A stretch of 57,044 nucleotides of DNA from a virus (lineage: Duplodnaviria; Caudoviricetes): positions 1 through 57,044 of IMG/VR virus record IMGVR_UViG_3300028908_000011; one strand, 5' to 3'. The notes beneath the pieces were generated by a model. The model saw only the letters and a program-made list of their open reading frames with translations, was not told the DNA's origin and ran no database searches. The position numbers and the translations under genes were made by a program. Of this stretch, positions 1-57,044 are shown piece after piece; position 1 is the stretch's first letter; each line of letters starts with the position of its first letter.

Positions 1-127
1 GGTTAAAAACGACCTCTTATCTTTTAACTCTGCTTCCATTTTTTCAAAATTTTTTATCAATTTTTTTATCGATTTTTTCTTGATCTTCATGTATTTTTTT
101 CTCCTTTTTTTATTAATTTTTTGTCAA
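1..127. repeat. 127-bp terminal direct repeat, copy 1 (assembly circularity overlap)
   Basis: Identical to 56918-57044; 127 is a common maximum assembler k-mer. Confidence 0.95.
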
Positions 128-235
128 ATATTTACTAAAGAAACCAGCTGGAAACTTTTCCAAATACTTGATAAAAAACTCCGGATATAAACCTATAGGA
201 ATCCTTCCGAAATGTTTTTGAACTTTTTTTGCTAG

Positions 236-712
236 GTGTTCCACTTTCAAACCTTAAAGCCGTGGAACACTCCATTTGAAGGGGTGTTCCATCGAACTGT
301 TCCAACTGGAACACTTCCGAAACTTAAACGAAAAGCCGTTTTTTCCAAACCTTAAGCGTTGGAACACTCCATTTGAAGGGGTGTTCCATTGGAATCACTT
401 CCTCGAAAATCGCTCGAAACTTAAACCAAAAAAACAAAACCTTAAGCGTTGGAACACTCCATTTGAAGGGGTGTTCCATTAACTTTTATCAACTGGAACA
501 CTTCCGAAACTTAAAGTTATTTTTCTAGCAGTTTCCAAACCTTAAGCGTTGGAACACTCCATTTAAAGGGGTGTTCCATTGGAATCACTTCCTCGAAAAT
601 CGCTCGAAACTTAAGAAAAATATACCATTTTTCAAACCTTAAAGCCGTGGAACACTCCATTTGAAGGGGTGTTCCATCGAACTGTTCCAAATGGAACACT
701 TCCGAAACTTAA
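236..712. repeat. Array of five ~78-bp units, each with the inverted repeat TGGAACACTCC-ATTTRAA-GGGGTGTTCCA
   Basis: Units start with AAACCTTAA at 249, 347, 437, 537, 634 and end with GAAACTTAA; inverted repeats at 263-291, 360-388, 450-478, 550-578, 648-676; 14 exact TGGAACAC/GTGTTCCA octamers counted by eye. Confidence 0.95.
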
Positions 713-714
713 AT

Positions 715-2274
715 TTAATAGTCTTTTTGCATATATTCAAAAAACTTATCTGTCGGTCTTGTTTTTTCTCCCTTCCTAACTATAAATAGTTCCTCTTTAT
801 CTTTGTAGAACTTTGTTACATCTCTCGGGTGCAATATAAGCTCATCTATTATCTCTCTTGCACTTGGAACCTCACCGGTCTTTTCATATACCTCTTTTAT
901 ATAGTTCAATATAGCTGTATTTTTATCTATGTTGATAGCTATGTCTATGTCTCCGGCTTCAACTTTTTTCTTATCGTTTTCATACCTTTGAAGCTCAGCT
1001 TCTTCTATGCTCTTGTCTATGTCTTCAAGCGTTACTGACGGCTTAAAATCATCCGTCTCTTTATTATTAACTTCCGGTAAATCTTCATTTACTTCCGGTA
1101 AAGTTTCATTTACTGCTTGCATTTCTGTTTTGAACTCATTTTTAGCAGCAGAGTAGGGCGGTTTAACTGTTACAGCCTTCTTAAATATCCCTGCATTTAG
1201 ATCGCTGTTTTTTGCATTATCAAAACTTCTTAGCGCGTCTTCAAAGCTTCGATTATGCATGTAATCCATAGCGGATAGAGCCAGAAATACAAATACTGCA
1301 ACTATCCAGTAATATGAATCTTTTATCTTGTTATTTATCTGAGCTATTCTTCCATTTAGTCTGGTCTGTAATCCAACTAACTCATCTTGATATTTCTTAA
1401 GATCGAACCTTATTTTTGCCAGATCTTTCTCAGCGCTCTCTAGCCATACCTTCTTAGCGTCCTTCTTTGATACCTTAGAGGCGTTTAGCCTCTCTTCCAA
1501 AGGTCTAACCATTGCATTGTACTTTTCAGCCATTAGAGCGCGTGCTATGCGTGTAAATGAACCGTCTTTATTTAGGTTTATCTTTTTCTTTTTCTCTAAC
1601 GCTTCTATCTTCTTGTAGGAGAGTAGGGCGCTCTTGTACTCTTTTTCAAGCTTTTTAATATCTTCCGTGTTTCCGGACCCGTAATTATCATCTATTTTTC
1701 TCTTACCCTCTTTGACTTCATTTATCTTTATAGATAGTTTTTCTTCAAGGGTTTTATAATGCTCAACTCTTGCTTTGTTTATATTTACTTCATCTACGTA
1801 AGCACTTGGAACAAGTGCCATTATAACGGTGTTTTTTGCGCCTCCCACAAAGGTATATAGTTGCGTTGCGGTAAGAAGGCTTATCGCCATAGCTCTTATA
1901 AAAAGGATTGCTATATCATCGCCTCTTTTGACTGCATCAAATGTTCCAGACATTGTCTTAGTTGAGCTTATCTCCAGGATATAAGACAACATTACAGATG
2001 TAACAGCCGTGTATAGAAAAATAGGGTATCCCTGTCTTTCCAATAGCGTTAGATCTATTCCTATATTGTTTAAAGGCACTCTCAGCCACTCCGGGAGTGA
2101 GTACATTAACATCATTGTGGTTGAAAATAGAGATATGAAGTGAAAAAAGTATTTTGCAAGTAAGAAATAAAAGCTATCTCTTAGTCTTTTTCTTATTCTC
2201 TCTTTTATGTACTTTGGGTTTTTTAATAGCATTGTCTTTTGACCCACGATTGCTATTTCCGCGATTCTTAACAT
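715..2274 (-). CDS. Multi-pass membrane protein with long coiled coil and C-terminal winged-helix-like domain
   Basis: 519 aa; several N-terminal hydrophobic segments, K/E-rich coiled coil, TM YYWIVAVFVFLALSAM, C-terminal ILNYIKEVYEKTGEVPSAREI resembling a LexA-type wHTH. Confidence 0.7.
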   Translation of the reverse strand: MLRIAEIAIVGQKTMLLKNPKYIKERIRKRLRDSFYFLLAKYFFHFISLFSTTMMLMYSLPEWLRVPLNNIGIDLTLLERQGYPIFLYTAVTSVMLSYILEISSTKTMSGTFDAVKRGDDIAILFIRAMAISLLTATQLYTFVGGAKNTVIMALVPSAYVDEVNINKARVEHYKTLEEKLSIKINEVKEGKRKIDDNYGSGNTEDIKKLEKEYKSALLSYKKIEALEKKKKINLNKDGSFTRIARALMAEKYNAMVRPLEERLNASKVSKKDAKKVWLESAEKDLAKIRFDLKKYQDELVGLQTRLNGRIAQINNKIKDSYYWIVAVFVFLALSAMDYMHNRSFEDALRSFDNAKNSDLNAGIFKKAVTVKPPYSAAKNEFKTEMQAVNETLPEVNEDLPEVNNKETDDFKPSVTLEDIDKSIEEAELQRYENDKKKVEAGDIDIAINIDKNTAILNYIKEVYEKTGEVPSAREIIDELILHPRDVTKFYKDKEELFIVRKGEKTRPTDKFFEYMQKDY

Positions 2275-2422
2275 TACTTTTCCTTTTTCCTTGTTTTTTT
2301 GTCTTTTTATTGTTTCTTATGTAGCTTGTAAGCCACAATAGATAAGCACCCATCATAAAGACAAGTGCAACTTTTAAAATGAAGCCGTAAGCGCTTAACT
2401 GCGCGTATATGCTCATTTTCAT
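2174..2422 (-). CDS. Hypothetical single-TM protein with basic tail
   Basis: 82 aa, AAGGAG RBS, hydrophobic segment. Confidence 0.55.
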   Translation of the reverse strand: MKMSIYAQLSAYGFILKVALVFMMGAYLLWLTSYIRNNKKTKKQGKRKSNVKNRGNSNRGSKDNAIKKPKVHKRENKKKTKR

Positions 2423-2427
2423 ACTCC

Positions 2428-2910
2428 TTAGATAGAAGACAGAAATTTTTCTGCTTTTTCTATTTTGTTAGCTTGCCTCTCAATATATCTTCTCTCGTCT
2501 TCTACTATGTTTTTTATATTTTCTATAAGCTGTTCGATTTTGTCGAACGCTATTTTGTTAGTAACTACTTCTTTCCAGTCTTTTTTAATCTCCTCTGAAA
2601 ACTCTCCGCAATCGGTAGATACCCATCTTAGCTCACCAGCGTCATAGTCATAGAAACGCTCTCTATTCAATAAGCATATCTCTCCGTCTTTATATGCTAT
2701 GACTAGCTCTTCGTCATCTTCTCCACCAGGATTTCCGTAGTCATAAAAGGCTAACCTAACCATTCGATCGCACCTTTCAAACCTAGTGTTATCCAGTATT
2801 GTTTTAAATTCTTCTACTAGCTCTATGAACTTATTTCTAAGCTCATTAGCCTGTCTCGTCCTGAGATCTTTTATTTCTTTTAGTTCTTCAATGATTTTTT
2901 TTGTGTCCAT
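2428..2910 (-). CDS. Hypothetical protein
   Basis: 160 aa ORF with RBS, directly downstream of promoter cassette copy 1. Confidence 0.75.
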   Translation of the reverse strand: MDTKKIIEELKEIKDLRTRQANELRNKFIELVEEFKTILDNTRFERCDRMVRLAFYDYGNPGGEDDEELVIAYKDGEICLLNRERFYDYDAGELRWVSTDCGEFSEEIKKDWKEVVTNKIAFDKIEQLIENIKNIVEDERRYIERQANKIEKAEKFLSSI

Positions 2911-2934
2911 GCTAAATCCTTTTCCTTGTTTTGG

Positions 2935-2952
2935 TGGGTTAATTATAACCTA
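2935..2952 (-). promoter_or_regulatory. Promoter/operator cassette copy 1 (core palindrome, degenerate)
   Basis: TGGGTTAATTATAACCTA; minus strand contains TATAAT. Confidence 0.75.
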
Positions 2953-2992
2953 TTAAATTTTAAAATTTTATTAAATTCTATTAAATTTCATA

Positions 2993-3853
2993 TTAGAAAT
3001 CATAATAGGGTAGGGCGGTGACTTGACTCTTTATCAATTCGTATGCCTTTTTAGACTCCTTCCATCTGTCAACAGTCGCATAATGCTTTAACATACCTGC
3101 GAAAAGAGTCTCTACGCTATGCCCAAGACTTGCCATGGCTGTCTGCTGGTTACCACCGTGCGCTATTACATTGCTTGCTAAAAGCGATCTGTATTTGTGC
3201 GCTGTTATATTGACTCCGGATAGTAGGGCAATATCTTTGTTGTGTTTGTAATACTTATAGTTTGTATGGTTGTTAAACACATAAATAGAGCTATTATCGC
3301 GATCTTTGAGTAGGGCGGATATCTCATCCGGCAAGTAGTAAGTTTGTTCTTTATCGCCGTTTTTTGTGTTTCTAATGGTATAAGACGGTCGATCGAAATC
3401 TATATCTCTCCACTCCAGATTTTCTATTTCTGACTTCCTTCGTCCGAAAAAAGCGAAAAAGAATAGCGCCTTCCAGTATGGATCACCTAAGCTGCTTATT
3501 GCTTCATATGTTGCTTTTAACTTATGACTGAAATCCTGCTGTGGCTGAATCTTTGTTTTAGGTCTGTGGATATAAGAGACTAACCCGGTATAGTCTCTCA
3601 AAGCTGGTCTTAATATCCTAGCAACATTTTGAAGTGATCTCCCTGATAGTCTTTTTCTCTTTACGTTGAAGTGATAATCATCGACTTGTCTTGCAAGAGA
3701 TTTGAAAAACTCTTTTGTGGCTTCTTCTATTTTCATATCTCCAACTATAGGAAGTATCCATTTGTCGAAAAATCTGATTAGTGCCTGATCTTCTTTTGAG
3801 TAGTTTTTTGTTTTGAAGTGTAGATATACTGCTTCTTTTATTGTAGTTATCAA
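2993..3853 (-). CDS. Tyrosine recombinase (integrase/resolvase)
   Basis: Catalytic motifs GRRKSE, TKNG, HKYR, LGH and HY. Confidence 0.9.
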   Translation of the reverse strand: MITTIKEAVYLHFKTKNYSKEDQALIRFFDKWILPIVGDMKIEEATKEFFKSLARQVDDYHFNVKRKRLSGRSLQNVARILRPALRDYTGLVSYIHRPKTKIQPQQDFSHKLKATYEAISSLGDPYWKALFFFAFFGRRKSEIENLEWRDIDFDRPSYTIRNTKNGDKEQTYYLPDEISALLKDRDNSSIYVFNNHTNYKYYKHNKDIALLSGVNITAHKYRSLLASNVIAHGGNQQTAMASLGHSVETLFAGMLKHYATVDRWKESKKAYELIKSQVTALPYYDF

Positions 3854-3976
3854 TTTGTGTCTCCGGTTATGTTTTTGCCTAAAAGTGGCTAAAAAACATT
3901 ATACCCGAAGTAGTATCAAAATAGTCATCTCGACTATTTTGATATTTTTATATCCCCTTTTATGTGTAGATATGTA

Positions 3977-4204
3977 TCACTCTTCGTCAAGATCTATAAT
4001 TATATTACCTCTTTTTTGGCGTATAGCATCAGCTATCTTCATAGCAAAGTTCCGATTTAAACCATCAAGCTCTATCGGGTGATCTCCTCCAGTAGATATA
4101 ACCATTTTATAGCCGTCTGTTATTGCAAGTATCGCAACCGTGAAAACTTTATGCTCGTCTATCATTACATACATATTTAGTTTTTTACTTTTTATGGTTA
4201 TCAA
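3977..4204 (-). CDS. Hypothetical protein
   Basis: 75 aa ORF coupled to upstream gene. Confidence 0.6.
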   Translation of the reverse strand: MITIKSKKLNMYVMIDEHKVFTVAILAITDGYKMVISTGGDHPIELDGLNRNFAMKIADAIRQKRGNIIIDLDEE

Positions 4205-4725
4205 TTTGATTTTCCTTTTCTTGCTAAATTTTTTATTTCGTTTTTAATCTCAATCACTTTTATAAAAGACATGGCTTGTGCATAAGGTACCATAGCGACT
4301 CTTTCAAGTGCCTCATGCATGCCGATTGTATCTATTTTGTGCTTTTTGATCACGTTGTTTTTGATAAAAGGAATTTTGTCTGTTTTATTTGCGTTTGATG
4401 TTAAAAAATGGATCTTTTCGTCATCACTTTTAGCAAGAAATTTGTCAATATCAATATTTAGTGCTTTGCACTTGAAGTTCTTACAAGCTAAGAACCTGTC
4501 GCTATATATCTTACACCCACCTGTTCCAATTTCCAAAAAAGGACAATGCTTAATACCCTCTTTTGTTTCTTCCTGCTCTATAGATACAAACCTCTTTCTG
4601 TCTCTCTTTACTGATACAAGCTTAGCCCCGTACTTTTTCGCTTTTATTATTTCTGCCTCGCTTGCCATAGCTGGGGGGTTAAAACAGCACACCCCCAAGC
4701 AGTCTTTACATGTGAAGTTGTTCAT
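4201..4725 (-). CDS. YkgJ-family cysteine-cluster (Zn or Fe-S) protein
   Basis: CKDCLGVCC...CPFL...GCKIYSDR..ACKNFKC pattern. Confidence 0.8.
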   Translation of the reverse strand: MNNFTCKDCLGVCCFNPPAMASEAEIIKAKKYGAKLVSVKRDRKRFVSIEQEETKEGIKHCPFLEIGTGGCKIYSDRFLACKNFKCKALNIDIDKFLAKSDDEKIHFLTSNANKTDKIPFIKNNVIKKHKIDTIGMHEALERVAMVPYAQAMSFIKVIEIKNEIKNLARKGKSN

Positions 4726-4904
4726 CTTAACTGCCTTATAGATTTTCCTTTGTAGTTTTTCAAGATTTTTCTAGTCTTTATCAGCATACTTATATACTCT
4801 TTTTTTCCAAACTTGCTTATAGTTCCGTCTAGGTTTAAAGCCGTTACCTCTTTGTCGTCCTTTATGAAGCCTGACTTTCTTTTGTAGTACTCTGCCATAT
4901 CCAT
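4722..4904 (-). CDS. Hypothetical protein
   Basis: 60 aa, AAGGAG RBS, overlaps next start. Confidence 0.6.
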   Translation of the reverse strand: MDMAEYYKRKSGFIKDDKEVTALNLDGTISKFGKKEYISMLIKTRKILKNYKGKSIRQLR

Positions 4905-4927
4905 TATTCATATCTCCTTGTTTTTTC

Positions 4928-5818
4928 TTAATATTTCTTAGCTATCCACTCTGGTATATGTAATGTCTCAATAAACCCGCTCTCTGAAAAATCACCGTTT
5001 GTGAGTGCTGATCTTATTTCGCCTAAAGACTTTTGATACTGCTCTCTCCCGTGTTCAATTAACATTCTCGGCATTTTGTATAACTGGCATTTAAAGTCTT
5101 CTTTTGATGTAAAAAGGAGTCCTGAACCGCTTACTTTTAGCCCGGCATTTTTGCAAACGTCCTCATAAAAAGCCATTTGCAAACAGTATAGGTAATCATG
5201 CACTGCGTATAGCGTTCTTCTGCTATACATTTCTTCGCCTGTGGTTTTCAAGTCAACTAAAAATAAGGATCCGTCTTCTTCGATAAAGGGTATATCTATC
5301 TTCACTTTGCATTTTATACCGTCTATATCACTTTCAACAACTATTTCTTTTAGTTCTGCACCTTCAAGTACAACATCGTATTTTTTCATGATGTTGTCTC
5401 TCATCTTTTCTATGTCTTCAAACTGCGTGCGTGTTAAATACTCCCTGTCGTCATCATCCTGCACATCTCCAACTGCGAACAGATCGTAAAACTTATGGGG
5501 TTCCAGGATATAAGTATGGAGCGCGGATCCGTACGTTAAAGCGTCACTCTCTTGAAACTCATAACCGCTTATCAAAAGATCGTATAGGTTTCTTTTGTAA
5601 ATACTTTTCAAATCTGATGCTCTCCATATAGCACTTTCAAGCTCTCTGTTTGAAAATGCTTCATGCGGGTTTCCTAACCTAGCATAATCATTGTCGCTCA
5701 TATCAATTTTAACTGCTTTATTGCTAAAGAGAGGGTTAGATATGTCTAACTCCTCTTTTGTCTCTCTATGTGTCTCTTTTTCCTCGTTTTGTGTACTAAA
5801 AAGATCTAATTCAAGCAT
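4928..5818 (-). CDS. RecE-like PD-(D/E)XK exonuclease (DUF3799-type)
   Basis: GSALHTYILEP, KVKID, VDLKTT, YCLQMAFY motifs; next to RecT-like gene. Confidence 0.85.
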   Translation of the reverse strand: MLELDLFSTQNEEKETHRETKEELDISNPLFSNKAVKIDMSDNDYARLGNPHEAFSNRELESAIWRASDLKSIYKRNLYDLLISGYEFQESDALTYGSALHTYILEPHKFYDLFAVGDVQDDDDREYLTRTQFEDIEKMRDNIMKKYDVVLEGAELKEIVVESDIDGIKCKVKIDIPFIEEDGSLFLVDLKTTGEEMYSRRTLYAVHDYLYCLQMAFYEDVCKNAGLKVSGSGLLFTSKEDFKCQLYKMPRMLIEHGREQYQKSLGEIRSALTNGDFSESGFIETLHIPEWIAKKY

Positions 5819-5835
5819 TGCACCACTCCCCTACT

Positions 5836-6630
5836 CTAATAAAGAGACTTAGCCATTTTTTTTGGCTTCTCTTGCTTATCTGTCTCTTTGCTTATCTCCT
5901 GAACATCTATAGCTTCCCCGGTTTCATAGTCAACATTTATTTTGTCAACCTTTTCAAAAGATAGATCCTTTCTTTGACTAGGTATGAAAAACTCTTTATA
6001 TGCCCTTCTACATGCCTTATGCTTCCAAGTCTGGATCTTGAATCTCTCATCTTTCAGTGTTTTAGTTACTGACTTACAGTAGTTGATATCGATAAACTTT
6101 GTTTGCTCTGGGATCTCACCTCTTAGATCTTTTAGCTTTATATCGTACCCAACTAGGCTATTTTCAACCCACTCTGAATTAGATGTGTCTATACTCGCCT
6201 GTTCTTCTCTTGTAAGCTCACTTTCTGCTTTGATTTTCCCGTTTATGTTAAAAACTGGGTCTATAGATAGAAACATCCCTGCTCTATAAGCAATCTGCTT
6301 AAGCCCGTTGTCTGGTAGTACTGCCTGTGGGATCATCACCTTTACACCGTTTATTTTTGTGTCAAAAGGGATAATGTAACACTCGCCTGCAATCGGGTTA
6401 ATGTTTATTCCCATTTTAGTCACATCAAGCGCGAACTTAAAAAGCTCTTTTGGAGCTACTAGCCCCATAAGGTAGTCATTTGTAGCCAACTCCATAAAGT
6501 TTGCTTTAAACTCGCCCTGCTTATCCTCCGGGAGTGTTTCCAGCAACTTAGTATTATTCTGTACTGCTTTCATAAGAGCGTTTTTCCGCTCCCTAAGTGT
6601 TGTTATCGCTGTGTTTTGTGCATCACTCAT
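5836..6630 (-). CDS. RecT-like single-strand annealing recombinase
   Basis: MGININPIAGECYIIPF and C-terminal KHKACRRAYK motifs; start taken at MSDAQ (6630). Confidence 0.75.
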   Translation of the reverse strand: MSDAQNTAITTLRERKNALMKAVQNNTKLLETLPEDKQGEFKANFMELATNDYLMGLVAPKELFKFALDVTKMGININPIAGECYIIPFDTKINGVKVMIPQAVLPDNGLKQIAYRAGMFLSIDPVFNINGKIKAESELTREEQASIDTSNSEWVENSLVGYDIKLKDLRGEIPEQTKFIDINYCKSVTKTLKDERFKIQTWKHKACRRAYKEFFIPSQRKDLSFEKVDKINVDYETGEAIDVQEISKETDKQEKPKKMAKSLY

Positions 6631-6631
6631 T

Positions 6632-7501
6632 TTATGCCCCTTGTTTGATATTAATTTCTGCATTTGCAAGTTTTGTTTTTTTAAGCTCGGACTTAACAAA
6701 TGCTTCCATTTTTTCAAGCGTTGCGCCTTTTGCTTTCACTTTGAAGCAAACAGTAAATACATCGCTCTCTATATCTTTTGGAGCTTCTTTCACTTCCGGC
6801 TTGTTTTTACTTGCATATTCCGCGACTGCCTTTGCCCGCTCTATTTCCTTGACTCTTTCAATTTCTGCAAGTCTTTCTTTTTCTTTATGTTCTTCAATCG
6901 CTTTTCTTTTTAGTTCTTCTTCGCGGGCTTTTCTTTCTGCTTCCGCCTTTTCTTTTTCAAATTTTTCTATAAGGGCTTTATTTTTTGCGATATCTATATC
7001 TGCGTCAATAGCTTCTTTACCTGCCTTTGTGAGATCCCTAACTCTAAAGAGATCTTTAGCATAAAAGGTAACGTTCCCAAGCTTATAATGCTTAGATATA
7101 TCAATATTTACATCGACACCTGTTTCTGCTTTGATCTCCTTTTTTTTGCCCATGTAGTAAGAGGTTATCGCGTCCTGCATAGCCACTACCCTCTTCGACT
7201 CAAATTCTTTTAGACTCATGTTGATTTTAGTTCTGTTATCCTCCAAGATCTTGATAAGCTCGTCGCGCTTACTTTTTATGTCCTTGATCTCTTCGTTTAA
7301 AGGCTCTAAGATGGTTTTGAAATACTCTGTAACCTCTTTTTTCGCCTTGTTTAAAGTTGTACTTGCGCCTTTTGCTAGTTTCAAGTTTTTTTCTGAAACT
7401 TCTATCATTGATAGTTTTTTTGCTTCAAGCTCTATCAACTCCTTTGCCTCAACAAATGTCAATTCACTAAGCCCCGCTGAAATCTTGATTAAATTTGACA
7501 T
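6632..7501 (-). CDS. DUF1351-like coiled-coil protein of the recombination module
   Basis: KLAKGASTTLNKAKK pattern, coiled coil, position upstream of RecT/RecE-like genes. Confidence 0.55.
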   Translation of the reverse strand: MSNLIKISAGLSELTFVEAKELIELEAKKLSMIEVSEKNLKLAKGASTTLNKAKKEVTEYFKTILEPLNEEIKDIKSKRDELIKILEDNRTKINMSLKEFESKRVVAMQDAITSYYMGKKKEIKAETGVDVNIDISKHYKLGNVTFYAKDLFRVRDLTKAGKEAIDADIDIAKNKALIEKFEKEKAEAERKAREEELKRKAIEEHKEKERLAEIERVKEIERAKAVAEYASKNKPEVKEAPKDIESDVFTVCFKVKAKGATLEKMEAFVKSELKKTKLANAEINIKQGA

Positions 7502-7528
7502 ATTATCTCCTTGTTTAAATTTTATTGG

Positions 7529-7546
7529 TAGGTTAATTATAACCTA
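7529..7546 (-). promoter_or_regulatory. Promoter/operator cassette copy 2, driving the recombination operon
   Basis: TAGGTTAATTATAACCTA with conserved flank. Confidence 0.85.
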
Positions 7547-7632
7547 TGTTAGATAATATAATACTTAAAATTTAATAGTTTTTGAAAAAAAGTTGATTTT
7601 GATTTAAAAGAGTAGTTTTTTTGGAGTATGAC

Positions 7633-7648
7633 CCGCCATGAGTGGCGG
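7633..7648. terminator. GC hairpin at the end of the lysis cluster
   Basis: CCGCCA-tgag-TGGCGG; weak U tract. Confidence 0.45.
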
Positions 7649-7653
7649 ATCTT

Positions 7654-7902
7654 TTACTTGAGTAGTAGTTCGTATATCTTTAGTGCTTCTCCACCTAGTT
7701 TATCGCCTTTTTTGTATTGATAACACTTTTTTACAGAAATGTTGTTATCGCACATTTTAGGCATTTCCTCAACGCATAAGCCATCTTTTTTGATGTACTT
7801 ACCGTTTTCAAGTTTCAAGATCGCCGTATCCTCTTTTACAGTCTTTATGCCTGCATATAGAGATACACTTGCGATCATTATCATCGCTATAATTTTTTTC
7901 AT
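7654..7902 (-). CDS. Small secreted protein
   Basis: Signal peptide MKKIIAMIMIASVSLYA; coupled to endolysin stop. Confidence 0.65.
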   Translation of the reverse strand: MKKIIAMIMIASVSLYAGIKTVKEDTAILKLENGKYIKKDGLCVEEMPKMCDNNISVKKCYQYKKGDKLGGEALKIYELLLK

Positions 7903-8567
7903 GACTCTTTACCGCCTTCGCTAAAATCTTCTGCCATATTAGGCACTGTTAAAAGATATTTATCTTCGTATCCAATAGGCACTCTAAAACCTTTCCAAGT
8001 GTCTTTTTTGTACTTAGAGATCCTTACGCTGTCTTTCTGGTTTCCGCCCAAGATATAGAAGTAATGTCTATCCTCTCCTACTAAAAAGCCAACATGTCCA
8101 CCTACTGCTTTACCTTCGCTGTTATATCTTGCTTTTACTGCAATAGCTCCGAATACCGGTTCACTCTCTTCACCGTGGTTCAGCCAATCAAGAGCGCGTG
8201 CGGAATCCATAGAATCATATCCGGCTTCTTCCATAACCCAATTAACAAAAGATGCACACCAAGGAGTTTCGTCATCTTTGAACCAAGTAGCTACGCTATG
8301 ATGATACTTCATTACCTCAGGGTTATCTGCTTCACCGTGCCACTCTTTTGTGCCTATTTCGCCTTTTGCGACATTTATGTAGTCAAGCGTGTCATTATTT
8401 GCTAACCTTTCAAGCAGAATATCTTCTAAGCTATAATCTCCGAAATCATCAAGCGCCGCTTGCGTGTTTCTTCCATAAATGCCGTCTTCGTCAAGCCCAT
8501 ACCCTCCAAGCTTGTTAAGCATTTTTTGAACGGTAATAACTCCGTATCTGTCGAAAATAATATTCAT
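7899..8567 (-). CDS. Endolysin: peptidoglycan-binding domain plus TIGR02594/NlpC-P60-like peptidase
   Basis: DGIYGRNTQAAL; DDETPWCASFVNW; GGHVGF; ILGGNQ. Confidence 0.88.
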   Translation of the reverse strand: MNIIFDRYGVITVQKMLNKLGGYGLDEDGIYGRNTQAALDDFGDYSLEDILLERLANNDTLDYINVAKGEIGTKEWHGEADNPEVMKYHHSVATWFKDDETPWCASFVNWVMEEAGYDSMDSARALDWLNHGEESEPVFGAIAVKARYNSEGKAVGGHVGFLVGEDRHYFYILGGNQKDSVRISKYKKDTWKGFRVPIGYEDKYLLTVPNMAEDFSEGGKES

Positions 8568-8624
8568 TATTTCCCCCTATATGTTTTATTCCGCCCTCCC
8601 GCCCGTGCCTCGGACGTGCCCCTT

Positions 8625-8771
8625 TTATTTTTTTAAAACTGTCTTTGCTATTTTAGCTACAATTAAAAGTAAAATTACAACTGCTGCAAAATCAATATAC
8701 CAGTATCCGGTATCTGCTTTTATCTTGCTACCAAATGCCTGTACTTCTATTATTTTGTCATTGTTTGCCAT
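8625..8771 (-). CDS. 48-aa single-TM protein (not in ORF track)
   Basis: Manual translation MANNDKIIEVQAFGSKIKADTGYWYIDFAAVVILLLIVAKIAKTVFKK; lies between holin and endolysin. Confidence 0.55.
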   Translation of the reverse strand: MANNDKIIEVQAFGSKIKADTGYWYIDFAAVVILLLIVAKIAKTVLKK

Positions 8772-9180
8772 GCTTTACCTTACTATACTTCTCAAAGCCT
8801 CTTGAACCAAAATAGAATGATACAGAGGTAACTAAAAGCGTTTGAAATAGTGTTATCCATCCATCCGAAACACTAAAGTCTATCTTGTTAAAGGAGTCAA
8901 TAAAAGCCATTGCGGAAACAACGACTATCGTATATGACAAAAATAGCGGTCTTACATTTTTACTCAACCAGCTGTCGCTAGTCATATCAGCTTTTAGTCT
9001 TTTTGTTAACTCTTTGTTGTTTCTTGACTCAATCTCTTTCAGTTTTATTTCATGCTCTCTTGCAAGTTTTTCAAACTCGATCTTAAATTTTTTCTTGTCT
9101 TCCGGTGACATGTGAAATTTATCTATTATTTCTCCTGCTCCGGATATAAATCCTTTTGTTATTCCGTCAAAAATTCCCAT
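8758..9180 (-). CDS. Holin (3TM/GTA-holin-like)
   Basis: DMTSDSWLSKNVRP and FYFGSRGFEK motifs with TM segments. Confidence 0.8.
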   Translation of the reverse strand: MGIFDGITKGFISGAGEIIDKFHMSPEDKKKFKIEFEKLAREHEIKLKEIESRNNKELTKRLKADMTSDSWLSKNVRPLFLSYTIVVVSAMAFIDSFNKIDFSVSDGWITLFQTLLVTSVSFYFGSRGFEKYSKVKHGKQ

Positions 9181-9183
9181 TTC

Positions 9184-9456
9184 TTACTCTTTCTTATAGA
9201 TTTTTAACATGTCTTCCAGATACTCTAATGGAGTGTCTAAAACATCTTTCCAAGTGTAGTTTTTTAAACCTAACTCGTTTTTTTCGACACTTTCCTTACT
9301 GCAGTACCCTACTCCAAGTCTATCAAGCTCTTTTAGAATTTCAAGTTTTCTTCTTAATCTGCTTTTTCTACTACCTAAAAACTCATTGTTTCTCATGGCT
9401 TGATCGTACATTATGCACAAAATAAAAATCAAAAACACATATAATAAATTCTCCAT
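9184..9456 (-). CDS. Hypothetical protein with N-terminal TM
   Basis: 90 aa ORF in lysis region. Confidence 0.6.
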   Translation of the reverse strand: MENLLYVFLIFILCIMYDQAMRNNEFLGSRKSRLRRKLEILKELDRLGVGYCSKESVEKNELGLKNYTWKDVLDTPLEYLEDMLKIYKKE

Positions 9457-9468
9457 TTTTTCAACCTT

Positions 9469-10755
9469 CTATTTTGTTCTTATACATAGCTGTATAGCTA
9501 TATTTTTTGGTCTCGTTTCAGAGTCTCCGCTTATCAGATCAATCGGCGGTATTTCCGTATAGCGAAGATATCCGAAATCAGGGTACCTGTCTCCAATTTC
9601 TACAAAGTAGTTTGTAGTAGTAGATCTGTCGTAACCTGTTCCGTTTGAAAATCCGAAACTATCCGGTTTTACCTGTAAGCGTAATCCGTTTATCGCTGTC
9701 GCATCCTGTTCAACTGATAATAGATCTCTTGAATCCCCTGCAACTCTCAAAAACTGACTCCTGAAATCAGGTAGGAAATCAAGCCCAAGTATAGCGCTTA
9801 ACTCCGGCGTATCTATTTGACCTCCTCTCAAAGGTCTGCTACTTGCCGGGCACTCTCTTCTTAACCAAATAAACACCTCACCTACTCTTTTTATATCGTC
9901 TTTCAGGTCGTATATTTTTTCATTTGCTTCATTTATCTCGTTTGTTATTCTATTATTTATCGTGTCTATTCCGATGCTAAAATCTTCTATAGTTACATAG
10001 TTGTTTAACTCTGTCTCTATATCTCTTATTTTCTCATTTGTGCTTCTTTCTATTTCTGTAAGGCTTACGTTTGTTCTGCTCTCTATAAGCTCTAAAGATG
10101 TTTTTGTTTTTTCGTCAAGCATAGATATTTTTTCATCTATGTTTTTCAGATTGTTTTCTGTTTTTTCATCAAGTGCTTTTATGTTTGCACTTACTTTGCC
10201 GTCAAGTAAAATCAAGCCTTCGTCAATCTTAGTGTTTAGCGTATCCGAACTATCTGCTATTTTCTTATCAAGTTCACTTTTGCTTTCTTCTAGTCTTGTT
10301 TTTAGATCACCTATAGACTCTTTAGCTCTTGTATCTATATCCTTTGCCAAACCTCTTAAGCTCTCTATAGTTTTTCCTACTTCTAGCCTTGTGATATTTA
10401 TATCACTGTTCAGCGTTGAAATACTGCTGTTAAGATCCCTGTATATTCTCTCTTTAAAAGATTTATAAAGAGACTCTAACTCTTTGTCCTTTATCGTTAA
10501 AGCGTTTGATAATATCTGCAACTGTAGATACAGATCGTTTAGATCCATTCTTACATCTCTTGCTATTTTTCTTCTAAGCTCTTTTATCTTTTTATCAGAA
10601 TAAGAGTTGCACTCTTTTTTTATGCTGTCTTTTGTATCAAAAAGTTTTTTATCTACTGATCTTTCTATTTCAATTTTTTGAGTTTGTGCATCTTTTTTTA
10701 TCTGCACTATCTCTTTTTCTGTTTTTTCTTCAGTTAAGCGGATCTTTGTATGCAC
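9469..10755 (-). CDS. Coiled-coil protein with C-terminal phage tail-collar domain (probably the -1 frame extension of 10851-11123)
   Basis: GEVFIW...LPDFRSQFLR...EQDA...ETRPKNIA collar motifs; frame stays open upstream to 10866 with no further start codon. Confidence 0.75.
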   Translation of the reverse strand: MHTKIRLTEEKTEKEIVQIKKDAQTQKIEIERSVDKKLFDTKDSIKKECNSYSDKKIKELRRKIARDVRMDLNDLYLQLQILSNALTIKDKELESLYKSFKERIYRDLNSSISTLNSDINITRLEVGKTIESLRGLAKDIDTRAKESIGDLKTRLEESKSELDKKIADSSDTLNTKIDEGLILLDGKVSANIKALDEKTENNLKNIDEKISMLDEKTKTSLELIESRTNVSLTEIERSTNEKIRDIETELNNYVTIEDFSIGIDTINNRITNEINEANEKIYDLKDDIKRVGEVFIWLRRECPASSRPLRGGQIDTPELSAILGLDFLPDFRSQFLRVAGDSRDLLSVEQDATAINGLRLQVKPDSFGFSNGTGYDRSTTTNYFVEIGDRYPDFGYLRYTEIPPIDLISGDSETRPKNIAIQLCIRTK

Positions 10756-10850
10756 AACTTTTTCAACCTCGTCAAGCTCCAGCCCGCTTCTGTTTGTAGT
10801 TGTATCACCTTCGATACTATCTCCGGTGACACTTTTGTTTGCCTGTGAGG

Positions 10851-11123
10851 TTATTCGTTTTTTGAGTTATTCTCACTTGTAGTGTTGTGCTTTGACAGAT
10901 CTATACCGCCTTGAACATTGCCAATGTTGCCCATCTTTACTGCTCCATTGCTTAACTGATCGTTTGATACCGTACTCTCAACTTTTTTCGACTGATCTAG
11001 CTTTGCGTTGTCGCTTACTGTTCCTGTAGCTCCACCACCCATTACAGAAAGTATAATGAGTCCTATAATTACAACCGCTCCGATAATTATTGCTGTTTTG
11101 TTTTTGTTTATAAAATTTTCCAT
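10851..11123 (-). CDS. Membrane-anchored small protein, N-terminal part of a probable frameshift fusion
   Basis: TM AIIIGAVVIIGLIILSVMG; ends TCA AAA AAC GAA TAA. Confidence 0.7.
   Translation of the reverse strand: MENFINKNKTAIIIGAVVIIGLIILSVMGGGATGTVSDNAKLDQSKKVESTVSNDQLSNGAVKMGNIGNVQGGIDLSKHNTTSENNSKNE
10857..10863 (-). other. Candidate -1 slippery heptamer A AAA AAC
   Basis: In the correct phase; a -1 slip enters the 9469 reading frame. Confidence 0.6.
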
Positions 11124-11226
11124 CTTTTTACCTTTCTTAATTTATATAAATAAAATAGCAAAAATATATAATATAATTTTTTGATAAGCTATTTCAATAT
11201 CTCCAAAAAACAAAAGGCACTTTTTT

Positions 11227-11682
11227 TTGACTCGTAAAGATTTTATAAAAAGCATTACCTATGTCGATTTTATAAACGCATATAACGACTATTATCTTTT
11301 TATGTCAATTTTTGACGACTGCTTTCATCTTGCATCTGTAGCTATTAAAGAGCTATGTAGTCATGAGAAAAATATCTACTACATAAAAAATACTTTACAG
11401 TTTAACCGCATTTGGAATCTAACAGAGGAGATAGATTTTATACTGTCTTTAGATAATTCAGCTTTAAGCGACTGGATAAACAATAACAGAGAGATATATA
11501 AAGGAGAGTGCGAAAAAGAGTTGTTAGAATTTTGCTATGTCGATAATGTAGATATGAAGAGTTTAGATAGCGATATAGATACACAAAAAGAGGTAGAAAA
11601 AATAAAACTATATGAGGCTAAAAGAAAATCAAAAAAGAAATTCTTTCAGCCTAAACTGCCGTTATTTTATCAAGATTTTTAG
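11227..11682 (+). CDS. Hypothetical protein (one of few plus-strand genes)
   Basis: 151 aa filling a gap with no minus-strand ORF; TTG start after AAAGG. Confidence 0.7.
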   Translation: MTRKDFIKSITYVDFINAYNDYYLFMSIFDDCFHLASVAIKELCSHEKNIYYIKNTLQFNRIWNLTEEIDFILSLDNSALSDWINNNREIYKGECEKELLEFCYVDNVDMKSLDSDIDTQKEVEKIKLYEAKRKSKKKFFQPKLPLFYQDF

Positions 11683-12444
11683 ATCTTTCAATATTCCTTT
11701 AAATTTTTGAGATGCATTTGCGCCTCTTCCTATATAACTTATGTTGTCCTGATATTTAGCTTTATATGTATGCTCGAACACTTCACCGTTTATAGTCAGT
11801 TTTCCTTTTTTTATGTCTGCATCAAAAATAAACTCAATATCGTATGTTTTACCTGCAATTTGTTCAACCGTTGCGTTCATATCATCGGCGTAAAAAGCCA
11901 CGGTAAATGTGTTGCTATTTCTAAAACCAAAATGTATAGCTTTATCTGTAGCTGTTCCGCTGTCTCCCAAAACATAGTTATTGTCTTGCACTTCGCTTAT
12001 TTTTACAGTTGCTTTTATCTCAAAAGATTTGTTTTTCACGATTGGTTTTTTACTAAAAGAATAATAGCCGTCTCCTGCAAACACTGCACCTTCTTCATTT
12101 AGTGCAACATTCCCTTTTTTTATAAGATCTGTTCTTTCGTGTTTCTCTTTGTCATCTTTTGTGAAATCAAATTCAAAATCATAGACTTTCTCTATGCTCT
12201 CAATCTTGTTTTTTAAAGATTCTGGAACTGGCTTACCTGCTAGTATAAATTTTAAAGCTTCTTCTTTATTTTGTCTTAACTGCTCTCTATTTTTAGCTAC
12301 TTGCATTTCAGCTGTAAAAATTTCATCTGCTTTTGCTTCAACCTGCACTATCTCATCATCTGTGAGGTCGTAAAGCTTACCTGCATAATATCCGCTAAAC
12401 CCAAGTTCTGCTATCGCATTGTTATAAAAAAATTCTTTCTGCAT
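11662..12444 (-). CDS. Tail-associated protein with LamG/concanavalin A-like domain
   Basis: Follows tail fibre; beta-rich C-terminus ending YIGRG...FKGILKDLKI. Confidence 0.65.
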   Translation of the reverse strand: MQKEFFYNNAIAELGFSGYYAGKLYDLTDDEIVQVEAKADEIFTAEMQVAKNREQLRQNKEEALKFILAGKPVPESLKNKIESIEKVYDFEFDFTKDDKEKHERTDLIKKGNVALNEEGAVFAGDGYYSFSKKPIVKNKSFEIKATVKISEVQDNNYVLGDSGTATDKAIHFGFRNSNTFTVAFYADDMNATVEQIAGKTYDIEFIFDADIKKGKLTINGEVFEHTYKAKYQDNISYIGRGANASQKFKGILKDLKILIK

Positions 12445-12453
12445 CTATATCTC

Positions 12454-13719
12454 CTAAAGTCTTGTTATCCAACATTGCTCACCTGCAATCTGACAACTTC
12501 CTGCATTGACGCTTGCTTTCAATGATAGTGTTTCACCTACTGCAATATTTGGAAAAATAACCGTTTGTGTTCCTCTGTAATATCCTGATGTATTATAAGC
12601 ATATGCAAATTCACAAACTGACGCACCTGCTCCGGTAACTACTTTTAAATCCGCTGATAAAGAGTTTGGATTTAAATCCCTAACAACTCCTGTAAATGCA
12701 AACAGATATGAACCGCTGACATTAAAAGTTAGTTTGCCACCACTTATGCTTACAATATCCTTACCGTCTATTGAATCAGTCCACTGTACGTTATCAAAAT
12801 CCCATATATCGCCGTCGTTTCTAGCAGTAAAAGGTCCAGTCTGTGCGAACGCCGCCGTGTATGTTTTATTTATTGCTATCCATTTAGCCGCGCCTGTACT
12901 GTCATCTGTGCATATATAAACTATGTTGTCGCCGTTTGTAGTGTCAACCCAAACTGATCCAAGTGAATAGCCTTGCGTGTTGTCGTTTGTCGCATTTGGA
13001 ACTGTATTAGTTGCGTTAGATTTTTGACCGCCGATTTTTTTGACATCTGTTCCATCAAGCACATAGATATCTGCATTTGTAGTATCTACAATCTCTTTTA
13101 TATTTCCCGTAAAATCGCCAGCTACCGGTACACCTGCTTTTGTTCCTACTATTTTAGATCCTGCAAATGTTTTAGGCGTAACTGCTCTTACTGCATCAGT
13201 TCCTGCATTAACTTCCGCCTGTGTAGCGATCTCAATAATACCTTTTTGAGTTTCACTTGCGTCGCTTACAGCACCACCACTACCTGAACCTATTTTTTGC
13301 CAAACTGCCGCACCTGTAGCGTCGTTTATAAGGATGTAAGGCTCTTCCGGGTTTTTGCTTGTATCTATCCAAGTATCGCCTAACTTATACCCTTTTGTAT
13401 TGTCATCCGTTGCGGTTGGAGCTGTGTTATTTGGGTATGATATAGATGCTTTTGCGATCTTAGCAAGCACATCGTTTAACTGCTGTGGCTGATTGTTTGG
13501 GTCGTATGTTTCTCCCATTCCTTCAATAAAGTCTTTTGCACTCATGGACTCTCTTGCAAATTCTGCAAGGTGAAAAATAACATCGTTTAACTCTTCACCC
13601 TTTAGCGGGTATTTGTTTGCTGTTTCCCATCCATTAGCAATAATTCCACCGCCTGCTCCTGCTCCCTGAACTACCGTACTAGGAAAAAAACTCCATTTGT
13701 CGTAAATTTTAGTTGCCAT
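12454..13719 (-). CDS. Tail fibre protein
   Basis: Follows baseplate genes; ASETQKGIIEIATQAEV...AVTP fibre motif; duplicated PTATDDNTKGYKLGDTW/PNATNDNTQGYSLGSVW. Confidence 0.8.
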   Translation of the reverse strand: MATKIYDKWSFFPSTVVQGAGAGGGIIANGWETANKYPLKGEELNDVIFHLAEFARESMSAKDFIEGMGETYDPNNQPQQLNDVLAKIAKASISYPNNTAPTATDDNTKGYKLGDTWIDTSKNPEEPYILINDATGAAVWQKIGSGSGGAVSDASETQKGIIEIATQAEVNAGTDAVRAVTPKTFAGSKIVGTKAGVPVAGDFTGNIKEIVDTTNADIYVLDGTDVKKIGGQKSNATNTVPNATNDNTQGYSLGSVWVDTTNGDNIVYICTDDSTGAAKWIAINKTYTAAFAQTGPFTARNDGDIWDFDNVQWTDSIDGKDIVSISGGKLTFNVSGSYLFAFTGVVRDLNPNSLSADLKVVTGAGASVCEFAYAYNTSGYYRGTQTVIFPNIAVGETLSLKASVNAGSCQIAGEQCWITRL

Positions 13720-13758
13720 ATATTTACCTTTCTTTTTTTGTTTTTGATTTTATAGTAA

Positions 13759-14568
13759 TTAACAAGTGCAATTTATCGCACCGCTATTAAGCCCCCACTC
13801 ACACCCATAAAAGCCATAAGCGGATCCCGGATAGTAAGTAGCGTTTAAAACCAAGCACTTAGTAATATCTTCGCTCTCATCTCCAGTAACTGCACTCGAT
13901 CTTGTATATACTTTTTTCTTATCTCCGCAATTCATAAGAGCTTCATTTAAACCACCCTGCTGTGGGTCGTTTGGATCGTATTGAAGATATAAGCATTTAA
14001 CTATGTCATCCGGGTATAGTTTTACGCACTCATTCAATGGAATCGGTATAGAGTCCAGATAAGCCTGTATGAACTGTTCTTCATCCGCTGTAAAAGGTCG
14101 CTTCATAAAGATATTTATACATCCATCTGTTTTGCATAGCTCAAAGGATCCTGCTCCAAAAATATCCTCCAAATGCTCTTGCAACTCTTTAAAAGTTTGA
14201 AAAGGATCCCCTAACTCTTTTATTCTGTTTTTTATTACGTTCAGATATGCTTCATCTGTCAATACTCCTTTATCGCATAGGTTACGATTTAATCCAAGTA
14301 TCGCGCCGAAACAATCAAGCTTCCAGCCTTCAAGCGTGTCAAGTTCACAATCATGATACATGTTGCAAACCACTTGAAACAACTCCATTTTATTAGGTCT
14401 GAACTGCTCCAAAATATTGGTCAGATTTCCGTCGTTGGCTGTTCCAAGTGTATCGCTGTTGATAACTTGTTCAAATTGGCTTATTACATCGACTCTTATG
14501 AAGTTGTCGCATGGCTTTTGTAGATCTCCGGTTTTACATCTCTCTTTTTGGGTGTCGTCTCTAGCCAT
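13759..14568 (-). CDS. Baseplate wedge protein (DUF2612-like)
   Basis: LDTLEGWKLDCFGAILGLNR...LTDEAY motif, downstream of J-like gene. Confidence 0.7.
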   Translation of the reverse strand: MARDDTQKERCKTGDLQKPCDNFIRVDVISQFEQVINSDTLGTANDGNLTNILEQFRPNKMELFQVVCNMYHDCELDTLEGWKLDCFGAILGLNRNLCDKGVLTDEAYLNVIKNRIKELGDPFQTFKELQEHLEDIFGAGSFELCKTDGCINIFMKRPFTADEEQFIQAYLDSIPIPLNECVKLYPDDIVKCLYLQYDPNDPQQGGLNEALMNCGDKKKVYTRSSAVTGDESEDITKCLVLNATYYPGSAYGFYGCEWGLNSGAINCTC

Positions 14569-14570
14569 TT

Positions 14571-15521
14571 TTAAATAACCTCTATAGCATTTCTACAAAA
14601 CACCGGTATAACCCACTCCGGAACTAAAATTTCATTCCCGCTTATAGCATCACATGGAGCGTTCATGCATGCTATGTTTAAATACTCTTCCAAGTCTCCC
14701 AAAGTATCACATGGCGTTGTGTTTGGAGCTGGTTGCGTTGCATTTAACATAAGTTGTCCTGTTGCCGGTATTTCAAAATATACATCGCTTACAACATATC
14801 CGTATTTTCCAAGCATGGACTTAAAATGTGCGTCTCTAACCAGGCTTCCAGCTGTATAGCTACAAGCTTCTTGCATTACAAGATCAATAATCTTGTTTTT
14901 ATCAGATGCCGAACATATGCAACTATCGTTGCTACTGTCTATAGTTATAGTTATTTTTAGAGCCTGTTGCGTGGCTCTGGTTATGTTGTACTCTATACAG
15001 TCTTTTGTTATAGTAGAGTTTCCTACTAGCGCACCTATTGGAGCATAGTCATGCAATACATCAGCTATATCAGCATCACTTCCGCCCGATACTATCGGAT
15101 ATACTTTGTTGTCTTTATAGATGACTCTTGCATAAGTTACATCACTTATGTTCTGCAACTGTGTTTCTAATAGAGAGAATTTTTTATATTTCGTATCTTC
15201 TACACTCTTGACACCTGTTAATCTTTTTCTTAACTCCTCGTCACTTTCTCCCGGCTTTCTGTCTATTCCCCTGATTTTTGCCATAGTTTCAAGGTAGTAG
15301 CCTGTAGCTGTCAATGGATTAATTTGCGATATAAGCGCCTGAAAAGATAAAAAGATCTCATACTCTTGTTTTGAGATGTTTTCGACCAACTGCCCTGCTA
15401 CACTTTCCGGGATAATCTCATCAAGCGGATCCATGTCAAGTATAGGTTTTATCCTATCCGCGTTACTCTGTACTATATCTTCAAATAGCGGTATTTCTAA
15501 AGTTTTTTCATCTATTAACAT
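14571..15521 (-). CDS. Baseplate J-like protein
   Basis: NPLTATGYYLE...GIDRK..ESDEELRKR, VSGGSDADIA motifs. Confidence 0.85.
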   Translation of the reverse strand: MLIDEKTLEIPLFEDIVQSNADRIKPILDMDPLDEIIPESVAGQLVENISKQEYEIFLSFQALISQINPLTATGYYLETMAKIRGIDRKPGESDEELRKRLTGVKSVEDTKYKKFSLLETQLQNISDVTYARVIYKDNKVYPIVSGGSDADIADVLHDYAPIGALVGNSTITKDCIEYNITRATQQALKITITIDSSNDSCICSASDKNKIIDLVMQEACSYTAGSLVRDAHFKSMLGKYGYVVSDVYFEIPATGQLMLNATQPAPNTTPCDTLGDLEEYLNIACMNAPCDAISGNEILVPEWVIPVFCRNAIEVI

Positions 15522-15923
15522 CTATCTAGCCTTTGTTATATATCCGTATTTTGTTTTTACTCTGTAGGTAACGTTTAAAGTCTTGTTTTCTCTATCTTCT
15601 ATCATCTGTATATCTTCTATTGCTTCAACATCTTTGATCTTAGATATTGCATTTATGATCATGGATCTTGCAAGTCTTTTGTCTCCGGTGTTATAGACCC
15701 TAAAAAATTCAGGATAATCAAAACCTGCCTCTGTATTCAAGCAATCTTCCCCTTTCCAAAACATCAAAGCGTGAGAGATCTCTTTTTTCACTCTGTCGCA
15801 TCCATTTGTAAGCAAAAAATCTTTGTGTGTTATGTCTTTGTCCGGACTCTCTCCGATTTTTACTACATAAGCGTTTTTATCTCTGTAGTCCTGTATAGTG
15901 TCAAAGATATAGTAATCAGCCAC
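15522..15923 (-). CDS. Baseplate wedge/sheath initiator (gp25-like)
   Basis: LMFWKGE.CLNTEAGFDY...VKTKYG pattern, upstream of J. Confidence 0.7.
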   Translation of the reverse strand: MADYYIFDTIQDYRDKNAYVVKIGESPDKDITHKDFLLTNGCDRVKKEISHALMFWKGEDCLNTEAGFDYPEFFRVYNTGDKRLARSMIINAISKIKDVEAIEDIQMIEDRENKTLNVTYRVKTKYGYITKAR

Positions 15924-16183
15924 TAAATCAGCTCCCTTTCAAATTCAAGTGCATCAATAGTTCTATTATCTTCTAGGGCTTCAATTTTAACACTCTCCAA
16001 ATTATTTAGGTCAATAAGCACCATATTTCCTTTAAATACATCAATTCTATTGCCTCTTTTGATAGTTATGACGGTATTGCTTTTTGTATATACGTAGAGT
16101 TCTTGCGGGCTTAAAAATTTATAGTTAAGCACTCTAGCAAATAGAGATATTTCTAGGAATATGAATAAAATAATTTTTGCCAA
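15923..16183 (-). CDS. Hypothetical exported protein
   Basis: 86 aa with signal-peptide-like N-terminus. Confidence 0.55.
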   Translation of the reverse strand: MAKIILFIFLEISLFARVLNYKFLSPQELYVYTKSNTVITIKRGNRIDVFKGNMVLIDLNNLESVKIEALEDNRTIDALEFERELI

Positions 16184-16219
16184 AACATCCCCTTTTTAGA
16201 GATATTTTAGCAGTTGATG

Positions 16220-16537
16220 TCAAGATTGTTTTTTACTAAGTCTTTCAAGTAGTTGTCTTATTTCGTTTTTGAGATACTTGTTTTCATCCTCTAGCTTCAA
16301 TACCTTGTCTATCTGTATATCAAGATTTTCTTTAAGCAGATCGTTTTCTATCTCCATTAACTCAATTCTTGAAGCACTTATGCTATCTTTTTTTATGCTT
16401 TTCTGTATGTCATTTGCTTTATGAAGTCTATAAAACCCCTCTTCCAGTCCTTCACTTTTTTTGAATTTTTCTCCGTATTGCTTAGAATACTTTAGCCTGA
16501 TTCTAAAGCTTCTGTTTAAATAGCAGTTACTTTTCAT
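16220..16537 (-). CDS. Hypothetical coiled-coil protein
   Basis: ORF track 16220-16561; ATG at 16537 has GGAGG RBS. Confidence 0.6.
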   Translation of the reverse strand: MKSNCYLNRSFRIRLKYSKQYGEKFKKSEGLEEGFYRLHKANDIQKSIKKDSISASRIELMEIENDLLKENLDIQIDKVLKLEDENKYLKNEIRQLLERLSKKQS

Positions 16538-16670
16538 CTTTTTTGCCTCCATGCTTTTCAATTCTGTTTTTTAGTTTAATACTCATTAATAACTCAAAAT
16601 TTTTAAGTCCGATCTCTTTTTTTAGTTCCTTCAAGTATTCTACTCTCTCTTTTTTTGTCATGTGTGCCAT
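16527..16670 (-). CDS. 47-aa basic protein (not in ORF track)
   Basis: Manual translation MAHMTKKERVEYLKELKKEIGLKNFELLMSIKLKNRIEKHGGKKDEK; ACAAGGAG RBS. Confidence 0.6.
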   Translation of the reverse strand: MAHMTKKERVEYLKELKKEIGLKNFELLMSIKLKNRIEKHGGKKDEK

Positions 16671-16758
16671 ATTTTCTCCTTGTTTTATTTGGTTATATCT
16701 CTATATCGGCATATTTTATAGGATCTTTATAGTTTTTTTTCATTTTTTTCGTTTTTTT

Positions 16759-16787
16759 TTGACATTTCTTGAAAAAAGCTATATAAT
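16759..16787 (+). promoter_or_regulatory. Consensus sigma70 promoter for 16815-17012
   Basis: TTGACA-17 bp-TATAAT. Confidence 0.8.
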
Positions 16788-16814
16788 TCCTAAAAGTAAA
16801 CTAAAGGATACTTT

Positions 16815-17012
16815 ATGAAAAAAGAAACTAAGGAGCTTTACAAAAAATACAAAATAGAAAACGAAAAAAGGATTAAAGCTCTAAAGAGTCAAATAGAAGA
16901 TCAAATAGTCAATTATATTGATCGACTAGCCGTTAAATACAATACCTCCGAAAATGAAGTTATTGACATCGTAAAAGAGTTGTACGGACGTGAATTTGAG
17001 AGCTGCATTTGA
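16815..17012 (+). CDS. Small hypothetical protein, possible regulator
   Basis: 65 aa, AAGGA RBS, own consensus promoter. Confidence 0.7.
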   Translation: MKKETKELYKKYKIENEKRIKALKSQIEDQIVNYIDRLAVKYNTSENEVIDIVKELYGREFESCI

Positions 17013-17023
17013 CTCTTTGATAA

Positions 17024-17446
17024 TTAAGCCGCTTGTTCAAAATCAGGCGTTTCGTATTCTGTCTCTTCATATGTGACAACTTTGACAGTCCTGTCGAACT
17101 CGTATCCTTCTTCCATTTTTGATTTTTTATGTATTATTATCCCGTCGAACCAAAATTCTTTAGGTTGCACTTTGTTTCTAAAGCACTCTTTTACGAAAAT
17201 ATCAAAGTTTCCATTGACTCTGTAAAAATCAGAATAAAAACTATTAACATTCTTTCCTTTCGCTCTAAACTTGTTGAAAATAGTTTTTAGCCGCTCCGGG
17301 ATCTCCTCATAACCTACGCTCTTACCTGCTTTTATTTCCAGGCAATAGTCGTTTATATCGTGATTAGCCGGTATTAATGCAAGTCTCTCAATGCACCTCC
17401 AAGCACTTAAAAATGATGCTGTTTCTCTTTTGGTTAATACTCTCAT
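17024..17446 (-). CDS. Hypothetical protein downstream of replication initiator
   Basis: 140 aa ORF in operon. Confidence 0.7.
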   Translation of the reverse strand: MRVLTKRETASFLSAWRCIERLALIPANHDINDYCLEIKAGKSVGYEEIPERLKTIFNKFRAKGKNVNSFYSDFYRVNGNFDIFVKECFRNKVQPKEFWFDGIIIHKKSKMEEGYEFDRTVKVVTYEETEYETPDFEQAA

Positions 17447-17447
17447 G

Positions 17448-18716
17448 CTAAATCCTTTTAACTGCTATATCTAGCAGACTTCTGACGTCTCTTTTCTTTT
17501 TCTGCTGTAAATCGCTTTTTAAGACATTTTCTTTGACTTCCCTATTCCTTCTATTGATTGAACTTCTTTCGTTCAAATTTGGCACCTTTCTGTTAATCTC
17601 TACCCCATAAGTGCTACTGTAATGATTGTAAATATAAGTCGCTCTCTTGCCTATGTTGTTTAAGAGATAAAATTTTCCGTCTTTCAAAACTACTCTTTCC
17701 CCTCTTGCATCATAGACAACATAATTTTCGCCTCTATCTAATATTTTAGGATCCGGTAACTCTCCGTAATTCCCTCTTTTAACCCACTCTCTGTAAACCT
17801 CTATCCAGTCGCTGGCTTTATGGTCGGGTCTTGTAAGCATATAGTAATCTGCAAACTTCTTTTCGTTTGTAGCGTTGTCTATCGTTGCTATCCTGCATCT
17901 CCACTCCGATAGGTCTATACTGCTTAGATACTCTTTAAGCGTTTGCTTTGTGTCTATATTTTCATGCTTTGAAGATGTGCTGTTCATGTGGTGCGATTCA
18001 AAATCCATCATAAACGGCGTGATTCTGACTGAATAGTTACCGTTTTCTTTTTGGTACTTGATATATTTCTCTTTTAGGTCTTCGATCAGCCCTTTCTCTT
18101 TTAGCTCTTTGTAGAGCTTTTTGCCTTCTTTAGTTTTTGTGACTTTGCTTTTTAAAGGAGCTTTGCTTTTGAGATCCTCGATAAAGGTTTCGTAATTTTC
18201 TTTTTTGGTATTTTTTTTGATTTTGTTTTGTTCACATCCGCATGTGTGTTTATATATGTGTTTAAATTCTTTGTTTAATATATATAGTATGTTATGGTTA
18301 AAGTTGTTTACCATTATTGGTAAAAGTTCTTTACCATTAATAGTAAAAGTTTTTAACCATTGATCGTATTTTAATTGGTAAAAGTTTTTAACCATTAATT
18401 TCTTTTTTGTTTTTGTTCTTTCACCATCTATTGAAAAATTTACTCCATATTTATACCCTGTTCTTTGTTTCCCGTATCTCTTTATAAGCTTCAATTCTAT
18501 AAGCCCTGTTAAAGCCTTTATTACTGTTGGTTTTGACTTTCCTACAATATTGCATATTTTTTCAACTGTTAGAGTGTCGGTTCTGCTTCTTTGCCATCCT
18601 GTAGTATTTCTTATGATCACATGGTATATTTTAAACTCTGCATCCGTTATTTTTGTTATTAACTCATCAACTATGATATTTGGAGTTTGGTACGAATTTG
18701 GTATATACTTACTCAT
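17448..18716 (-). CDS. Phage replication initiator (lambda O-like N-terminus)
   Basis: PNSYQTPNIIVDE...EFKIYHVIIRNTTGWQR plus wHTH; internal iterons. Confidence 0.82.
   Translation of the reverse strand: MSKYIPNSYQTPNIIVDELITKITDAEFKIYHVIIRNTTGWQRSRTDTLTVEKICNIVGKSKPTVIKALTGLIELKLIKRYGKQRTGYKYGVNFSIDGERTKTKKKLMVKNFYQLKYDQWLKTFTINGKELLPIMVNNFNHNILYILNKEFKHIYKHTCGCEQNKIKKNTKKENYETFIEDLKSKAPLKSKVTKTKEGKKLYKELKEKGLIEDLKEKYIKYQKENGNYSVRITPFMMDFESHHMNSTSSKHENIDTKQTLKEYLSSIDLSEWRCRIATIDNATNEKKFADYYMLTRPDHKASDWIEVYREWVKRGNYGELPDPKILDRGENYVVYDARGERVVLKDGKFYLLNNIGKRATYIYNHYSSTYGVEINRKVPNLNERSSINRRNREVKENVLKSDLQQKKKRDVRSLLDIAVKRI
18295..18397. repeat. Four ~22-bp imperfectly palindromic iterons, putative lytic origin
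   Basis: TGGTAAAAGTTTTTAACCATTA-like copies at 18295, 18318, 18341, 18376, beside an AT-rich tract. Confidence 0.8.
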
Positions 18717-19039
18717 TTTCCCACCTCCAAAGATATTTTTTCAACTTCTATCGTGTACCATTTTGTCTTATCAAATTTTGACTCGTTTAGATCCGTTCTG
18801 CTTGATAGAATATTGTCGCTTTCAAGCTCTCTTATATGTCTCTTTATTGTATTTAGCTTCATATATGGAAACAACTCTTTTAAAGCATCATAGGAGCTAT
18901 ATATATATGCTTTACCGTCATGAATATTTTTATTGTTTTCTAAATTTTTAGATATCCAGTATGAAAAATTCTCTAATATTATCGCTTTTTCTACTCCAAA
19001 AATACATGCTAAATCAGCATCAAAGATATGTTTTCTCAT
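18713..19039 (-). CDS. Stand-alone wHTH of phage replication-initiator type
   Basis: HIFDADLACIFGVEKAIILENFSYWI...ELFPYM...DKTKWYTI; start at MRKH with AAGGAAAGGA RBS. Confidence 0.7.
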   Translation of the reverse strand: MRKHIFDADLACIFGVEKAIILENFSYWISKNLENNKNIHDGKAYIYSSYDALKELFPYMKLNTIKRHIRELESDNILSSRTDLNESKFDKTKWYTIEVEKISLEVGK

Positions 19040-19109
19040 ATTTCCTTTCCTTGTAAAATAAAATTTTTCGGCTAAAAAGAGTTTTGAAGCTGTTTTGAAG
19101 TGATTTGTA

Positions 19110-19138
19110 TTGACAGTTACGTGAAGTTTTGATATAAT
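19110..19138 (+). promoter_or_regulatory. Consensus sigma70 promoter antisense to the replication operon leader
   Basis: TTGACA-17 bp-TATAAT with TG extension; no plus-strand ORF downstream. Confidence 0.75.
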
Positions 19139-19144
19139 CATCTC

Positions 19145-19246
19145 GTAACTTTTATACATTATAGATGTTGTCTTACCGACTTATCTATTACTTCAAAACA
19201 CGCTTTGAGATATAGCTTCTGTGGAAAAATCGGCTATATCTCTCTT
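19145..19246 (+). ncRNA. Putative ~100-nt counter-transcribed antisense RNA
   Basis: Consensus promoter followed by two hairpins, the last GAGATATAGC-16-GCTATATCTC (19207-19242); ends approximate. Confidence 0.5.
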
Positions 19247-19348
19247 GCGCTCTCCTTATCCTGTTCAAAATTATAACTAAATCGTTTTTAAAAAATTATT
19301 AAAAAAGTTAAAGTAAATTTAAGTTTCCGTTTGGTGTGCGTTTCTTAC

Positions 19349-20095
19349 TCACATTAGTTGCTCCAGTTGAACTCTTTTTTTAAACCTAAAATTATAAGCT
19401 TCCAAAAACAGTAATTTATTTTCAACCACTGACAAATCCCCTCTTAAGCTTAGTTTTGAAATTCTATGTATATTTTTTGTTAGCATGTTTTTATTAAGAA
19501 TTCCTCTCGACTTCAAAAGAATTACAAACAAAAAAACTCCTTGTTTTATCTTTGCATTATTATTTAAAAACAAATCTCTTATTTCAATAACTTCGTCTAT
19601 TATGTTTCTTAACTCAACTCTTCCTATGCTATCTAGTATTTTTATTACTTCTGTATATCTAAATTTATTTACACTTTTGCTTTTTAGTACCTTTATTGAT
19701 GAACATAGCAAAACACTTGATATTGAGTTTAATGTAGTGCTTCCGGTTGTTATATTGTAAACATCTCTCAACTCTTCTATTTTGTCATGTAGTAAATATT
19801 TATGTGATATTGGTACTGCTATTTGGTTATTTATTCTCAAAAAGTCTTTTTTATCCAAGTTATCCATAAATACCACCGGAACTTTAAAATTTGCATTTGA
19901 ATTAATGTAAGCCTCTAGCCTATGTTGCCCGTCAATAATATTATTGTTGCTAACTATTAAAGGCTGTATAGTCCATTCGATTGAATTATCTAAAAACTCC
20001 TTTATTTCTTTTACTTTTCTGGTTTTTAAATCTCTTTGAAATTTTGGTTTTTTTATATTTTTAGCATCTTTTTTTGATATGTACTTTAAAAACAT
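19349..20095 (-). CDS. ParB/Srx-like (DGQHR motif) domain protein
   Basis: PKFQRDL...QPLIV...IIDGQHRLEA. Confidence 0.7.
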   Translation of the reverse strand: MFLKYISKKDAKNIKKPKFQRDLKTRKVKEIKEFLDNSIEWTIQPLIVSNNNIIDGQHRLEAYINSNANFKVPVVFMDNLDKKDFLRINNQIAVPISHKYLLHDKIEELRDVYNITTGSTTLNSISSVLLCSSIKVLKSKSVNKFRYTEVIKILDSIGRVELRNIIDEVIEIRDLFLNNNAKIKQGVFLFVILLKSRGILNKNMLTKNIHRISKLSLRGDLSVVENKLLFLEAYNFRFKKRVQLEQLM

Positions 20096-20371
20096 TTTAG
20101 CCCCTTTTGTGTTTTAATAATTAAAACACACTAAAATGAAAAAGTCAAAAAAATACAAATTCACTTTAGGGATTTAAATTCACTATCATAGAATAACACC
20201 ATATAACAAAAGTAACAAAATATATTATTTTTAGGGATATCTTTTTATTTTTATATTTCTTAATATTTTTTTTATATGTTTCAAATAGTTACTTTTCTCT
20301 ATCGGAACAACTAGGAAAAAACCCACAATAGCATTAAAAACTATCCAAGCTCCAACTATATACAAAAACAT

Positions 20372-21139
20372 CTAACTACCCTTCTGGATAACTCCATTTA
20401 TTTTAACCGCTCCGTTTAGATCAACCTTTACATTCGCCTCAAATTCTTTTTCAACTGTTACTTTCTTTTTGAAGGTGATCTTTTCGTGGCAAATAATCTC
20501 ATCTTTCTTTATCTCCAGTTTTAAATCGTCGTTTATAGTTGCTTTGAGATCCTCTTTTGACAGTTCCACTTTTGTCTTTTCGTCGTTTGTGTATGCTATA
20601 AAAGAGTCTTTTTTCATTTTCAAAGTGTTTTTGTCTTCTACAAACCCGGCTGTTATCTCTTTCTTTTTAGGATCTATAACAAATCTCATATCATCGCAAC
20701 ACTTAGCCCTGATAACCATAGCTTCCTTATTGTACTTCTTAATGAGATTATCTTTGTATCGCAACTGCATAGGTAGAAATACCCCATCGGAAAGATCCAT
20801 GACTCTATTGTCGTAATGGTCTTTAAATCCGTTTTCCCAATCGTCTATACTTCTATCCATAAATAGCACTATGCCTTCGTCTCCTTCTTCGATAGGCACT
20901 GTTATATAAACCTTTTTGTTTCCATATGCAAGTATAGGTAACTCTTTTAAAGTATCGATCTTTTCAAAGCCATCACCTAAAAGCTCTTTTATAAGAATCT
21001 CGACATCAACTGTATTTTTGTCGGTATCGATCTTTTTGACTTTAGCCGGAATCATAGTCCTATGATCTTTCATGTAATCGCTTATAGCTCTCTCTATAAT
21101 TGCACTCTGCTGATCGGTTTCAACTATTGTTTCAGTCAA
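20372..21139 (-). CDS. Baseplate spike (Gp138/gpV-like)
   Basis: TMIPAKV, VPIEEGDEGIVLFMDRSIDDW, DLSDGVFLP motifs. Confidence 0.85.
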   Translation of the reverse strand: MTETIVETDQQSAIIERAISDYMKDHRTMIPAKVKKIDTDKNTVDVEILIKELLGDGFEKIDTLKELPILAYGNKKVYITVPIEEGDEGIVLFMDRSIDDWENGFKDHYDNRVMDLSDGVFLPMQLRYKDNLIKKYNKEAMVIRAKCCDDMRFVIDPKKKEITAGFVEDKNTLKMKKDSFIAYTNDEKTKVELSKEDLKATINDDLKLEIKKDEIICHEKITFKKKVTVEKEFEANVKVDLNGAVKINGVIQKGS

Positions 21140-21377
21140 TTTTTGACTCCTTGCATTTATTATTCATGTCTTCAAAAAAGACACATCCTAAATTCTCCTG
21201 ATAATCTGCAAATGCCTCTTTGTTTATATCGTTTTCAAATTTGTATATTTTCAAAACTGAATAGAAAACAACAAATACATATGCAAAAACTTTCGTGAAT
21301 ACATCATCCTGATGCTCCACTATTGCAACGATAAAAACCATTGATGCTACAAACAAAACTCTTTTAATCAACTCCAT
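21132..21377 (-). CDS. Hypothetical 2-TM protein
   Basis: Start MELIKRV overlaps hub-gene stop (TAATG); two hydrophobic segments. Confidence 0.55.
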   Translation of the reverse strand: MELIKRVLFVASMVFIVAIVEHQDDVFTKVFAYVFVVFYSVLKIYKFENDINKEAFADYQENLGCVFFEDMNNKCKESKID

Positions 21378-22213
21378 TATGTGCTTTTCCCACATGTACT
21401 TAATTTGTCCGGGCTTGAACCTGTTATGGTTGTCTTCCAAGACGAAGAACCTCCTAAAAAGTCTCCTTGATGTGAAATTCCTACTATCTTGTAGCTCCTG
21501 TTAAGGTCTTTTGATTGAACCTGTAGCGTACCTCCCATTAAAACATTTGGATTTAGTAACATATCAACTGTTGCCCCTTTCTCGTTTATTCTCGGACTTC
21601 CTATCATCCCGTTGTAAACATTTGCCGTGAAAGTATCTCCGAACATAAGATCTTTTCTGAGTGCATAGAGTTTCTGTAAATAGATAAACCAATCGAAGCC
21701 GTTCTTCTTTGCAAGTTTGTTCAAAACATTTCTAGCGGATCCGGTTATCGTTTTGTGTGTCTTATCCTCTCTATGCCCTACTCCCTTCAACTGTCCTATG
21801 CAAACATTTTCCATTCCGTTCGCTACTTCCTGTATGACCTGCTCTACCGTGCACCCCTTGCTTAGTGTCTTGTTGCACTTTCCTTTCTGACAAGCTTTAT
21901 CTCCGGATCCAGCACTTATTATGGTTACAATATCGACATTATCTCTTTGGCTCCATACAGTCCTTACCTCACCTTTTGCGATCAGTCCAAATATGCCGTC
22001 TCTGTATCCTGCATAAATCTCTATATCTGCACCTTCGTTTTCAAGCGCCTTTCGCCTGGCTTCCGATAGATTCCAAATAGAAACAGTAAATCTATCCTGC
22101 TGGCTTGTTATAGAGTAGTTGCAAGAGAATGTTACTTTTAGAGGTGTCAATTTGCCAAATGATGATATTTCAACTCCATTACAGATAATAGAATACTCAC
22201 GTATAAAACTCAA
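21377..22213 (-). CDS. Baseplate hub protein
   Basis: SIWNLS, IYAGY, GMIGSP, LLNP motifs typical of myovirus hub proteins. Confidence 0.8.
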   Translation of the reverse strand: MSFIREYSIICNGVEISSFGKLTPLKVTFSCNYSITSQQDRFTVSIWNLSEARRKALENEGADIEIYAGYRDGIFGLIAKGEVRTVWSQRDNVDIVTIISAGSGDKACQKGKCNKTLSKGCTVEQVIQEVANGMENVCIGQLKGVGHREDKTHKTITGSARNVLNKLAKKNGFDWFIYLQKLYALRKDLMFGDTFTANVYNGMIGSPRINEKGATVDMLLNPNVLMGGTLQVQSKDLNRSYKIVGISHQGDFLGGSSSWKTTITGSSPDKLSTCGKST

Positions 22214-22214
22214 C

Positions 22215-22577
22215 TTAAACCTCTTCTAGTTCTTGAACATCTACAAAATAAATAACATCTAACTTTTTGTTAAAAATATCTTCTTTTGTAATCTTTTCTT
22301 TGTTTGGAAAATTGAAAAATAGAGAACCAATAGGTTGATTATCTCTTGTTTTGTATCTCAAATTTTTAAATAGATCAATATTTGGAAATACCGGTATATT
22401 GCTTGCTAAATGCTCGTCATCTGCATAAACCGATAAAAAATAAGTGTCTATGAGATAGTTGTAATGTAGTCTTATCTCAATACCGTCTATTTTAATATGT
22501 TGATGATAGCTATCTTTTTCAAGCGCTATGAATATACAATCAATAGTTTCTTGCATTTGCGTTTTCTCCTCTATCAA
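22215..22577 (-). CDS. Baseplate (plug-type) protein
   Basis: Position between Dit-like and hub genes; IRLHYNYLIDTYFLSV; start may be 22556. Confidence 0.6.
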   Translation of the reverse strand: MIEEKTQMQETIDCIFIALEKDSYHQHIKIDGIEIRLHYNYLIDTYFLSVYADDEHLASNIPVFPNIDLFKNLRYKTRDNQPIGSLFFNFPNKEKITKEDIFNKKLDVIYFVDVQELEEV

Positions 22578-23112
22578 CTCTTACAAAATATCCGTATTTA
22601 TCTCTTATTACTTTGCCTTGCTTATGCGAAACTCTTCCTTTTGCGGTTGTCCTTCCGTGCTTGCTAGCTGATCTTGCAAAAAATGTATTTACAACTGATC
22701 TCAAAATGCTAAAGTATCCGGTATATATAGACTGTACTTCTACTGCTTTTATGTTTATTGTAGATTTGTCAACTCCGGCACTATTTGAGGCTGTTACCTC
22801 TGTTAGAATCATATTAGGATAACTTAAAACATTCGTCGTTATATCTACTCCTATTCTGCTTAACTGCAAAGCCCTCAAAGCGTTAAAAACTAAGTCATAC
22901 TTTGCATCTCCTGACACAACTATGGTAAAGCTTATCTCAACTGGTAAAATATGTACATGATCACTTAGTATGAAGTTATTTTCTACCGGGTAATGTGTTA
23001 TAGCTGTCTTTGATGTCGTTGACTCGTTTATCGTTCCCATATATCCGCCCGTGAACCCTGTTGATAATATGCTTATAAATGTGTCAAACTGATTATAAGA
23101 GTAGCATCCCAT
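22540..23112 (-). CDS. Dit-like tail/baseplate protein
   Basis: ITHYPVE...SDHV..LP, YPNMIL motifs; follows tape measure. Confidence 0.75.
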   Translation of the reverse strand: MGCYSYNQFDTFISILSTGFTGGYMGTINESTTSKTAITHYPVENNFILSDHVHILPVEISFTIVVSGDAKYDLVFNALRALQLSRIGVDITTNVLSYPNMILTEVTASNSAGVDKSTINIKAVEVQSIYTGYFSILRSVVNTFFARSASKHGRTTAKGRVSHKQGKVIRDKYGYFVRVDRGENANARNY

Positions 23113-23121
23113 TTTATCCCC

Positions 23122-25032
23122 CTACCCTGCATTTGGTACTTTTGATAGTACCGTCGTGTTTCTTTTCATAGCATCGGTTTCAAGCACCTTGCTTACCTCA
23201 CTCGCTATATCGTTTGGACTTGCGTTTGTTTTGGTTACGTTTACCGTTATATTGTTGCTTACATTACTGTTTACATTTGTTGTCTTTGCGTTTGTAACTG
23301 CACTTGTCGGTATTGTCGGAGTGCTGTAAGTCGGTTTTGTATAGTTTCCTTCCGCTGTCGGTTGTGTTGGAGTTCCATTGTTTCCGGATCTGGTAAAACT
23401 ACTAAAAGCACTCTTTGTCTTATTCCAAAGATCTGCTACTCCTTTTCCAAGTGTGCTATTTTTTAAGCTATCCCATAACTCCGCTAGTTTTTTCTTTATG
23501 CCGTCAACTGCACTTGTTACCTTTTGCGCTACGCTATCCATTGCGGATCCTATGGACTCCTTAACTCCTTCCGCCCATGCTGTTACTGTATCCCAGTTTG
23601 CAAATAAAGCAACTAAAGATGTTATAGCTCCTATTACAAGAAGTATAGCGCCTCCAGGTAATGCAAGTGCGCTTAACGCTCCTGCAAAAGTTGCTATTGC
23701 ATTTAGAATAGTGGCTCCGGCTATAACATAAGCAAACTTTTCAATATACCCCGATATCTCTATGATCTTTTGCCCGAACTCGTTGTTTTGTAGTGCTTCG
23801 TATAGTGCGGTTTTTAACTCTACAAGTTTTGCTTTTACTGCATCGATAACTCTGCTTATCGCTTCTTCGTATCCTACAAACTGACCGTTATCAAACAGAT
23901 TTTCAGATCCCCAAGTTTTTACGCTTTCAAAAAAGCTTTTTAGCTTTCCTTTTGCAAAATCTACAAACTCGTTTATCTGCTGTTTGTGGTCTTGTATGTA
24001 CTGGTTTATTTGGTTTATGTAAGGAGATATTGCACCTCCAAGCCCTGCACTTGCTTTCTGACTTATCTCTTTTAGTGTGCTTCCAAGATCTCTTAGACTT
24101 TTATCGTAAATAATAAGATCGTCGATATCTTCTTTGTTTATAAAGAAACTGTCTTTTCTCTTAGCTAAAAGCTGTTCAATCGTAACTCCGGTTCTTTGCG
24201 CTTCTGCTCTGAGTTGAGAAAATATCTTTTGCGCTTCACCGCCAAGCCAATCGTCCATATTTGAAATATAGTCTTCCGATATATCAACTAGCTTAGCCAT
24301 TATCGTAAACTGCTCATTTGCCGATTTTTTGCTAAAAATTTGAAGTGCTTTAGCGGTGTTAAGTATCCCTTTGAAGTCTTTATCTACCTTCCCAAGATCA
24401 CCGTTACCAAGTGTTGTGGCAAATAGGTCGTTTAGCGTTCCTTCTTCTATCCTCTTAGCGTCTTTCTTCTTTCCTTTAGAGTCCGTATAGCCTGCAAGAT
24501 TAAACTCTTCTATGCTTGCTTTGCCGGCTTTCAAATCCCTTTGAAGTGAAGTTATAGAGAGCTGGACTTTGTTTCTCATTTCCTCGAACTGGTCTATTAT
24601 CGCGTCTGTGGATACGTCCTTAAGCCCTTTTGAGATTGCTTTTATAGTATTTAGATCAGTTCCAAAAGATCTGGCTAAAGTAGCTTTTTCAGCGACACTT
24701 GAAGCTATCGCACCACTTCCAGCTATTGCACCAGCTACTGTTCCTGCTCCTATTTTCAAAAGTGAAGCCGATAGATTTGCACTCAGCTTTATAGCTTTTG
24801 TAATTCCGGATACCGCGGATCTCCCTATCTGCTCCAGCGCCCTGCTTGTTTTACCTGCAACTGATACGATTTTAACAAGGTTTCTTTGTAGTTTCGAAGT
24901 ATCTGCATTTATCTGTATATCTTTAGCCTGCTGCTCAAACTCTTTTAGCTTATTCTGGACTCTATCCATTACCGATAGAGCGTCCTTAGCATCAAATCCA
25001 AAGGAAATTATTAGTTCTTCTACTGTCATCAC
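23122..25032 (-). CDS. Tail tape measure protein
   Basis: 636 aa, Ala/Gly-rich helical with hydrophobic segment, VEELIISFGFD N-terminus, follows chaperone. Confidence 0.85.
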   Translation of the reverse strand: MMTVEELIISFGFDAKDALSVMDRVQNKLKEFEQQAKDIQINADTSKLQRNLVKIVSVAGKTSRALEQIGRSAVSGITKAIKLSANLSASLLKIGAGTVAGAIAGSGAIASSVAEKATLARSFGTDLNTIKAISKGLKDVSTDAIIDQFEEMRNKVQLSITSLQRDLKAGKASIEEFNLAGYTDSKGKKKDAKRIEEGTLNDLFATTLGNGDLGKVDKDFKGILNTAKALQIFSKKSANEQFTIMAKLVDISEDYISNMDDWLGGEAQKIFSQLRAEAQRTGVTIEQLLAKRKDSFFINKEDIDDLIIYDKSLRDLGSTLKEISQKASAGLGGAISPYINQINQYIQDHKQQINEFVDFAKGKLKSFFESVKTWGSENLFDNGQFVGYEEAISRVIDAVKAKLVELKTALYEALQNNEFGQKIIEISGYIEKFAYVIAGATILNAIATFAGALSALALPGGAILLVIGAITSLVALFANWDTVTAWAEGVKESIGSAMDSVAQKVTSAVDGIKKKLAELWDSLKNSTLGKGVADLWNKTKSAFSSFTRSGNNGTPTQPTAEGNYTKPTYSTPTIPTSAVTNAKTTNVNSNVSNNITVNVTKTNASPNDIASEVSKVLETDAMKRNTTVLSKVPNAG

Positions 25033-25073
25033 TTTGTCTTTTTTATTTGATTATATCTTTTTTAGAGAGGCTC

Positions 25074-25119
25074 AAAAAGTACCCCGGATTGAACAAGGAA
25101 ATAATCAATCCGGGAGCAC
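25074..25119 (-). terminator. Strong hairpin with U5 upstream of tape measure gene
   Basis: GTGCTCCCGGATTGA-12 nt loop-TCAATCCGGGGTAC-TTTTT. Confidence 0.65.
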
Positions 25120-25221
25120 ACAGACAAAAATATCTTATAAGGAAAGTTCTGCAAACGATTGAGAGGCACTAACAATCGTTTGCAAGTGAAATATATCAAA
25201 ACTTCCTGTATTGGTTTTTTG

Positions 25222-25476
25222 TCACCCTGCTTCAAGTTTTGCTTTTGCCTCATAGTAATCATGTACTGCCGTATCGATATCGCTTTTGAAGTTTAGATAT
25301 TTATGTATCTCGATAACATCGTCGATATACATATTTTTCAAGCCTTCAAGCGTATAGTATCCCGACTCAATAGGAGCCAAGATATAAGGCATGTACCAAT
25401 CATCTTTATAGTATAGATCTTGATACTGCTTAACTATACTCTCAACTGCATCTCTTGATCTTCTTCCGGCTTTCCC
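25222..25476 (-). CDS. Tail assembly chaperone -1 frameshift extension (gpT-like; not in ORF track)
   Basis: G GGA AAG slippery site at 25470-25476; -1 frame reads ...DWYMPYILAPIESGYYTLEGLKNMYIDDVIEIHKYLNFKSD...AG stop. Confidence 0.8.
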   Translation of the reverse strand, partial: GKAGRRSRDAVESIVKQYQDLYYKDDWYMPYILAPIESGYYTLEGLKNMYIDDVIEIHKYLNFKSDIDTAVHDYYEAKAKLEAG

Positions 25477-25940
25477 TGCTTATTCTCTCCAAGCAGTAGC
25501 CTACCAAGATTTATTTTTATAAAGTTTATCATTATCAAAAAATAGTGCTGCGGGTGATTCTCCAGTACCCACTCAGGGTCTAAAGGAGTTTTATGGTCTA
25601 TGCGTGCTGTAAAGGCATAAGATACCTCCATTACCCAAGACAAATCATCCTCATTGACTTTGTCAAGATTTTCTAATAGCTCCAAGAATATAGGTGACTT
25701 TATAAGATCGTCAACATTTGCGTTTAGGTCTATCCCTTCCTTTGTAAGCATTGCGTAAGCCGGAATAAAAACCGGCATTATTGACTTTGTTACTTTGTAG
25801 GTTAATTTCATAAGTGTTCTATACTCGTCAAAAGGCGGGAGTTTGATAGACTCATATCCCACCTCGCCTATCATAAAAGATTCTCTTTTTCTGTTACCTG
25901 CTATCAATCGTTCTGCATACTGTTTTAATTGCTTGTTCAT
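25434..25940 (-). CDS. Tail assembly chaperone (gpG-like)
   Basis: Between tube and tape measure; start MNKQ with GAGG RBS; lambda-type slippery site near 3' end. Confidence 0.8.
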   Translation of the reverse strand: MNKQLKQYAERLIAGNRKRESFMIGEVGYESIKLPPFDEYRTLMKLTYKVTKSIMPVFIPAYAMLTKEGIDLNANVDDLIKSPIFLELLENLDKVNEDDLSWVMEVSYAFTARIDHKTPLDPEWVLENHPQHYFLIMINFIKINLGRLLLGENKQGKPEEDQEMQLRV

Positions 25941-25981
25941 TGTGTACCTCTTTAAATTTTTTGTCTTTGTTTTATTGTTTT

Positions 25982-26380
25982 TTACACGTATGTCCATCTG
26001 CCATGCAACACATACGATCTAGCCTTTGACTCTCCAAAAGGGATCTCACCTCTTCTTAGAGGCACTACGCTGTCGGATATGATACTAAACTGGCTATTTG
26101 CGTTATAATCAAAAAGTCCGGCGCTACAGCACGATCTGTTTCTAAAAGCTTTTTCAAGTGCTTTATGTAGGTCGGACCCGTTTACTGCACTTACCGTTAC
26201 CTCGTAATCTCTTGCGTTAGCCGCGCTGTAAGATGTTCCGCTTAGCGTGCTTTCAGCTATAATACTCTCTAGTTCAGGTATCTGAATAGCCTCCGCCAAT
26301 TGATCTCCGTCATAATCTACGTCACAAAATTGAAAAACTACATTTTCCGGATTTGCAAAAGTACAATCTAAATTTGCCAT
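25982..26380 (-). CDS. Tail tube protein
   Basis: 132 aa directly after sheath gene. Confidence 0.7.
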   Translation of the reverse strand: MANLDCTFANPENVVFQFCDVDYDGDQLAEAIQIPELESIIAESTLSGTSYSAANARDYEVTVSAVNGSDLHKALEKAFRNRSCCSAGLFDYNANSQFSIISDSVVPLRRGEIPFGESKARSYVLHGRWTYV

Positions 26381-26424
26381 TTTTACCCTTTTTTTGTTTT
26401 TTTATTTTGTGCCTCTTTTATTCC

Positions 26425-27558
26425 TTATTGAAATTCGATATTGTCTCGTCTTGTATAAGGTTGACATACTGACTCGTAAGCAGTATGCTGGATATGTCCT
26501 GAACAGATGATATTCGCCTGAATAGCCGGTAACATCTTATTGCTTCTATGGAAATCTGTAATTCTCTCTTTTAGTCTCTCCATGCTTTCTACTGCTATCT
26601 GTTCCTCAATTAATCCGCCTGCTCTAACACCTCTTAGAAGTGAGATTCTGAAGTTCAGCATCAAGCCGGCAAGATCTTTGTCTCTGTAAGTCGTTACTTT
26701 GTTTTGTTTGAAGTATCTTGCTTGATCTTCTTGTATTCTGTGGTTTAGCCAATCGATAAAATGGATCTCGTTGACTCCTACTCCAGTAGGCATTAATCCT
26801 GAATAAACTCCAAATTTGAAGCCCTCATAATCGGCATAAACATTTCCAAGCAATCCCTTCGTCTTATCGTACCCTACTCCAATAGTGTAGCCTGTCAATG
26901 TCTCGTACTCTGTAGGAGTCAAGCCAACCGTAGAAACTCCTACAATATTTCTAATGAGGTGAGGTAATGCATAGTAACTATCTGCTTCATCAAAATTGAC
27001 TGATGCCATACCTGATGCTACTGCATAAGAAATATATCTGTATTTGTCTGTAGCTGTTACGCCGTCTTCCTGATCAATCAGCGGTGCATAAATAGCAAAC
27101 ATATGATCGTACTGTGCATCAAAGAGAGCTTTAGTCAATCCTGCTGTACCGTCAAGCGCTCCGGCATTTGTATCGGTTACAATTCCTATTTTTTTGTTTG
27201 AAGCAAACCAAGATGCAAGATCCGGGATATCCCCGTCTGTGAGATCTTCGTCATGAAATACTGTGATATACCAATCTGAAATCTTAGAGAGGTTATCCAT
27301 GTTGTCTTTATCAAATGCATCTACAAAACCGACTTTGATAAAAGATGGAGCCAACTCCTGTGAAAAAATAACATCTATAGCGTCAAGGTATTTTTTTGCG
27401 ACTCCATCTGTTCTTGCTTGTTCTGTTCCCGTGTATGTCTTTACTTCGCCTGCTCTTGTAGCATCTTCTACAATTACCATTAAAGTATTAAAAGATTTTG
27501 CGGGCGGTAATACCGACTCTTTGAGAGTCCGTGAGGTGACTATATAATCTAAAGTCAT
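26425..27558 (-). CDS. Tail sheath protein (DUF3383-type)
   Basis: IFSQELAP, SDWY, IHFIDWLNHRIQ...KVTTY motifs and position. Confidence 0.8.
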   Translation of the reverse strand: MTLDYIVTSRTLKESVLPPAKSFNTLMVIVEDATRAGEVKTYTGTEQARTDGVAKKYLDAIDVIFSQELAPSFIKVGFVDAFDKDNMDNLSKISDWYITVFHDEDLTDGDIPDLASWFASNKKIGIVTDTNAGALDGTAGLTKALFDAQYDHMFAIYAPLIDQEDGVTATDKYRYISYAVASGMASVNFDEADSYYALPHLIRNIVGVSTVGLTPTEYETLTGYTIGVGYDKTKGLLGNVYADYEGFKFGVYSGLMPTGVGVNEIHFIDWLNHRIQEDQARYFKQNKVTTYRDKDLAGLMLNFRISLLRGVRAGGLIEEQIAVESMERLKERITDFHRSNKMLPAIQANIICSGHIQHTAYESVCQPYTRRDNIEFQ

Positions 27559-27623
27559 AACTATCCTTTTTGAATTGTTTTGTTAATGTTATCAAAAAGG
27601 ATAGTTTTGTTTTTTTTGTATGT

Positions 27624-28199
27624 TTATTTGAAGTCTATATTAACTATTTTGTCTTTTTTGATATCATATTTACAAACATATCTTGCTCTCTCCCAAGCTC
27701 CAAAAGCGTTTTGAAGCTGAATCGTATTACCTGAAAATACAACTATCGTGTTTTTTGTGTCTTTGTTTTTATATACAGTTGTTTTTGAATCGTCAAAAAT
27801 GCTTGTCTCTAACTCCGCAAAAAGCACTTTTCTTAGGTTCAATTTGTAATCAAATCTTGCGCCTTGCTTTACAAGACTTATAATCGTGTTAGCGCACTCC
27901 CATTTTGCGCTATTGATCTTACTGTTAAGCTTGTTGTCAAGCTCTTTTTTGAGTTGCTTTTTAGATTTTTTAACCTTGCATACTCTATCTATCTCTCTAT
28001 CTACTGCCAAATAAAAAGCCTTAACAGGTTCATCAGGCTTGTTTTCTTTGTATTCCAGTAGTCTCTCGCAATACTGAGCTTCCGACTCACCTTTTCTCTC
28101 GTGTATATTCTTAAAAGATTTGATATACTCCTCTGTTGTTGTTTCTCTTGCTTGTAAAGCTACTGCTAAAACCGCTATTGCTAAAATTGTCTTTTTCAT
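27624..28199 (-). CDS. Secreted hypothetical protein (moron)
   Basis: Signal peptide MKKTILAIAVLAVALQA; QNAFGAW..Y.C.YD C-terminal motif. Confidence 0.7.
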   Translation of the reverse strand: MKKTILAIAVLAVALQARETTTEEYIKSFKNIHERKGESEAQYCERLLEYKENKPDEPVKAFYLAVDREIDRVCKVKKSKKQLKKELDNKLNSKINSAKWECANTIISLVKQGARFDYKLNLRKVLFAELETSIFDDSKTTVYKNKDTKNTIVVFSGNTIQLQNAFGAWERARYVCKYDIKKDKIVNIDFK

Positions 28200-28202
28200 T
28201 TC

Positions 28203-28400
28203 TTAATTCTCCTTATTTACAAAATTAATTTCTATAAGCTTCTTACCCATTGCATCAGATATCCTCTGACGCTGGACACCTATGTTTATACCTTCTTTCA
28301 AACCTCTTTGAAATGCGTCTGTTTCTGTATATGATCTTCTTCCAGTCCTATACGCAAAAATCAAAGACGCATATATCGCAATAAAAAGCACTAGTTCCAT
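28203..28400 (-). CDS. Small TM protein
   Basis: Start MELVLF with GAGG RBS inside track ORF 28203-28505. Confidence 0.55.
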   Translation of the reverse strand: MELVLFIAIYASLIFAYRTGRRSYTETDAFQRGLKEGINIGVQRQRISDAMGKKLIEINFVNKEN

Positions 28401-28516
28401 ATTGCCTCTATGTGCTTTATATTTGATATATTTTTTGATGAATATATACCTATAACTTCGTTTGGAACTTCTTCCGTTGTTCCGTCTTTTAGGTAAACTT
28501 TCCAAATTTTAACCAT
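28391..28516 (-). CDS. 41-aa hypothetical protein (not in ORF track)
   Basis: MVKIWKVYLKDGTTEEVPNEV...; first ATG with AAGGA RBS after cassette copy 3. Confidence 0.55.
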   Translation of the reverse strand: MVKIWKVYLKDGTTEEVPNEVIGIYSSKNISNIKHIEAIWN

Positions 28517-28540
28517 CTTCTTAATCCTTGTTTGTTTTGG

Positions 28541-28558
28541 TAGGTTAATTATAACCTA
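28541..28558 (-). promoter_or_regulatory. Promoter/operator cassette copy 3
   Basis: TAGGTTAATTATAACCTA plus conserved flank. Confidence 0.85.
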
Positions 28559-28625
28559 TGCTAGGTAAGATTTAGCTTAAATTTGATAGTTTTTAAATGA
28601 TTTTTCTATTATATTTTAAATTTTG

Positions 28626-29246
28626 CTAGTTTTTGCAATCTACATCAGCTCGATCAAACTCGTCCGACGTTCCTCTGCATGATGTATAATTATTATCAGG
28701 ATGTCCGTTTATGCTATAGCTCCATTTAGTCCATATATCAAGAGGTATTTGTATATCTGCTGTTGTAGCTCTTATGGTTATATCCATTTGTGCCCTGTAC
28801 TCATATCTCCCTTTTACGATCTCATCAAGCCTTCTTATATTTCTGCTTCCAAAGGTATCGATATCTACTCCAAGCTTTCTGAATTGATCGCGTGTGCTTT
28901 GTGCCTGTAAGAATAAAGATAGATAGTTCATTGTTGTTATTGCTTCGTCATTGTCGCTGTATATATTTATAGATACATTCAACTCACTTATTTGACAGTA
29001 TTTTTCTATCGCTTTGCCACATTCTAAAAGATCATCATTAGATAACCTAAAAAGCTCGTTAGAGCCTGTTATGCAAAAAGTGCCGTGAAGAGCGTCAAGC
29101 CTGTCGATATTGTCTCTGACTTCGCTCTCGTTGCATCTATAAAAGATCAACTCCCTATCATAGTTTTTATAAAAAACTCTTTGATTGTCTTTATTGTTTA
29201 CTATCTTTCCAAAAGCCGTGTAAATGTCATCTGTGGTAACTGTCAT
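28626..29246 (-). CDS. Neck/tail terminator protein
   Basis: YEYRAQMDITI motif, position in neck cluster. Confidence 0.65.
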   Translation of the reverse strand: MTVTTDDIYTAFGKIVNNKDNQRVFYKNYDRELIFYRCNESEVRDNIDRLDALHGTFCITGSNELFRLSNDDLLECGKAIEKYCQISELNVSINIYSDNDEAITTMNYLSLFLQAQSTRDQFRKLGVDIDTFGSRNIRRLDEIVKGRYEYRAQMDITIRATTADIQIPLDIWTKWSYSINGHPDNNYTSCRGTSDEFDRADVDCKN

Positions 29247-29659
29247 TTTTCTACGTTCCTAACTAAATCTTCTTTATGTAGTCTTCCTTTATACAACTCG
29301 CAATATCCGATATAAATTGGTTTGCACCCTGTCTCTGTTCTTTTGTCAACAAAAGTGGTTATATAAAGTTTTCCGTCATTCTCAATAATGTCTCTTTGCG
29401 TTTCTTCGTTGTCTCCATGCTTTATCTCATCAAGGGAGTAAAATTTAGCGTTGTAGCTAAGTCTAAAACCGTCTTTATCCATGATAGTTCCGCCGTTTGG
29501 AAAAAATGCAATATTGATAGTTTTAACTTCTCTACCTGTTCCGATCCACTTCATTGTATCCCTATCATAATGCCCTCCGTTGGACCTATAGACTTTGTGC
29601 GGTTCGCTGTATCTGCATATGGTTTTTCGTATGCCTGAAAGATTTAGTTTGTGTCTCAT
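29243..29659 (-). CDS. Head closure/head-tail joining protein
   Basis: GGHYD...W, DIIENDGKLY; position. Confidence 0.6.
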   Translation of the reverse strand: MRHKLNLSGIRKTICRYSEPHKVYRSNGGHYDRDTMKWIGTGREVKTINIAFFPNGGTIMDKDGFRLSYNAKFYSLDEIKHGDNEETQRDIIENDGKLYITTFVDKRTETGCKPIYIGYCELYKGRLHKEDLVRNVEK

Positions 29660-29707
29660 AAAAAAGCTCTTTTTGTTTTATTATAGCTTTTTTATTCGAC
29701 AAGTGTT

Positions 29708-30097
29708 TTATATTATTTTTGCTATCTCAAATTTTTTATTTATTACAAAAAGAGTTATATTGTATTTTTTGCAAAGAATTTTTAGGCGCCCTATGTAGTG
29801 ATTATCTTTCCTAACTTCTTGAATTATTACTATAGCTGGCTTTTTGCCTGTCATGAGACTATAGTGAAGCGACTGACCTACGCTTTCAGCCCACTTTTTA
29901 GCGAAATCTACCTCTATGGCAAATTCTTCTGTTATGCAGTCAACTCTAGTTTTGTCTTTTAGTTCATACTCCATTACTCCATCGTATTTATTGCAAAACT
30001 TTTCTTGATATACGCTCTCGTAATGAAGATGTTTTGCGTGTAGTGAAGTCATCAGAATAGCGACAAATATCGCTATTCTTTTTATTTTACTTGCCAT
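29708..30097 (-). CDS. Signal-peptide-bearing PD-(D/E)XK-like fold protein
   Basis: Start MASKIKRIAIFVAILMTSLHA; TRVDC...AIEVD..KWAESVGQSLHY. Confidence 0.6.
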   Translation of the reverse strand: MASKIKRIAIFVAILMTSLHAKHLHYESVYQEKFCNKYDGVMEYELKDKTRVDCITEEFAIEVDFAKKWAESVGQSLHYSLMTGKKPAIVIIQEVRKDNHYIGRLKILCKKYNITLFVINKKFEIAKII

Positions 30098-30314
30098 GTT
30101 TTTTTCTCCATCTTTTACAAGAGCTTTTCTGATAACCTGAGCCGCCTTTGAGACACTCGCACGCCTCACCGTCTTTGTCTCTATCTAGCAGTTTGTAGCC
30201 TTTCTGTCTCTGCTCACAGTAGTTTTGTGCCTCTGACTGTATATTGAAGTCACTGCAAGACACCCTTGCGTAAATTGAAGTTGATAAAATAAGCAAAAAT
30301 GCTATTTTTCTCAT
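30087..30314 (-). CDS. Secreted Excalibur calcium-binding domain protein
   Basis: Signal peptide; SCSDF....EAQ...LDRDKDGEACE. Confidence 0.85.
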   Translation of the reverse strand: MRKIAFLLILSTSIYARVSCSDFNIQSEAQNYCEQRQKGYKLLDRDKDGEACECLKGGSGYQKSSCKRWRKKHGK

Positions 30315-30342
30315 GATGATCTCCTTGTTTAAATTTTATTGG

Positions 30343-30360
30343 TAGGTTAATTATAACCTA
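30343..30360 (-). promoter_or_regulatory. Promoter/operator cassette copy 4
   Basis: TAGGTTAATTATAACCTA plus conserved flank. Confidence 0.85.
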
Positions 30361-30461
30361 TGTTAGATAATATTTTACTTAATTTTGATAGTTTTTTAGT
30401 AGTTTTTCTATTATATTTATGGTGTTTTTGCTATTCCTAAATTCAGTTGTCAAGAAATACT

Positions 30462-30902
30462 TTACTCCTCAACAGCATAATCTATCGAACTTCTCATAAG
30501 TCCGGTATCTATCAAAGGGTTTGACGATCCTTTTTTCAGTACTGTACTTTTTGCGTTTCTCGGATGTCTAAGCTCGACTATTGTTTTTTGTATATCCTGC
30601 TTAACTTTTTGACCCAGCATTTCAAAGGCTTTTTCTTTATTGTACTTCCCTGCTACGATACCTTTTGCCATTGCTTCCAAAGTGTCTTTGTAATTTTTGT
30701 TTGAAAATAAAGTAGCTCTCATAAATGGTCTCTCTGGACTCTTCTTTGTGCCAAATTCGTTCCAAAACCCAACTAAGGGTATAGATGTACCATCTGGATA
30801 GTGACCGCCTAATAAGCCAACTTTTAGCGTCTTACCGCTTCCAAGCGCTGACTTTATTTCAGCGATCTTTTTTATAGCGCTTCCTTTTCTTTTCATGATC
30901 AA
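30462..30902 (-). CDS. Neck/tail completion protein (HK97 gp10-like)
   Basis: WNEFGT..SPERPFMR, NAKSTV.KKGSSNPLIDTG.MRSSI. Confidence 0.82.
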   Translation of the reverse strand: MIMKRKGSAIKKIAEIKSALGSGKTLKVGLLGGHYPDGTSIPLVGFWNEFGTKKSPERPFMRATLFSNKNYKDTLEAMAKGIVAGKYNKEKAFEMLGQKVKQDIQKTIVELRHPRNAKSTVLKKGSSNPLIDTGLMRSSIDYAVEE

Positions 30903-31327
30903 ACCAAGTGATACTTAAAATCAGTTACAGAATACATGTTATTGCAACTTGCATCATCTTCTATAAGATTTGCATCTACGTTAAAAGAGCTTTTTATCCT
31001 GCAATTAGGTATTAAAAGATAATCCCTATGGTATATATTTAGCGGTATAACTCCGTTTATAGGATCCAGCCTAAAAGTGTTGTTTACGTCGTCTATCTTT
31101 TCAGAAATAACCACTCTGGGATCTGTATCACATGACATACGTTTTTCGTTTTCCGTACAAATATGAAGCGTATAGAGTGATAAAGCTTTTAGATAGTTGA
31201 ACTCACTGTATCCCTCTTTGCATACCTCGTTATCTGCTATATAGAAACAACTTTTCAGATCTTCGTCTGCTTTCTCTTTTGCTTCTTTGTAGTAGCTTCT
31301 TATAAACTCTATAACTTTTTCTTCCAT
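30899..31327 (-). CDS. Head-tail adaptor (DUF4054-like)
   Basis: KALSLYTLH, VISEKIDDV patterns and position. Confidence 0.6.
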   Translation of the reverse strand: MEEKVIEFIRSYYKEAKEKADEDLKSCFYIADNEVCKEGYSEFNYLKALSLYTLHICTENEKRMSCDTDPRVVISEKIDDVNNTFRLDPINGVIPLNIYHRDYLLIPNCRIKSSFNVDANLIEDDASCNNMYSVTDFKYHLV

Positions 31328-31329
31328 AC

Positions 31330-32043
31330 TTAAGCCTTGCTATCCAGTCTTACCCATGTTAAATAAGATTTTGCCTTGTCATTTGAAATAAGATCAAGTC
31401 TCACACCTGTTAATCGTCTTGCTTTCAGATATACCGTTGTATTGTCGTCCGTGATTTGAATAAGAGCTGTTATAGGACAAGTGCCATATTTTGCGTTTCC
31501 AAACAAGACTTTTGCATTTTCTTTAACTTTTCCATCGTGTTCAAAGTATGCCTCTCCAAGAGAATCAACGTCACCGCTAAATCTAATAAAGCCTGTAATG
31601 AGATAAGTACCTTTATCAAGTGCGAAACTTGCGAAATTTGTCTCTGTAGGTTTCAGCATGCAACTCTTTAGGTCTATAGCTGTTGTCTCTCCGGTAATGC
31701 GATCAAGATCTTTTACTTTATCAAGCTCCCTTCTAAGACTGTCTATATTTGCGACACTTTCGCCGTCACCGGTTAAAACATCTTCGACTTTTACGATATC
31801 GTACCCGTCTTTTTTATCGACTTTGTTGTTTTGAAGATCAGTTACATCTGATTCAAGCGCGTCAAGCCTCTGCTTAATAGCCAAAATCTCGTTATCTATA
31901 GCGGCTATGTCGTCTCTATTGTCTTTTATTCTGCTATCGTGTAGCTGTAGATTTGTTTCAAGTGCTGTTACTCTGTTTTGGAGTTTTAGTATCTCGTTTT
32001 CTAAGCTTGCGTAGTCCGGATCCGGTACTGGATAATTAGCCAT
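31330..32043 (-). CDS. Virion fibre-like protein (coiled coil plus C1q/TNF-like beta domain)
   Basis: RVTALE/RLDALE trimer coiled-coil motifs; KGTYLITGFIRF. Confidence 0.55.
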   Translation of the reverse strand: MANYPVPDPDYASLENEILKLQNRVTALETNLQLHDSRIKDNRDDIAAIDNEILAIKQRLDALESDVTDLQNNKVDKKDGYDIVKVEDVLTGDGESVANIDSLRRELDKVKDLDRITGETTAIDLKSCMLKPTETNFASFALDKGTYLITGFIRFSGDVDSLGEAYFEHDGKVKENAKVLFGNAKYGTCPITALIQITDDNTTVYLKARRLTGVRLDLISNDKAKSYLTWVRLDSKA

Positions 32044-32102
32044 AATCTACCCTCTTTTTTGGTAGATTATAGCTTTTTTTAAAAGTTTCGTATTTTGTAG
32101 CC

Positions 32103-34847
32103 CTACTTTTCGTATGCTATTACTGTATAGGCGCCGTATGTGTTATATACGTTTGCGTGGTACTCTCTTACATATAGCTTCCGTGTATTTTTATCGTATT
32201 TTACCTCAAACCTGTATTCTACATAGTTATTTGAAGATGGGTTCGGTAACATTCTAATAAGCATCCCCCATGATGTAAATAACTCTAGGTCTGCAACTGA
32301 TATTGTCAATGTTAATCTTCTTCCGGTTAAAACCTTTTCAGCTCTTCTATCTATTCCAGTGAATTCGATGTAATTTGCCCAAGTTGGTATAGTTACATCT
32401 GTTCCGCTGTTCTTTTTATCACATATAATCTCTCTTCGTCTTGCGCTCTTTGTGTGTGAGCTCAGTATCTTAACTCCACTCGCTGTCATAAAGATGGTAT
32501 AGGATTCACCTGCTTTGATTCCAAGAGATGAAGCCCCGTCAATGGTTGCACCGTTAGCCGTAACAACTGTTATAGTGTTGTTGTCGTTTGTAGATACATT
32601 TTTAATCGTTACTGGGATAGCTCCTGCTGTATCTGGAATGGTTATTGTAATATCACTTCCTGTTGTCATAGCCATTAGGAACTTATCGTTTCCATAGTTA
32701 ATAGTATGATCGGTGGTTGTTATATTTGCAAAAAACGACTCTCCCATTTTTGAAATTGTTAGCCAAGCCGTACCTGTACTAAATAAAACTACTCTATCTC
32801 CTGCTCCAATCAGTCTTGAGTTGTTTGATGAACCCTGCTCATAGGAATCATAATGAACGCCTGCTCCGGATTTAGCCGCGACTAAGTGCATTACGATAAT
32901 AGATCCTTTAGCGGTTGACGGGTCTGGTAGCGTATAATTCAGCGAGTTACCGTCGCTTGTATTAAATCTGTAATATGTATCAGGTTTTAAAGTAGATCCA
33001 CTCGGCGGGTTATCTAAAACATCATGAGCTACAAATGGATCGTCTCTAAGTTTCTCTACGATCATTCTGTTGTCGTCTCTAACAGTTAGCTTAAATACCG
33101 CTACATCAGGGTAGTAAACATCTATTTTCTGAATAGTTCCACCTACACTATCTACAAATAGGTTGCCCGTAAAGTCCAAAGTAACTTTTTTGCTATCGGT
33201 TGAATTTTGTGCGATACCCGATGCTGTTACAATCAACAAGCAATCGGTACCTACCTGCATATCCGCTTCTTTGTTTATAACTGTTGTTTTTTCTCCGTTA
33301 TAAACTGCATTGTAAGCCGTGTGAAGATCTGAAAATGTAATAGTATCAGGCATAGGTAGCACATCAATCTTGTTTTTATTTTGGTAAGATGCTGTAGAGC
33401 CACTACCCCAAAACTCTTTTATAATCACATTGTTTTCAGCATCTACAACCGCCTCATAGATTTTTCTTTCTCCGTCTTTTAATACAGTCAAAGGCATTGG
33501 TTCGCCGTTGTTTGTAAAAATACCCTGTGCAAATGTAATGTTTACGTCTTTACCTGTATTGTTTACTTTGTTGTCAAGATCGATCAAAAATGTAGCGCCT
33601 GGCTTAAGTCCTGCATATGGTTTAATAACAACTGATGTCCTGTCTCTATTTACCCATCTTAAGTGCTTAGCCCCGTCATAGATTAGGTCAACTTCTTGTA
33701 GGTTATCCATAAGTAGCGGATCTGTGGAGTTCTGATAACATTGACCTCCAAATGTTTCGACATCGCCGCTCTCGTTCCTGATCTTGAAGCCGCCCGATCT
33801 CTCTACAAACACAAGATCAGTTCTCTTTATATCTTCGGGAACTATGTCAAGCTTTCTTTTTATAGTCGTAAATCTTACATCATCCATCCAAAGTTTTCTG
33901 ATATAAAGCAGTTTCCCTTTGTTTGATGTAAGGACGTAAATAACTCTTTCGTGCTTAGGGACGGTAACACTTGCAATAAGCTCGTTGTTTGTCGTATATA
34001 CTCTATCGTTTAGTAGATTTACCTGTAGGTCGTTATTATTGTTTTTATTGTAAAAATCTAATATAAACTCTGTTCCGGTATCGATATCGTCTCCAATATC
34101 TAGGTTTGTAATGCTTATGTTCGTTGTGAACATCGCTATAAATGTGCCTGACTTGTTGTTTAGCGCTATATTTGTTGCATTGTTATAAGTAATTGCTTTT
34201 TTAGCTCCTTGATAGGAGTGTCCACCAAACGGGTAAACGTTACCGTCTTCGTGCTTTCTAAGAAAACCGCCCCACTCCAATACATATATCAAAGAGTTTG
34301 TTTTATATGTTGACTTATTGTTTTCAGCGTCTTGATATGTGTTTACAGCATAAAGAGATCCGCCTGATGAGCTTCCGGAAACCGGTAGCATCTTTGCTAT
34401 CTCTGCTTTGGTTAGAGATCCGCTTGATGTCGTGTTTGCATCATAGTGAGCTATATATATCTTGTTGGGCTCTATCTTTGTTCCGTCTTTAAAAGTCGCT
34501 GTCGTCAAAGTTGTCTTAAATGAAAACAGATCATCTTTTGAGTATCCCGTGTTTGCCTTCCACTTTTCGGCGTCATCATTACCGCCGCTTGATCCAACTT
34601 CTATAATGTTGTCGTTATCGTCTTTGAAATACAGTTTATCGTTCACTCTAAAGATATCGTTTTTATCAGTAAAGTCGCTTACCGTTGGTTTAGTTGCTTT
34701 GTCTTTTATATTGTCAAAGTTAACAATCTTATCCTTTTCAGCATAATCACTTAAATCGGCGTTTCCTCCTGTAGCGCTATTACCTATAAGGTCTTCAAGT
34801 TCACTTCTAAGATCCTTTATTTCTACTTCGTTTACATCATAATTCAT
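32103..34847 (-). CDS. Large virion structural protein (head fibre/decoration candidate)
   Basis: 914 aa beta-rich with internal repeats (GGF...FGGxxYQ twice); between capsid and adaptor genes. Confidence 0.6.
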   Translation of the reverse strand: MNYDVNEVEIKDLRSELEDLIGNSATGGNADLSDYAEKDKIVNFDNIKDKATKPTVSDFTDKNDIFRVNDKLYFKDDNDNIIEVGSSGGNDDAEKWKANTGYSKDDLFSFKTTLTTATFKDGTKIEPNKIYIAHYDANTTSSGSLTKAEIAKMLPVSGSSSGGSLYAVNTYQDAENNKSTYKTNSLIYVLEWGGFLRKHEDGNVYPFGGHSYQGAKKAITYNNATNIALNNKSGTFIAMFTTNISITNLDIGDDIDTGTEFILDFYNKNNNNDLQVNLLNDRVYTTNNELIASVTVPKHERVIYVLTSNKGKLLYIRKLWMDDVRFTTIKRKLDIVPEDIKRTDLVFVERSGGFKIRNESGDVETFGGQCYQNSTDPLLMDNLQEVDLIYDGAKHLRWVNRDRTSVVIKPYAGLKPGATFLIDLDNKVNNTGKDVNITFAQGIFTNNGEPMPLTVLKDGERKIYEAVVDAENNVIIKEFWGSGSTASYQNKNKIDVLPMPDTITFSDLHTAYNAVYNGEKTTVINKEADMQVGTDCLLIVTASGIAQNSTDSKKVTLDFTGNLFVDSVGGTIQKIDVYYPDVAVFKLTVRDDNRMIVEKLRDDPFVAHDVLDNPPSGSTLKPDTYYRFNTSDGNSLNYTLPDPSTAKGSIIVMHLVAAKSGAGVHYDSYEQGSSNNSRLIGAGDRVVLFSTGTAWLTISKMGESFFANITTTDHTINYGNDKFLMAMTTGSDITITIPDTAGAIPVTIKNVSTNDNNTITVVTANGATIDGASSLGIKAGESYTIFMTASGVKILSSHTKSARRREIICDKKNSGTDVTIPTWANYIEFTGIDRRAEKVLTGRRLTLTISVADLELFTSWGMLIRMLPNPSSNNYVEYRFEVKYDKNTRKLYVREYHANVYNTYGAYTVIAYEK

Positions 34848-34851
34848 TTTT

Positions 34852-35217
34852 TTAACTCCTTCTACTCACAATAGTAACTATTGCCTCTTTTCCAAAAACA
34901 AATGCACTCTCACTTGTTGTAAAAGTATATAGATAAACTCCACCACTTGTAAGGTTATGCCCAAATTTTGCGTTATCCGGGCTTTCACTTGAAGATTTTA
35001 TTTTAAGCCCTGCACCATCTACAGCTAAAACGTCATAAGACACAACGTTTTCAAAAGGTATATCTATATTTACAAAACTGTGTTGTTTCTCTCCTGATGG
35101 AAACTGTCCCGTGAAAACACTTATTTCAAATTCGTTGTTATTGTATGTTACCGGCTTTAGTTCTTCCGGTTCCATAGGGAGCTTTATATCTTTTTCGTTT
35201 ACATCAAAATTTGCCAT
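34852..35217 (-). CDS. Structural protein candidate
   Basis: Shares N-terminal N(Y/F)D(V/I)NE motif with neighbours. Confidence 0.6.
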   Translation of the reverse strand: MANFDVNEKDIKLPMEPEELKPVTYNNNEFEISVFTGQFPSGEKQHSFVNIDIPFENVVSYDVLAVDGAGLKIKSSSESPDNAKFGHNLTSGGVYLYTFTTSESAFVFGKEAIVTIVSRRS

Positions 35218-35218
35218 G

Positions 35219-36793
35219 TTAATCCTCTATCAAAAATGGTTTTTCTTTTGTATATATCATATAACCCCGCTTTTCCGTAATTATATGATCGTACTTATTA
35301 CCTGCATCAACAAACACTCTTAGATTTGAAATAAGTGAAAATCCTGAATACCCGTCGGCACTTCCTAGCAATCTATCAAACTTGCTTTGAAAGTCTCCTC
35401 CTATCATAGTTTTTTCTCCTATCTTCGCGCCGTTTATAAGCAACATTGTCTTTTTATTATTGTTGTCATAGGAAACCACAAAATGCGTCCATTTGTGCTT
35501 GATATCACCTCTTGTAACTCCTGATGGTAGCGTAAAATCTACATCGTTACCCTGGAATCCGACGTGAAAAGTATTTGCGTTTTTAAAACCTATTTTTAAG
35601 GTGGTGTTGTTACTGTTTGCTATGCTGTTACCTATAAAATATCCTATGTCTTCACTTACATTTATCCAGAATGAAAAAGCGAAAGACTTAAATGCTAAAT
35701 CTATGCCGTTATGCGACACATTAAAATAAGTTCCGCACCCGTAACTGTTTCCATCTATACCGCACCCGCCTCTTATGATGTCGTAAATACTGTTTTCCGG
35801 CGTCAATCTCTGTCTAAAAGAAGTTGAGCCGCTTCCTTTTCTTCTAATGTAGTTAGTAGTAAATAGATTCGCGCGACCGCCATTATTGATTATTCCGAAA
35901 GGATCAACTACTCTATGTAGTTTTCTTGCTTTCTCGTATAGATATGAGCCTGTTATATTCCAAGCATTTTTAGCACCTATGAAAGTAAACTCTAAAGCCG
36001 AACTGTTTGTAAACATTTCTATTTTAGAACTTGTACTTCCTCCTGTATCTATTGCATGCCCGTTTCCTTCGATTTCAATATTGTATATATTTCCTTCAAC
36101 TTTTGCTATGACTCTATCTCCGTCTTTAGGGCTTGTAGGTAAATATAGTTTTACATTGTCCGTCATGGCGGATAAGACAACAAAGCTATTAGGGTTGCAC
36201 CCCTCCGTTGTGCTGTCTATCTTTTTGTATGTCAGAGATGTGTCCGATGTACCTGATGCAAGATCGGATAGATCAACTCCTATAGTGCTGTTATCGGATA
36301 GTTTTAGATTAAGCTTCTTTGTAGAGCTATCGTAAGTCCCCGAGCTTAGCTTTACATCTTTTGCAAGCTCGGTCATATCTACTGCAACAATACTATTATC
36401 GGATAGTTTTAGATTTAGCTTCTTTGTAGATGTATCGTAAGTGCCTGAGCTTAGCTTTACATCTTTCGTCAACTCGCTTAGGTCTATCTCTACAGTGCTG
36501 TTATCTGATAGCGTTAGCTTCAGCTTCTTCGCCGTTTTGTCATACGTCCCCGAATCAAGCTTTACGTCTTTGTTGAGCGCACTAAGGTCAGCTTTGATCT
36601 TTTTCCCGCTGTCTAATGTTAATTCCAGCTCTTTGGTCGTGCCGTTGTAGGTAGCGGTTTTTAAAGGATCTCCGCCTGTAGCGTTGTTATTTGAGCTATC
36701 GGATTCTAAGCAATCTCCAAAGTTTCTTATGCACTTAGACACACCGTCCTTTATAACGTCAAACTTTTGTTCGTTGATATCATAGTTAGCCAT
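35219..36793 (-). CDS. Virion structural protein with 35-aa repeats and C-terminal LamG-like domain
   Basis: DVKLSSGTYD..TKKLNLKLSDNS repeats; FAFSFWIN...KWTHFVVSYD...LLING. Confidence 0.7.
   Translation of the reverse strand: MANYDINEQKFDVIKDGVSKCIRNFGDCLESDSSNNNATGGDPLKTATYNGTTKELELTLDSGKKIKADLSALNKDVKLDSGTYDKTAKKLKLTLSDNSTVEIDLSELTKDVKLSSGTYDTSTKKLNLKLSDNSIVAVDMTELAKDVKLSSGTYDSSTKKLNLKLSDNSTIGVDLSDLASGTSDTSLTYKKIDSTTEGCNPNSFVVLSAMTDNVKLYLPTSPKDGDRVIAKVEGNIYNIEIEGNGHAIDTGGSTSSKIEMFTNSSALEFTFIGAKNAWNITGSYLYEKARKLHRVVDPFGIINNGGRANLFTTNYIRRKGSGSTSFRQRLTPENSIYDIIRGGCGIDGNSYGCGTYFNVSHNGIDLAFKSFAFSFWINVSEDIGYFIGNSIANSNNTTLKIGFKNANTFHVGFQGNDVDFTLPSGVTRGDIKHKWTHFVVSYDNNNKKTMLLINGAKIGEKTMIGGDFQSKFDRLLGSADGYSGFSLISNLRVFVDAGNKYDHIITEKRGYMIYTKEKPFLIED
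36254..36670 (-). repeat. Four tandem ~105-bp coding repeats
   Basis: Three near-identical 35-aa units plus one diverged unit. Confidence 0.85.
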
Positions 36794-37320
36794 TATTCAA
36801 CTCCACTATCTTTTCTACGTCTTCTTCTTTTTGGTTTTTGAGCTTCGTTGTTTGCTTTTATAGCCTCTTTTTGTTCTTCCTTAGTTCCGATATCGTTAAC
36901 TTTGCTTTCGTCGCTTAAAAGCTTATTTTGTAGCTCTATAAGGGTATCTATATCCTCATCTCCTTTTAGCTCTACTCCGCCGCTTCTAAGATTTTCTTCA
37001 ATGTGTTGATACTCTTCTTTTCTGGCTTTTAGTCTTCCAATTAAGAACTCTTTATCTGTATTTTCTGAATATGGGATTTTATACTTTTCGAGATCAGCTT
37101 TGACATCATCTGGGATATCTAAGATTTTATTTATCTCTCTCTCTTTTTCTGCTACTCCGCTGGTAGCAATAATTTCAGCATCTACCAATCTTTTAAATAC
37201 CGGTAACTCTGCATAAAAATCAGGTATGTCTGTAGCCTCTCCTTGATATAGGGTTACGCTTTGTCTTTTCTTTGCATGTAGAATAACTAATGGTTGTCTT
37301 TGTCTTGATACAACTAACAT
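36793..37320 (-). CDS. Hypothetical protein following major capsid gene
   Basis: 175 aa, basic C-terminus KPKRRRRRK. Confidence 0.65.
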   Translation of the reverse strand: MLVVSRQRQPLVILHAKKRQSVTLYQGEATDIPDFYAELPVFKRLVDAEIIATSGVAEKEREINKILDIPDDVKADLEKYKIPYSENTDKEFLIGRLKARKEEYQHIEENLRSGGVELKGDEDIDTLIELQNKLLSDESKVNDIGTKEEQKEAIKANNEAQKPKRRRRRKDSGVE

Positions 37321-37384
37321 TTTTTTCCTTTTTTGTTTTAGTTAGTTGTATTTTATATTTTTAATTGGAGTATGTTTTTTAAAG

Positions 37385-37416
37385 TAGAAAACCGCCCTTT
37401 GTGAAAGGCGGTTCTA
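37385..37416 (-). terminator. Intrinsic terminator downstream of major capsid gene
   Basis: ACCGCCTTT-CAC-AAAGGGCGGT followed by TTTCTACTTT on minus strand. Confidence 0.6.
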
Positions 37417-37553
37417 GGATTTGCATGAAAGTTTGCAAAAAGGTTTTCTAGTCTCGAAATTACCTCATGGGCACAAAGCCCATGAAAAAACACCATGTGT
37501 GTCGGTTCTAGGTCTTTATTGTAGTATTTTTAACCTTTATTTGCTATTAAATT

Positions 37554-38579
37554 TTAAAGTCCTTGCAATACTCTCAAAGGCTTTAGTTTGTTAGCGCCCG
37601 CCCCGATATTCTTTACTTGAATCCCGAGATTTTTGGATACGAACAAAGATTGATAATGCGTCTTATCATCGATATGACTAGCATCTCCGCTTCCGCCACT
37701 TAAGAGGTTTGTAGGAGCCGGTATCTTTGCTTCAATATATTGATTGTCAAAATATCCGATAATCGCACACTTTGAAGTATTGTTTGGATCAGTGTGTTTA
37801 ATTTCAGCAACTGCACCGTTGTCAACAAACTGGATCCCTCCAACTACCGCCATGTCTTTTTCGAGTTTTGCGATAACAGAAATTGTATCGTTACCTACTA
37901 CGATTTCAGCCATAGCGCAAATAAGATAGATATCAGGACTCATTACAACAGTAATTTTTCTGATAGGAGTCTGCTTATTTGAGCCTGCCGGGTTTACATT
38001 CTGTACAAAATCCTGAATTTGAGCTTTTAACTCTGTATAGATCTCAAGCGCCGTCATATCTTTGAAAAGTTTTCCGGTTGTGTTGTCAACTCTTCCGATA
38101 TCCGGATGGTTCCCGATCCCATAGATTGACTGCAATTCAAGCTTATCGACACCTGCGATCAGGACTGAATCGTCCATGTGAGCGTGTGCCATAAAAAGAG
38201 CATCTACGTCTTTATCGATGTTGTTAAGTGCTTCCGTCTCATCTTCCAAATACGAACCCATAGATGAAGTAACTTTAGAGATCATTACGCTACCCTTAGA
38301 ATAGACAATGTTCCCCTCTGCTTCACCTTTGATTGTTGGGAAATCTGTAGAATTATATAAGCTTGATAGATTCGGCTCTCCATATATTCCTACTGACCCG
38401 CCTTGATTGATCTCAACTTTTGCCGACAAGCCGCCCTGCGTATTGATGAGACCTTTAAAGAGTCTTGTATAGCCGATCTCATCCGAATTTAGAGCGTTTT
38501 TAATAGCTGTCGGGATTCTGCTATTAACTCTAGCCACGTGTGCTTTATAATATGCTTTTCTTGCGTTTTTTGTTATCAT
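37554..38579 (-). CDS. Major capsid protein
   Basis: 341 aa after protease and decoration genes; YGIGNHP motif as in DUF2184-type capsids. Confidence 0.8.
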   Translation of the reverse strand: MITKNARKAYYKAHVARVNSRIPTAIKNALNSDEIGYTRLFKGLINTQGGLSAKVEINQGGSVGIYGEPNLSSLYNSTDFPTIKGEAEGNIVYSKGSVMISKVTSSMGSYLEDETEALNNIDKDVDALFMAHAHMDDSVLIAGVDKLELQSIYGIGNHPDIGRVDNTTGKLFKDMTALEIYTELKAQIQDFVQNVNPAGSNKQTPIRKITVVMSPDIYLICAMAEIVVGNDTISVIAKLEKDMAVVGGIQFVDNGAVAEIKHTDPNNTSKCAIIGYFDNQYIEAKIPAPTNLLSGGSGDASHIDDKTHYQSLFVSKNLGIQVKNIGAGANKLKPLRVLQGL

Positions 38580-38590
38580 TTTATCCCCTC

Positions 38591-39136
38591 TTACTTATTG
38601 ATTCTTACAATAGCAAACTCATTTGCTTTTGCGGACGTTTCGTATGTTGCGCCTACTAAATCTTTTCCGGTTCTTCCACACATTCCAAGTGTTTTGGTTC
38701 CACCTGCTGTATCAGTATATTTAACTGCGTCTCCGGCTTCTACGTCTTCAAAGACTTTAACCCAAACCGAGCCTTGTTCAAGAATTGAAGGCGTATCACC
38801 TTTCTCCCAGTAATCCGCATCTGTTCCTATTGGAACTTCAAGTTTTGGCTTAATGGATAAATTGTTTGCTCCTGCTGTGTCACACTTTGGAAATGCGTCT
38901 TTGCATACCGTGATACCTATAGCTCTTCCAGTCACTGCTCCTCTAGTTGTAGCATCTGCACTGTCAGGTAGTGCTATAAATTCCTCACCTTCCGATGGAA
39001 TAGCTACGACAACACCAAAAGGAATATTTGTAAGATTCGCGATTCTTCTGCTTGATACTCTATGTCCCAAAATATCATGAGTCATCACACCTGCTTTGTT
39101 TTGTTTGTTAAAAGTTGTTGTTACATTTACTGGCAT
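38591..39136 (-). CDS. Capsid decoration/cement protein
   Basis: IPFGVVV, QGSVWV, GDAV motifs; between protease and capsid. Confidence 0.75.
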   Translation of the reverse strand: MPVNVTTTFNKQNKAGVMTHDILGHRVSSRRIANLTNIPFGVVVAIPSEGEEFIALPDSADATTRGAVTGRAIGITVCKDAFPKCDTAGANNLSIKPKLEVPIGTDADYWEKGDTPSILEQGSVWVKVFEDVEAGDAVKYTDTAGGTKTLGMCGRTGKDLVGATYETSAKANEFAIVRINK

Positions 39137-39138
39137 TT

Positions 39139-40308
39139 TTATTTACCTCCTAAAATTTCGTCATAAACACTTTTCGCCTGCTCGTAAGCGCTCTGTACAT
39201 CTTTTTTCTCGTTTAGCTGTACCACGTCGGTCTTTGTGTCTGTCACTGCTTTATGAAATGCAGTAAATGCATAATATGCAACTTCTTCATTTTCAAATTG
39301 CTGGTTCATGACTTTACCTATAACGGTAACTACGGTATCATCATTTGCAATTTCGATACTATCGTCTATCTCTCTGGCTTTGTTTACGATATCGTTAAAT
39401 CTTGCTTCCGCTTTGATCTTTCTAAGTTCTTCCGCTTCTTTTCTAAGATCTTCACTCTCTTTATTAAGAGCGGTTATCTTACCTTCCATGTCACCTTTGA
39501 ACTTGTTTATCTCGTTTGCTATAGACTCATCTACTTCAAACTCTTTTTCGTTTAAAACAATTTTCATAGTTTTACCCTTTTTTTGATTTTGTGAAGTAAT
39601 GTTAATATTTTTTGTAGGTTCTGTTTTTTGAGCGTTTTCTGCTTTTGACTTTAAGGCTGTTACCGTTGACGTAAAGATCTCTTTTGCTTCATTTTTCAGA
39701 TCTGCAAAAGATTCTTTTTCCGCTTTTTCGCTGTTCTTTATTGAGCAGTCATTGCCACATCTTCCGTTTTCAACTACTGCAACATGATCAAAGATAATCT
39801 CATTTACAAGTTCGGCGTGATACCCTTTTTCTTTTGCGTCTTCTTCACTAAGCCATTCGTATTGGACCAGTCCACCCCATGACAGTTCTGATTTATCGTT
39901 TAACACATCTGTTACCAAATCAGGATCTACAATAGATATCTTTGTCTCGATCTCACCTTTATCATTTAGCCTTGCTTCACTTGTAAGACCTTTTCCGAGA
40001 TACTGTAATGCCTCCTTTTTTGGGTAGTTCATAATTAGATCGTCAGGATGCCCGTTTGTTACCGGTAAATAAGATGCACTTTCAAGAGAGTTTTTTACAA
40101 CTTCTTTCGTAAAGTTTACTTTTATGGTTGTGTGCATATCTTTGTTTCTAAGATACTCAGGCATATCTACTTGATATACCTCACCTAAGTAAAATTCGTG
40201 CACTTTAGCGGATCCTATAACTGCATCAAATGTAACTACACCGTTTGCGGATTTTTTGTTTTTGATTGTGTTTTTGTCTATTTTGTTAAGTAGTGCAAAA
40301 TAAGCCAT
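39139..40308 (-). CDS. Prohead protease/scaffold (DUF2213-type)
   Basis: PVTNGHP, KSELSWG, DHVAVVENGRCG motifs. Confidence 0.85.
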   Translation of the reverse strand: MAYFALLNKIDKNTIKNKKSANGVVTFDAVIGSAKVHEFYLGEVYQVDMPEYLRNKDMHTTIKVNFTKEVVKNSLESASYLPVTNGHPDDLIMNYPKKEALQYLGKGLTSEARLNDKGEIETKISIVDPDLVTDVLNDKSELSWGGLVQYEWLSEEDAKEKGYHAELVNEIIFDHVAVVENGRCGNDCSIKNSEKAEKESFADLKNEAKEIFTSTVTALKSKAENAQKTEPTKNINITSQNQKKGKTMKIVLNEKEFEVDESIANEINKFKGDMEGKITALNKESEDLRKEAEELRKIKAEARFNDIVNKAREIDDSIEIANDDTVVTVIGKVMNQQFENEEVAYYAFTAFHKAVTDTKTDVVQLNEKKDVQSAYEQAKSVYDEILGGK

Positions 40309-40390
40309 ATCCTTCCTTTTTTTGTGTTTTGGCTTATTTTACTTTTTTTGTGAGGTTATGGTTTTTACAGTTTGTTTTCTAAATATTTTT

Positions 40391-40588
40391 CTATTTTTTT
40401 AGTTTTAAATGATTCTCAAGTATTTTTTTAACTCTTTTAAGTCTATTTATTTCTTCCGATAGAGTCTTTATGATTTCTTTATCGAAATTTCCTTTCTTCT
40501 TCATCGTCTCCAACACATCTTCGTGTGTTTTAAGTTTTGATTCTAAACGCCCTATTTCTTCTTTTATATCTTTTTCAATCTCTTTCAT
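40391..40588 (-). CDS. Small coiled-coil protein
   Basis: 65 aa with RBS. Confidence 0.6.
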   Translation of the reverse strand: MKEIEKDIKEEIGRLESKLKTHEDVLETMKKKGNFDKEIIKTLSEEINRLKRVKKILENHLKLKK

Positions 40589-40591
40589 TAT

Positions 40592-40765
40592 TTAACCCTT
40601 TCCTTGTTTTATATCGTCTTTAGTTTCTATAACCACTATAATGTCATTACCATATAGAAGCTTTCCGTCCTTATTATAAATTATCCCTGAAAACAGGGTT
40701 GCATCTTTAAGTGTTAGGTTTTTTGTGTTCATTTGAATGAAAAACTCTTTAACTGTCATTTTCAT
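40592..40765 (-). CDS. 57-aa hypothetical protein (not in ORF track)
   Basis: MKMTVKEFFIQMNTKNLTLKDATLFSG...; AAGGAG RBS after cassette copy 5. Confidence 0.6.
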   Translation of the reverse strand: MKMTVKEFFIQMNTKNLTLKDATLFSGIIYNKDGKLLYGNDIIVVIETKDDIKQGKG

Positions 40766-40793
40766 CTCTTTCTCCTTGTTTAAATTTTGTTGG

Positions 40794-40811
40794 TAGGTTA
40801 ATTATAACCTA
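40794..40811 (-). promoter_or_regulatory. Promoter/operator cassette copy 5
   Basis: TAGGTTAATTATAACCTA; second IR AATTTAATAG/CTATTAAATT at 40834-40869. Confidence 0.85.
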
Positions 40812-40836
40812 TGTTCAATAAGGTTTTACTTAAAAT

Positions 40837-41085
40837 TTAATAGTTTTTTGGTATTTTTTCTATTAAATTAATATTTTCAACAATAATCCAGTCCTGCAAC
40901 TCCTTTAAATCTACATTTTCTATATTTTTCTGCAAAAATGTTTCTTGCTCACTCCATGATAACTTATGGAACTCTTCTTTGGTTATTTTTGTTTTAGTAA
41001 AATCTATTATGCCCTCTCCTACCCTTGTGAATTGAACTTTGAATTTTGTTTGCATTATTTGTATCTCCTTTTTATGACCACACAT
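40837..41085 (-). CDS. Hypothetical protein
   Basis: ORF; likely start at MQTKF after AAGGAG. Confidence 0.6.
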   Translation of the reverse strand: MCGHKKEIQIMQTKFKVQFTRVGEGIIDFTKTKITKEEFHKLSWSEQETFLQKNIENVDLKELQDWIIVENINLIEKIPKNY

Positions 41086-41359
41086 CGCTGTGTGAGTTAT
41101 ATGTTCCTGCCTTCAACTCCGCAATACTATTGTCGATCTCGCGGAATATACGGCTTATCGCCGCATCAAAGCTCTCACCGTAATATGGAGAGAATGAGGT
41201 GAAAGGAACTTTTATCTCTCCTGGACATATCGTTCCTGTGGAATGGATAGACCAATTGCCATGCTGATCTATCCATATTGCATCGAGCCATCCTGTTGAG
41301 CCATCTCTACTTTTTATTTCATCCCGTAATACAGTGCGTCGTTTCAACATTCTTTTCAT
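41072..41359 (-). CDS. Hypothetical protein
   Basis: 95 aa with RBS after cassette copy 6. Confidence 0.65.
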   Translation of the reverse strand: MKRMLKRRTVLRDEIKSRDGSTGWLDAIWIDQHGNWSIHSTGTICPGEIKVPFTSFSPYYGESFDAAISRIFREIDNSIAELKAGTYNSHSDVWS

Positions 41360-41382
41360 ATTGTATCCTTTCCTTGTTTTGA

Positions 41383-41400
41383 TAGGTTAATTATAACCTA
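41383..41400 (-). promoter_or_regulatory. Promoter/operator cassette copy 6
   Basis: TAGGTTAATTATAACCTA; second IR at 41422-41457. Confidence 0.85.
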
Positions 41401-41458
41401 TGTTAGATAAATCATGACTTAAATTTAATAGCTTTTTGGTATTTTTTCTATTAAATTT

Positions 41459-41695
41459 CTATTTTTCAATGCATATAGCATTAAATTTAACTTCGTATGT
41501 GTTTTTTTCAATTACATCTATTGTTATGTAACCGCCATTCAAACTACAATCAAGCGAATAATTTGTTTTTACACTTTCGAAAAGAAATACATCGCTTGTA
41601 TCTTCTATATTGAAGATCTCTTTTTTGTTTTTGTATTCTTCACCACATCCCGTTAGTGCAAAAATTAGAACTGATAAGCCGATAATTTTTTTCAT
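41459..41695 (-). CDS. Lipoprotein
   Basis: MKKIIGLSVLIFALTGC lipobox. Confidence 0.75.
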   Translation of the reverse strand: MKKIIGLSVLIFALTGCGEEYKNKKEIFNIEDTSDVFLFESVKTNYSLDCSLNGGYITIDVIEKNTYEVKFNAICIEK

Positions 41696-41773
41696 GTCTT
41701 TTTTCCTTTTTTTGTCTTGTATATTTATATCGGCTGTTTTCTGGTTTTCTTTAGTGGTTGTTTGTGTTTTTTA

Positions 41774-42523
41774 TCAAAGCACTTCTTTAGCTACACTAGG
41801 TCTCAATGCTACACTCCAGATCTTATCTTTCAACTCGCTTTCAAATATCAAAGTTTTTCCATTTAGGTCTATCTGCAAGATCTCGGTGATCTGTCGTCCG
41901 ATTTCTTCGTCCGGGAGATCTATATTTTTCAGGTCAATAACGGCTTCAAAATCGTCGTTTAGGCTATCTTTTAGTATTTGTTTGAGTGTTGTATCAGGTT
42001 CGCTTACTTCGGCTTCTATGTAGTCGTTTTTTGCTATTTGTCTTGCTTCCAGTTCTTCGTCTGAAAAATACTCGCTATCAACATTTTTAGTTAATTTTAG
42101 TTTTTCAAAATCCCACTCATAAGTCATTTTCAACTTTCTAATTGCATGTATGTTACCTTTGCCAAAAATATGCGGATTTAACTGATATGTTCCCCTTCCA
42201 ACTCTTTTTATTATTTGCTTTCTTACAAGCCCTGTTATAGAGTTATTTATAGATTTTAAAGATATATTCATAAGTTCAGATATTCTGTCTTTAACTAACC
42301 TATTTACAACAACCTCATTATCATTAAAAGTAACATACTTCATTAATCCGAACACTGTTTGGATTTCTGTTTTAGATAGATTTTTCATAAAACCTATACT
42401 TTCAATGAAGGTCATAAAAAATATATCTTCCTTTGAACTTTTTGTTATTCTGTTTTCCCTTGTTATTATTTCTCCTGTTTCCGGATTCTCTCTTGTTTCT
42501 ATTGCTTCGTAAGTAATACTCAT
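41774..42523 (-). CDS. Plasmid-type replication/maintenance protein (RepL-like wHTH)
   Basis: NPETGEI N-terminus; ISELMNISLKSINNSITGL...GRGTYQLNPHIFGKG; iterons upstream. Confidence 0.78.
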   Translation of the reverse strand: MSITYEAIETRENPETGEIITRENRITKSSKEDIFFMTFIESIGFMKNLSKTEIQTVFGLMKYVTFNDNEVVVNRLVKDRISELMNISLKSINNSITGLVRKQIIKRVGRGTYQLNPHIFGKGNIHAIRKLKMTYEWDFEKLKLTKNVDSEYFSDEELEARQIAKNDYIEAEVSEPDTTLKQILKDSLNDDFEAVIDLKNIDLPDEEIGRQITEILQIDLNGKTLIFESELKDKIWSVALRPSVAKEVL

Positions 42524-42532
42524 TTTGTGCCT

Positions 42533-42958
42533 TATTCCTTTTTTTTTGGGAATAATATAGAATTTTTTCTTTAATGTTCCTAAATTTTTGGGAATATTGT
42601 AGAATTTTTGGTATATTGTTCCTTTTTTTTTGGGAATAAGCTTTAAAAATCTTTTTTTATATACCCCTATCTAGGGAACCTTATACCCCTATCCAGGGAA
42701 TTATATACCCCTATCCAGGGAATTAGCAAAAGTGGTGTTAAGCCCTAAATTTAGGGATTTGAACAACTTTTTTTTAAAAAATCTCTTATTTATAGTAATA
42801 AGTACTTTTCCTATTCCTTTTTTTTGGGAATATACATTTTTAAAAATGTATTGTGTAATATTTAATATTACAATATACACTTTTTAGCGTGTATTACCTA
42901 TAAAATTTCATTTTTTGGATACACTCTATGGATGTACTTGATACACGCTATGGATGTA
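42533..42958. promoter_or_regulatory. Putative plasmid-type origin region
   Basis: Four TTCC-N9-GGGAATA-type sites (42533, 42577, 42619, 42812), palindromes 42743-42756, 42832-42851, 42854-42872, two GATACACNCTATGGATGTA repeats (42918, 42940), AT-rich. Confidence 0.7.
42660..42725. repeat. Three tandem 22-bp iterons TATACCCCTATCYAGGGAAnnn
   Basis: Copies at 42660, 42682, 42704. Confidence 0.9.
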
Positions 42959-43208
42959 TTTCATTTTTTTCTTCAAGCATTTTTAGACTTCCGATCTTTT
43001 TTTTATGCTGTTTAGGCGGGTGGTGGGCACTATTTTAACGTTCAAGCCGTCCAGCCCAATAAGCCCCCTCTCCTTCAAGTGGCGTTCGCCTTGCATCTTG
43101 CTAACTTTTTTTGGCGGATCTAGCAGATACGGTGCGGTTTATCCTTTGCTAGCCGATCAGCGCTGTTCGATTGTCTTAGGATTTGCACATTATCCGGCTA
43201 CAAGCTTT

Positions 43209-43952
43209 TTAAAATTCTATTATAAACTCTCGACTACATCTACAGTTTATATCATTTAGCGCCCTATTTCCGGCATTGTCTCCGATAACTTTAAATCTTT
43301 TTCCTTCTAGCTTCGCGTGTGTCTTTCTTACTCTATCATCCTTTGAGGTTTTAAATATAAACTCTTCATATCCTGCATAATATGCCTTTGCAAGCGTCAA
43401 GGATCTATTGAACTTAAGCGTTTGATCCCTTGCAATAAGTTTAAAATTTCTATGTCCTGTTCCTATCCTGTTCTTTATGATCTCCCGGATACTGAACTCT
43501 TTATTCTGCTGTAAAGCCAAATAGATATCGTTTTTGATGTTGTCCTTGAGTCTCTCGTTTACCGTCTTTATAAGCCCTACATTGTACTCAGTCAAGATCT
43601 CTAAATCTTTCTTGATAACCTTTTTTAGTTTAAGATTTGTTGGGAGCTTTAGGATCTTGTATGCTTGTACATTGTCTTTTCTGACTCTCCTATCATGGAT
43701 AATCATTGTTTTTTTTATCCATTTTGATACTACTTTCTTTAAATCCCACTTGCCGGTTATCTTTTCGATCTTCTTTATTATTCTCTCAACATCTTTTAAA
43801 ATGTCATTCTTTACATAGAATCCGTTTTTAGCGTTTTTAACCTCTAATCTAAGTAATTCATCCTCTAAATCGTTATATAGCTTATTTAGCGTGTTCTTGT
43901 ACTCCAGATAAGCATAAAAAGGATACTTCGGATCTCTATATCTTACGATCAC
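43209..43952 (-). CDS. Head morphogenesis protein (SPP1 gp7/Mu gpF-like)
   Basis: LIARDQTLKFN, TSKDDRVRKTH, INCRC motifs. Confidence 0.88.
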   Translation of the reverse strand: MIVRYRDPKYPFYAYLEYKNTLNKLYNDLEDELLRLEVKNAKNGFYVKNDILKDVERIIKKIEKITGKWDLKKVVSKWIKKTMIIHDRRVRKDNVQAYKILKLPTNLKLKKVIKKDLEILTEYNVGLIKTVNERLKDNIKNDIYLALQQNKEFSIREIIKNRIGTGHRNFKLIARDQTLKFNRSLTLAKAYYAGYEEFIFKTSKDDRVRKTHAKLEGKRFKVIGDNAGNRALNDINCRCSREFIIEF

Positions 43953-45163
43953 TCGATAACATCCTCTAATTCACCATCCGGGTTAAAATCTGTTCCGGTG
44001 TCTTCGACTTTCGTGATCTCTTTGCCTTTGAATACAAAATCAATGATGTCTTTGTCTTTTACCTCACCTGATAGGTTGGTTAAAAGAGTGCTTAACACCC
44101 CTACTCTCTTGTTCTGTAGTTCAGCTGTATCTATCTCATACTTTAGTCGTTCTTCTTTCGTTTCTGTCTTTATTGAGTTATAGACAACTTCATATTTTAT
44201 TTTTTTGTTTTTATGATATAGGTTCAGCACTGGAGTAAAGATTTTGTCTTGTACTTCACTGCTCACATAGTCATAGTAGTTTTCTAACTCGTGATCGCCT
44301 CCCTGAAATCCACTCGGTGACTTTCCAAAAAGGATGGTTATAGGAATCTCAGAAACCGCGCTTACCATAACCATTAAAGCGTCTTGAATCTCTTTGTACC
44401 CTGATAGATTTTTGGTTATCTGATCTATTTGCTCTTCGCTATCCATAGGTATCAAGTTGAATGATGTCATTATCTTGTACATGGTTTGCAATCTGGTAAA
44501 GAGTTTCTGATATATTTCTTCACACTCTTTCACATCCCCGCATGTACTTAAAGCGTTTGCAAGACCCTTCAATCTCAGTATATCGACCTGTGAGCTTTCG
44601 ATGAGCTGTACCGGTGTGTTTATAGCTATGTTGAGCGCTGTGGTAGCCGGATATACTGCTTCAAGCTCGCTGTTAAAGTTTAGTTCTATCCACCTATCAT
44701 CGTGGATCATATAGCTGTCTTCTACTCCGTTGATAGATACTGTTATCTCCGGTACTCTCTTGTAGCCGGTCTCTCCTTGATTTATTTCATGCCATACTAC
44801 GTTTTCAGATCTTACTGTTATGAAGTTCTGAAAGTTTCCAGTAGGAGCTCTATCCGGCTCCCTTCCGTCGTTATATACTACTAATACACCTCCAAACACT
44901 CTTACATTCTCTGCTACATTGAAAATGTTTTCTTTGATCTTGTCTTTCTTATGAGTATCTTGTAAGTTTTTTGCATTTGTGTAGTCTATAAAGTTCTTTA
45001 AACCTGTAGTTATCGGCTTTGTTATTATTTTTCTTAAAAGTTTGTCACTTTTGTAGATCTTTTGTTTAGTGTCTGCATCAAGTTCATTATCAGCAGTTAC
45101 TGACTTTATTTGCTTATCTAGGAAATCAGCAAAACCTTTTAGGGAGTTTTCTATTTTTTCCAT
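43949..45163 (-). CDS. Portal protein (DUF1073-type)
   Basis: SAVSEIPITILFGKSPSGF.G..ELENYYD motif. Confidence 0.88.
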   Translation of the reverse strand: MEKIENSLKGFADFLDKQIKSVTADNELDADTKQKIYKSDKLLRKIITKPITTGLKNFIDYTNAKNLQDTHKKDKIKENIFNVAENVRVFGGVLVVYNDGREPDRAPTGNFQNFITVRSENVVWHEINQGETGYKRVPEITVSINGVEDSYMIHDDRWIELNFNSELEAVYPATTALNIAINTPVQLIESSQVDILRLKGLANALSTCGDVKECEEIYQKLFTRLQTMYKIMTSFNLIPMDSEEQIDQITKNLSGYKEIQDALMVMVSAVSEIPITILFGKSPSGFQGGDHELENYYDYVSSEVQDKIFTPVLNLYHKNKKIKYEVVYNSIKTETKEERLKYEIDTAELQNKRVGVLSTLLTNLSGEVKDKDIIDFVFKGKEITKVEDTGTDFNPDGELEDVIE

Positions 45164-45213
45164 TAAAAAACCTCTTTTTGGTTTATTTTATCCAAAAAAG
45201 AGGTTCTACAGTT

Positions 45214-45732
45214 TTAAATCGCCGTATAAGGCTTGTTCCATTTACCTACTTCAAAATTGAAATAAAATTTTGTATGAAAATAGTCTATCATCGAGTCTGA
45301 ATCGTCAAACCAATTTAGAGTTTTTTTAACTTCTTTTTCGATCTCCATATATGCTTTATAAAAGTCTGAATTTTTGTTGAATAGGTTCATGTGCCCTTTT
45401 CCGTCGTTAATCAACTCTGAAACTCCAATATACTTCATAAGCTGATAGTTGTAGTCTCCACCTGCAAGGTACTCGCTAAATGCTTTTTCAAATTCTTTTT
45501 CATTGTTGTATGTAAATGCTCCAACTCCATATCTTGCTATAAAATCTTTCATGTATCCCGAAAGATCAAGATCGTCGATTGTGATCTTCTTGCCTTTCAT
45601 GATAGAGATGTTAAGCGTTGAATGGTTTTCCATAGTTGTGGAAATCTTTAATCCGTATTTTTTACCTATCTCGTTTGCAATCTTTCTAGCCTCTGCTGTT
45701 TGTTCTTTTGTGATGTAAGCCATATCTTTCAT
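45214..45732 (-). CDS. Conserved phage protein (LPD29-like C-terminus)
   Basis: KKYGLK...HSTL, WFDDSDSMIDYFH..FY...GKWNKPY; inserted between terminase and portal. Confidence 0.6.
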   Translation of the reverse strand: MKDMAYITKEQTAEARKIANEIGKKYGLKISTTMENHSTLNISIMKGKKITIDDLDLSGYMKDFIARYGVGAFTYNNEKEFEKAFSEYLAGGDYNYQLMKYIGVSELINDGKGHMNLFNKNSDFYKAYMEIEKEVKKTLNWFDDSDSMIDYFHTKFYFNFEVGKWNKPYTAI

Positions 45733-45755
45733 CCTTTCCTTATATTATTTATTGA

Positions 45756-45773
45756 TAGGTTAATTATAACCTA
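45756..45773 (-). promoter_or_regulatory. Promoter/operator cassette copy 7
   Basis: TAGGTTAATTATAACCTA; TTAAGT 21 bp upstream of TATAAT; second IR 45795-45830. Confidence 0.85.
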
Positions 45774-45840
45774 TGTTAGATAAGATTTGACTTAAATTTA
45801 ATAGCTTTTTGGTATTTTTTCTATTAAATTCATATTTTTT

Positions 45841-47172
45841 TCAATAATCCCATGTAGTAGTCACATTTGACAACTCTTCTATAGCATCGCTTAAAGCGTC
45901 CACTTGATCGTCATGTTTTCCAAGAGGAAACTTTTCCAACTCGTTTAAAAACTCTTCGTTCCAATCGCCTCGTAATAGCTTTATGTTTCCTTGTTCTGCT
46001 TGACTTGAAGCCGGCTTTGCTCTTACTTCTTTGGAACCTGTTACCGATATAGCCTTTATAGGATATCCTAGCATCATCCTTACAAAGTGTTCCGCTAATG
46101 CTTTACCTGCACTTCCAACATCTTTAGGTACTGTTATGTTCGTCTTCTTTCCGTCTCTTGTTCCGGTGTTTTTAAAGGTACTGTCAATAACTGCTTGAGT
46201 GTCTCTCAGTCTTACTATATCGATTATGTAGATATATCCGTCTTTACCAAGACCTGCAAGTAGTCCAACTGTATAATCAGGATCAGGGTTTTCCGGTGTT
46301 GGTTTTGTGCCTGCGAAATCCCAACTCCTTACTGTCTTTCTCATCGGCGGTAATGTTTCGACTATCTCGAAATACCGTTTTTTAAAGTATTGACCTGCAT
46401 CTGCTCTTGTATTCCAGTTTCCGTAAAGCAATCTCTCTCTATCTACCTTTGGAAGAGCCTGTAAGTTTGCAAGATAAGAAGGGTCTTTTTCTAAGAGTTT
46501 TTTGTTGTCGTAAACACTTGCGCTTATAAAGGTAAAGCTTTTAGGTTCTATCCCCGGGAACTCTTTTTTGAGATCTTCTTTGTTGTCGCTCCAATGTATT
46601 ACGTCATTGTAGTTTACGAAATATCGTATAACTCCGCTTCTATCAGGTATCGGCAAACCATCCTCACCTATCCACCAATCGATAAAATCTCTTACCCAGC
46701 TATCGGCGTCCGGGTTTGTTGTTGCTCTTATGTATGGTTTAACTCCGCATGTAGATCTGTTTCTGGATAGCATATACATAAATTGTTTTTTGCTAAAGTG
46801 CGTTAACTCGTCAAAGCCAATATAAGCGATCTGTGACCCCTGCCACTTTTCCAGATCTTTATCTGCTCCAAGCCCTCTAAGTGTTACAGTAGCGCCGCTT
46901 GAGAAAGTGAACTTTGTGTTTCCTATACTGGGTTCACAATCAAAGTGTGTATAAAGCTCTATTGCTTCATCCCATAGCCCGCCCGTGTTGGTTATTTGAG
47001 TATGCTCTTTTCTGAATATAACCGCGCCAAATCCGGCATTATTTTTGTGCCTAAGCGCTTCTAGCAGTAAAGCAAAAGATTTACCGCTACCCGCGGATCC
47101 GCCATAAAGACAAATATCTGCATTTGTGCTTAGGAACTCTTCTTGTTTGCCTGCTTGTGGTCTTATTTCCAT
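45841..47172 (-). CDS. terL: Terminase large subunit
   Basis: Walker A YGGSAGSGKS, Walker B IGFDELTHF, nuclease SWDFA and HDDQVDA. Confidence 0.95.
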   Translation of the reverse strand: MEIRPQAGKQEEFLSTNADICLYGGSAGSGKSFALLLEALRHKNNAGFGAVIFRKEHTQITNTGGLWDEAIELYTHFDCEPSIGNTKFTFSSGATVTLRGLGADKDLEKWQGSQIAYIGFDELTHFSKKQFMYMLSRNRSTCGVKPYIRATTNPDADSWVRDFIDWWIGEDGLPIPDRSGVIRYFVNYNDVIHWSDNKEDLKKEFPGIEPKSFTFISASVYDNKKLLEKDPSYLANLQALPKVDRERLLYGNWNTRADAGQYFKKRYFEIVETLPPMRKTVRSWDFAGTKPTPENPDPDYTVGLLAGLGKDGYIYIIDIVRLRDTQAVIDSTFKNTGTRDGKKTNITVPKDVGSAGKALAEHFVRMMLGYPIKAISVTGSKEVRAKPASSQAEQGNIKLLRGDWNEEFLNELEKFPLGKHDDQVDALSDAIEELSNVTTTWDY

Positions 47173-47251
47173 CTTTTTTACCCTTCCAGTAAAAAAAGTA
47201 AAAACAATTTTTTAAAGTGTCTAAAATCCAATATCAGACACAAATTTTTCT

Positions 47252-47812
47252 TTACTTTTTTTGCTTTTTGTTTTCGATCTCTTTTGGACTTGTTATTTCT
47301 GTATCTATCACATCCCTTTTGTTATCAGGTAGATACAAAATAACGTCTTCCTTTTTTTCTGTTATACTTAGATCAATTTTTTCGCTATAGCCTCTATCTT
47401 TTCCTTTGGTTTTTAGATAGAAAATTATAGCCGTTGTATCTCCTTCTTTGATTTTGTTTAGCAGTTTGCTTTCTACAAAATCTATTTGAGTTTCTTTTAT
47501 TTTCTCATACTCTTTTTTATAATTCTCTGATTTATTAAGCCAATCATAGTGGCTGTTATGCGTTACTCCAGCCATTTTCAAAGCCGGTGTTAAAATGCCG
47601 ACAGTTTGTTCGAGCGCTTTCAATAAGCGCTTTTGATTGTCTGTCAACTTACCTTCTTTTGCCTTTTTTGATTCCTGATCTTTCTTATTACAGTCCTTGC
47701 ACTTCCCGCTATACCCGGTAGGAGTTTTCGGGTTTTTCAAAAACTCCTTTATGGGTTTTGTTTTTCTGCACTTGTAGCACCTCTTTTTTGTTAGCAGTAT
47801 TTTGTTGGCCAC
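47252..47812 (-). CDS. terS: Terminase small subunit (N-terminal CxxC/CxxC Zn finger)
   Basis: DFVESKL...GDTTAIIFYLKTKGKDRGY motif, upstream of terL. Confidence 0.78.
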   Translation of the reverse strand: MANKILLTKKRCYKCRKTKPIKEFLKNPKTPTGYSGKCKDCNKKDQESKKAKEGKLTDNQKRLLKALEQTVGILTPALKMAGVTHNSHYDWLNKSENYKKEYEKIKETQIDFVESKLLNKIKEGDTTAIIFYLKTKGKDRGYSEKIDLSITEKKEDVILYLPDNKRDVIDTEITSPKEIENKKQKK

Positions 47813-48390
47813 TAAAAGCTCTCCAAGTATGCTTTTAGCTCGTTTCTGAAAAGATCTCTGTCGCTATCCGGAAATAAGGAGTTTTGCTCATCTAAGAAAA
47901 AAGTCTTCTTTGTTTTGCCCGCCATTTTTCCTTTTTTTGTATGAACATCGAATGTATAATCAGGTAGCTCCATTCTATCCTCTTCGCTTATGCTGTTTAA
48001 GAGGTCTTCAATTTCTTTATCTGTTATCCCTATCTTGTTATCGTATATAAAATTTTGAAGATGATCCGTATCTCTGGACTTTATGGCTCTGCATAGAATC
48101 ATTACTGCCTTACTTATAAAAATCCTTCCTTTTGGTTTTTTGGGCTTTGGCGTGTTGACGAGCGTGTAGGAGTAGTGTAATGCCACTATCTCTTTAGTTA
48201 CCCATGTCTCAACATCCTCAGCGCTTACTGTTAAAAGTCTTTTCCAGCAGTAATTAGCGAACCCGCTTGCGAACAATTCAAGTGCCATATACCCTGCAAG
48301 TTTTTCATCGCCTCTTCTTATGCTCTTTTGTAGAGCACTTGCAACGTCTAAAAGACTGTAACCTCTATTTGTTTTTATCTCATATCTCAT
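47812..48390 (-). CDS. Stand-alone RarA/MgsA C-terminal-like protein
   Basis: SALQKSIRRGD, KRLLTVSAEDV, LPDYTFDVHT; no Walker A motif. Confidence 0.7.
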   Translation of the reverse strand: MRYEIKTNRGYSLLDVASALQKSIRRGDEKLAGYMALELFASGFANYCWKRLLTVSAEDVETWVTKEIVALHYSYTLVNTPKPKKPKGRIFISKAVMILCRAIKSRDTDHLQNFIYDNKIGITDKEIEDLLNSISEEDRMELPDYTFDVHTKKGKMAGKTKKTFFLDEQNSLFPDSDRDLFRNELKAYLESF

Positions 48391-48421
48391 TTTTGTAACC
48401 TTCCTTGTATTTATTTGTTGG

Positions 48422-48439
48422 TAGGTTAATTATAACCTA
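48422..48439 (-). promoter_or_regulatory. Promoter/operator cassette copy 8
   Basis: TAGGTTAATTATAACCTA plus conserved flank. Confidence 0.85.
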
Positions 48440-48500
48440 TGTTCAATAAGGTTTTACTTAAATTTAATAGTTTTTTGTAGGTTTAACTATTATTTTTTAT

Positions 48501-49229
48501 CTATAAGATAATTTTGCTTTCCCTTTTTATGTTTATATTTACTTTGTCCGTTCCTTTATAAGAACTTAGTTTTATACAGTCTCCATGCTTTTCTTTTAGT
48601 AGTCTCTTATCGCTTTCAAGATTATCGCTACTTCTTAAGATACTGCTACCGCCTGCATTGTAGTTTTTATGACTGTAGAAAGAAAATCTATTGTCTATCC
48701 AGATAAACCTGTTTTTATATAACTGTGTCAAGCAGAAATCAACGTCAACTCTTATTTTCAGCCTTTCGTCAAAGAAGTCGTTTTTCCCTATTATTCCAAT
48801 TATAGAGCCAATCCAACCTTTTAAGAGGAAAGGTTTTGACGGATTATACTTTCTGGGATCCATTGTTTGATTAAATCCAAATACAACTGCTCCTACATCT
48901 TTTGCACATATATAGCAGTTGTTTAATATCTGATCTATTACTTCCGGATCTTTTATAGAGTTTGCTTTTTTTCTGCATACCGAATAAAAACTTGTTATAT
49001 CATCATCTATCATGATAATGTCTTCTTTGTAGTTTCTTATACAGTAGTTTCTCACTTTTGCAAGTCCAATAACATCATCCGGTAGTGTTTCTATTTTGTC
49101 AGGGTCTATCTTTTTGGCGTACCTGTCTTTTTCGCTATCCGGGACTAATACTATGTAGTCCTTTAAGAGTTTGTGTGTGGTTATTGTGTTGTATCTCCCT
49201 CTGGAGACGATTATCTTCTTAAGATTCAT
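48501..49229 (-). CDS. GT-A glycosyltransferase (TET-associated/GREB1-like), putative DNA modification
   Basis: SRGR, VRNY, MIDDD, DVDFCL, NAGG motifs; next to ParB-N gene. Confidence 0.72.
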   Translation of the reverse strand: MNLKKIIVSRGRYNTITTHKLLKDYIVLVPDSEKDRYAKKIDPDKIETLPDDVIGLAKVRNYCIRNYKEDIIMIDDDITSFYSVCRKKANSIKDPEVIDQILNNCYICAKDVGAVVFGFNQTMDPRKYNPSKPFLLKGWIGSIIGIIGKNDFFDERLKIRVDVDFCLTQLYKNRFIWIDNRFSFYSHKNYNAGGSSILRSSDNLESDKRLLKEKHGDCIKLSSYKGTDKVNINIKRESKIIL

Positions 49230-49929
49230 CTTTGCCGCCTAACAACTCGACTAGCTTTGTTCCGTCAACTACCCTTCCTAATCCAATTTTTTTTACTTTA
49301 GGCGATAGAGATGCGTCCACTTTTTTAATTCCAAGCCCTGTAAGACACTTTACGTAATCATTTACGTCGTCAAACTTAAATACGATAAAGTCCTGATGCT
49401 CGAATAGCATAGGATTCATCCTTTCTGTCTCTTTATCGTTTTTTTCTTTTGTTTCTATTACATTACTGTCGTCATCAAATATATCGCTGTGGAGTATATC
49501 CATTAACTCGTCTTCGTCAAACCCTAAAGAATCGGTATCTATTAAGTCTTGTAAGCCTTCAATCTCTGCTGATAATAACTCCATATCAAAAAAGCTTTCC
49601 TCGGCTACTCTGTTATCTGCTATCGCATAAGCCTTTAACTGTGCCTCTGTGAGGTGTTCCGCTCTTATGCAAGGGATTTTATCGATCTTTAGCCTTCTAG
49701 CGGCTTCCAGTCTTCCGTTTCCTGCAATCACTATGTTATCGTTGTCTATAACTATTGGATTTATAAATCCAAACTCTTTTAGACTCTTTGCTATCTTTTC
49801 TATACTCTTTGAACTGTGTACATTTACATTTTCGTCATTTAGGTGTAGATCTTTTTGGTCTATATAGATAGTTTTCAGCTTCAAATTTTTGCCTTTTTTG
49901 TTTTTTTGATTGTAGTCTTTTTTTAACAA
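49219..49929 (-). CDS. ParB N-terminal domain protein (DNA-modification-associated type)
   Basis: SLKEFGFINPIVID..NIVIAGNGRLEAA...YAIADNR; start uncertain. Confidence 0.85.
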   Translation of the reverse strand: MLKKDYNQKNKKGKNLKLKTIYIDQKDLHLNDENVNVHSSKSIEKIAKSLKEFGFINPIVIDNDNIVIAGNGRLEAARRLKIDKIPCIRAEHLTEAQLKAYAIADNRVAEESFFDMELLSAEIEGLQDLIDTDSLGFDEDELMDILHSDIFDDDSNVIETKEKNDKETERMNPMLFEHQDFIVFKFDDVNDYVKCLTGLGIKKVDASLSPKVKKIGLGRVVDGTKLVELLGGKDES

Positions 49930-50395
49930 TATGCTCGTTTAATGCTTCCAGAACATCTAAACATATGCCTGAGCCGTCATATTCCTTTAAAAACTCAGGT
50001 ATATATTTATAGTATTTATTAACTATATCTATAGAGTTGTTATAAGTCAATATAGCAGAGCCTGTATCAAAAGTAAACTCCTCTGATAGCTTTACTTTTT
50101 CAAGCAAGTTTCTTTTGTTTGTTTTTCTACCTATCCACTCTGCAAACAAAGTTACTTCAAGTTTGAAGGTTTTTTCAATTTCAAGACTATCTTGTAGATC
50201 TCTGTAGTCATCCATACTCATATATATAAAACCACCTATCTTTTTGTGTTTTATATTTTTTGCAAATTTGGATACATAAAAATAAGTAGTATTGCTTTTC
50301 TTCATCTCTTTAGCACACTGCACTAAAGAGATATACTCTACTCCGTCTTTTACTATATATGGTGATGCTCTTCCGTGTCTTGTAAGTATTGACAT
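49835..50395 (-). CDS. Hypothetical protein
   Basis: 186 aa ORF in operon. Confidence 0.6.
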   Translation of the reverse strand: MSILTRHGRASPYIVKDGVEYISLVQCAKEMKKSNTTYFYVSKFAKNIKHKKIGGFIYMSMDDYRDLQDSLEIEKTFKLEVTLFAEWIGRKTNKRNLLEKVKLSEEFTFDTGSAILTYNNSIDIVNKYYKYIPEFLKEYDGSGICLDVLEALNEHIVKKRLQSKKQKRQKFEAENYLYRPKRSTPK

Positions 50396-50404
50396 TTTTT
50401 AACT

Positions 50405-50680
50405 TTAGTTGTTCTGATTTATAATAAAGTCTTCAACGGTATAAATAAGATATGTTCTTTCTTTGTTACCCTTTTTTACGTCTATTCTTACTTCAAGCTC
50501 TCCTTTGTTGTTAATTACTCCGTACTCAACACCTGTTTTTGCGTTTGCTCCAAACTCGTCTATTATTGTGTCTATTATCTCTTTTGCTCTTGTAGCATAG
50601 CCAATAGCGTCAATTTTAACTTTTACGTCATCAAGATCTATTTTTTTCATATTTTCCCCTTTCAAATATGTTTGAAACAA
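50405..50680 (-). CDS. Hypothetical protein
   Basis: ORF; likely start MKKIDL at 50650. Confidence 0.6.
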   Translation of the reverse strand: MFQTYLKGENMKKIDLDDVKVKIDAIGYATRAKEIIDTIIDEFGANAKTGVEYGVINNKGELEVRIDVKKGNKERTYLIYTVEDFIINQNN

Positions 50681-51011
50681 CTTTTACACTCTTTGCATTT
50701 TCAGCATTGAGATAAAATAGCAATTCATCTCTTTTTGTTATAATTGCGTTATTGTCAAATACAATTCTTCCTGCCATAATTGCACCATCATGAAATATAA
50801 TTTCATACTCATCGCCATTACTGTCTTTAACTATGTCTCCTAAGAAAATCTCTACTTCAATTTTGTCGTGAAAACCTGTACTTTGTGTTAGAATAATCCC
50901 TCTATACTCTTCTTTTGTTAATCTTTGTTCAAATGTGCATATCTCTTCCATTGTTAGCGCTTGTAACATCTCTTTACTGTCTTTGTGAAATGCTCTAAAT
51001 AATAATTTCAT
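50631..51011 (-). CDS. YopX-family protein
   Basis: FRAFHK, QSTGFHDK...EIFLGDIV, VVSNIFE. Confidence 0.8.
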   Translation of the reverse strand: MKLLFRAFHKDSKEMLQALTMEEICTFEQRLTKEEYRGIILTQSTGFHDKIEVEIFLGDIVKDSNGDEYEIIFHDGAIMAGRIVFDNNAIITKRDELLFYLNAENAKSVKVVSNIFERGKYEKNRS

Positions 51012-51025
51012 CTTTCCTTCCTATC

Positions 51026-51511
51026 TTAAAACGGTATTTCATCATCGTCTATGTCTATCTCCGGGATCTCCGGCTGACTGTAACTGCTTTGTTGTTGACT
51101 GTGATTATCCTGTGGCTGGTTATAGCTGTTTTGTGGTTGACTGTAACTGTTTTGCGGATTGTTATAGCTTCCAGTTCCTTCATTGTCTTTTTTACAGTCA
51201 AGCATCGTCATGCTTTTAACCGTGACTTGATGCTTTTGCTTTTTTTGCCCGTTTTGATCAGTCCAAGTATTTAGCTTTAGCTTTCCTTCTATGCTTATTT
51301 TTGAACCTTTCTTTAGGTATTGATTTGCTATTTCCGCCTGTCTTCCAAAAAATGAAAGATCTACAAACATTACATCCTCTTGCGTTACTCCACTACTGTC
51401 TTTATATTTCTCTGTTACTGCTATAGCTGTGGATCCTATAGCAGTACCTGACGGCGCATAGCGTAACTCTATGTCTCTTGTAAGATTTCCTAATAGTACG
51501 ATTAAATTCAT
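51026..51511 (-). CDS. ssb: Single-stranded DNA-binding protein
   Basis: LGNLTRDIELRY, FGRQAEIANQYLKKGSK, acidic tail IDIDDDEIPF. Confidence 0.95.
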   Translation of the reverse strand: MNLIVLLGNLTRDIELRYAPSGTAIGSTAIAVTEKYKDSSGVTQEDVMFVDLSFFGRQAEIANQYLKKGSKISIEGKLKLNTWTDQNGQKKQKHQVTVKSMTMLDCKKDNEGTGSYNNPQNSYSQPQNSYNQPQDNHSQQQSSYSQPEIPEIDIDDDEIPF

Positions 51512-52140
51512 TTTTTTGCCTCTCTGTATAATTCTGCAAACTTTTGTTTAGCTGTCTCTAATCCATGTAAGATAACAAGCTCCGTTAATATCTTGTTATC
51601 CTCTTTGCCGTTTATGATCTTTTTATATACTCCATCTTTGTAGCCGTTTTCTTGCCTAAAGCCATTAAGCCAGTTTTTCGCAAAATAGAGATCATATATA
51701 TCTTTCGTATCATCAAATATATGCTCTTTTAGTTCACAGAAAGACTCTATAGTGTACATTAATGTTCTATCCGCACTATATTTGATTACATTATCTATGC
51801 TCTTATGTATGGAGTTTCTCGTAATGTACTTGTCGGATAAACATTCATGAAGAAACTCTAGTTCTTCCTTGATAATAGCCCAGCTTACTAAAAAATGAAG
51901 TATATCTACATACTCCATTTTTATATTGTCATGATCGCATGTCTCAAACTTCCACCATTTCCAAGCGGTGGAGTCAAATAGCTCCACTGCTTCTGCATAT
52001 ATCGCCCTATGCCATGCAAGGTTTTTGATTTGCCAGTCTTTACCTACTGTCTTGTTGTTGTTATCAATCTGTAATGCAACAACTTTTTTGAAGTCATTAT
52101 CTATCTGGTTTAGACTCATAAAATAGTCAATATAATTCAT
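51508..52140 (-). CDS. Dimeric (all-alpha) dUTPase
   Basis: EAVELFDS..WKWWK, MEYVDILHF, KN.LN.FRQENGYK, NGKEDN. Confidence 0.88.
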   Translation of the reverse strand: MNYIDYFMSLNQIDNDFKKVVALQIDNNNKTVGKDWQIKNLAWHRAIYAEAVELFDSTAWKWWKFETCDHDNIKMEYVDILHFLVSWAIIKEELEFLHECLSDKYITRNSIHKSIDNVIKYSADRTLMYTIESFCELKEHIFDDTKDIYDLYFAKNWLNGFRQENGYKDGVYKKIINGKEDNKILTELVILHGLETAKQKFAELYREAKK

Positions 52141-52167
52141 TTCAGCGCTTAATCCTTTCTTGTTTTG

Positions 52168-52185
52168 TAGGTTAATTGTAACCTA
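52168..52185 (-). promoter_or_regulatory. Promoter/operator cassette copy 9
   Basis: TAGGTTAATTGTAACCTA (-10 TACAAT). Confidence 0.8.
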
Positions 52186-52267
52186 TATCAATTTAAAATA
52201 GTATTAATTTTGATAGTTTTTAGTAGGTTTTTCTATTATATTTGCAATATAATGTACTTTTTGGAAC

Positions 52268-52840
52268 TCATTTTTTGAACTCCCACTCATGAAAGTGTAT
52301 TGTGTGAACTTTATAGCACTTTCCACTCTCAAAGCACACAATAACATCGATATCGCCATCTCTATTAAGCATTAATTTTAGCTCAGACTGCTCGTCCTTC
52401 TTTATGCCTTCTGCACTTAAATCTAATTTAATTCCAAAAACATTATCTTTGTTAAAGGATATTTCTATATCTTTTTGTTTTATCTCTTTTACATAATTTT
52501 TTAGATCAACTTTTTCTGCTTTTGCATCCTTAAAGACCGTATCTGTATCTTGATTTGTATGTTTAAAAATCGACTTTACATACTCCATAATCTCGTCTTG
52601 AATTTTGTTTGCTGCTCCTATATCTTTATCTTTAACGGCTTTTGTTATCATGCTTGTAATAACAATTGCGCCTGCAAAAAATGCGCTCATCATGTCTTCA
52701 ACTTGCTCATCTGACGCATCATCCGGTATAACCGCGCTCTTAAATTTATCCCATTCTTTTTCTAGTAAACTCAATCTATTCTCCTTGTTTTTTTGTAACT
52801 TAATAATGTACTTTTCACATCTCATCTGATAGCATAGCAC
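52268..52840 (-). CDS. Hypothetical protein (N-domain paralogous to 52815-53045)
   Basis: EWDKFKSAVI...QVEDMMSAFFAGA. Confidence 0.65.
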   Translation of the reverse strand: MLCYQMRCEKYIIKLQKNKENRLSLLEKEWDKFKSAVIPDDASDEQVEDMMSAFFAGAIVITSMITKAVKDKDIGAANKIQDEIMEYVKSIFKHTNQDTDTVFKDAKAEKVDLKNYVKEIKQKDIEISFNKDNVFGIKLDLSAEGIKKDEQSELKLMLNRDGDIDVIVCFESGKCYKVHTIHFHEWEFKK

Positions 52841-53045
52841 TTGAAGCCATGAACGCTATAATGTCATCTTCAATATCTCTAATTTTGTCCACTTGTTTGT
52901 CTTTATTTGCAAGCTTTATTGACCCTAATGCTGTAGCAACTCCTGCATAAAAAGCACGTTTCATATCAACAACTTGATTACATGGTGTGCAATCTAGTAT
53001 AGCAATATTTTTAAACGCCTCCCAAGCTTTTTCCGTTTGTCTCAC
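52815..53045 (-). CDS. Hypothetical protein
   Basis: AWEAFKNIAI...QVVDMKRAFYAGV. Confidence 0.65.
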   Translation of the reverse strand: MRQTEKAWEAFKNIAILDCTPCNQVVDMKRAFYAGVATALGSIKLANKDKQVDKIRDIEDDIIAFMASSAMLSDEM

Positions 53046-53242
53046 TAATTTCTCTCCTTGTATTTTTTGATTATTTTTATTTCCGTTCCGATTCCTATTA
53101 TTTCAATATCTTTTCTGTCTCTCTCTATTATTCTCTTGTACTCTTTCAAAAAAAGAGGATTTAGATACGATAGGAACTCCTTTAGCTCTTTTCCGTTTTT
53201 TATCTCTACGTCTTCTTTTGTTACATGGTGTTTTAAAATCAC
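53045..53242 (-). CDS. Hypothetical protein
   Basis: 65 aa, tightly packed. Confidence 0.55.
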   Translation of the reverse strand: MILKHHVTKEDVEIKNGKELKEFLSYLNPLFLKEYKRIIERDRKDIEIIGIGTEIKIIKKYKERN

Positions 53243-53243
53243 T

Positions 53244-53756
53244 TTAGCACTCGATCTCTTGAATTATTCTGCTTGAGGTTTTTATAATGTGTATGTATTG
53301 CCTAATGTACTCTATACTTGTGTCATATAGCGTCGATACAAGATCCTGTAGATATTTTATTTCAGACTCGTCTATTATCTCCTTTATTCTTTTTGATGTG
53401 TTCTTTCTGTTGACTACGTCATATAGCAATCTAATAGTCAAAAGATCCAAGTCAAACTCTTTTTTATCCAATAGTCCGTTTGTCCTTGCATGTAGCAAAA
53501 GGATTTTTGCACTTAACTTTTTTGAACCCGCTTTATCTTTCTGCATGATGTCTTTCTCTATAAGCGTCTCTATTCTGCTTTTTAGCTCCAAAAGGTACGC
53601 TTCTATGGTTTTATGTGTGTTTTCGTCTGAATTGTCTTTTATGACTGTTCCAGTAGCGTCAACCTCACCGTTTTTTATCCTGTTTTTTGTTTCTATTATA
53701 GCTTTTACGAAAATAAGCATAGCTATACATTTTGCTTCACCACTCGATATCTTCAT
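53244..53756 (-). CDS. Hypothetical protein
   Basis: 170 aa, coupled to upstream stop. Confidence 0.65.
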   Translation of the reverse strand: MKISSGEAKCIAMLIFVKAIIETKNRIKNGEVDATGTVIKDNSDENTHKTIEAYLLELKSRIETLIEKDIMQKDKAGSKKLSAKILLLHARTNGLLDKKEFDLDLLTIRLLYDVVNRKNTSKRIKEIIDESEIKYLQDLVSTLYDTSIEYIRQYIHIIKTSSRIIQEIEC

Positions 53757-54214
53757 AACCTGACCTTTTCTGCAAACTCTTCAATAGTATCGCAAGACAT
53801 CCAATGCTTTAGTGCATCTATAGCCTGATCTCCAAAGTGGACGACGATAAACATATGGTGACCGTCTAAAAGCTCTTGAAACTTCTTTTGATCGTCGCTT
53901 AGGCTTGAAGTCCATTTAAACTCTATGTACATACCTGCTAATCCGAATCTGGGTATAGGTACGTGAACATCCCAAACTCCGGATATAAGCCCCTCTCTTT
54001 TAAACTTAGCTCTTTCAAACTTAGTTTTATTTGAGCCGTTTGGTATGTGATATATGGAACCGAAAATTTCGTTTTTTCTTTTCAATACTTTAACACCGTT
54101 GAAAAATTTAGCTTGTTGTGATCCCTCGTTTGACATCTTCAAGGCATCAGCTATATTCATTTTCCACTTTGAGTATCGATCAAAGCTTTTTTTTCTGCTA
54201 TTGGCTATAAGCAT
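53753..54214 (-). CDS. VRR-NUC-like nuclease
   Basis: YHIPNG, EGLISGVWD, MYIEFK, SDDQK motifs. Confidence 0.8.
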   Translation of the reverse strand: MLIANSRKKSFDRYSKWKMNIADALKMSNEGSQQAKFFNGVKVLKRKNEIFGSIYHIPNGSNKTKFERAKFKREGLISGVWDVHVPIPRFGLAGMYIEFKWTSSLSDDQKKFQELLDGHHMFIVVHFGDQAIDALKHWMSCDTIEEFAEKVRL

Positions 54215-54395
54215 TTTTGTTCTTTATGTCTTCTATTGCAAGATGTTTTAAATATGCTAAAGGAATCTGCTTTGACATCTTTTTTATCCTCTTTCCGCAT
54301 TCAAGGCACTGCACTATTACTACAGTATTATTATTAAATCTACTGTTTCCAAATCTACATATGCCACCGCACTCGCAAATTATAAATTTTCGCAC
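54198..54395 (-). CDS. Small Zn-ribbon protein
   Basis: CECGG...CLECG. Confidence 0.55.
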   Translation of the reverse strand: MRKFIICECGGICRFGNSRFNNNTVVIVQCLECGKRIKKMSKQIPLAYLKHLAIEDIKNKNAYSQ

Positions 54396-54781
54396 TTTTT
54401 TTCCTTTTTGAAATCCTCAAATGCTTTTATAATCTGCTCCATCTTCTTAAATTTATTAAAGCCCATTATGCTGTTTTCTCTATATGGCCTCATACTTGAG
54501 ATTTGGCAATGGAATGAGTATTTGTGTTTGTATATTCCTAGTTTGTTTATATATAAGCTAAACCTTCCAAGACACCCTACTCCTGCATCTCTTAGCAATG
54601 AGTGTATTAGAATCAAATTACTTAACCTCTCATTTGAAATATCAACATACTTCCTAAATGCTAATCCTATGTCGTCATCAAGACTCTTAATATACTCTAG
54701 TTTTTCGCCCCTAGTTGAATAGAGAGTTGAATCCTTGAATCCTGCTCTTTCCATTATTTGCTTATTTGTCATTTTTTGCAC
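54380..54781 (-). CDS. Hypothetical protein, possible N-terminal HTH
   Basis: MTNKQIMERAGFKDSTLY. Confidence 0.6.
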   Translation of the reverse strand: MQKMTNKQIMERAGFKDSTLYSTRGEKLEYIKSLDDDIGLAFRKYVDISNERLSNLILIHSLLRDAGVGCLGRFSLYINKLGIYKHKYSFHCQISSMRPYRENSIMGFNKFKKMEQIIKAFEDFKKEKKCENL

Positions 54782-55051
54782 CTAGCTAAAAAGTTCTTCT
54801 TTGATTCTGATTTTTCTTTTTAATATTCCGTCAACTTTAGTTACGCTTCTTTCTATTAGACCTGCATATGCTAAGCGTCTAAGTGAGCTTTTGCAGGTAT
54901 AGATATTAAGATTTACAGTTTTTGCAATATCCGAATTGCTTATTTCTGTTATTCCGCTACTGTCTTTTGCGGACTCTTGAAGAGCAGATAACACTAGTTT
55001 ATCTGTAGTTGATATTTTTAGACTCATTATCTTATCGTTTATGCAAACCAT
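54782..55051 (-). CDS. Winged HTH protein
   Basis: SNSDIAKTVNLNIYTCKSSLRRLAYAGLIER. Confidence 0.75.
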   Translation of the reverse strand: MVCINDKIMSLKISTTDKLVLSALQESAKDSSGITEISNSDIAKTVNLNIYTCKSSLRRLAYAGLIERSVTKVDGILKRKIRIKEELFS

Positions 55052-55073
55052 TAAACTAACTCCTTGTACTTAG

Positions 55074-55091
55074 TAGGTTAATTATAACCTA
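55074..55091 (-). promoter_or_regulatory. Promoter/operator cassette copy 10
   Basis: TAGGTTAATTATAACCTA plus conserved flank. Confidence 0.85.
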
Positions 55092-55221
55092 TGTATGATA
55101 AGGTTTTACTTAAATTTAATAGTTTTTTGTAGGTTTTTGTGGTGTATTTTGTGGTTTTTGCGCTATAATACTAGTGCAATTTGTGTGATTGCACGCATTT
55201 CTTTTATTTGTGCAAGGGCGC

Positions 55222-55614
55222 TCACTCGCCCTGCACTTCTTCTAATTCATCTGTTTTTATTATTTTTTGAAGAGTTGCTATTTTTGCTTTTCTTTCTATG
55301 TCTAAGAGATCCACTAAACTTCTAAAATGTTTCTTTTGCATCATTCTCTTATTGGTATCTAGTGACGGTGAGGACATACCAAGTTTTTTAGCCAAAATAT
55401 CGTCTGTTACATTTAGCTCCTGCTTTACAGCCTTAACTATCTCTTTTGGAGTTACATCAAACAATAGCTCGTTTTCGTCAAAAGTATAGACCTTTGCGTT
55501 TCTAAACTTTCTTATATCGTATTTTCCTTTCTCGTATATAGGAACTGCCTTAACAACCCCGAAAGGTTTCATAAACAGATATACATAATCAAGACTATCT
55601 TTTCTTACAATCAT
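55222..55614 (-). CDS. HTH (Cro/XRE-like) domain protein
   Basis: VKQELNVTDDILAKKLGMSSPSL. Confidence 0.6.
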   Translation of the reverse strand: MIVRKDSLDYVYLFMKPFGVVKAVPIYEKGKYDIRKFRNAKVYTFDENELLFDVTPKEIVKAVKQELNVTDDILAKKLGMSSPSLDTNKRMMQKKHFRSLVDLLDIERKAKIATLQKIIKTDELEEVQGE

Positions 55615-55764
55615 TTACTTTTACCTCCATTTTTGTAAAATACTATCATATTTTATTTTTTTACTCCTTGTTAAAATAATTTAATTTTCCTTTTTTAATA
55701 GTTTTTTATTAAAAATCCACTAAAGTTTCAAAGCAGACAAAAAAACATCATAAAGGAAATAAAA

Positions 55765-55962
55765 ATGCTTGAAATCAATATCCTCGACGAACTAGCCGAG
55801 AACAGAAACAAGTCAAATCAAAAAAGCACCGTTGCAAAACGCATCGTAATACCTCTTACGGAAGAAGAGTATCAAAATGCCATGCGCGGTGCGTACATAA
55901 GTAAATGCTACAGACTATCTCACTTTCTCAAAATGAAGTTGAGAGAAAATAAGGTCATATAG
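55765..55962 (+). CDS. Small ribbon-helix-helix-like protein
   Basis: KRIVIPLTEEEYQ...LSHFLK; AAGGA RBS; divergent from HTH gene. Confidence 0.55.
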   Translation: MLEINILDELAENRNKSNQKSTVAKRIVIPLTEEEYQNAMRGAYISKCYRLSHFLKMKLRENKVI

Positions 55963-55990
55963 CCATCTGTAACACTCCAGCACTCCGCTT

Positions 55991-56215
55991 TTAGCGGTTT
56001 GCTTTATTGTCTTTTGTCTTTATATGTGCATCCATAAGGCGTATAATGCTCAAAAGACTTACTATGTCTTCCCTGCTACCTCCTGACGCAAATAGCGCCT
56101 CAAGCTTTTGTGTTGCATCTCTCTTTATCTTGTATGCTTCATTTACATTGTCTATCGCTCTGTTTCCAAGTTCTGTAATCGGATCCTTTTTTTTCTTTTT
56201 AAAAAATCTAAACAT
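55991..56215 (-). CDS. Hypothetical protein
   Basis: 74 aa with RBS. Confidence 0.6.
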   Translation of the reverse strand: MFRFFKKKKKDPITELGNRAIDNVNEAYKIKRDATQKLEALFASGGSREDIVSLLSIIRLMDAHIKTKDNKANR

Positions 56216-56229
56216 CGCCCTACCCTCTC

Positions 56230-56604
56230 CTACATTTTATCAATATCAAAATCTACCTTGTTGTCAAACTCGTCTATGCTTTTATTTATAACATCTATGG
56301 CTATTTCTATATCTTTTAACTCCTCTGTGAGCTTATCTATCTCTTTTATTGTTTCTTTCAAAGTGTTTCCAGTTGTTAAAAGATCATCTCGTTTTAAGTC
56401 TGTAGCGTCATTTGAGTAGATCTTTGCTATCTTCTTAAAGTTTGCATTTAGACCTTTAAGCTCACTATTCAACGTCGCTCTCTCATCTAGTTTTTTAGCC
56501 TTTTTTTCCTGTAGTTTTTCAAGCTCATTTGTAAGCTTTTTTTCTACTTCTTCTATGTTCTTCATTATATGTTCAATAGAACTTTTTTTAACATCTACAT
56601 TCAT
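56230..56604 (-). CDS. Coiled-coil hypothetical protein
   Basis: 124 aa, AAGGAG RBS. Confidence 0.7.
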   Translation of the reverse strand: MNVDVKKSSIEHIMKNIEEVEKKLTNELEKLQEKKAKKLDERATLNSELKGLNANFKKIAKIYSNDATDLKRDDLLTTGNTLKETIKEIDKLTEELKDIEIAIDVINKSIDEFDNKVDFDIDKM

Positions 56605-56645
56605 TTTTTTACTCCTTGTTTTATTTTGTTTTGGTAAAATCTTTT

Positions 56646-56843
56646 TTAACTATCTTTGTCTATAAACGACTCCAAAAATATCTTTGATGGCTCTTTTCTT
56701 TCACATGTAAGGCACTCAAAATATCCCCTAAAGTCATCAAAGAAACTCTCTATGATGTAACTACTGAATCCGAATTTTTCTTCTAGTTCTTTATCTGAAA
56801 TAAGCACTTTATTTTTCTTATAACTGTCGATAAATAACTTCAT
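56646..56843 (-). CDS. Hypothetical protein
   Basis: 65 aa, ATGA overlap with upstream ORF. Confidence 0.6.
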   Translation of the reverse strand: MKLFIDSYKKNKVLISDKELEEKFGFSSYIIESFFDDFRGYFECLTCERKEPSKIFLESFIDKDS

Positions 56844-57007
56844 AATTTTTCTCTTTTTCTTTGCCTCCTTTTCAAAATTTTTTTGTCTTTGTCTAGCTCA
56901 TATTGATAGAGTAGGGCGGTTAAAAACGACCTCTTATCTTTTAACTCTGCTTCCATTTTTTCAAAATTTTTTATCAATTTTTTTATCGATTTTTTCTTGA
57001 TCTTCAT
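56840..57007 (-). CDS. 55-aa basic protein beginning within the terminal overlap (not in ORF track)
   Basis: MKIKKKSIKKLIKNFEKMEAELKDKRSFLTALLYQYELDK...; AAGGAG RBS. Confidence 0.55.
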   Translation of the reverse strand: MKIKKKSIKKLIKNFEKMEAELKDKRSFLTALLYQYELDKDKKILKRRQRKREKL

Positions 57008-57044
57008 GTATTTTTTTCTCCTTTTTTTATTAATTTTTTGTCAA
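56918..57044. repeat. 127-bp terminal direct repeat, copy 2
   Basis: Identical to 1-127. Confidence 0.95.

Follow-up and report, generated by a model that had tools for sequence, protein, structure and literature searches.

A phage membrane protein with a C-terminal LexA-like winged helix and its probable binding-site array in Campylobacterales mobile elements

In the stretch of phage DNA studied here (57,044 nucleotides, hereafter the window), which belongs to a circular phage (~56.9 kb) of vent bacteria, a minus-strand gene (715-2274) encodes a 519-aa polytopic inner-membrane protein that ends in a winged helix, and the stop codon of this gene lies against a 480-bp array of short repeats. 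Since the fold of the C-terminal domain, the conserved adjacency of gene and repeats, and their inheritance as a block all point the same way, the 519-aa protein probably binds the array; judging from sequence comparison and structure prediction, we put the probability of this at roughly 0.6. Tentatively, and at somewhat under even odds, we regard it as a membrane-tethered, self-specific DNA binder that may control or organise the adjacent locus. That a protein binds a repeat cluster next to its own gene is familiar from centromere binders, initiators and TraB, and DNA binders held at the membrane are familiar too (ToxR, p16.7, RocS). What is new is the family itself, hitherto undescribed and absent from four profile libraries (Pfam, PHROG, NCBIfam and PADLOC), in which a polytopic membrane body is combined with a LexA-like winged helix; the placement of the probable sites flush against the stop codon of the binder gene; and a block of winged helix, sites and coiled-coil gene that is swapped between two different membrane bodies. 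If the binding is true, this would be a compact system for how vent Campylobacterales phages and satellites connect their DNA to the envelope, and a naturally occurring specificity cassette with matched binder and sites.

The octamer TGGAACAC has the 14 exact copies that the earlier note had reported, which are all the copies in the window and lie within 236-699, against a mean of 0.89 expected from dinucleotide shuffles (0 of 100 shuffles reached 14). Allowing one mismatch added two TGGAACAG copies inside the array (297-304 and 682-689), for a total of 16 sites. These are distributed over five units of ~97 bp (~229-338, 339-428, 429-528, 529-626 and 627-723; no strand assigned), which measure ~94-97 bp, start 97, 90, 100 and 98 bp apart, and alternate between two types in the order A-B-A'-B-A. 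Every unit contains TGGAACACTCC-ATTTGAA-GGGGTGTTCCA, whose 11-bp arms form an inverted repeat, with one G.T position, around a spacer of 7 bp (263-291, 360-388, 450-478, 550-578 and 648-676; again without strand). The description of the array as phased applies to the half-sites, which are 21 bp apart, and not to the units, whose spacing of 90-100 bp does not amount to whole helical turns. With the array bounded at 712 and the stop codon of the minus-strand ORF at 715-717, the distance between them is indeed 2 bp. An independent assembly of the sole DNA run holding the stretch, probably its source, breaks inside the array; unique array junction pieces nevertheless occur at a depth of 21-26, equal to that of the flanks (25-26), which makes the five-unit structure plausible.

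Several other identities of the array were considered. Tandem terminators or promoters were dropped, as the array contains one terminator-like match and no sigma-70-like promoter was found inside it. A CRISPR-like array was dropped because the "spacers" recur between units, and lox-like recombination sites because the flanking sites of relatives are direct repeats 29-30 bp apart. We set aside an attP with arm sites, given that the window integrase (2993-3853, 286 aa) is of the short type and an arm-binding domain was not detected in it, and likewise a ParB_N protein (49219-49929) as array binder, which adjoins a glycosyltransferase and lies far from the array. Rfam gave zero matches at the gathering score over the whole window and chance-level rows only for 1-800; no DNA similarity to 1-2300 was found among 50,697 phage records, and no RNA sequencing run containing the stretch is listed.

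We then turned to the anatomy of the 519-aa protein (ORF list and AlphaFold2 model; another possible start at 2232 gives 505 aa), all parts of which are encoded on the minus strand. Residues 35-154 (1813-2172) comprise three hydrophobic helices, TM1-TM3, recognised by hydropathy, model helices, invariant columns and loop charge bias; the model places hydrophobic helices at 21-70, 85-117 and 121-154, and this region includes the most conserved motifs (FHFxSxFSTT, QLYTFVGG). There follow ~160 aa of long, coiled-coil-like helices in the AlphaFold2 model (residues 157-316; 1327-1806), which would lie on the extracytoplasmic side, and a fourth TM helix (YYW...LSAMD; residues 320-340; 1255-1317) identified by hydropathy, model and conservation as the hydrophobic core of a helix spanning 319-355. 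Residues 356-450 (925-1209) form an acidic linker of variable length, disordered in the model over 366-449 (pLDDT < 50 at 366-420 and 434-449), with gaps in every homologue in the alignment and a 21-bp tandem repeat in its coding DNA (1066-1114); over residues 341-519, D/E number 40 vs 29 K/R. The anatomy drawn from sequence in the earlier note thus stands for the TM helices, the acidic linker and the further TM, and needs correction for the helical domain, which is ~160 aa and not ~200 aa long.

The C-terminal domain (residues 451-519; 718-924) proved to be the LexA-like winged helix-turn-helix that had been proposed. It is compact (pLDDT ~89 in the full-length model; 86.9 when modelled as a domain) and shows in the model the winged-helix fold of three helices plus a beta-hairpin wing, with H1 at 451-466, H2 at 472-479, H3 at 483-492, the wing at 497-507 and an extra helix at 509-517. 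Its best Foldseek match is LexA 3k2z of T. maritima (E 6.5e-3, prob 1.00, TM(query) 0.56); the remaining top matches are MntR and GntR/AraR, all of them DNA-binding winged helices, and an atlas structure search led to LexA_DNA_bind clusters. Against Pfam LexA_DNA_bind (PF01726) the domain scores 18 bits, below the gathering cut-off of 23.7 (E 0.0025), and 5 of 17 C-terminal domains match this family at E <= 1. The LexA N-terminal domain thus has the same fold, whereas the 519-aa protein fuses it to a membrane protein and gave no match to Peptidase_S24 or a LexA-type dimerisation domain, the winged helix sitting at the extreme C-terminus. No Pfam family was found in the whole protein at E <= 0.01; a fold search with the full-length model returned generic long-helix matches only (TM <= 0.15), and an atlas feature search unnamed viral clusters only.

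Of 13 family members, 12 have 5-10 K/R vs 1-3 D/E at the N-terminus (the exception, P0014, has 7 residues there, none of them charged), and in 11 of the 13 acidic residues prevail in loop 1. Since, in addition, the third hydrophobic stretch is too short for a hairpin, we favour a topology with both termini inside. This charge bias would place the winged helix most likely in the cytoplasm rather than the periplasm, in keeping with the role the earlier note gave it.

The family is small, with 15 matches among 1.84 billion representatives. BLASTP recovered six close metagenomic homologues (identity 39-50%), and the alignment extends to residue 1; the winged-helix domain also occurs on its own in three small proteins (P0010, P0016 and P0018). 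Four other loci (L001, L002, L018 and L019) were recovered from Campylobacterales prophages or islands, so that the comparison covers five loci, including the window, of a family with at least 15 members. The L018 homologue is without the first ~60 residues. Further relatives were found neither in scans of viral contigs, nor in a first scan of genome contigs, nor in a phylum-wide sample of 401 genomes; in the taxonomic family of the two positive genomes, those two alone, of 32, have a relative.

In all four of the other loci, repeats begin at, or a few bases from, the stop codon of the homologue, forward copies first and then reverse copies, which bears out the expectation that homologues would carry adjacent repeats, with a motif specific to each locus. 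When the top k-mer count was tested against 1000 shuffles of the intergenic stretch, enrichment was significant in three of these four: L002 (CTTTTTCA, 7 copies; 0/1000 shuffles), L018 (CTTTACCA, 6 copies; 0/1000) and L019 (CCTTTCA, 5 copies; 6/1000). In L001 it was not significant (AGGTAAG, 3 copies; 121/1000), and the window itself gave GTGTTCCA with 14 copies (0/1000). The motif follows the start of the recognition helix: CTTTACCA is common to L018 (SSRDIT) and L002 (STRDIT), and a separate motif is found in each of L019 (SIGVLT), L001 (SSDTIK) and the window (HPRDVT). Since the winged helices of L018 and L019 are 67% identical yet their motifs differ, this apparent co-variation rests on few helix residues in five loci, and we treat it as anecdotal (n = 5). 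The center of the window palindrome, CCCCTT(C/T)AAATGG, can be aligned to the core of the L018 site cluster (p <= 0.005 for the window unit), so that a core CCCCTT.AAAT.G is shared and the sites flanking it are locus-specific; for this reason we read the array as an amplification of that element. Sites placed beside the gene of their binder are the local rule in this genome, since the two replication genes follow it too: Rep_O has its iterons within the gene (18293-18399), and those of the RepL-like gene lie upstream of it (42535-42961).

A further gene belongs to this arrangement. The window encodes a 124-aa coiled-coil protein (56230-56604, minus strand; 28% identity to the L001 protein, BLASTP E 7e-11) that is homologous to the product of a ~113-121-aa gene after the site cluster in 4 of 4 other loci. 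L001 and L018 are 18% identical in the membrane part, 57% in the winged helix and 56% in the coiled-coil protein, and L001 and L002 are 88%, 55% and 72% identical in the same three parts; by these comparisons, winged helix, sites and the ~120-aa coiled-coil gene behind them travel together as a single inherited block. In the window, the first coding-strand genes downstream of the array, ahead of the coiled-coil gene, are a 55-aa basic ORF (56840-57007, repeated at 1-90) and a 65-aa ORF (56646-56843), both on the minus strand and without a family match. The immediate neighbors of the window array are therefore two unrelated small ORFs and not the coiled-coil gene. The site nearest to the next start codon lies ~145 bp upstream of it, which with the array length of 480 bp is more centromere- or origin-like than operator-like. 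The 55-aa and 65-aa ORFs and an HTH_24 protein encoded at 54782-55051 are other nearby DNA binders that might serve as array ligand.

It is unlikely, in our judgement, that the array is bound by another protein (a small-ORF product, a repressor, the integrase or a host factor) and that the adjacency of the 519-aa ORF is incidental, as it would be in an early-promoter or recombination-site region. The array does lie upstream of an operon of small unknown ORFs, but these ORFs were not seen in the other four loci, while a homologue of the 519-aa protein stands directly upstream of the sites in 5/5. Simple tyrosine-recombinase core sites have an 11-7-11-like geometry, which the 11-7-11 palindrome resembles; against this, the flanking sites of relatives are direct and not lox-like, and the integrases differ in type (short in the window, P4 type in L002). 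The conserved core inside the clusters could serve a second factor, and the sites vary together with the coiled-coil gene no less than with the winged helix, yet the product of this gene, present in 5/5 loci, has no recognisable DNA-binding domain.

In our preferred reading, that of a membrane-tethered binder, the winged helix would recognise the short repeats that begin at the stop codon of its own gene, the ~160-aa helical domain would face outward, and the flexible ~100-aa acidic linker would carry the winged helix in the cytoplasm. An ancestral element, made of the conserved core and two flanking specific sites, would have been amplified into five tandem units with 16 sites, and through this amplification several membrane-held molecules could load side by side, in pairs on half-sites two helical turns apart. 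Such binding would hold this DNA stretch of the element at the membrane, and the protein would act as a regulator or organiser coupled to whatever the outward-facing domain senses. We consider this role the most likely because winged helix, sites and coiled-coil gene are inherited together and the sites always lie between the gene of the binder and that of the coiled-coil protein. A bolder version, in which a four-TM protein with an envelope-spanning helical domain and a tethered winged helix grips a private, fast-evolving site cluster, would make the pair an NTPase-free, self-specific device fastening the mobile element's own DNA to the envelope, with the array serving the excised genome as an anchor of the centromere or replication-factory kind; this we regard as doubtful.

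Known systems share parts of this design. ToxR, CadC and TcpP hold a winged helix at the inner membrane, have an extracytoplasmic domain and bind repeats upstream of target genes; theirs is an N-terminal OmpR-type winged helix with a single TM, whereas that of the 519-aa protein is C-terminal and LexA-like, with four TMs and a ~100-aa disordered linker. In the F plasmid, sopC consists of tandem units, each with an inverted repeat, directly downstream of the binder gene sopB. The window resembles this in having repeat units with inverted repeats directly after the gene of their probable binder, but SopB is a soluble ParB-family protein that works with the SopA ATPase, and no such partner is present among the minus-strand ORFs of the window. 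The phi29 protein p16.7 has ~130 aa, one N-terminal TM helix, sequence-nonspecific binding and no known site array. It is described as an integral membrane protein of the phage that binds DNA and recruits it to the membrane while it replicates (PMC4974454), and it was not found among the sequence or fold matches of the 519-aa protein. Streptomyces TraB is described as membrane-associated; its C-terminal part recognises 8-bp direct repeats located in a plasmid region that acts in cis, the repeats of each plasmid going with its own TraB (PMC4447253). As in TraB and clt, a C-terminal winged helix is paired with ~8-bp repeats in cis, which the 519-aa protein would bind. However, TraB is an ATP-driven translocase of the FtsK/SpoIIIE type and assembles into hexameric pores, whereas the 519-aa protein is without an ATPase, translocase or Pfam domain, combines 4 TM helices with a helical domain that faces outward, and belongs to Campylobacterales phages and islands, not conjugative plasmids.

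The contexts of the other loci bear on the remaining alternatives. L001 adjoins tRNA-Leu, L018 adjoins host genes, and L002 is a ~7-kb island flanked by two integrases, so that these three look integrated; L019 lies in a prophage-like region, P2-like and with a CI repressor. A phage, a satellite-like island and a P2-like prophage all carry the cassette, which is found at the ends of prophages or islands, close to genes for integrase or immunity, in positions where accessory genes accumulate. This would fit a lysogen-expressed exclusion or abortive-infection module, membrane-anchored like AbiP or PdpSau, whose repeats serve as an autoregulatory operator only, and membrane-anchored DNA-binding Abi proteins have been described (PMC10127798). 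We hold such a module to be quite unlikely, since 6-16 sites are many for autoregulation and lie downstream of the gene, away from its promoter; AbiP and PdpSau consist of one TM plus an OB fold, and a cognate site array is not described for them. PADLOC had no match for the window protein or for 3 of 4 remote homologues; the fourth, P0013, has a weak PbeC match (E 7.6e-4), which, like weak PADLOC matches of the coiled-coil proteins, we take to be a coiled-coil artefact.

The earlier note had seen in protein and array a means of anchoring the circular phage DNA to the membrane, for segregation or localisation without an ATPase. Its observations on this point were sound: ParA, ParM and TubZ families are absent from the 69 minus-strand ORFs of the window (0/69 at E <= 0.01), and a plasmid-type replicon is present in the form of the RepL-like gene with its plasmid-style iterons. 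Sixteen sites within 480 bp (236-699), in both orientations and directly after the binder gene, are centromere-like and recall the clustered repeats beside the binder gene in ParABS, ParMRC and TubZRC, systems that do have an NTPase, and the speed at which binder and sites have diverged agrees with selection of the incompatibility type. Systems that work without an NTPase and contact the membrane are known as well. The pSK1 Par and pneumococcal RocS proteins are described as doing without an NTPase of the element and as uniting a DNA-binding domain and a coiled coil with a contact to the membrane (PMC11500499), and R388 StbA as an HTH protein acting with stbS, an array of short direct repeats, likewise with no such NTPase (bioRxiv 10.1101/2022.04.29.490116). 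In Par and RocS, however, the DNA-binding domain is N-terminal and the membrane contact is an amphipathic helix at the C-terminus (DUF536), whereas the 519-aa protein has the reverse order and four integral TMs, and gave no DUF536 or PadR-type match; unlike the elements of these three proteins, those studied here are integrative. The segregation reading, whether as partition or as membrane anchoring of the circular, plasmid-like genome, did not hold up well and we now consider it improbable: the phage carries an integrase gene; three of the other loci look integrated, and an integrated element has no need of partition; both replication genes have iterons of their own elsewhere; and the large conserved outward-facing domain is left without explanation.

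In staphylococcal pathogenicity islands the origin is placed 3' of the initiator gene. A replication element of this kind, or a membrane site organising phage DNA replication in the manner of p16.7, is the least probable reading of the cluster: the short repeats that follow the gene at once, in two sets facing each other across a central core, the presence of the cassette in a phage and a satellite-like island that both replicate on induction, and known membrane proteins that organise phage replication (PMC4974454) would suit it, but two replicons, each with iterons of its own, are already present in the window, the cumulative GC skew has no turn anywhere in the genome, and the 519-aa protein, unlike the recognisable Rep-domain initiator beside an iteron-type origin, has no helicase, primase or initiator (Rep) domain in profile searches, and hhalign found no relation of its winged helix to the N-terminus of Rep_O (probability 0.7%).

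Finally, an 82-aa ORF with one TM helix and a basic tail (2174-2422, minus strand) lies upstream of the 519-aa ORF and overlaps its start. It has no similarity to the ORF upstream of the L019 homologue; its TM part is kept upstream of the homologues in L001 and L002 (tblastx; 62% over 29 aa in L002).

All 14 copies of the octamer TGGAACAC in the window lie within 236-699, beside the gene for the 519-aa protein (minus-strand ORF 715-2274), against a mean of 0.89 copies in shuffled controls (14 reached in 0 of 100 shuffles), which bears out the cluster of exact octamers described in the earlier note. Two more copies with one mismatch lie inside the array, giving 16 sites in all over 480 bp. The array consists of five units of ~97 bp (spacings 97, 90, 100, and 98) in which two unit types alternate, and every unit contains an 11-7-11 palindrome, TGGAACACTCC-ATTTGAA-GGGGTGTTCCA, with half-sites 21 bp apart. 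Since the half-sites keep this spacing and the units are unevenly spaced (90–100 bp), the phasing claimed previously holds locally but not array-wide. The array makes up most of a 624-bp gap that separates the stop codon of the 519-aa ORF from a 55-aa ORF starting at position 90 (= 57,007), and ends ~145 bp ahead of the next start codon. In an independent assembly contigs break within the array; the unique junction pieces were as deep (21–26) as the flanks (25–26), suggesting that the five-unit structure is no obvious artefact. The window itself is a complete single-contig record of 57,044 bases in which 1-127 is identical to 56,918-57,044 (127 bases), indicating a circular assembly of ~56.9 kb (~56,917 bp) and that the 55-aa ORF interrupted at position 1 corresponds to 56840-57007.

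The 519-aa protein had no family match in Pfam, PHROG, PADLOC, or NCBIfam. Its AlphaFold2 model (mean pLDDT 72.5) comprises three hydrophobic helices, long helices of ~160 aa (157-316), a fourth hydrophobic helix (core 320-340), an acidic disordered stretch (366-449), and a compact C-terminal domain; the anticipated order of transmembrane segments, coiled coil, transmembrane segment, and acidic linker was thus modelled, with long helices of ~160 rather than ~200 aa. The linker-coding part contains a 21-bp tandem repeat (2.3 copies; window 1066-1114) encoding the repeated peptide LPEVNxD, consistent with a linker of variable length. Folded separately from an alignment of 17 such domains, the C-terminal domain (pLDDT 86.9) has the layout helix-helix-helix-hairpin-helix, and Foldseek matched it to DNA-binding winged helices, with T. 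maritima LexA at the top followed by MntR and GntR/AraR (E from 6.5e-3, probability 1.00). Model and Foldseek therefore agree with the LexA-like winged helix proposed earlier; because Pfam LexA_DNA_bind scored under threshold, we term the domain LexA-like by fold and not a family member. Topology was deduced by the positive-inside rule from 13 family members, of which 12 have a strongly basic N-terminus and 11 a net acidic first loop; the third hydrophobic stretch lacks the length needed to form a hairpin. The protein would accordingly span the membrane four times with both ends inside, placing the winged helix in the cytoplasm and the long helices (157-316) outside.

A word-indexed search with the 519-aa protein returned six relatives (39–50% identity); 1.84 billion representatives, searched exhaustively with a profile, yielded 15 proteins at E ≤ 0.001. 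Seven of the 15 are distant full-length members and three (P0010, P0016, and P0018) are stand-alone C-terminal winged helices of 86–116 aa, two of them with a short coiled coil, on a side of the winged helix that varies. Our literature search, limited in reach, found no published description of such a membrane/winged-helix family.

Gene and sites were compared at five loci: the window, two metagenome contigs with homologues (L001 and L002), and two Campylobacterales loci. The tRNA-Leu adjoining the L001 homologue has matches that include, among others, Campylobacterales genomes, and the profile search was then run on 401 of these, where two (G354 and G339) gave strong matches, defining loci L018 and L019; four other matches were set aside as short and weak (E 8e-5 to 7e-4). 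The L018 homologue lacks about the first 60 residues (its profile match begins at position 64, with in-frame stops upstream). As the earlier note had anticipated, all four other loci have a cluster of 7–8-bp repeats whose start is no more than a few bases from the stop codon of the homologue, with forward copies preceding reverse copies. When the top k-mer of each intergenic stretch was compared with 1000 shuffles of the same stretch, its count was reached in none for the window (GTGTTCCA, 14 copies), L002 (CTTTTTCA, 7), and L018 (CTTTACCA, 6), in 6 for L019 (CCTTTCA, 5), and in 121 for L001 (AGGTAAG, 3), which is not significant. CTTTACCA is common to L018 and L002, whose recognition helices start SSRDIT and STRDIT, and L019, L001, and the window each have their own differing motif; across these five loci it is suggestive, though not proof, that the motif varies with the residues that begin the recognition helix. 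A local alignment matches the window palindrome to the middle of the L018 cluster, with a common core (CCCCTT.AAAT.G) flanked by locus-specific sites, and the window array thus has the look of an ancestral element, core plus flanking sites, amplified fivefold.

A coiled-coil gene (~113–124 aa) follows the sites at all four other loci, with one intervening ORF in L019; the window copy (56230-56604) lies beyond two small ORFs. L001 and L018 share 18% identity in the membrane part, 57% in the winged helix, and 56% in the coiled-coil protein, and the respective values for L001 and L002 are 88, 55, and 72%. Winged helix, sites, and coiled-coil gene thus travel as a unit, a block that is joined to two different membrane bodies and that, within a lineage, has diverged more rapidly than the membrane body.

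Three of the four other loci look integrated. The cassette of homologue gene, sites, and coiled-coil gene ends against the tRNA-Leu 3' end in L001 and is followed by ordinary host genes in L018. In L002 it closes a ~7-kb stretch (1-7000) whose first genes are those for an integrase and an HTH_17 protein, followed by ORFs of 232 and 169 aa, the latter HTH-containing; a second, P4-type integrase comes after the cassette, and the stretch looks like a small satellite-like island. In L019 the cassette is part of a P2-like prophage region, with a CI repressor and a primase-helicase nearby, and in the window the cassette lies two genes past the integrase. L002 (6277-6540) and L018 (~9240-9300) also have in common a conserved flank with TTTAGGGATA repeats just past the cassette. 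This flank, which in L002 sits immediately upstream of the P4-type integrase with its arm-binding domain, may be an attachment-site region.

We predict, with a probability of about 0.6, that the winged helix binds the adjacent repeats; the rival here is that their true ligand is another protein. Binding by a membrane-embedded protein would hold this stretch of DNA at the membrane. The role we favour is that of a regulator or organiser, tethered to the membrane and specific to its element, that acts on the adjacent locus, because the sites lie between the regulator gene and a co-inherited downstream gene and because the outward-facing domain suggests sensing, although the size of the array and the ~145 bp separating it from the next start codon count against this role. 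That size is the best point for a centromere-like or scaffold role. One rival is the partition or tethering for segregation that the earlier note had proposed. Plasmid partition is weakened, however, by the integrated-looking loci, the prophage-like fourth, and the integrase of the window phage. Other alternatives are a replication element and an exclusion module expressed in the lysogen, with the repeats as the autoregulatory operator of that module. The array is unlikely to be the origin of either replication gene of the window, as both have their own iterons elsewhere: the Rep_O-type gene (17448-18716) contains four ~23-bp iterons (18293-18399) with internal dyad symmetry (TGGTAAAAGTTCTTTACCA), a lambda-like origin layout, and the RepL-like gene (41774-42523) has plasmid-style iterons upstream (42535-42961; 3 × 42 bp, 3 × 22 bp, and 2 × 22 bp). 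The half-sites of the Rep_O iterons (TGGTAAA/TTTACCA) recur unchanged as the repeat motif next to the homologue in L018 and in L002; hhalign found no relation between the C-terminal and Rep_O winged helices. The RepL-like gene is flanked by head-morphogenesis genes, an odd place for a second replicon.

Wherever tested, the 519-aa protein lacked the defining features of each comparable family, and the likenesses are of working principle. Among the closest analogues, Streptomyces TraB recognises 8-bp repeats (at clt) through its C-terminal part, but is an FtsK-type ATPase (PMC4447253). The others are the NTPase-free partition proteins pSK1 Par and RocS (PMC11500499) and StbA (bioRxiv 10.1101/2022.04.29.490116), phage phi29 p16.7 (PMC4974454), and the membrane-anchored Abi proteins AbiP and PdpSau (PMC10127798).

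The window phage is of the tailed type, and the minus strand carries almost all of its genes. There are identified genes for terminase, portal, tail and baseplate proteins, holin, and endolysin, and it encodes RecT and a PD-(D/E)XK nuclease. No close relative was found among 50,697 phage records, and the sole public run found to hold the stretch is labelled hydrothermal vent metagenome. Immediately downstream of the tyrosine integrase gene (286 aa; 2993-3853), a 10-bp unit (CTATTAAATT) is repeated four times in tandem (2950-2987); these repeats may be recombination-related sites. Upstream of the terminase region, at 48501-49929, the gene for the ParB_N protein (49219-49929) and one for a TET-associated glycosyltransferase (TAGT) overlap, which suggests DNA modification, not partition. 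A 105-bp tandem repeat (2.5 copies, 80% matches; 36270-36529) lies within the gene for a 524-aa Laminin_G_3 protein (35219-36793).
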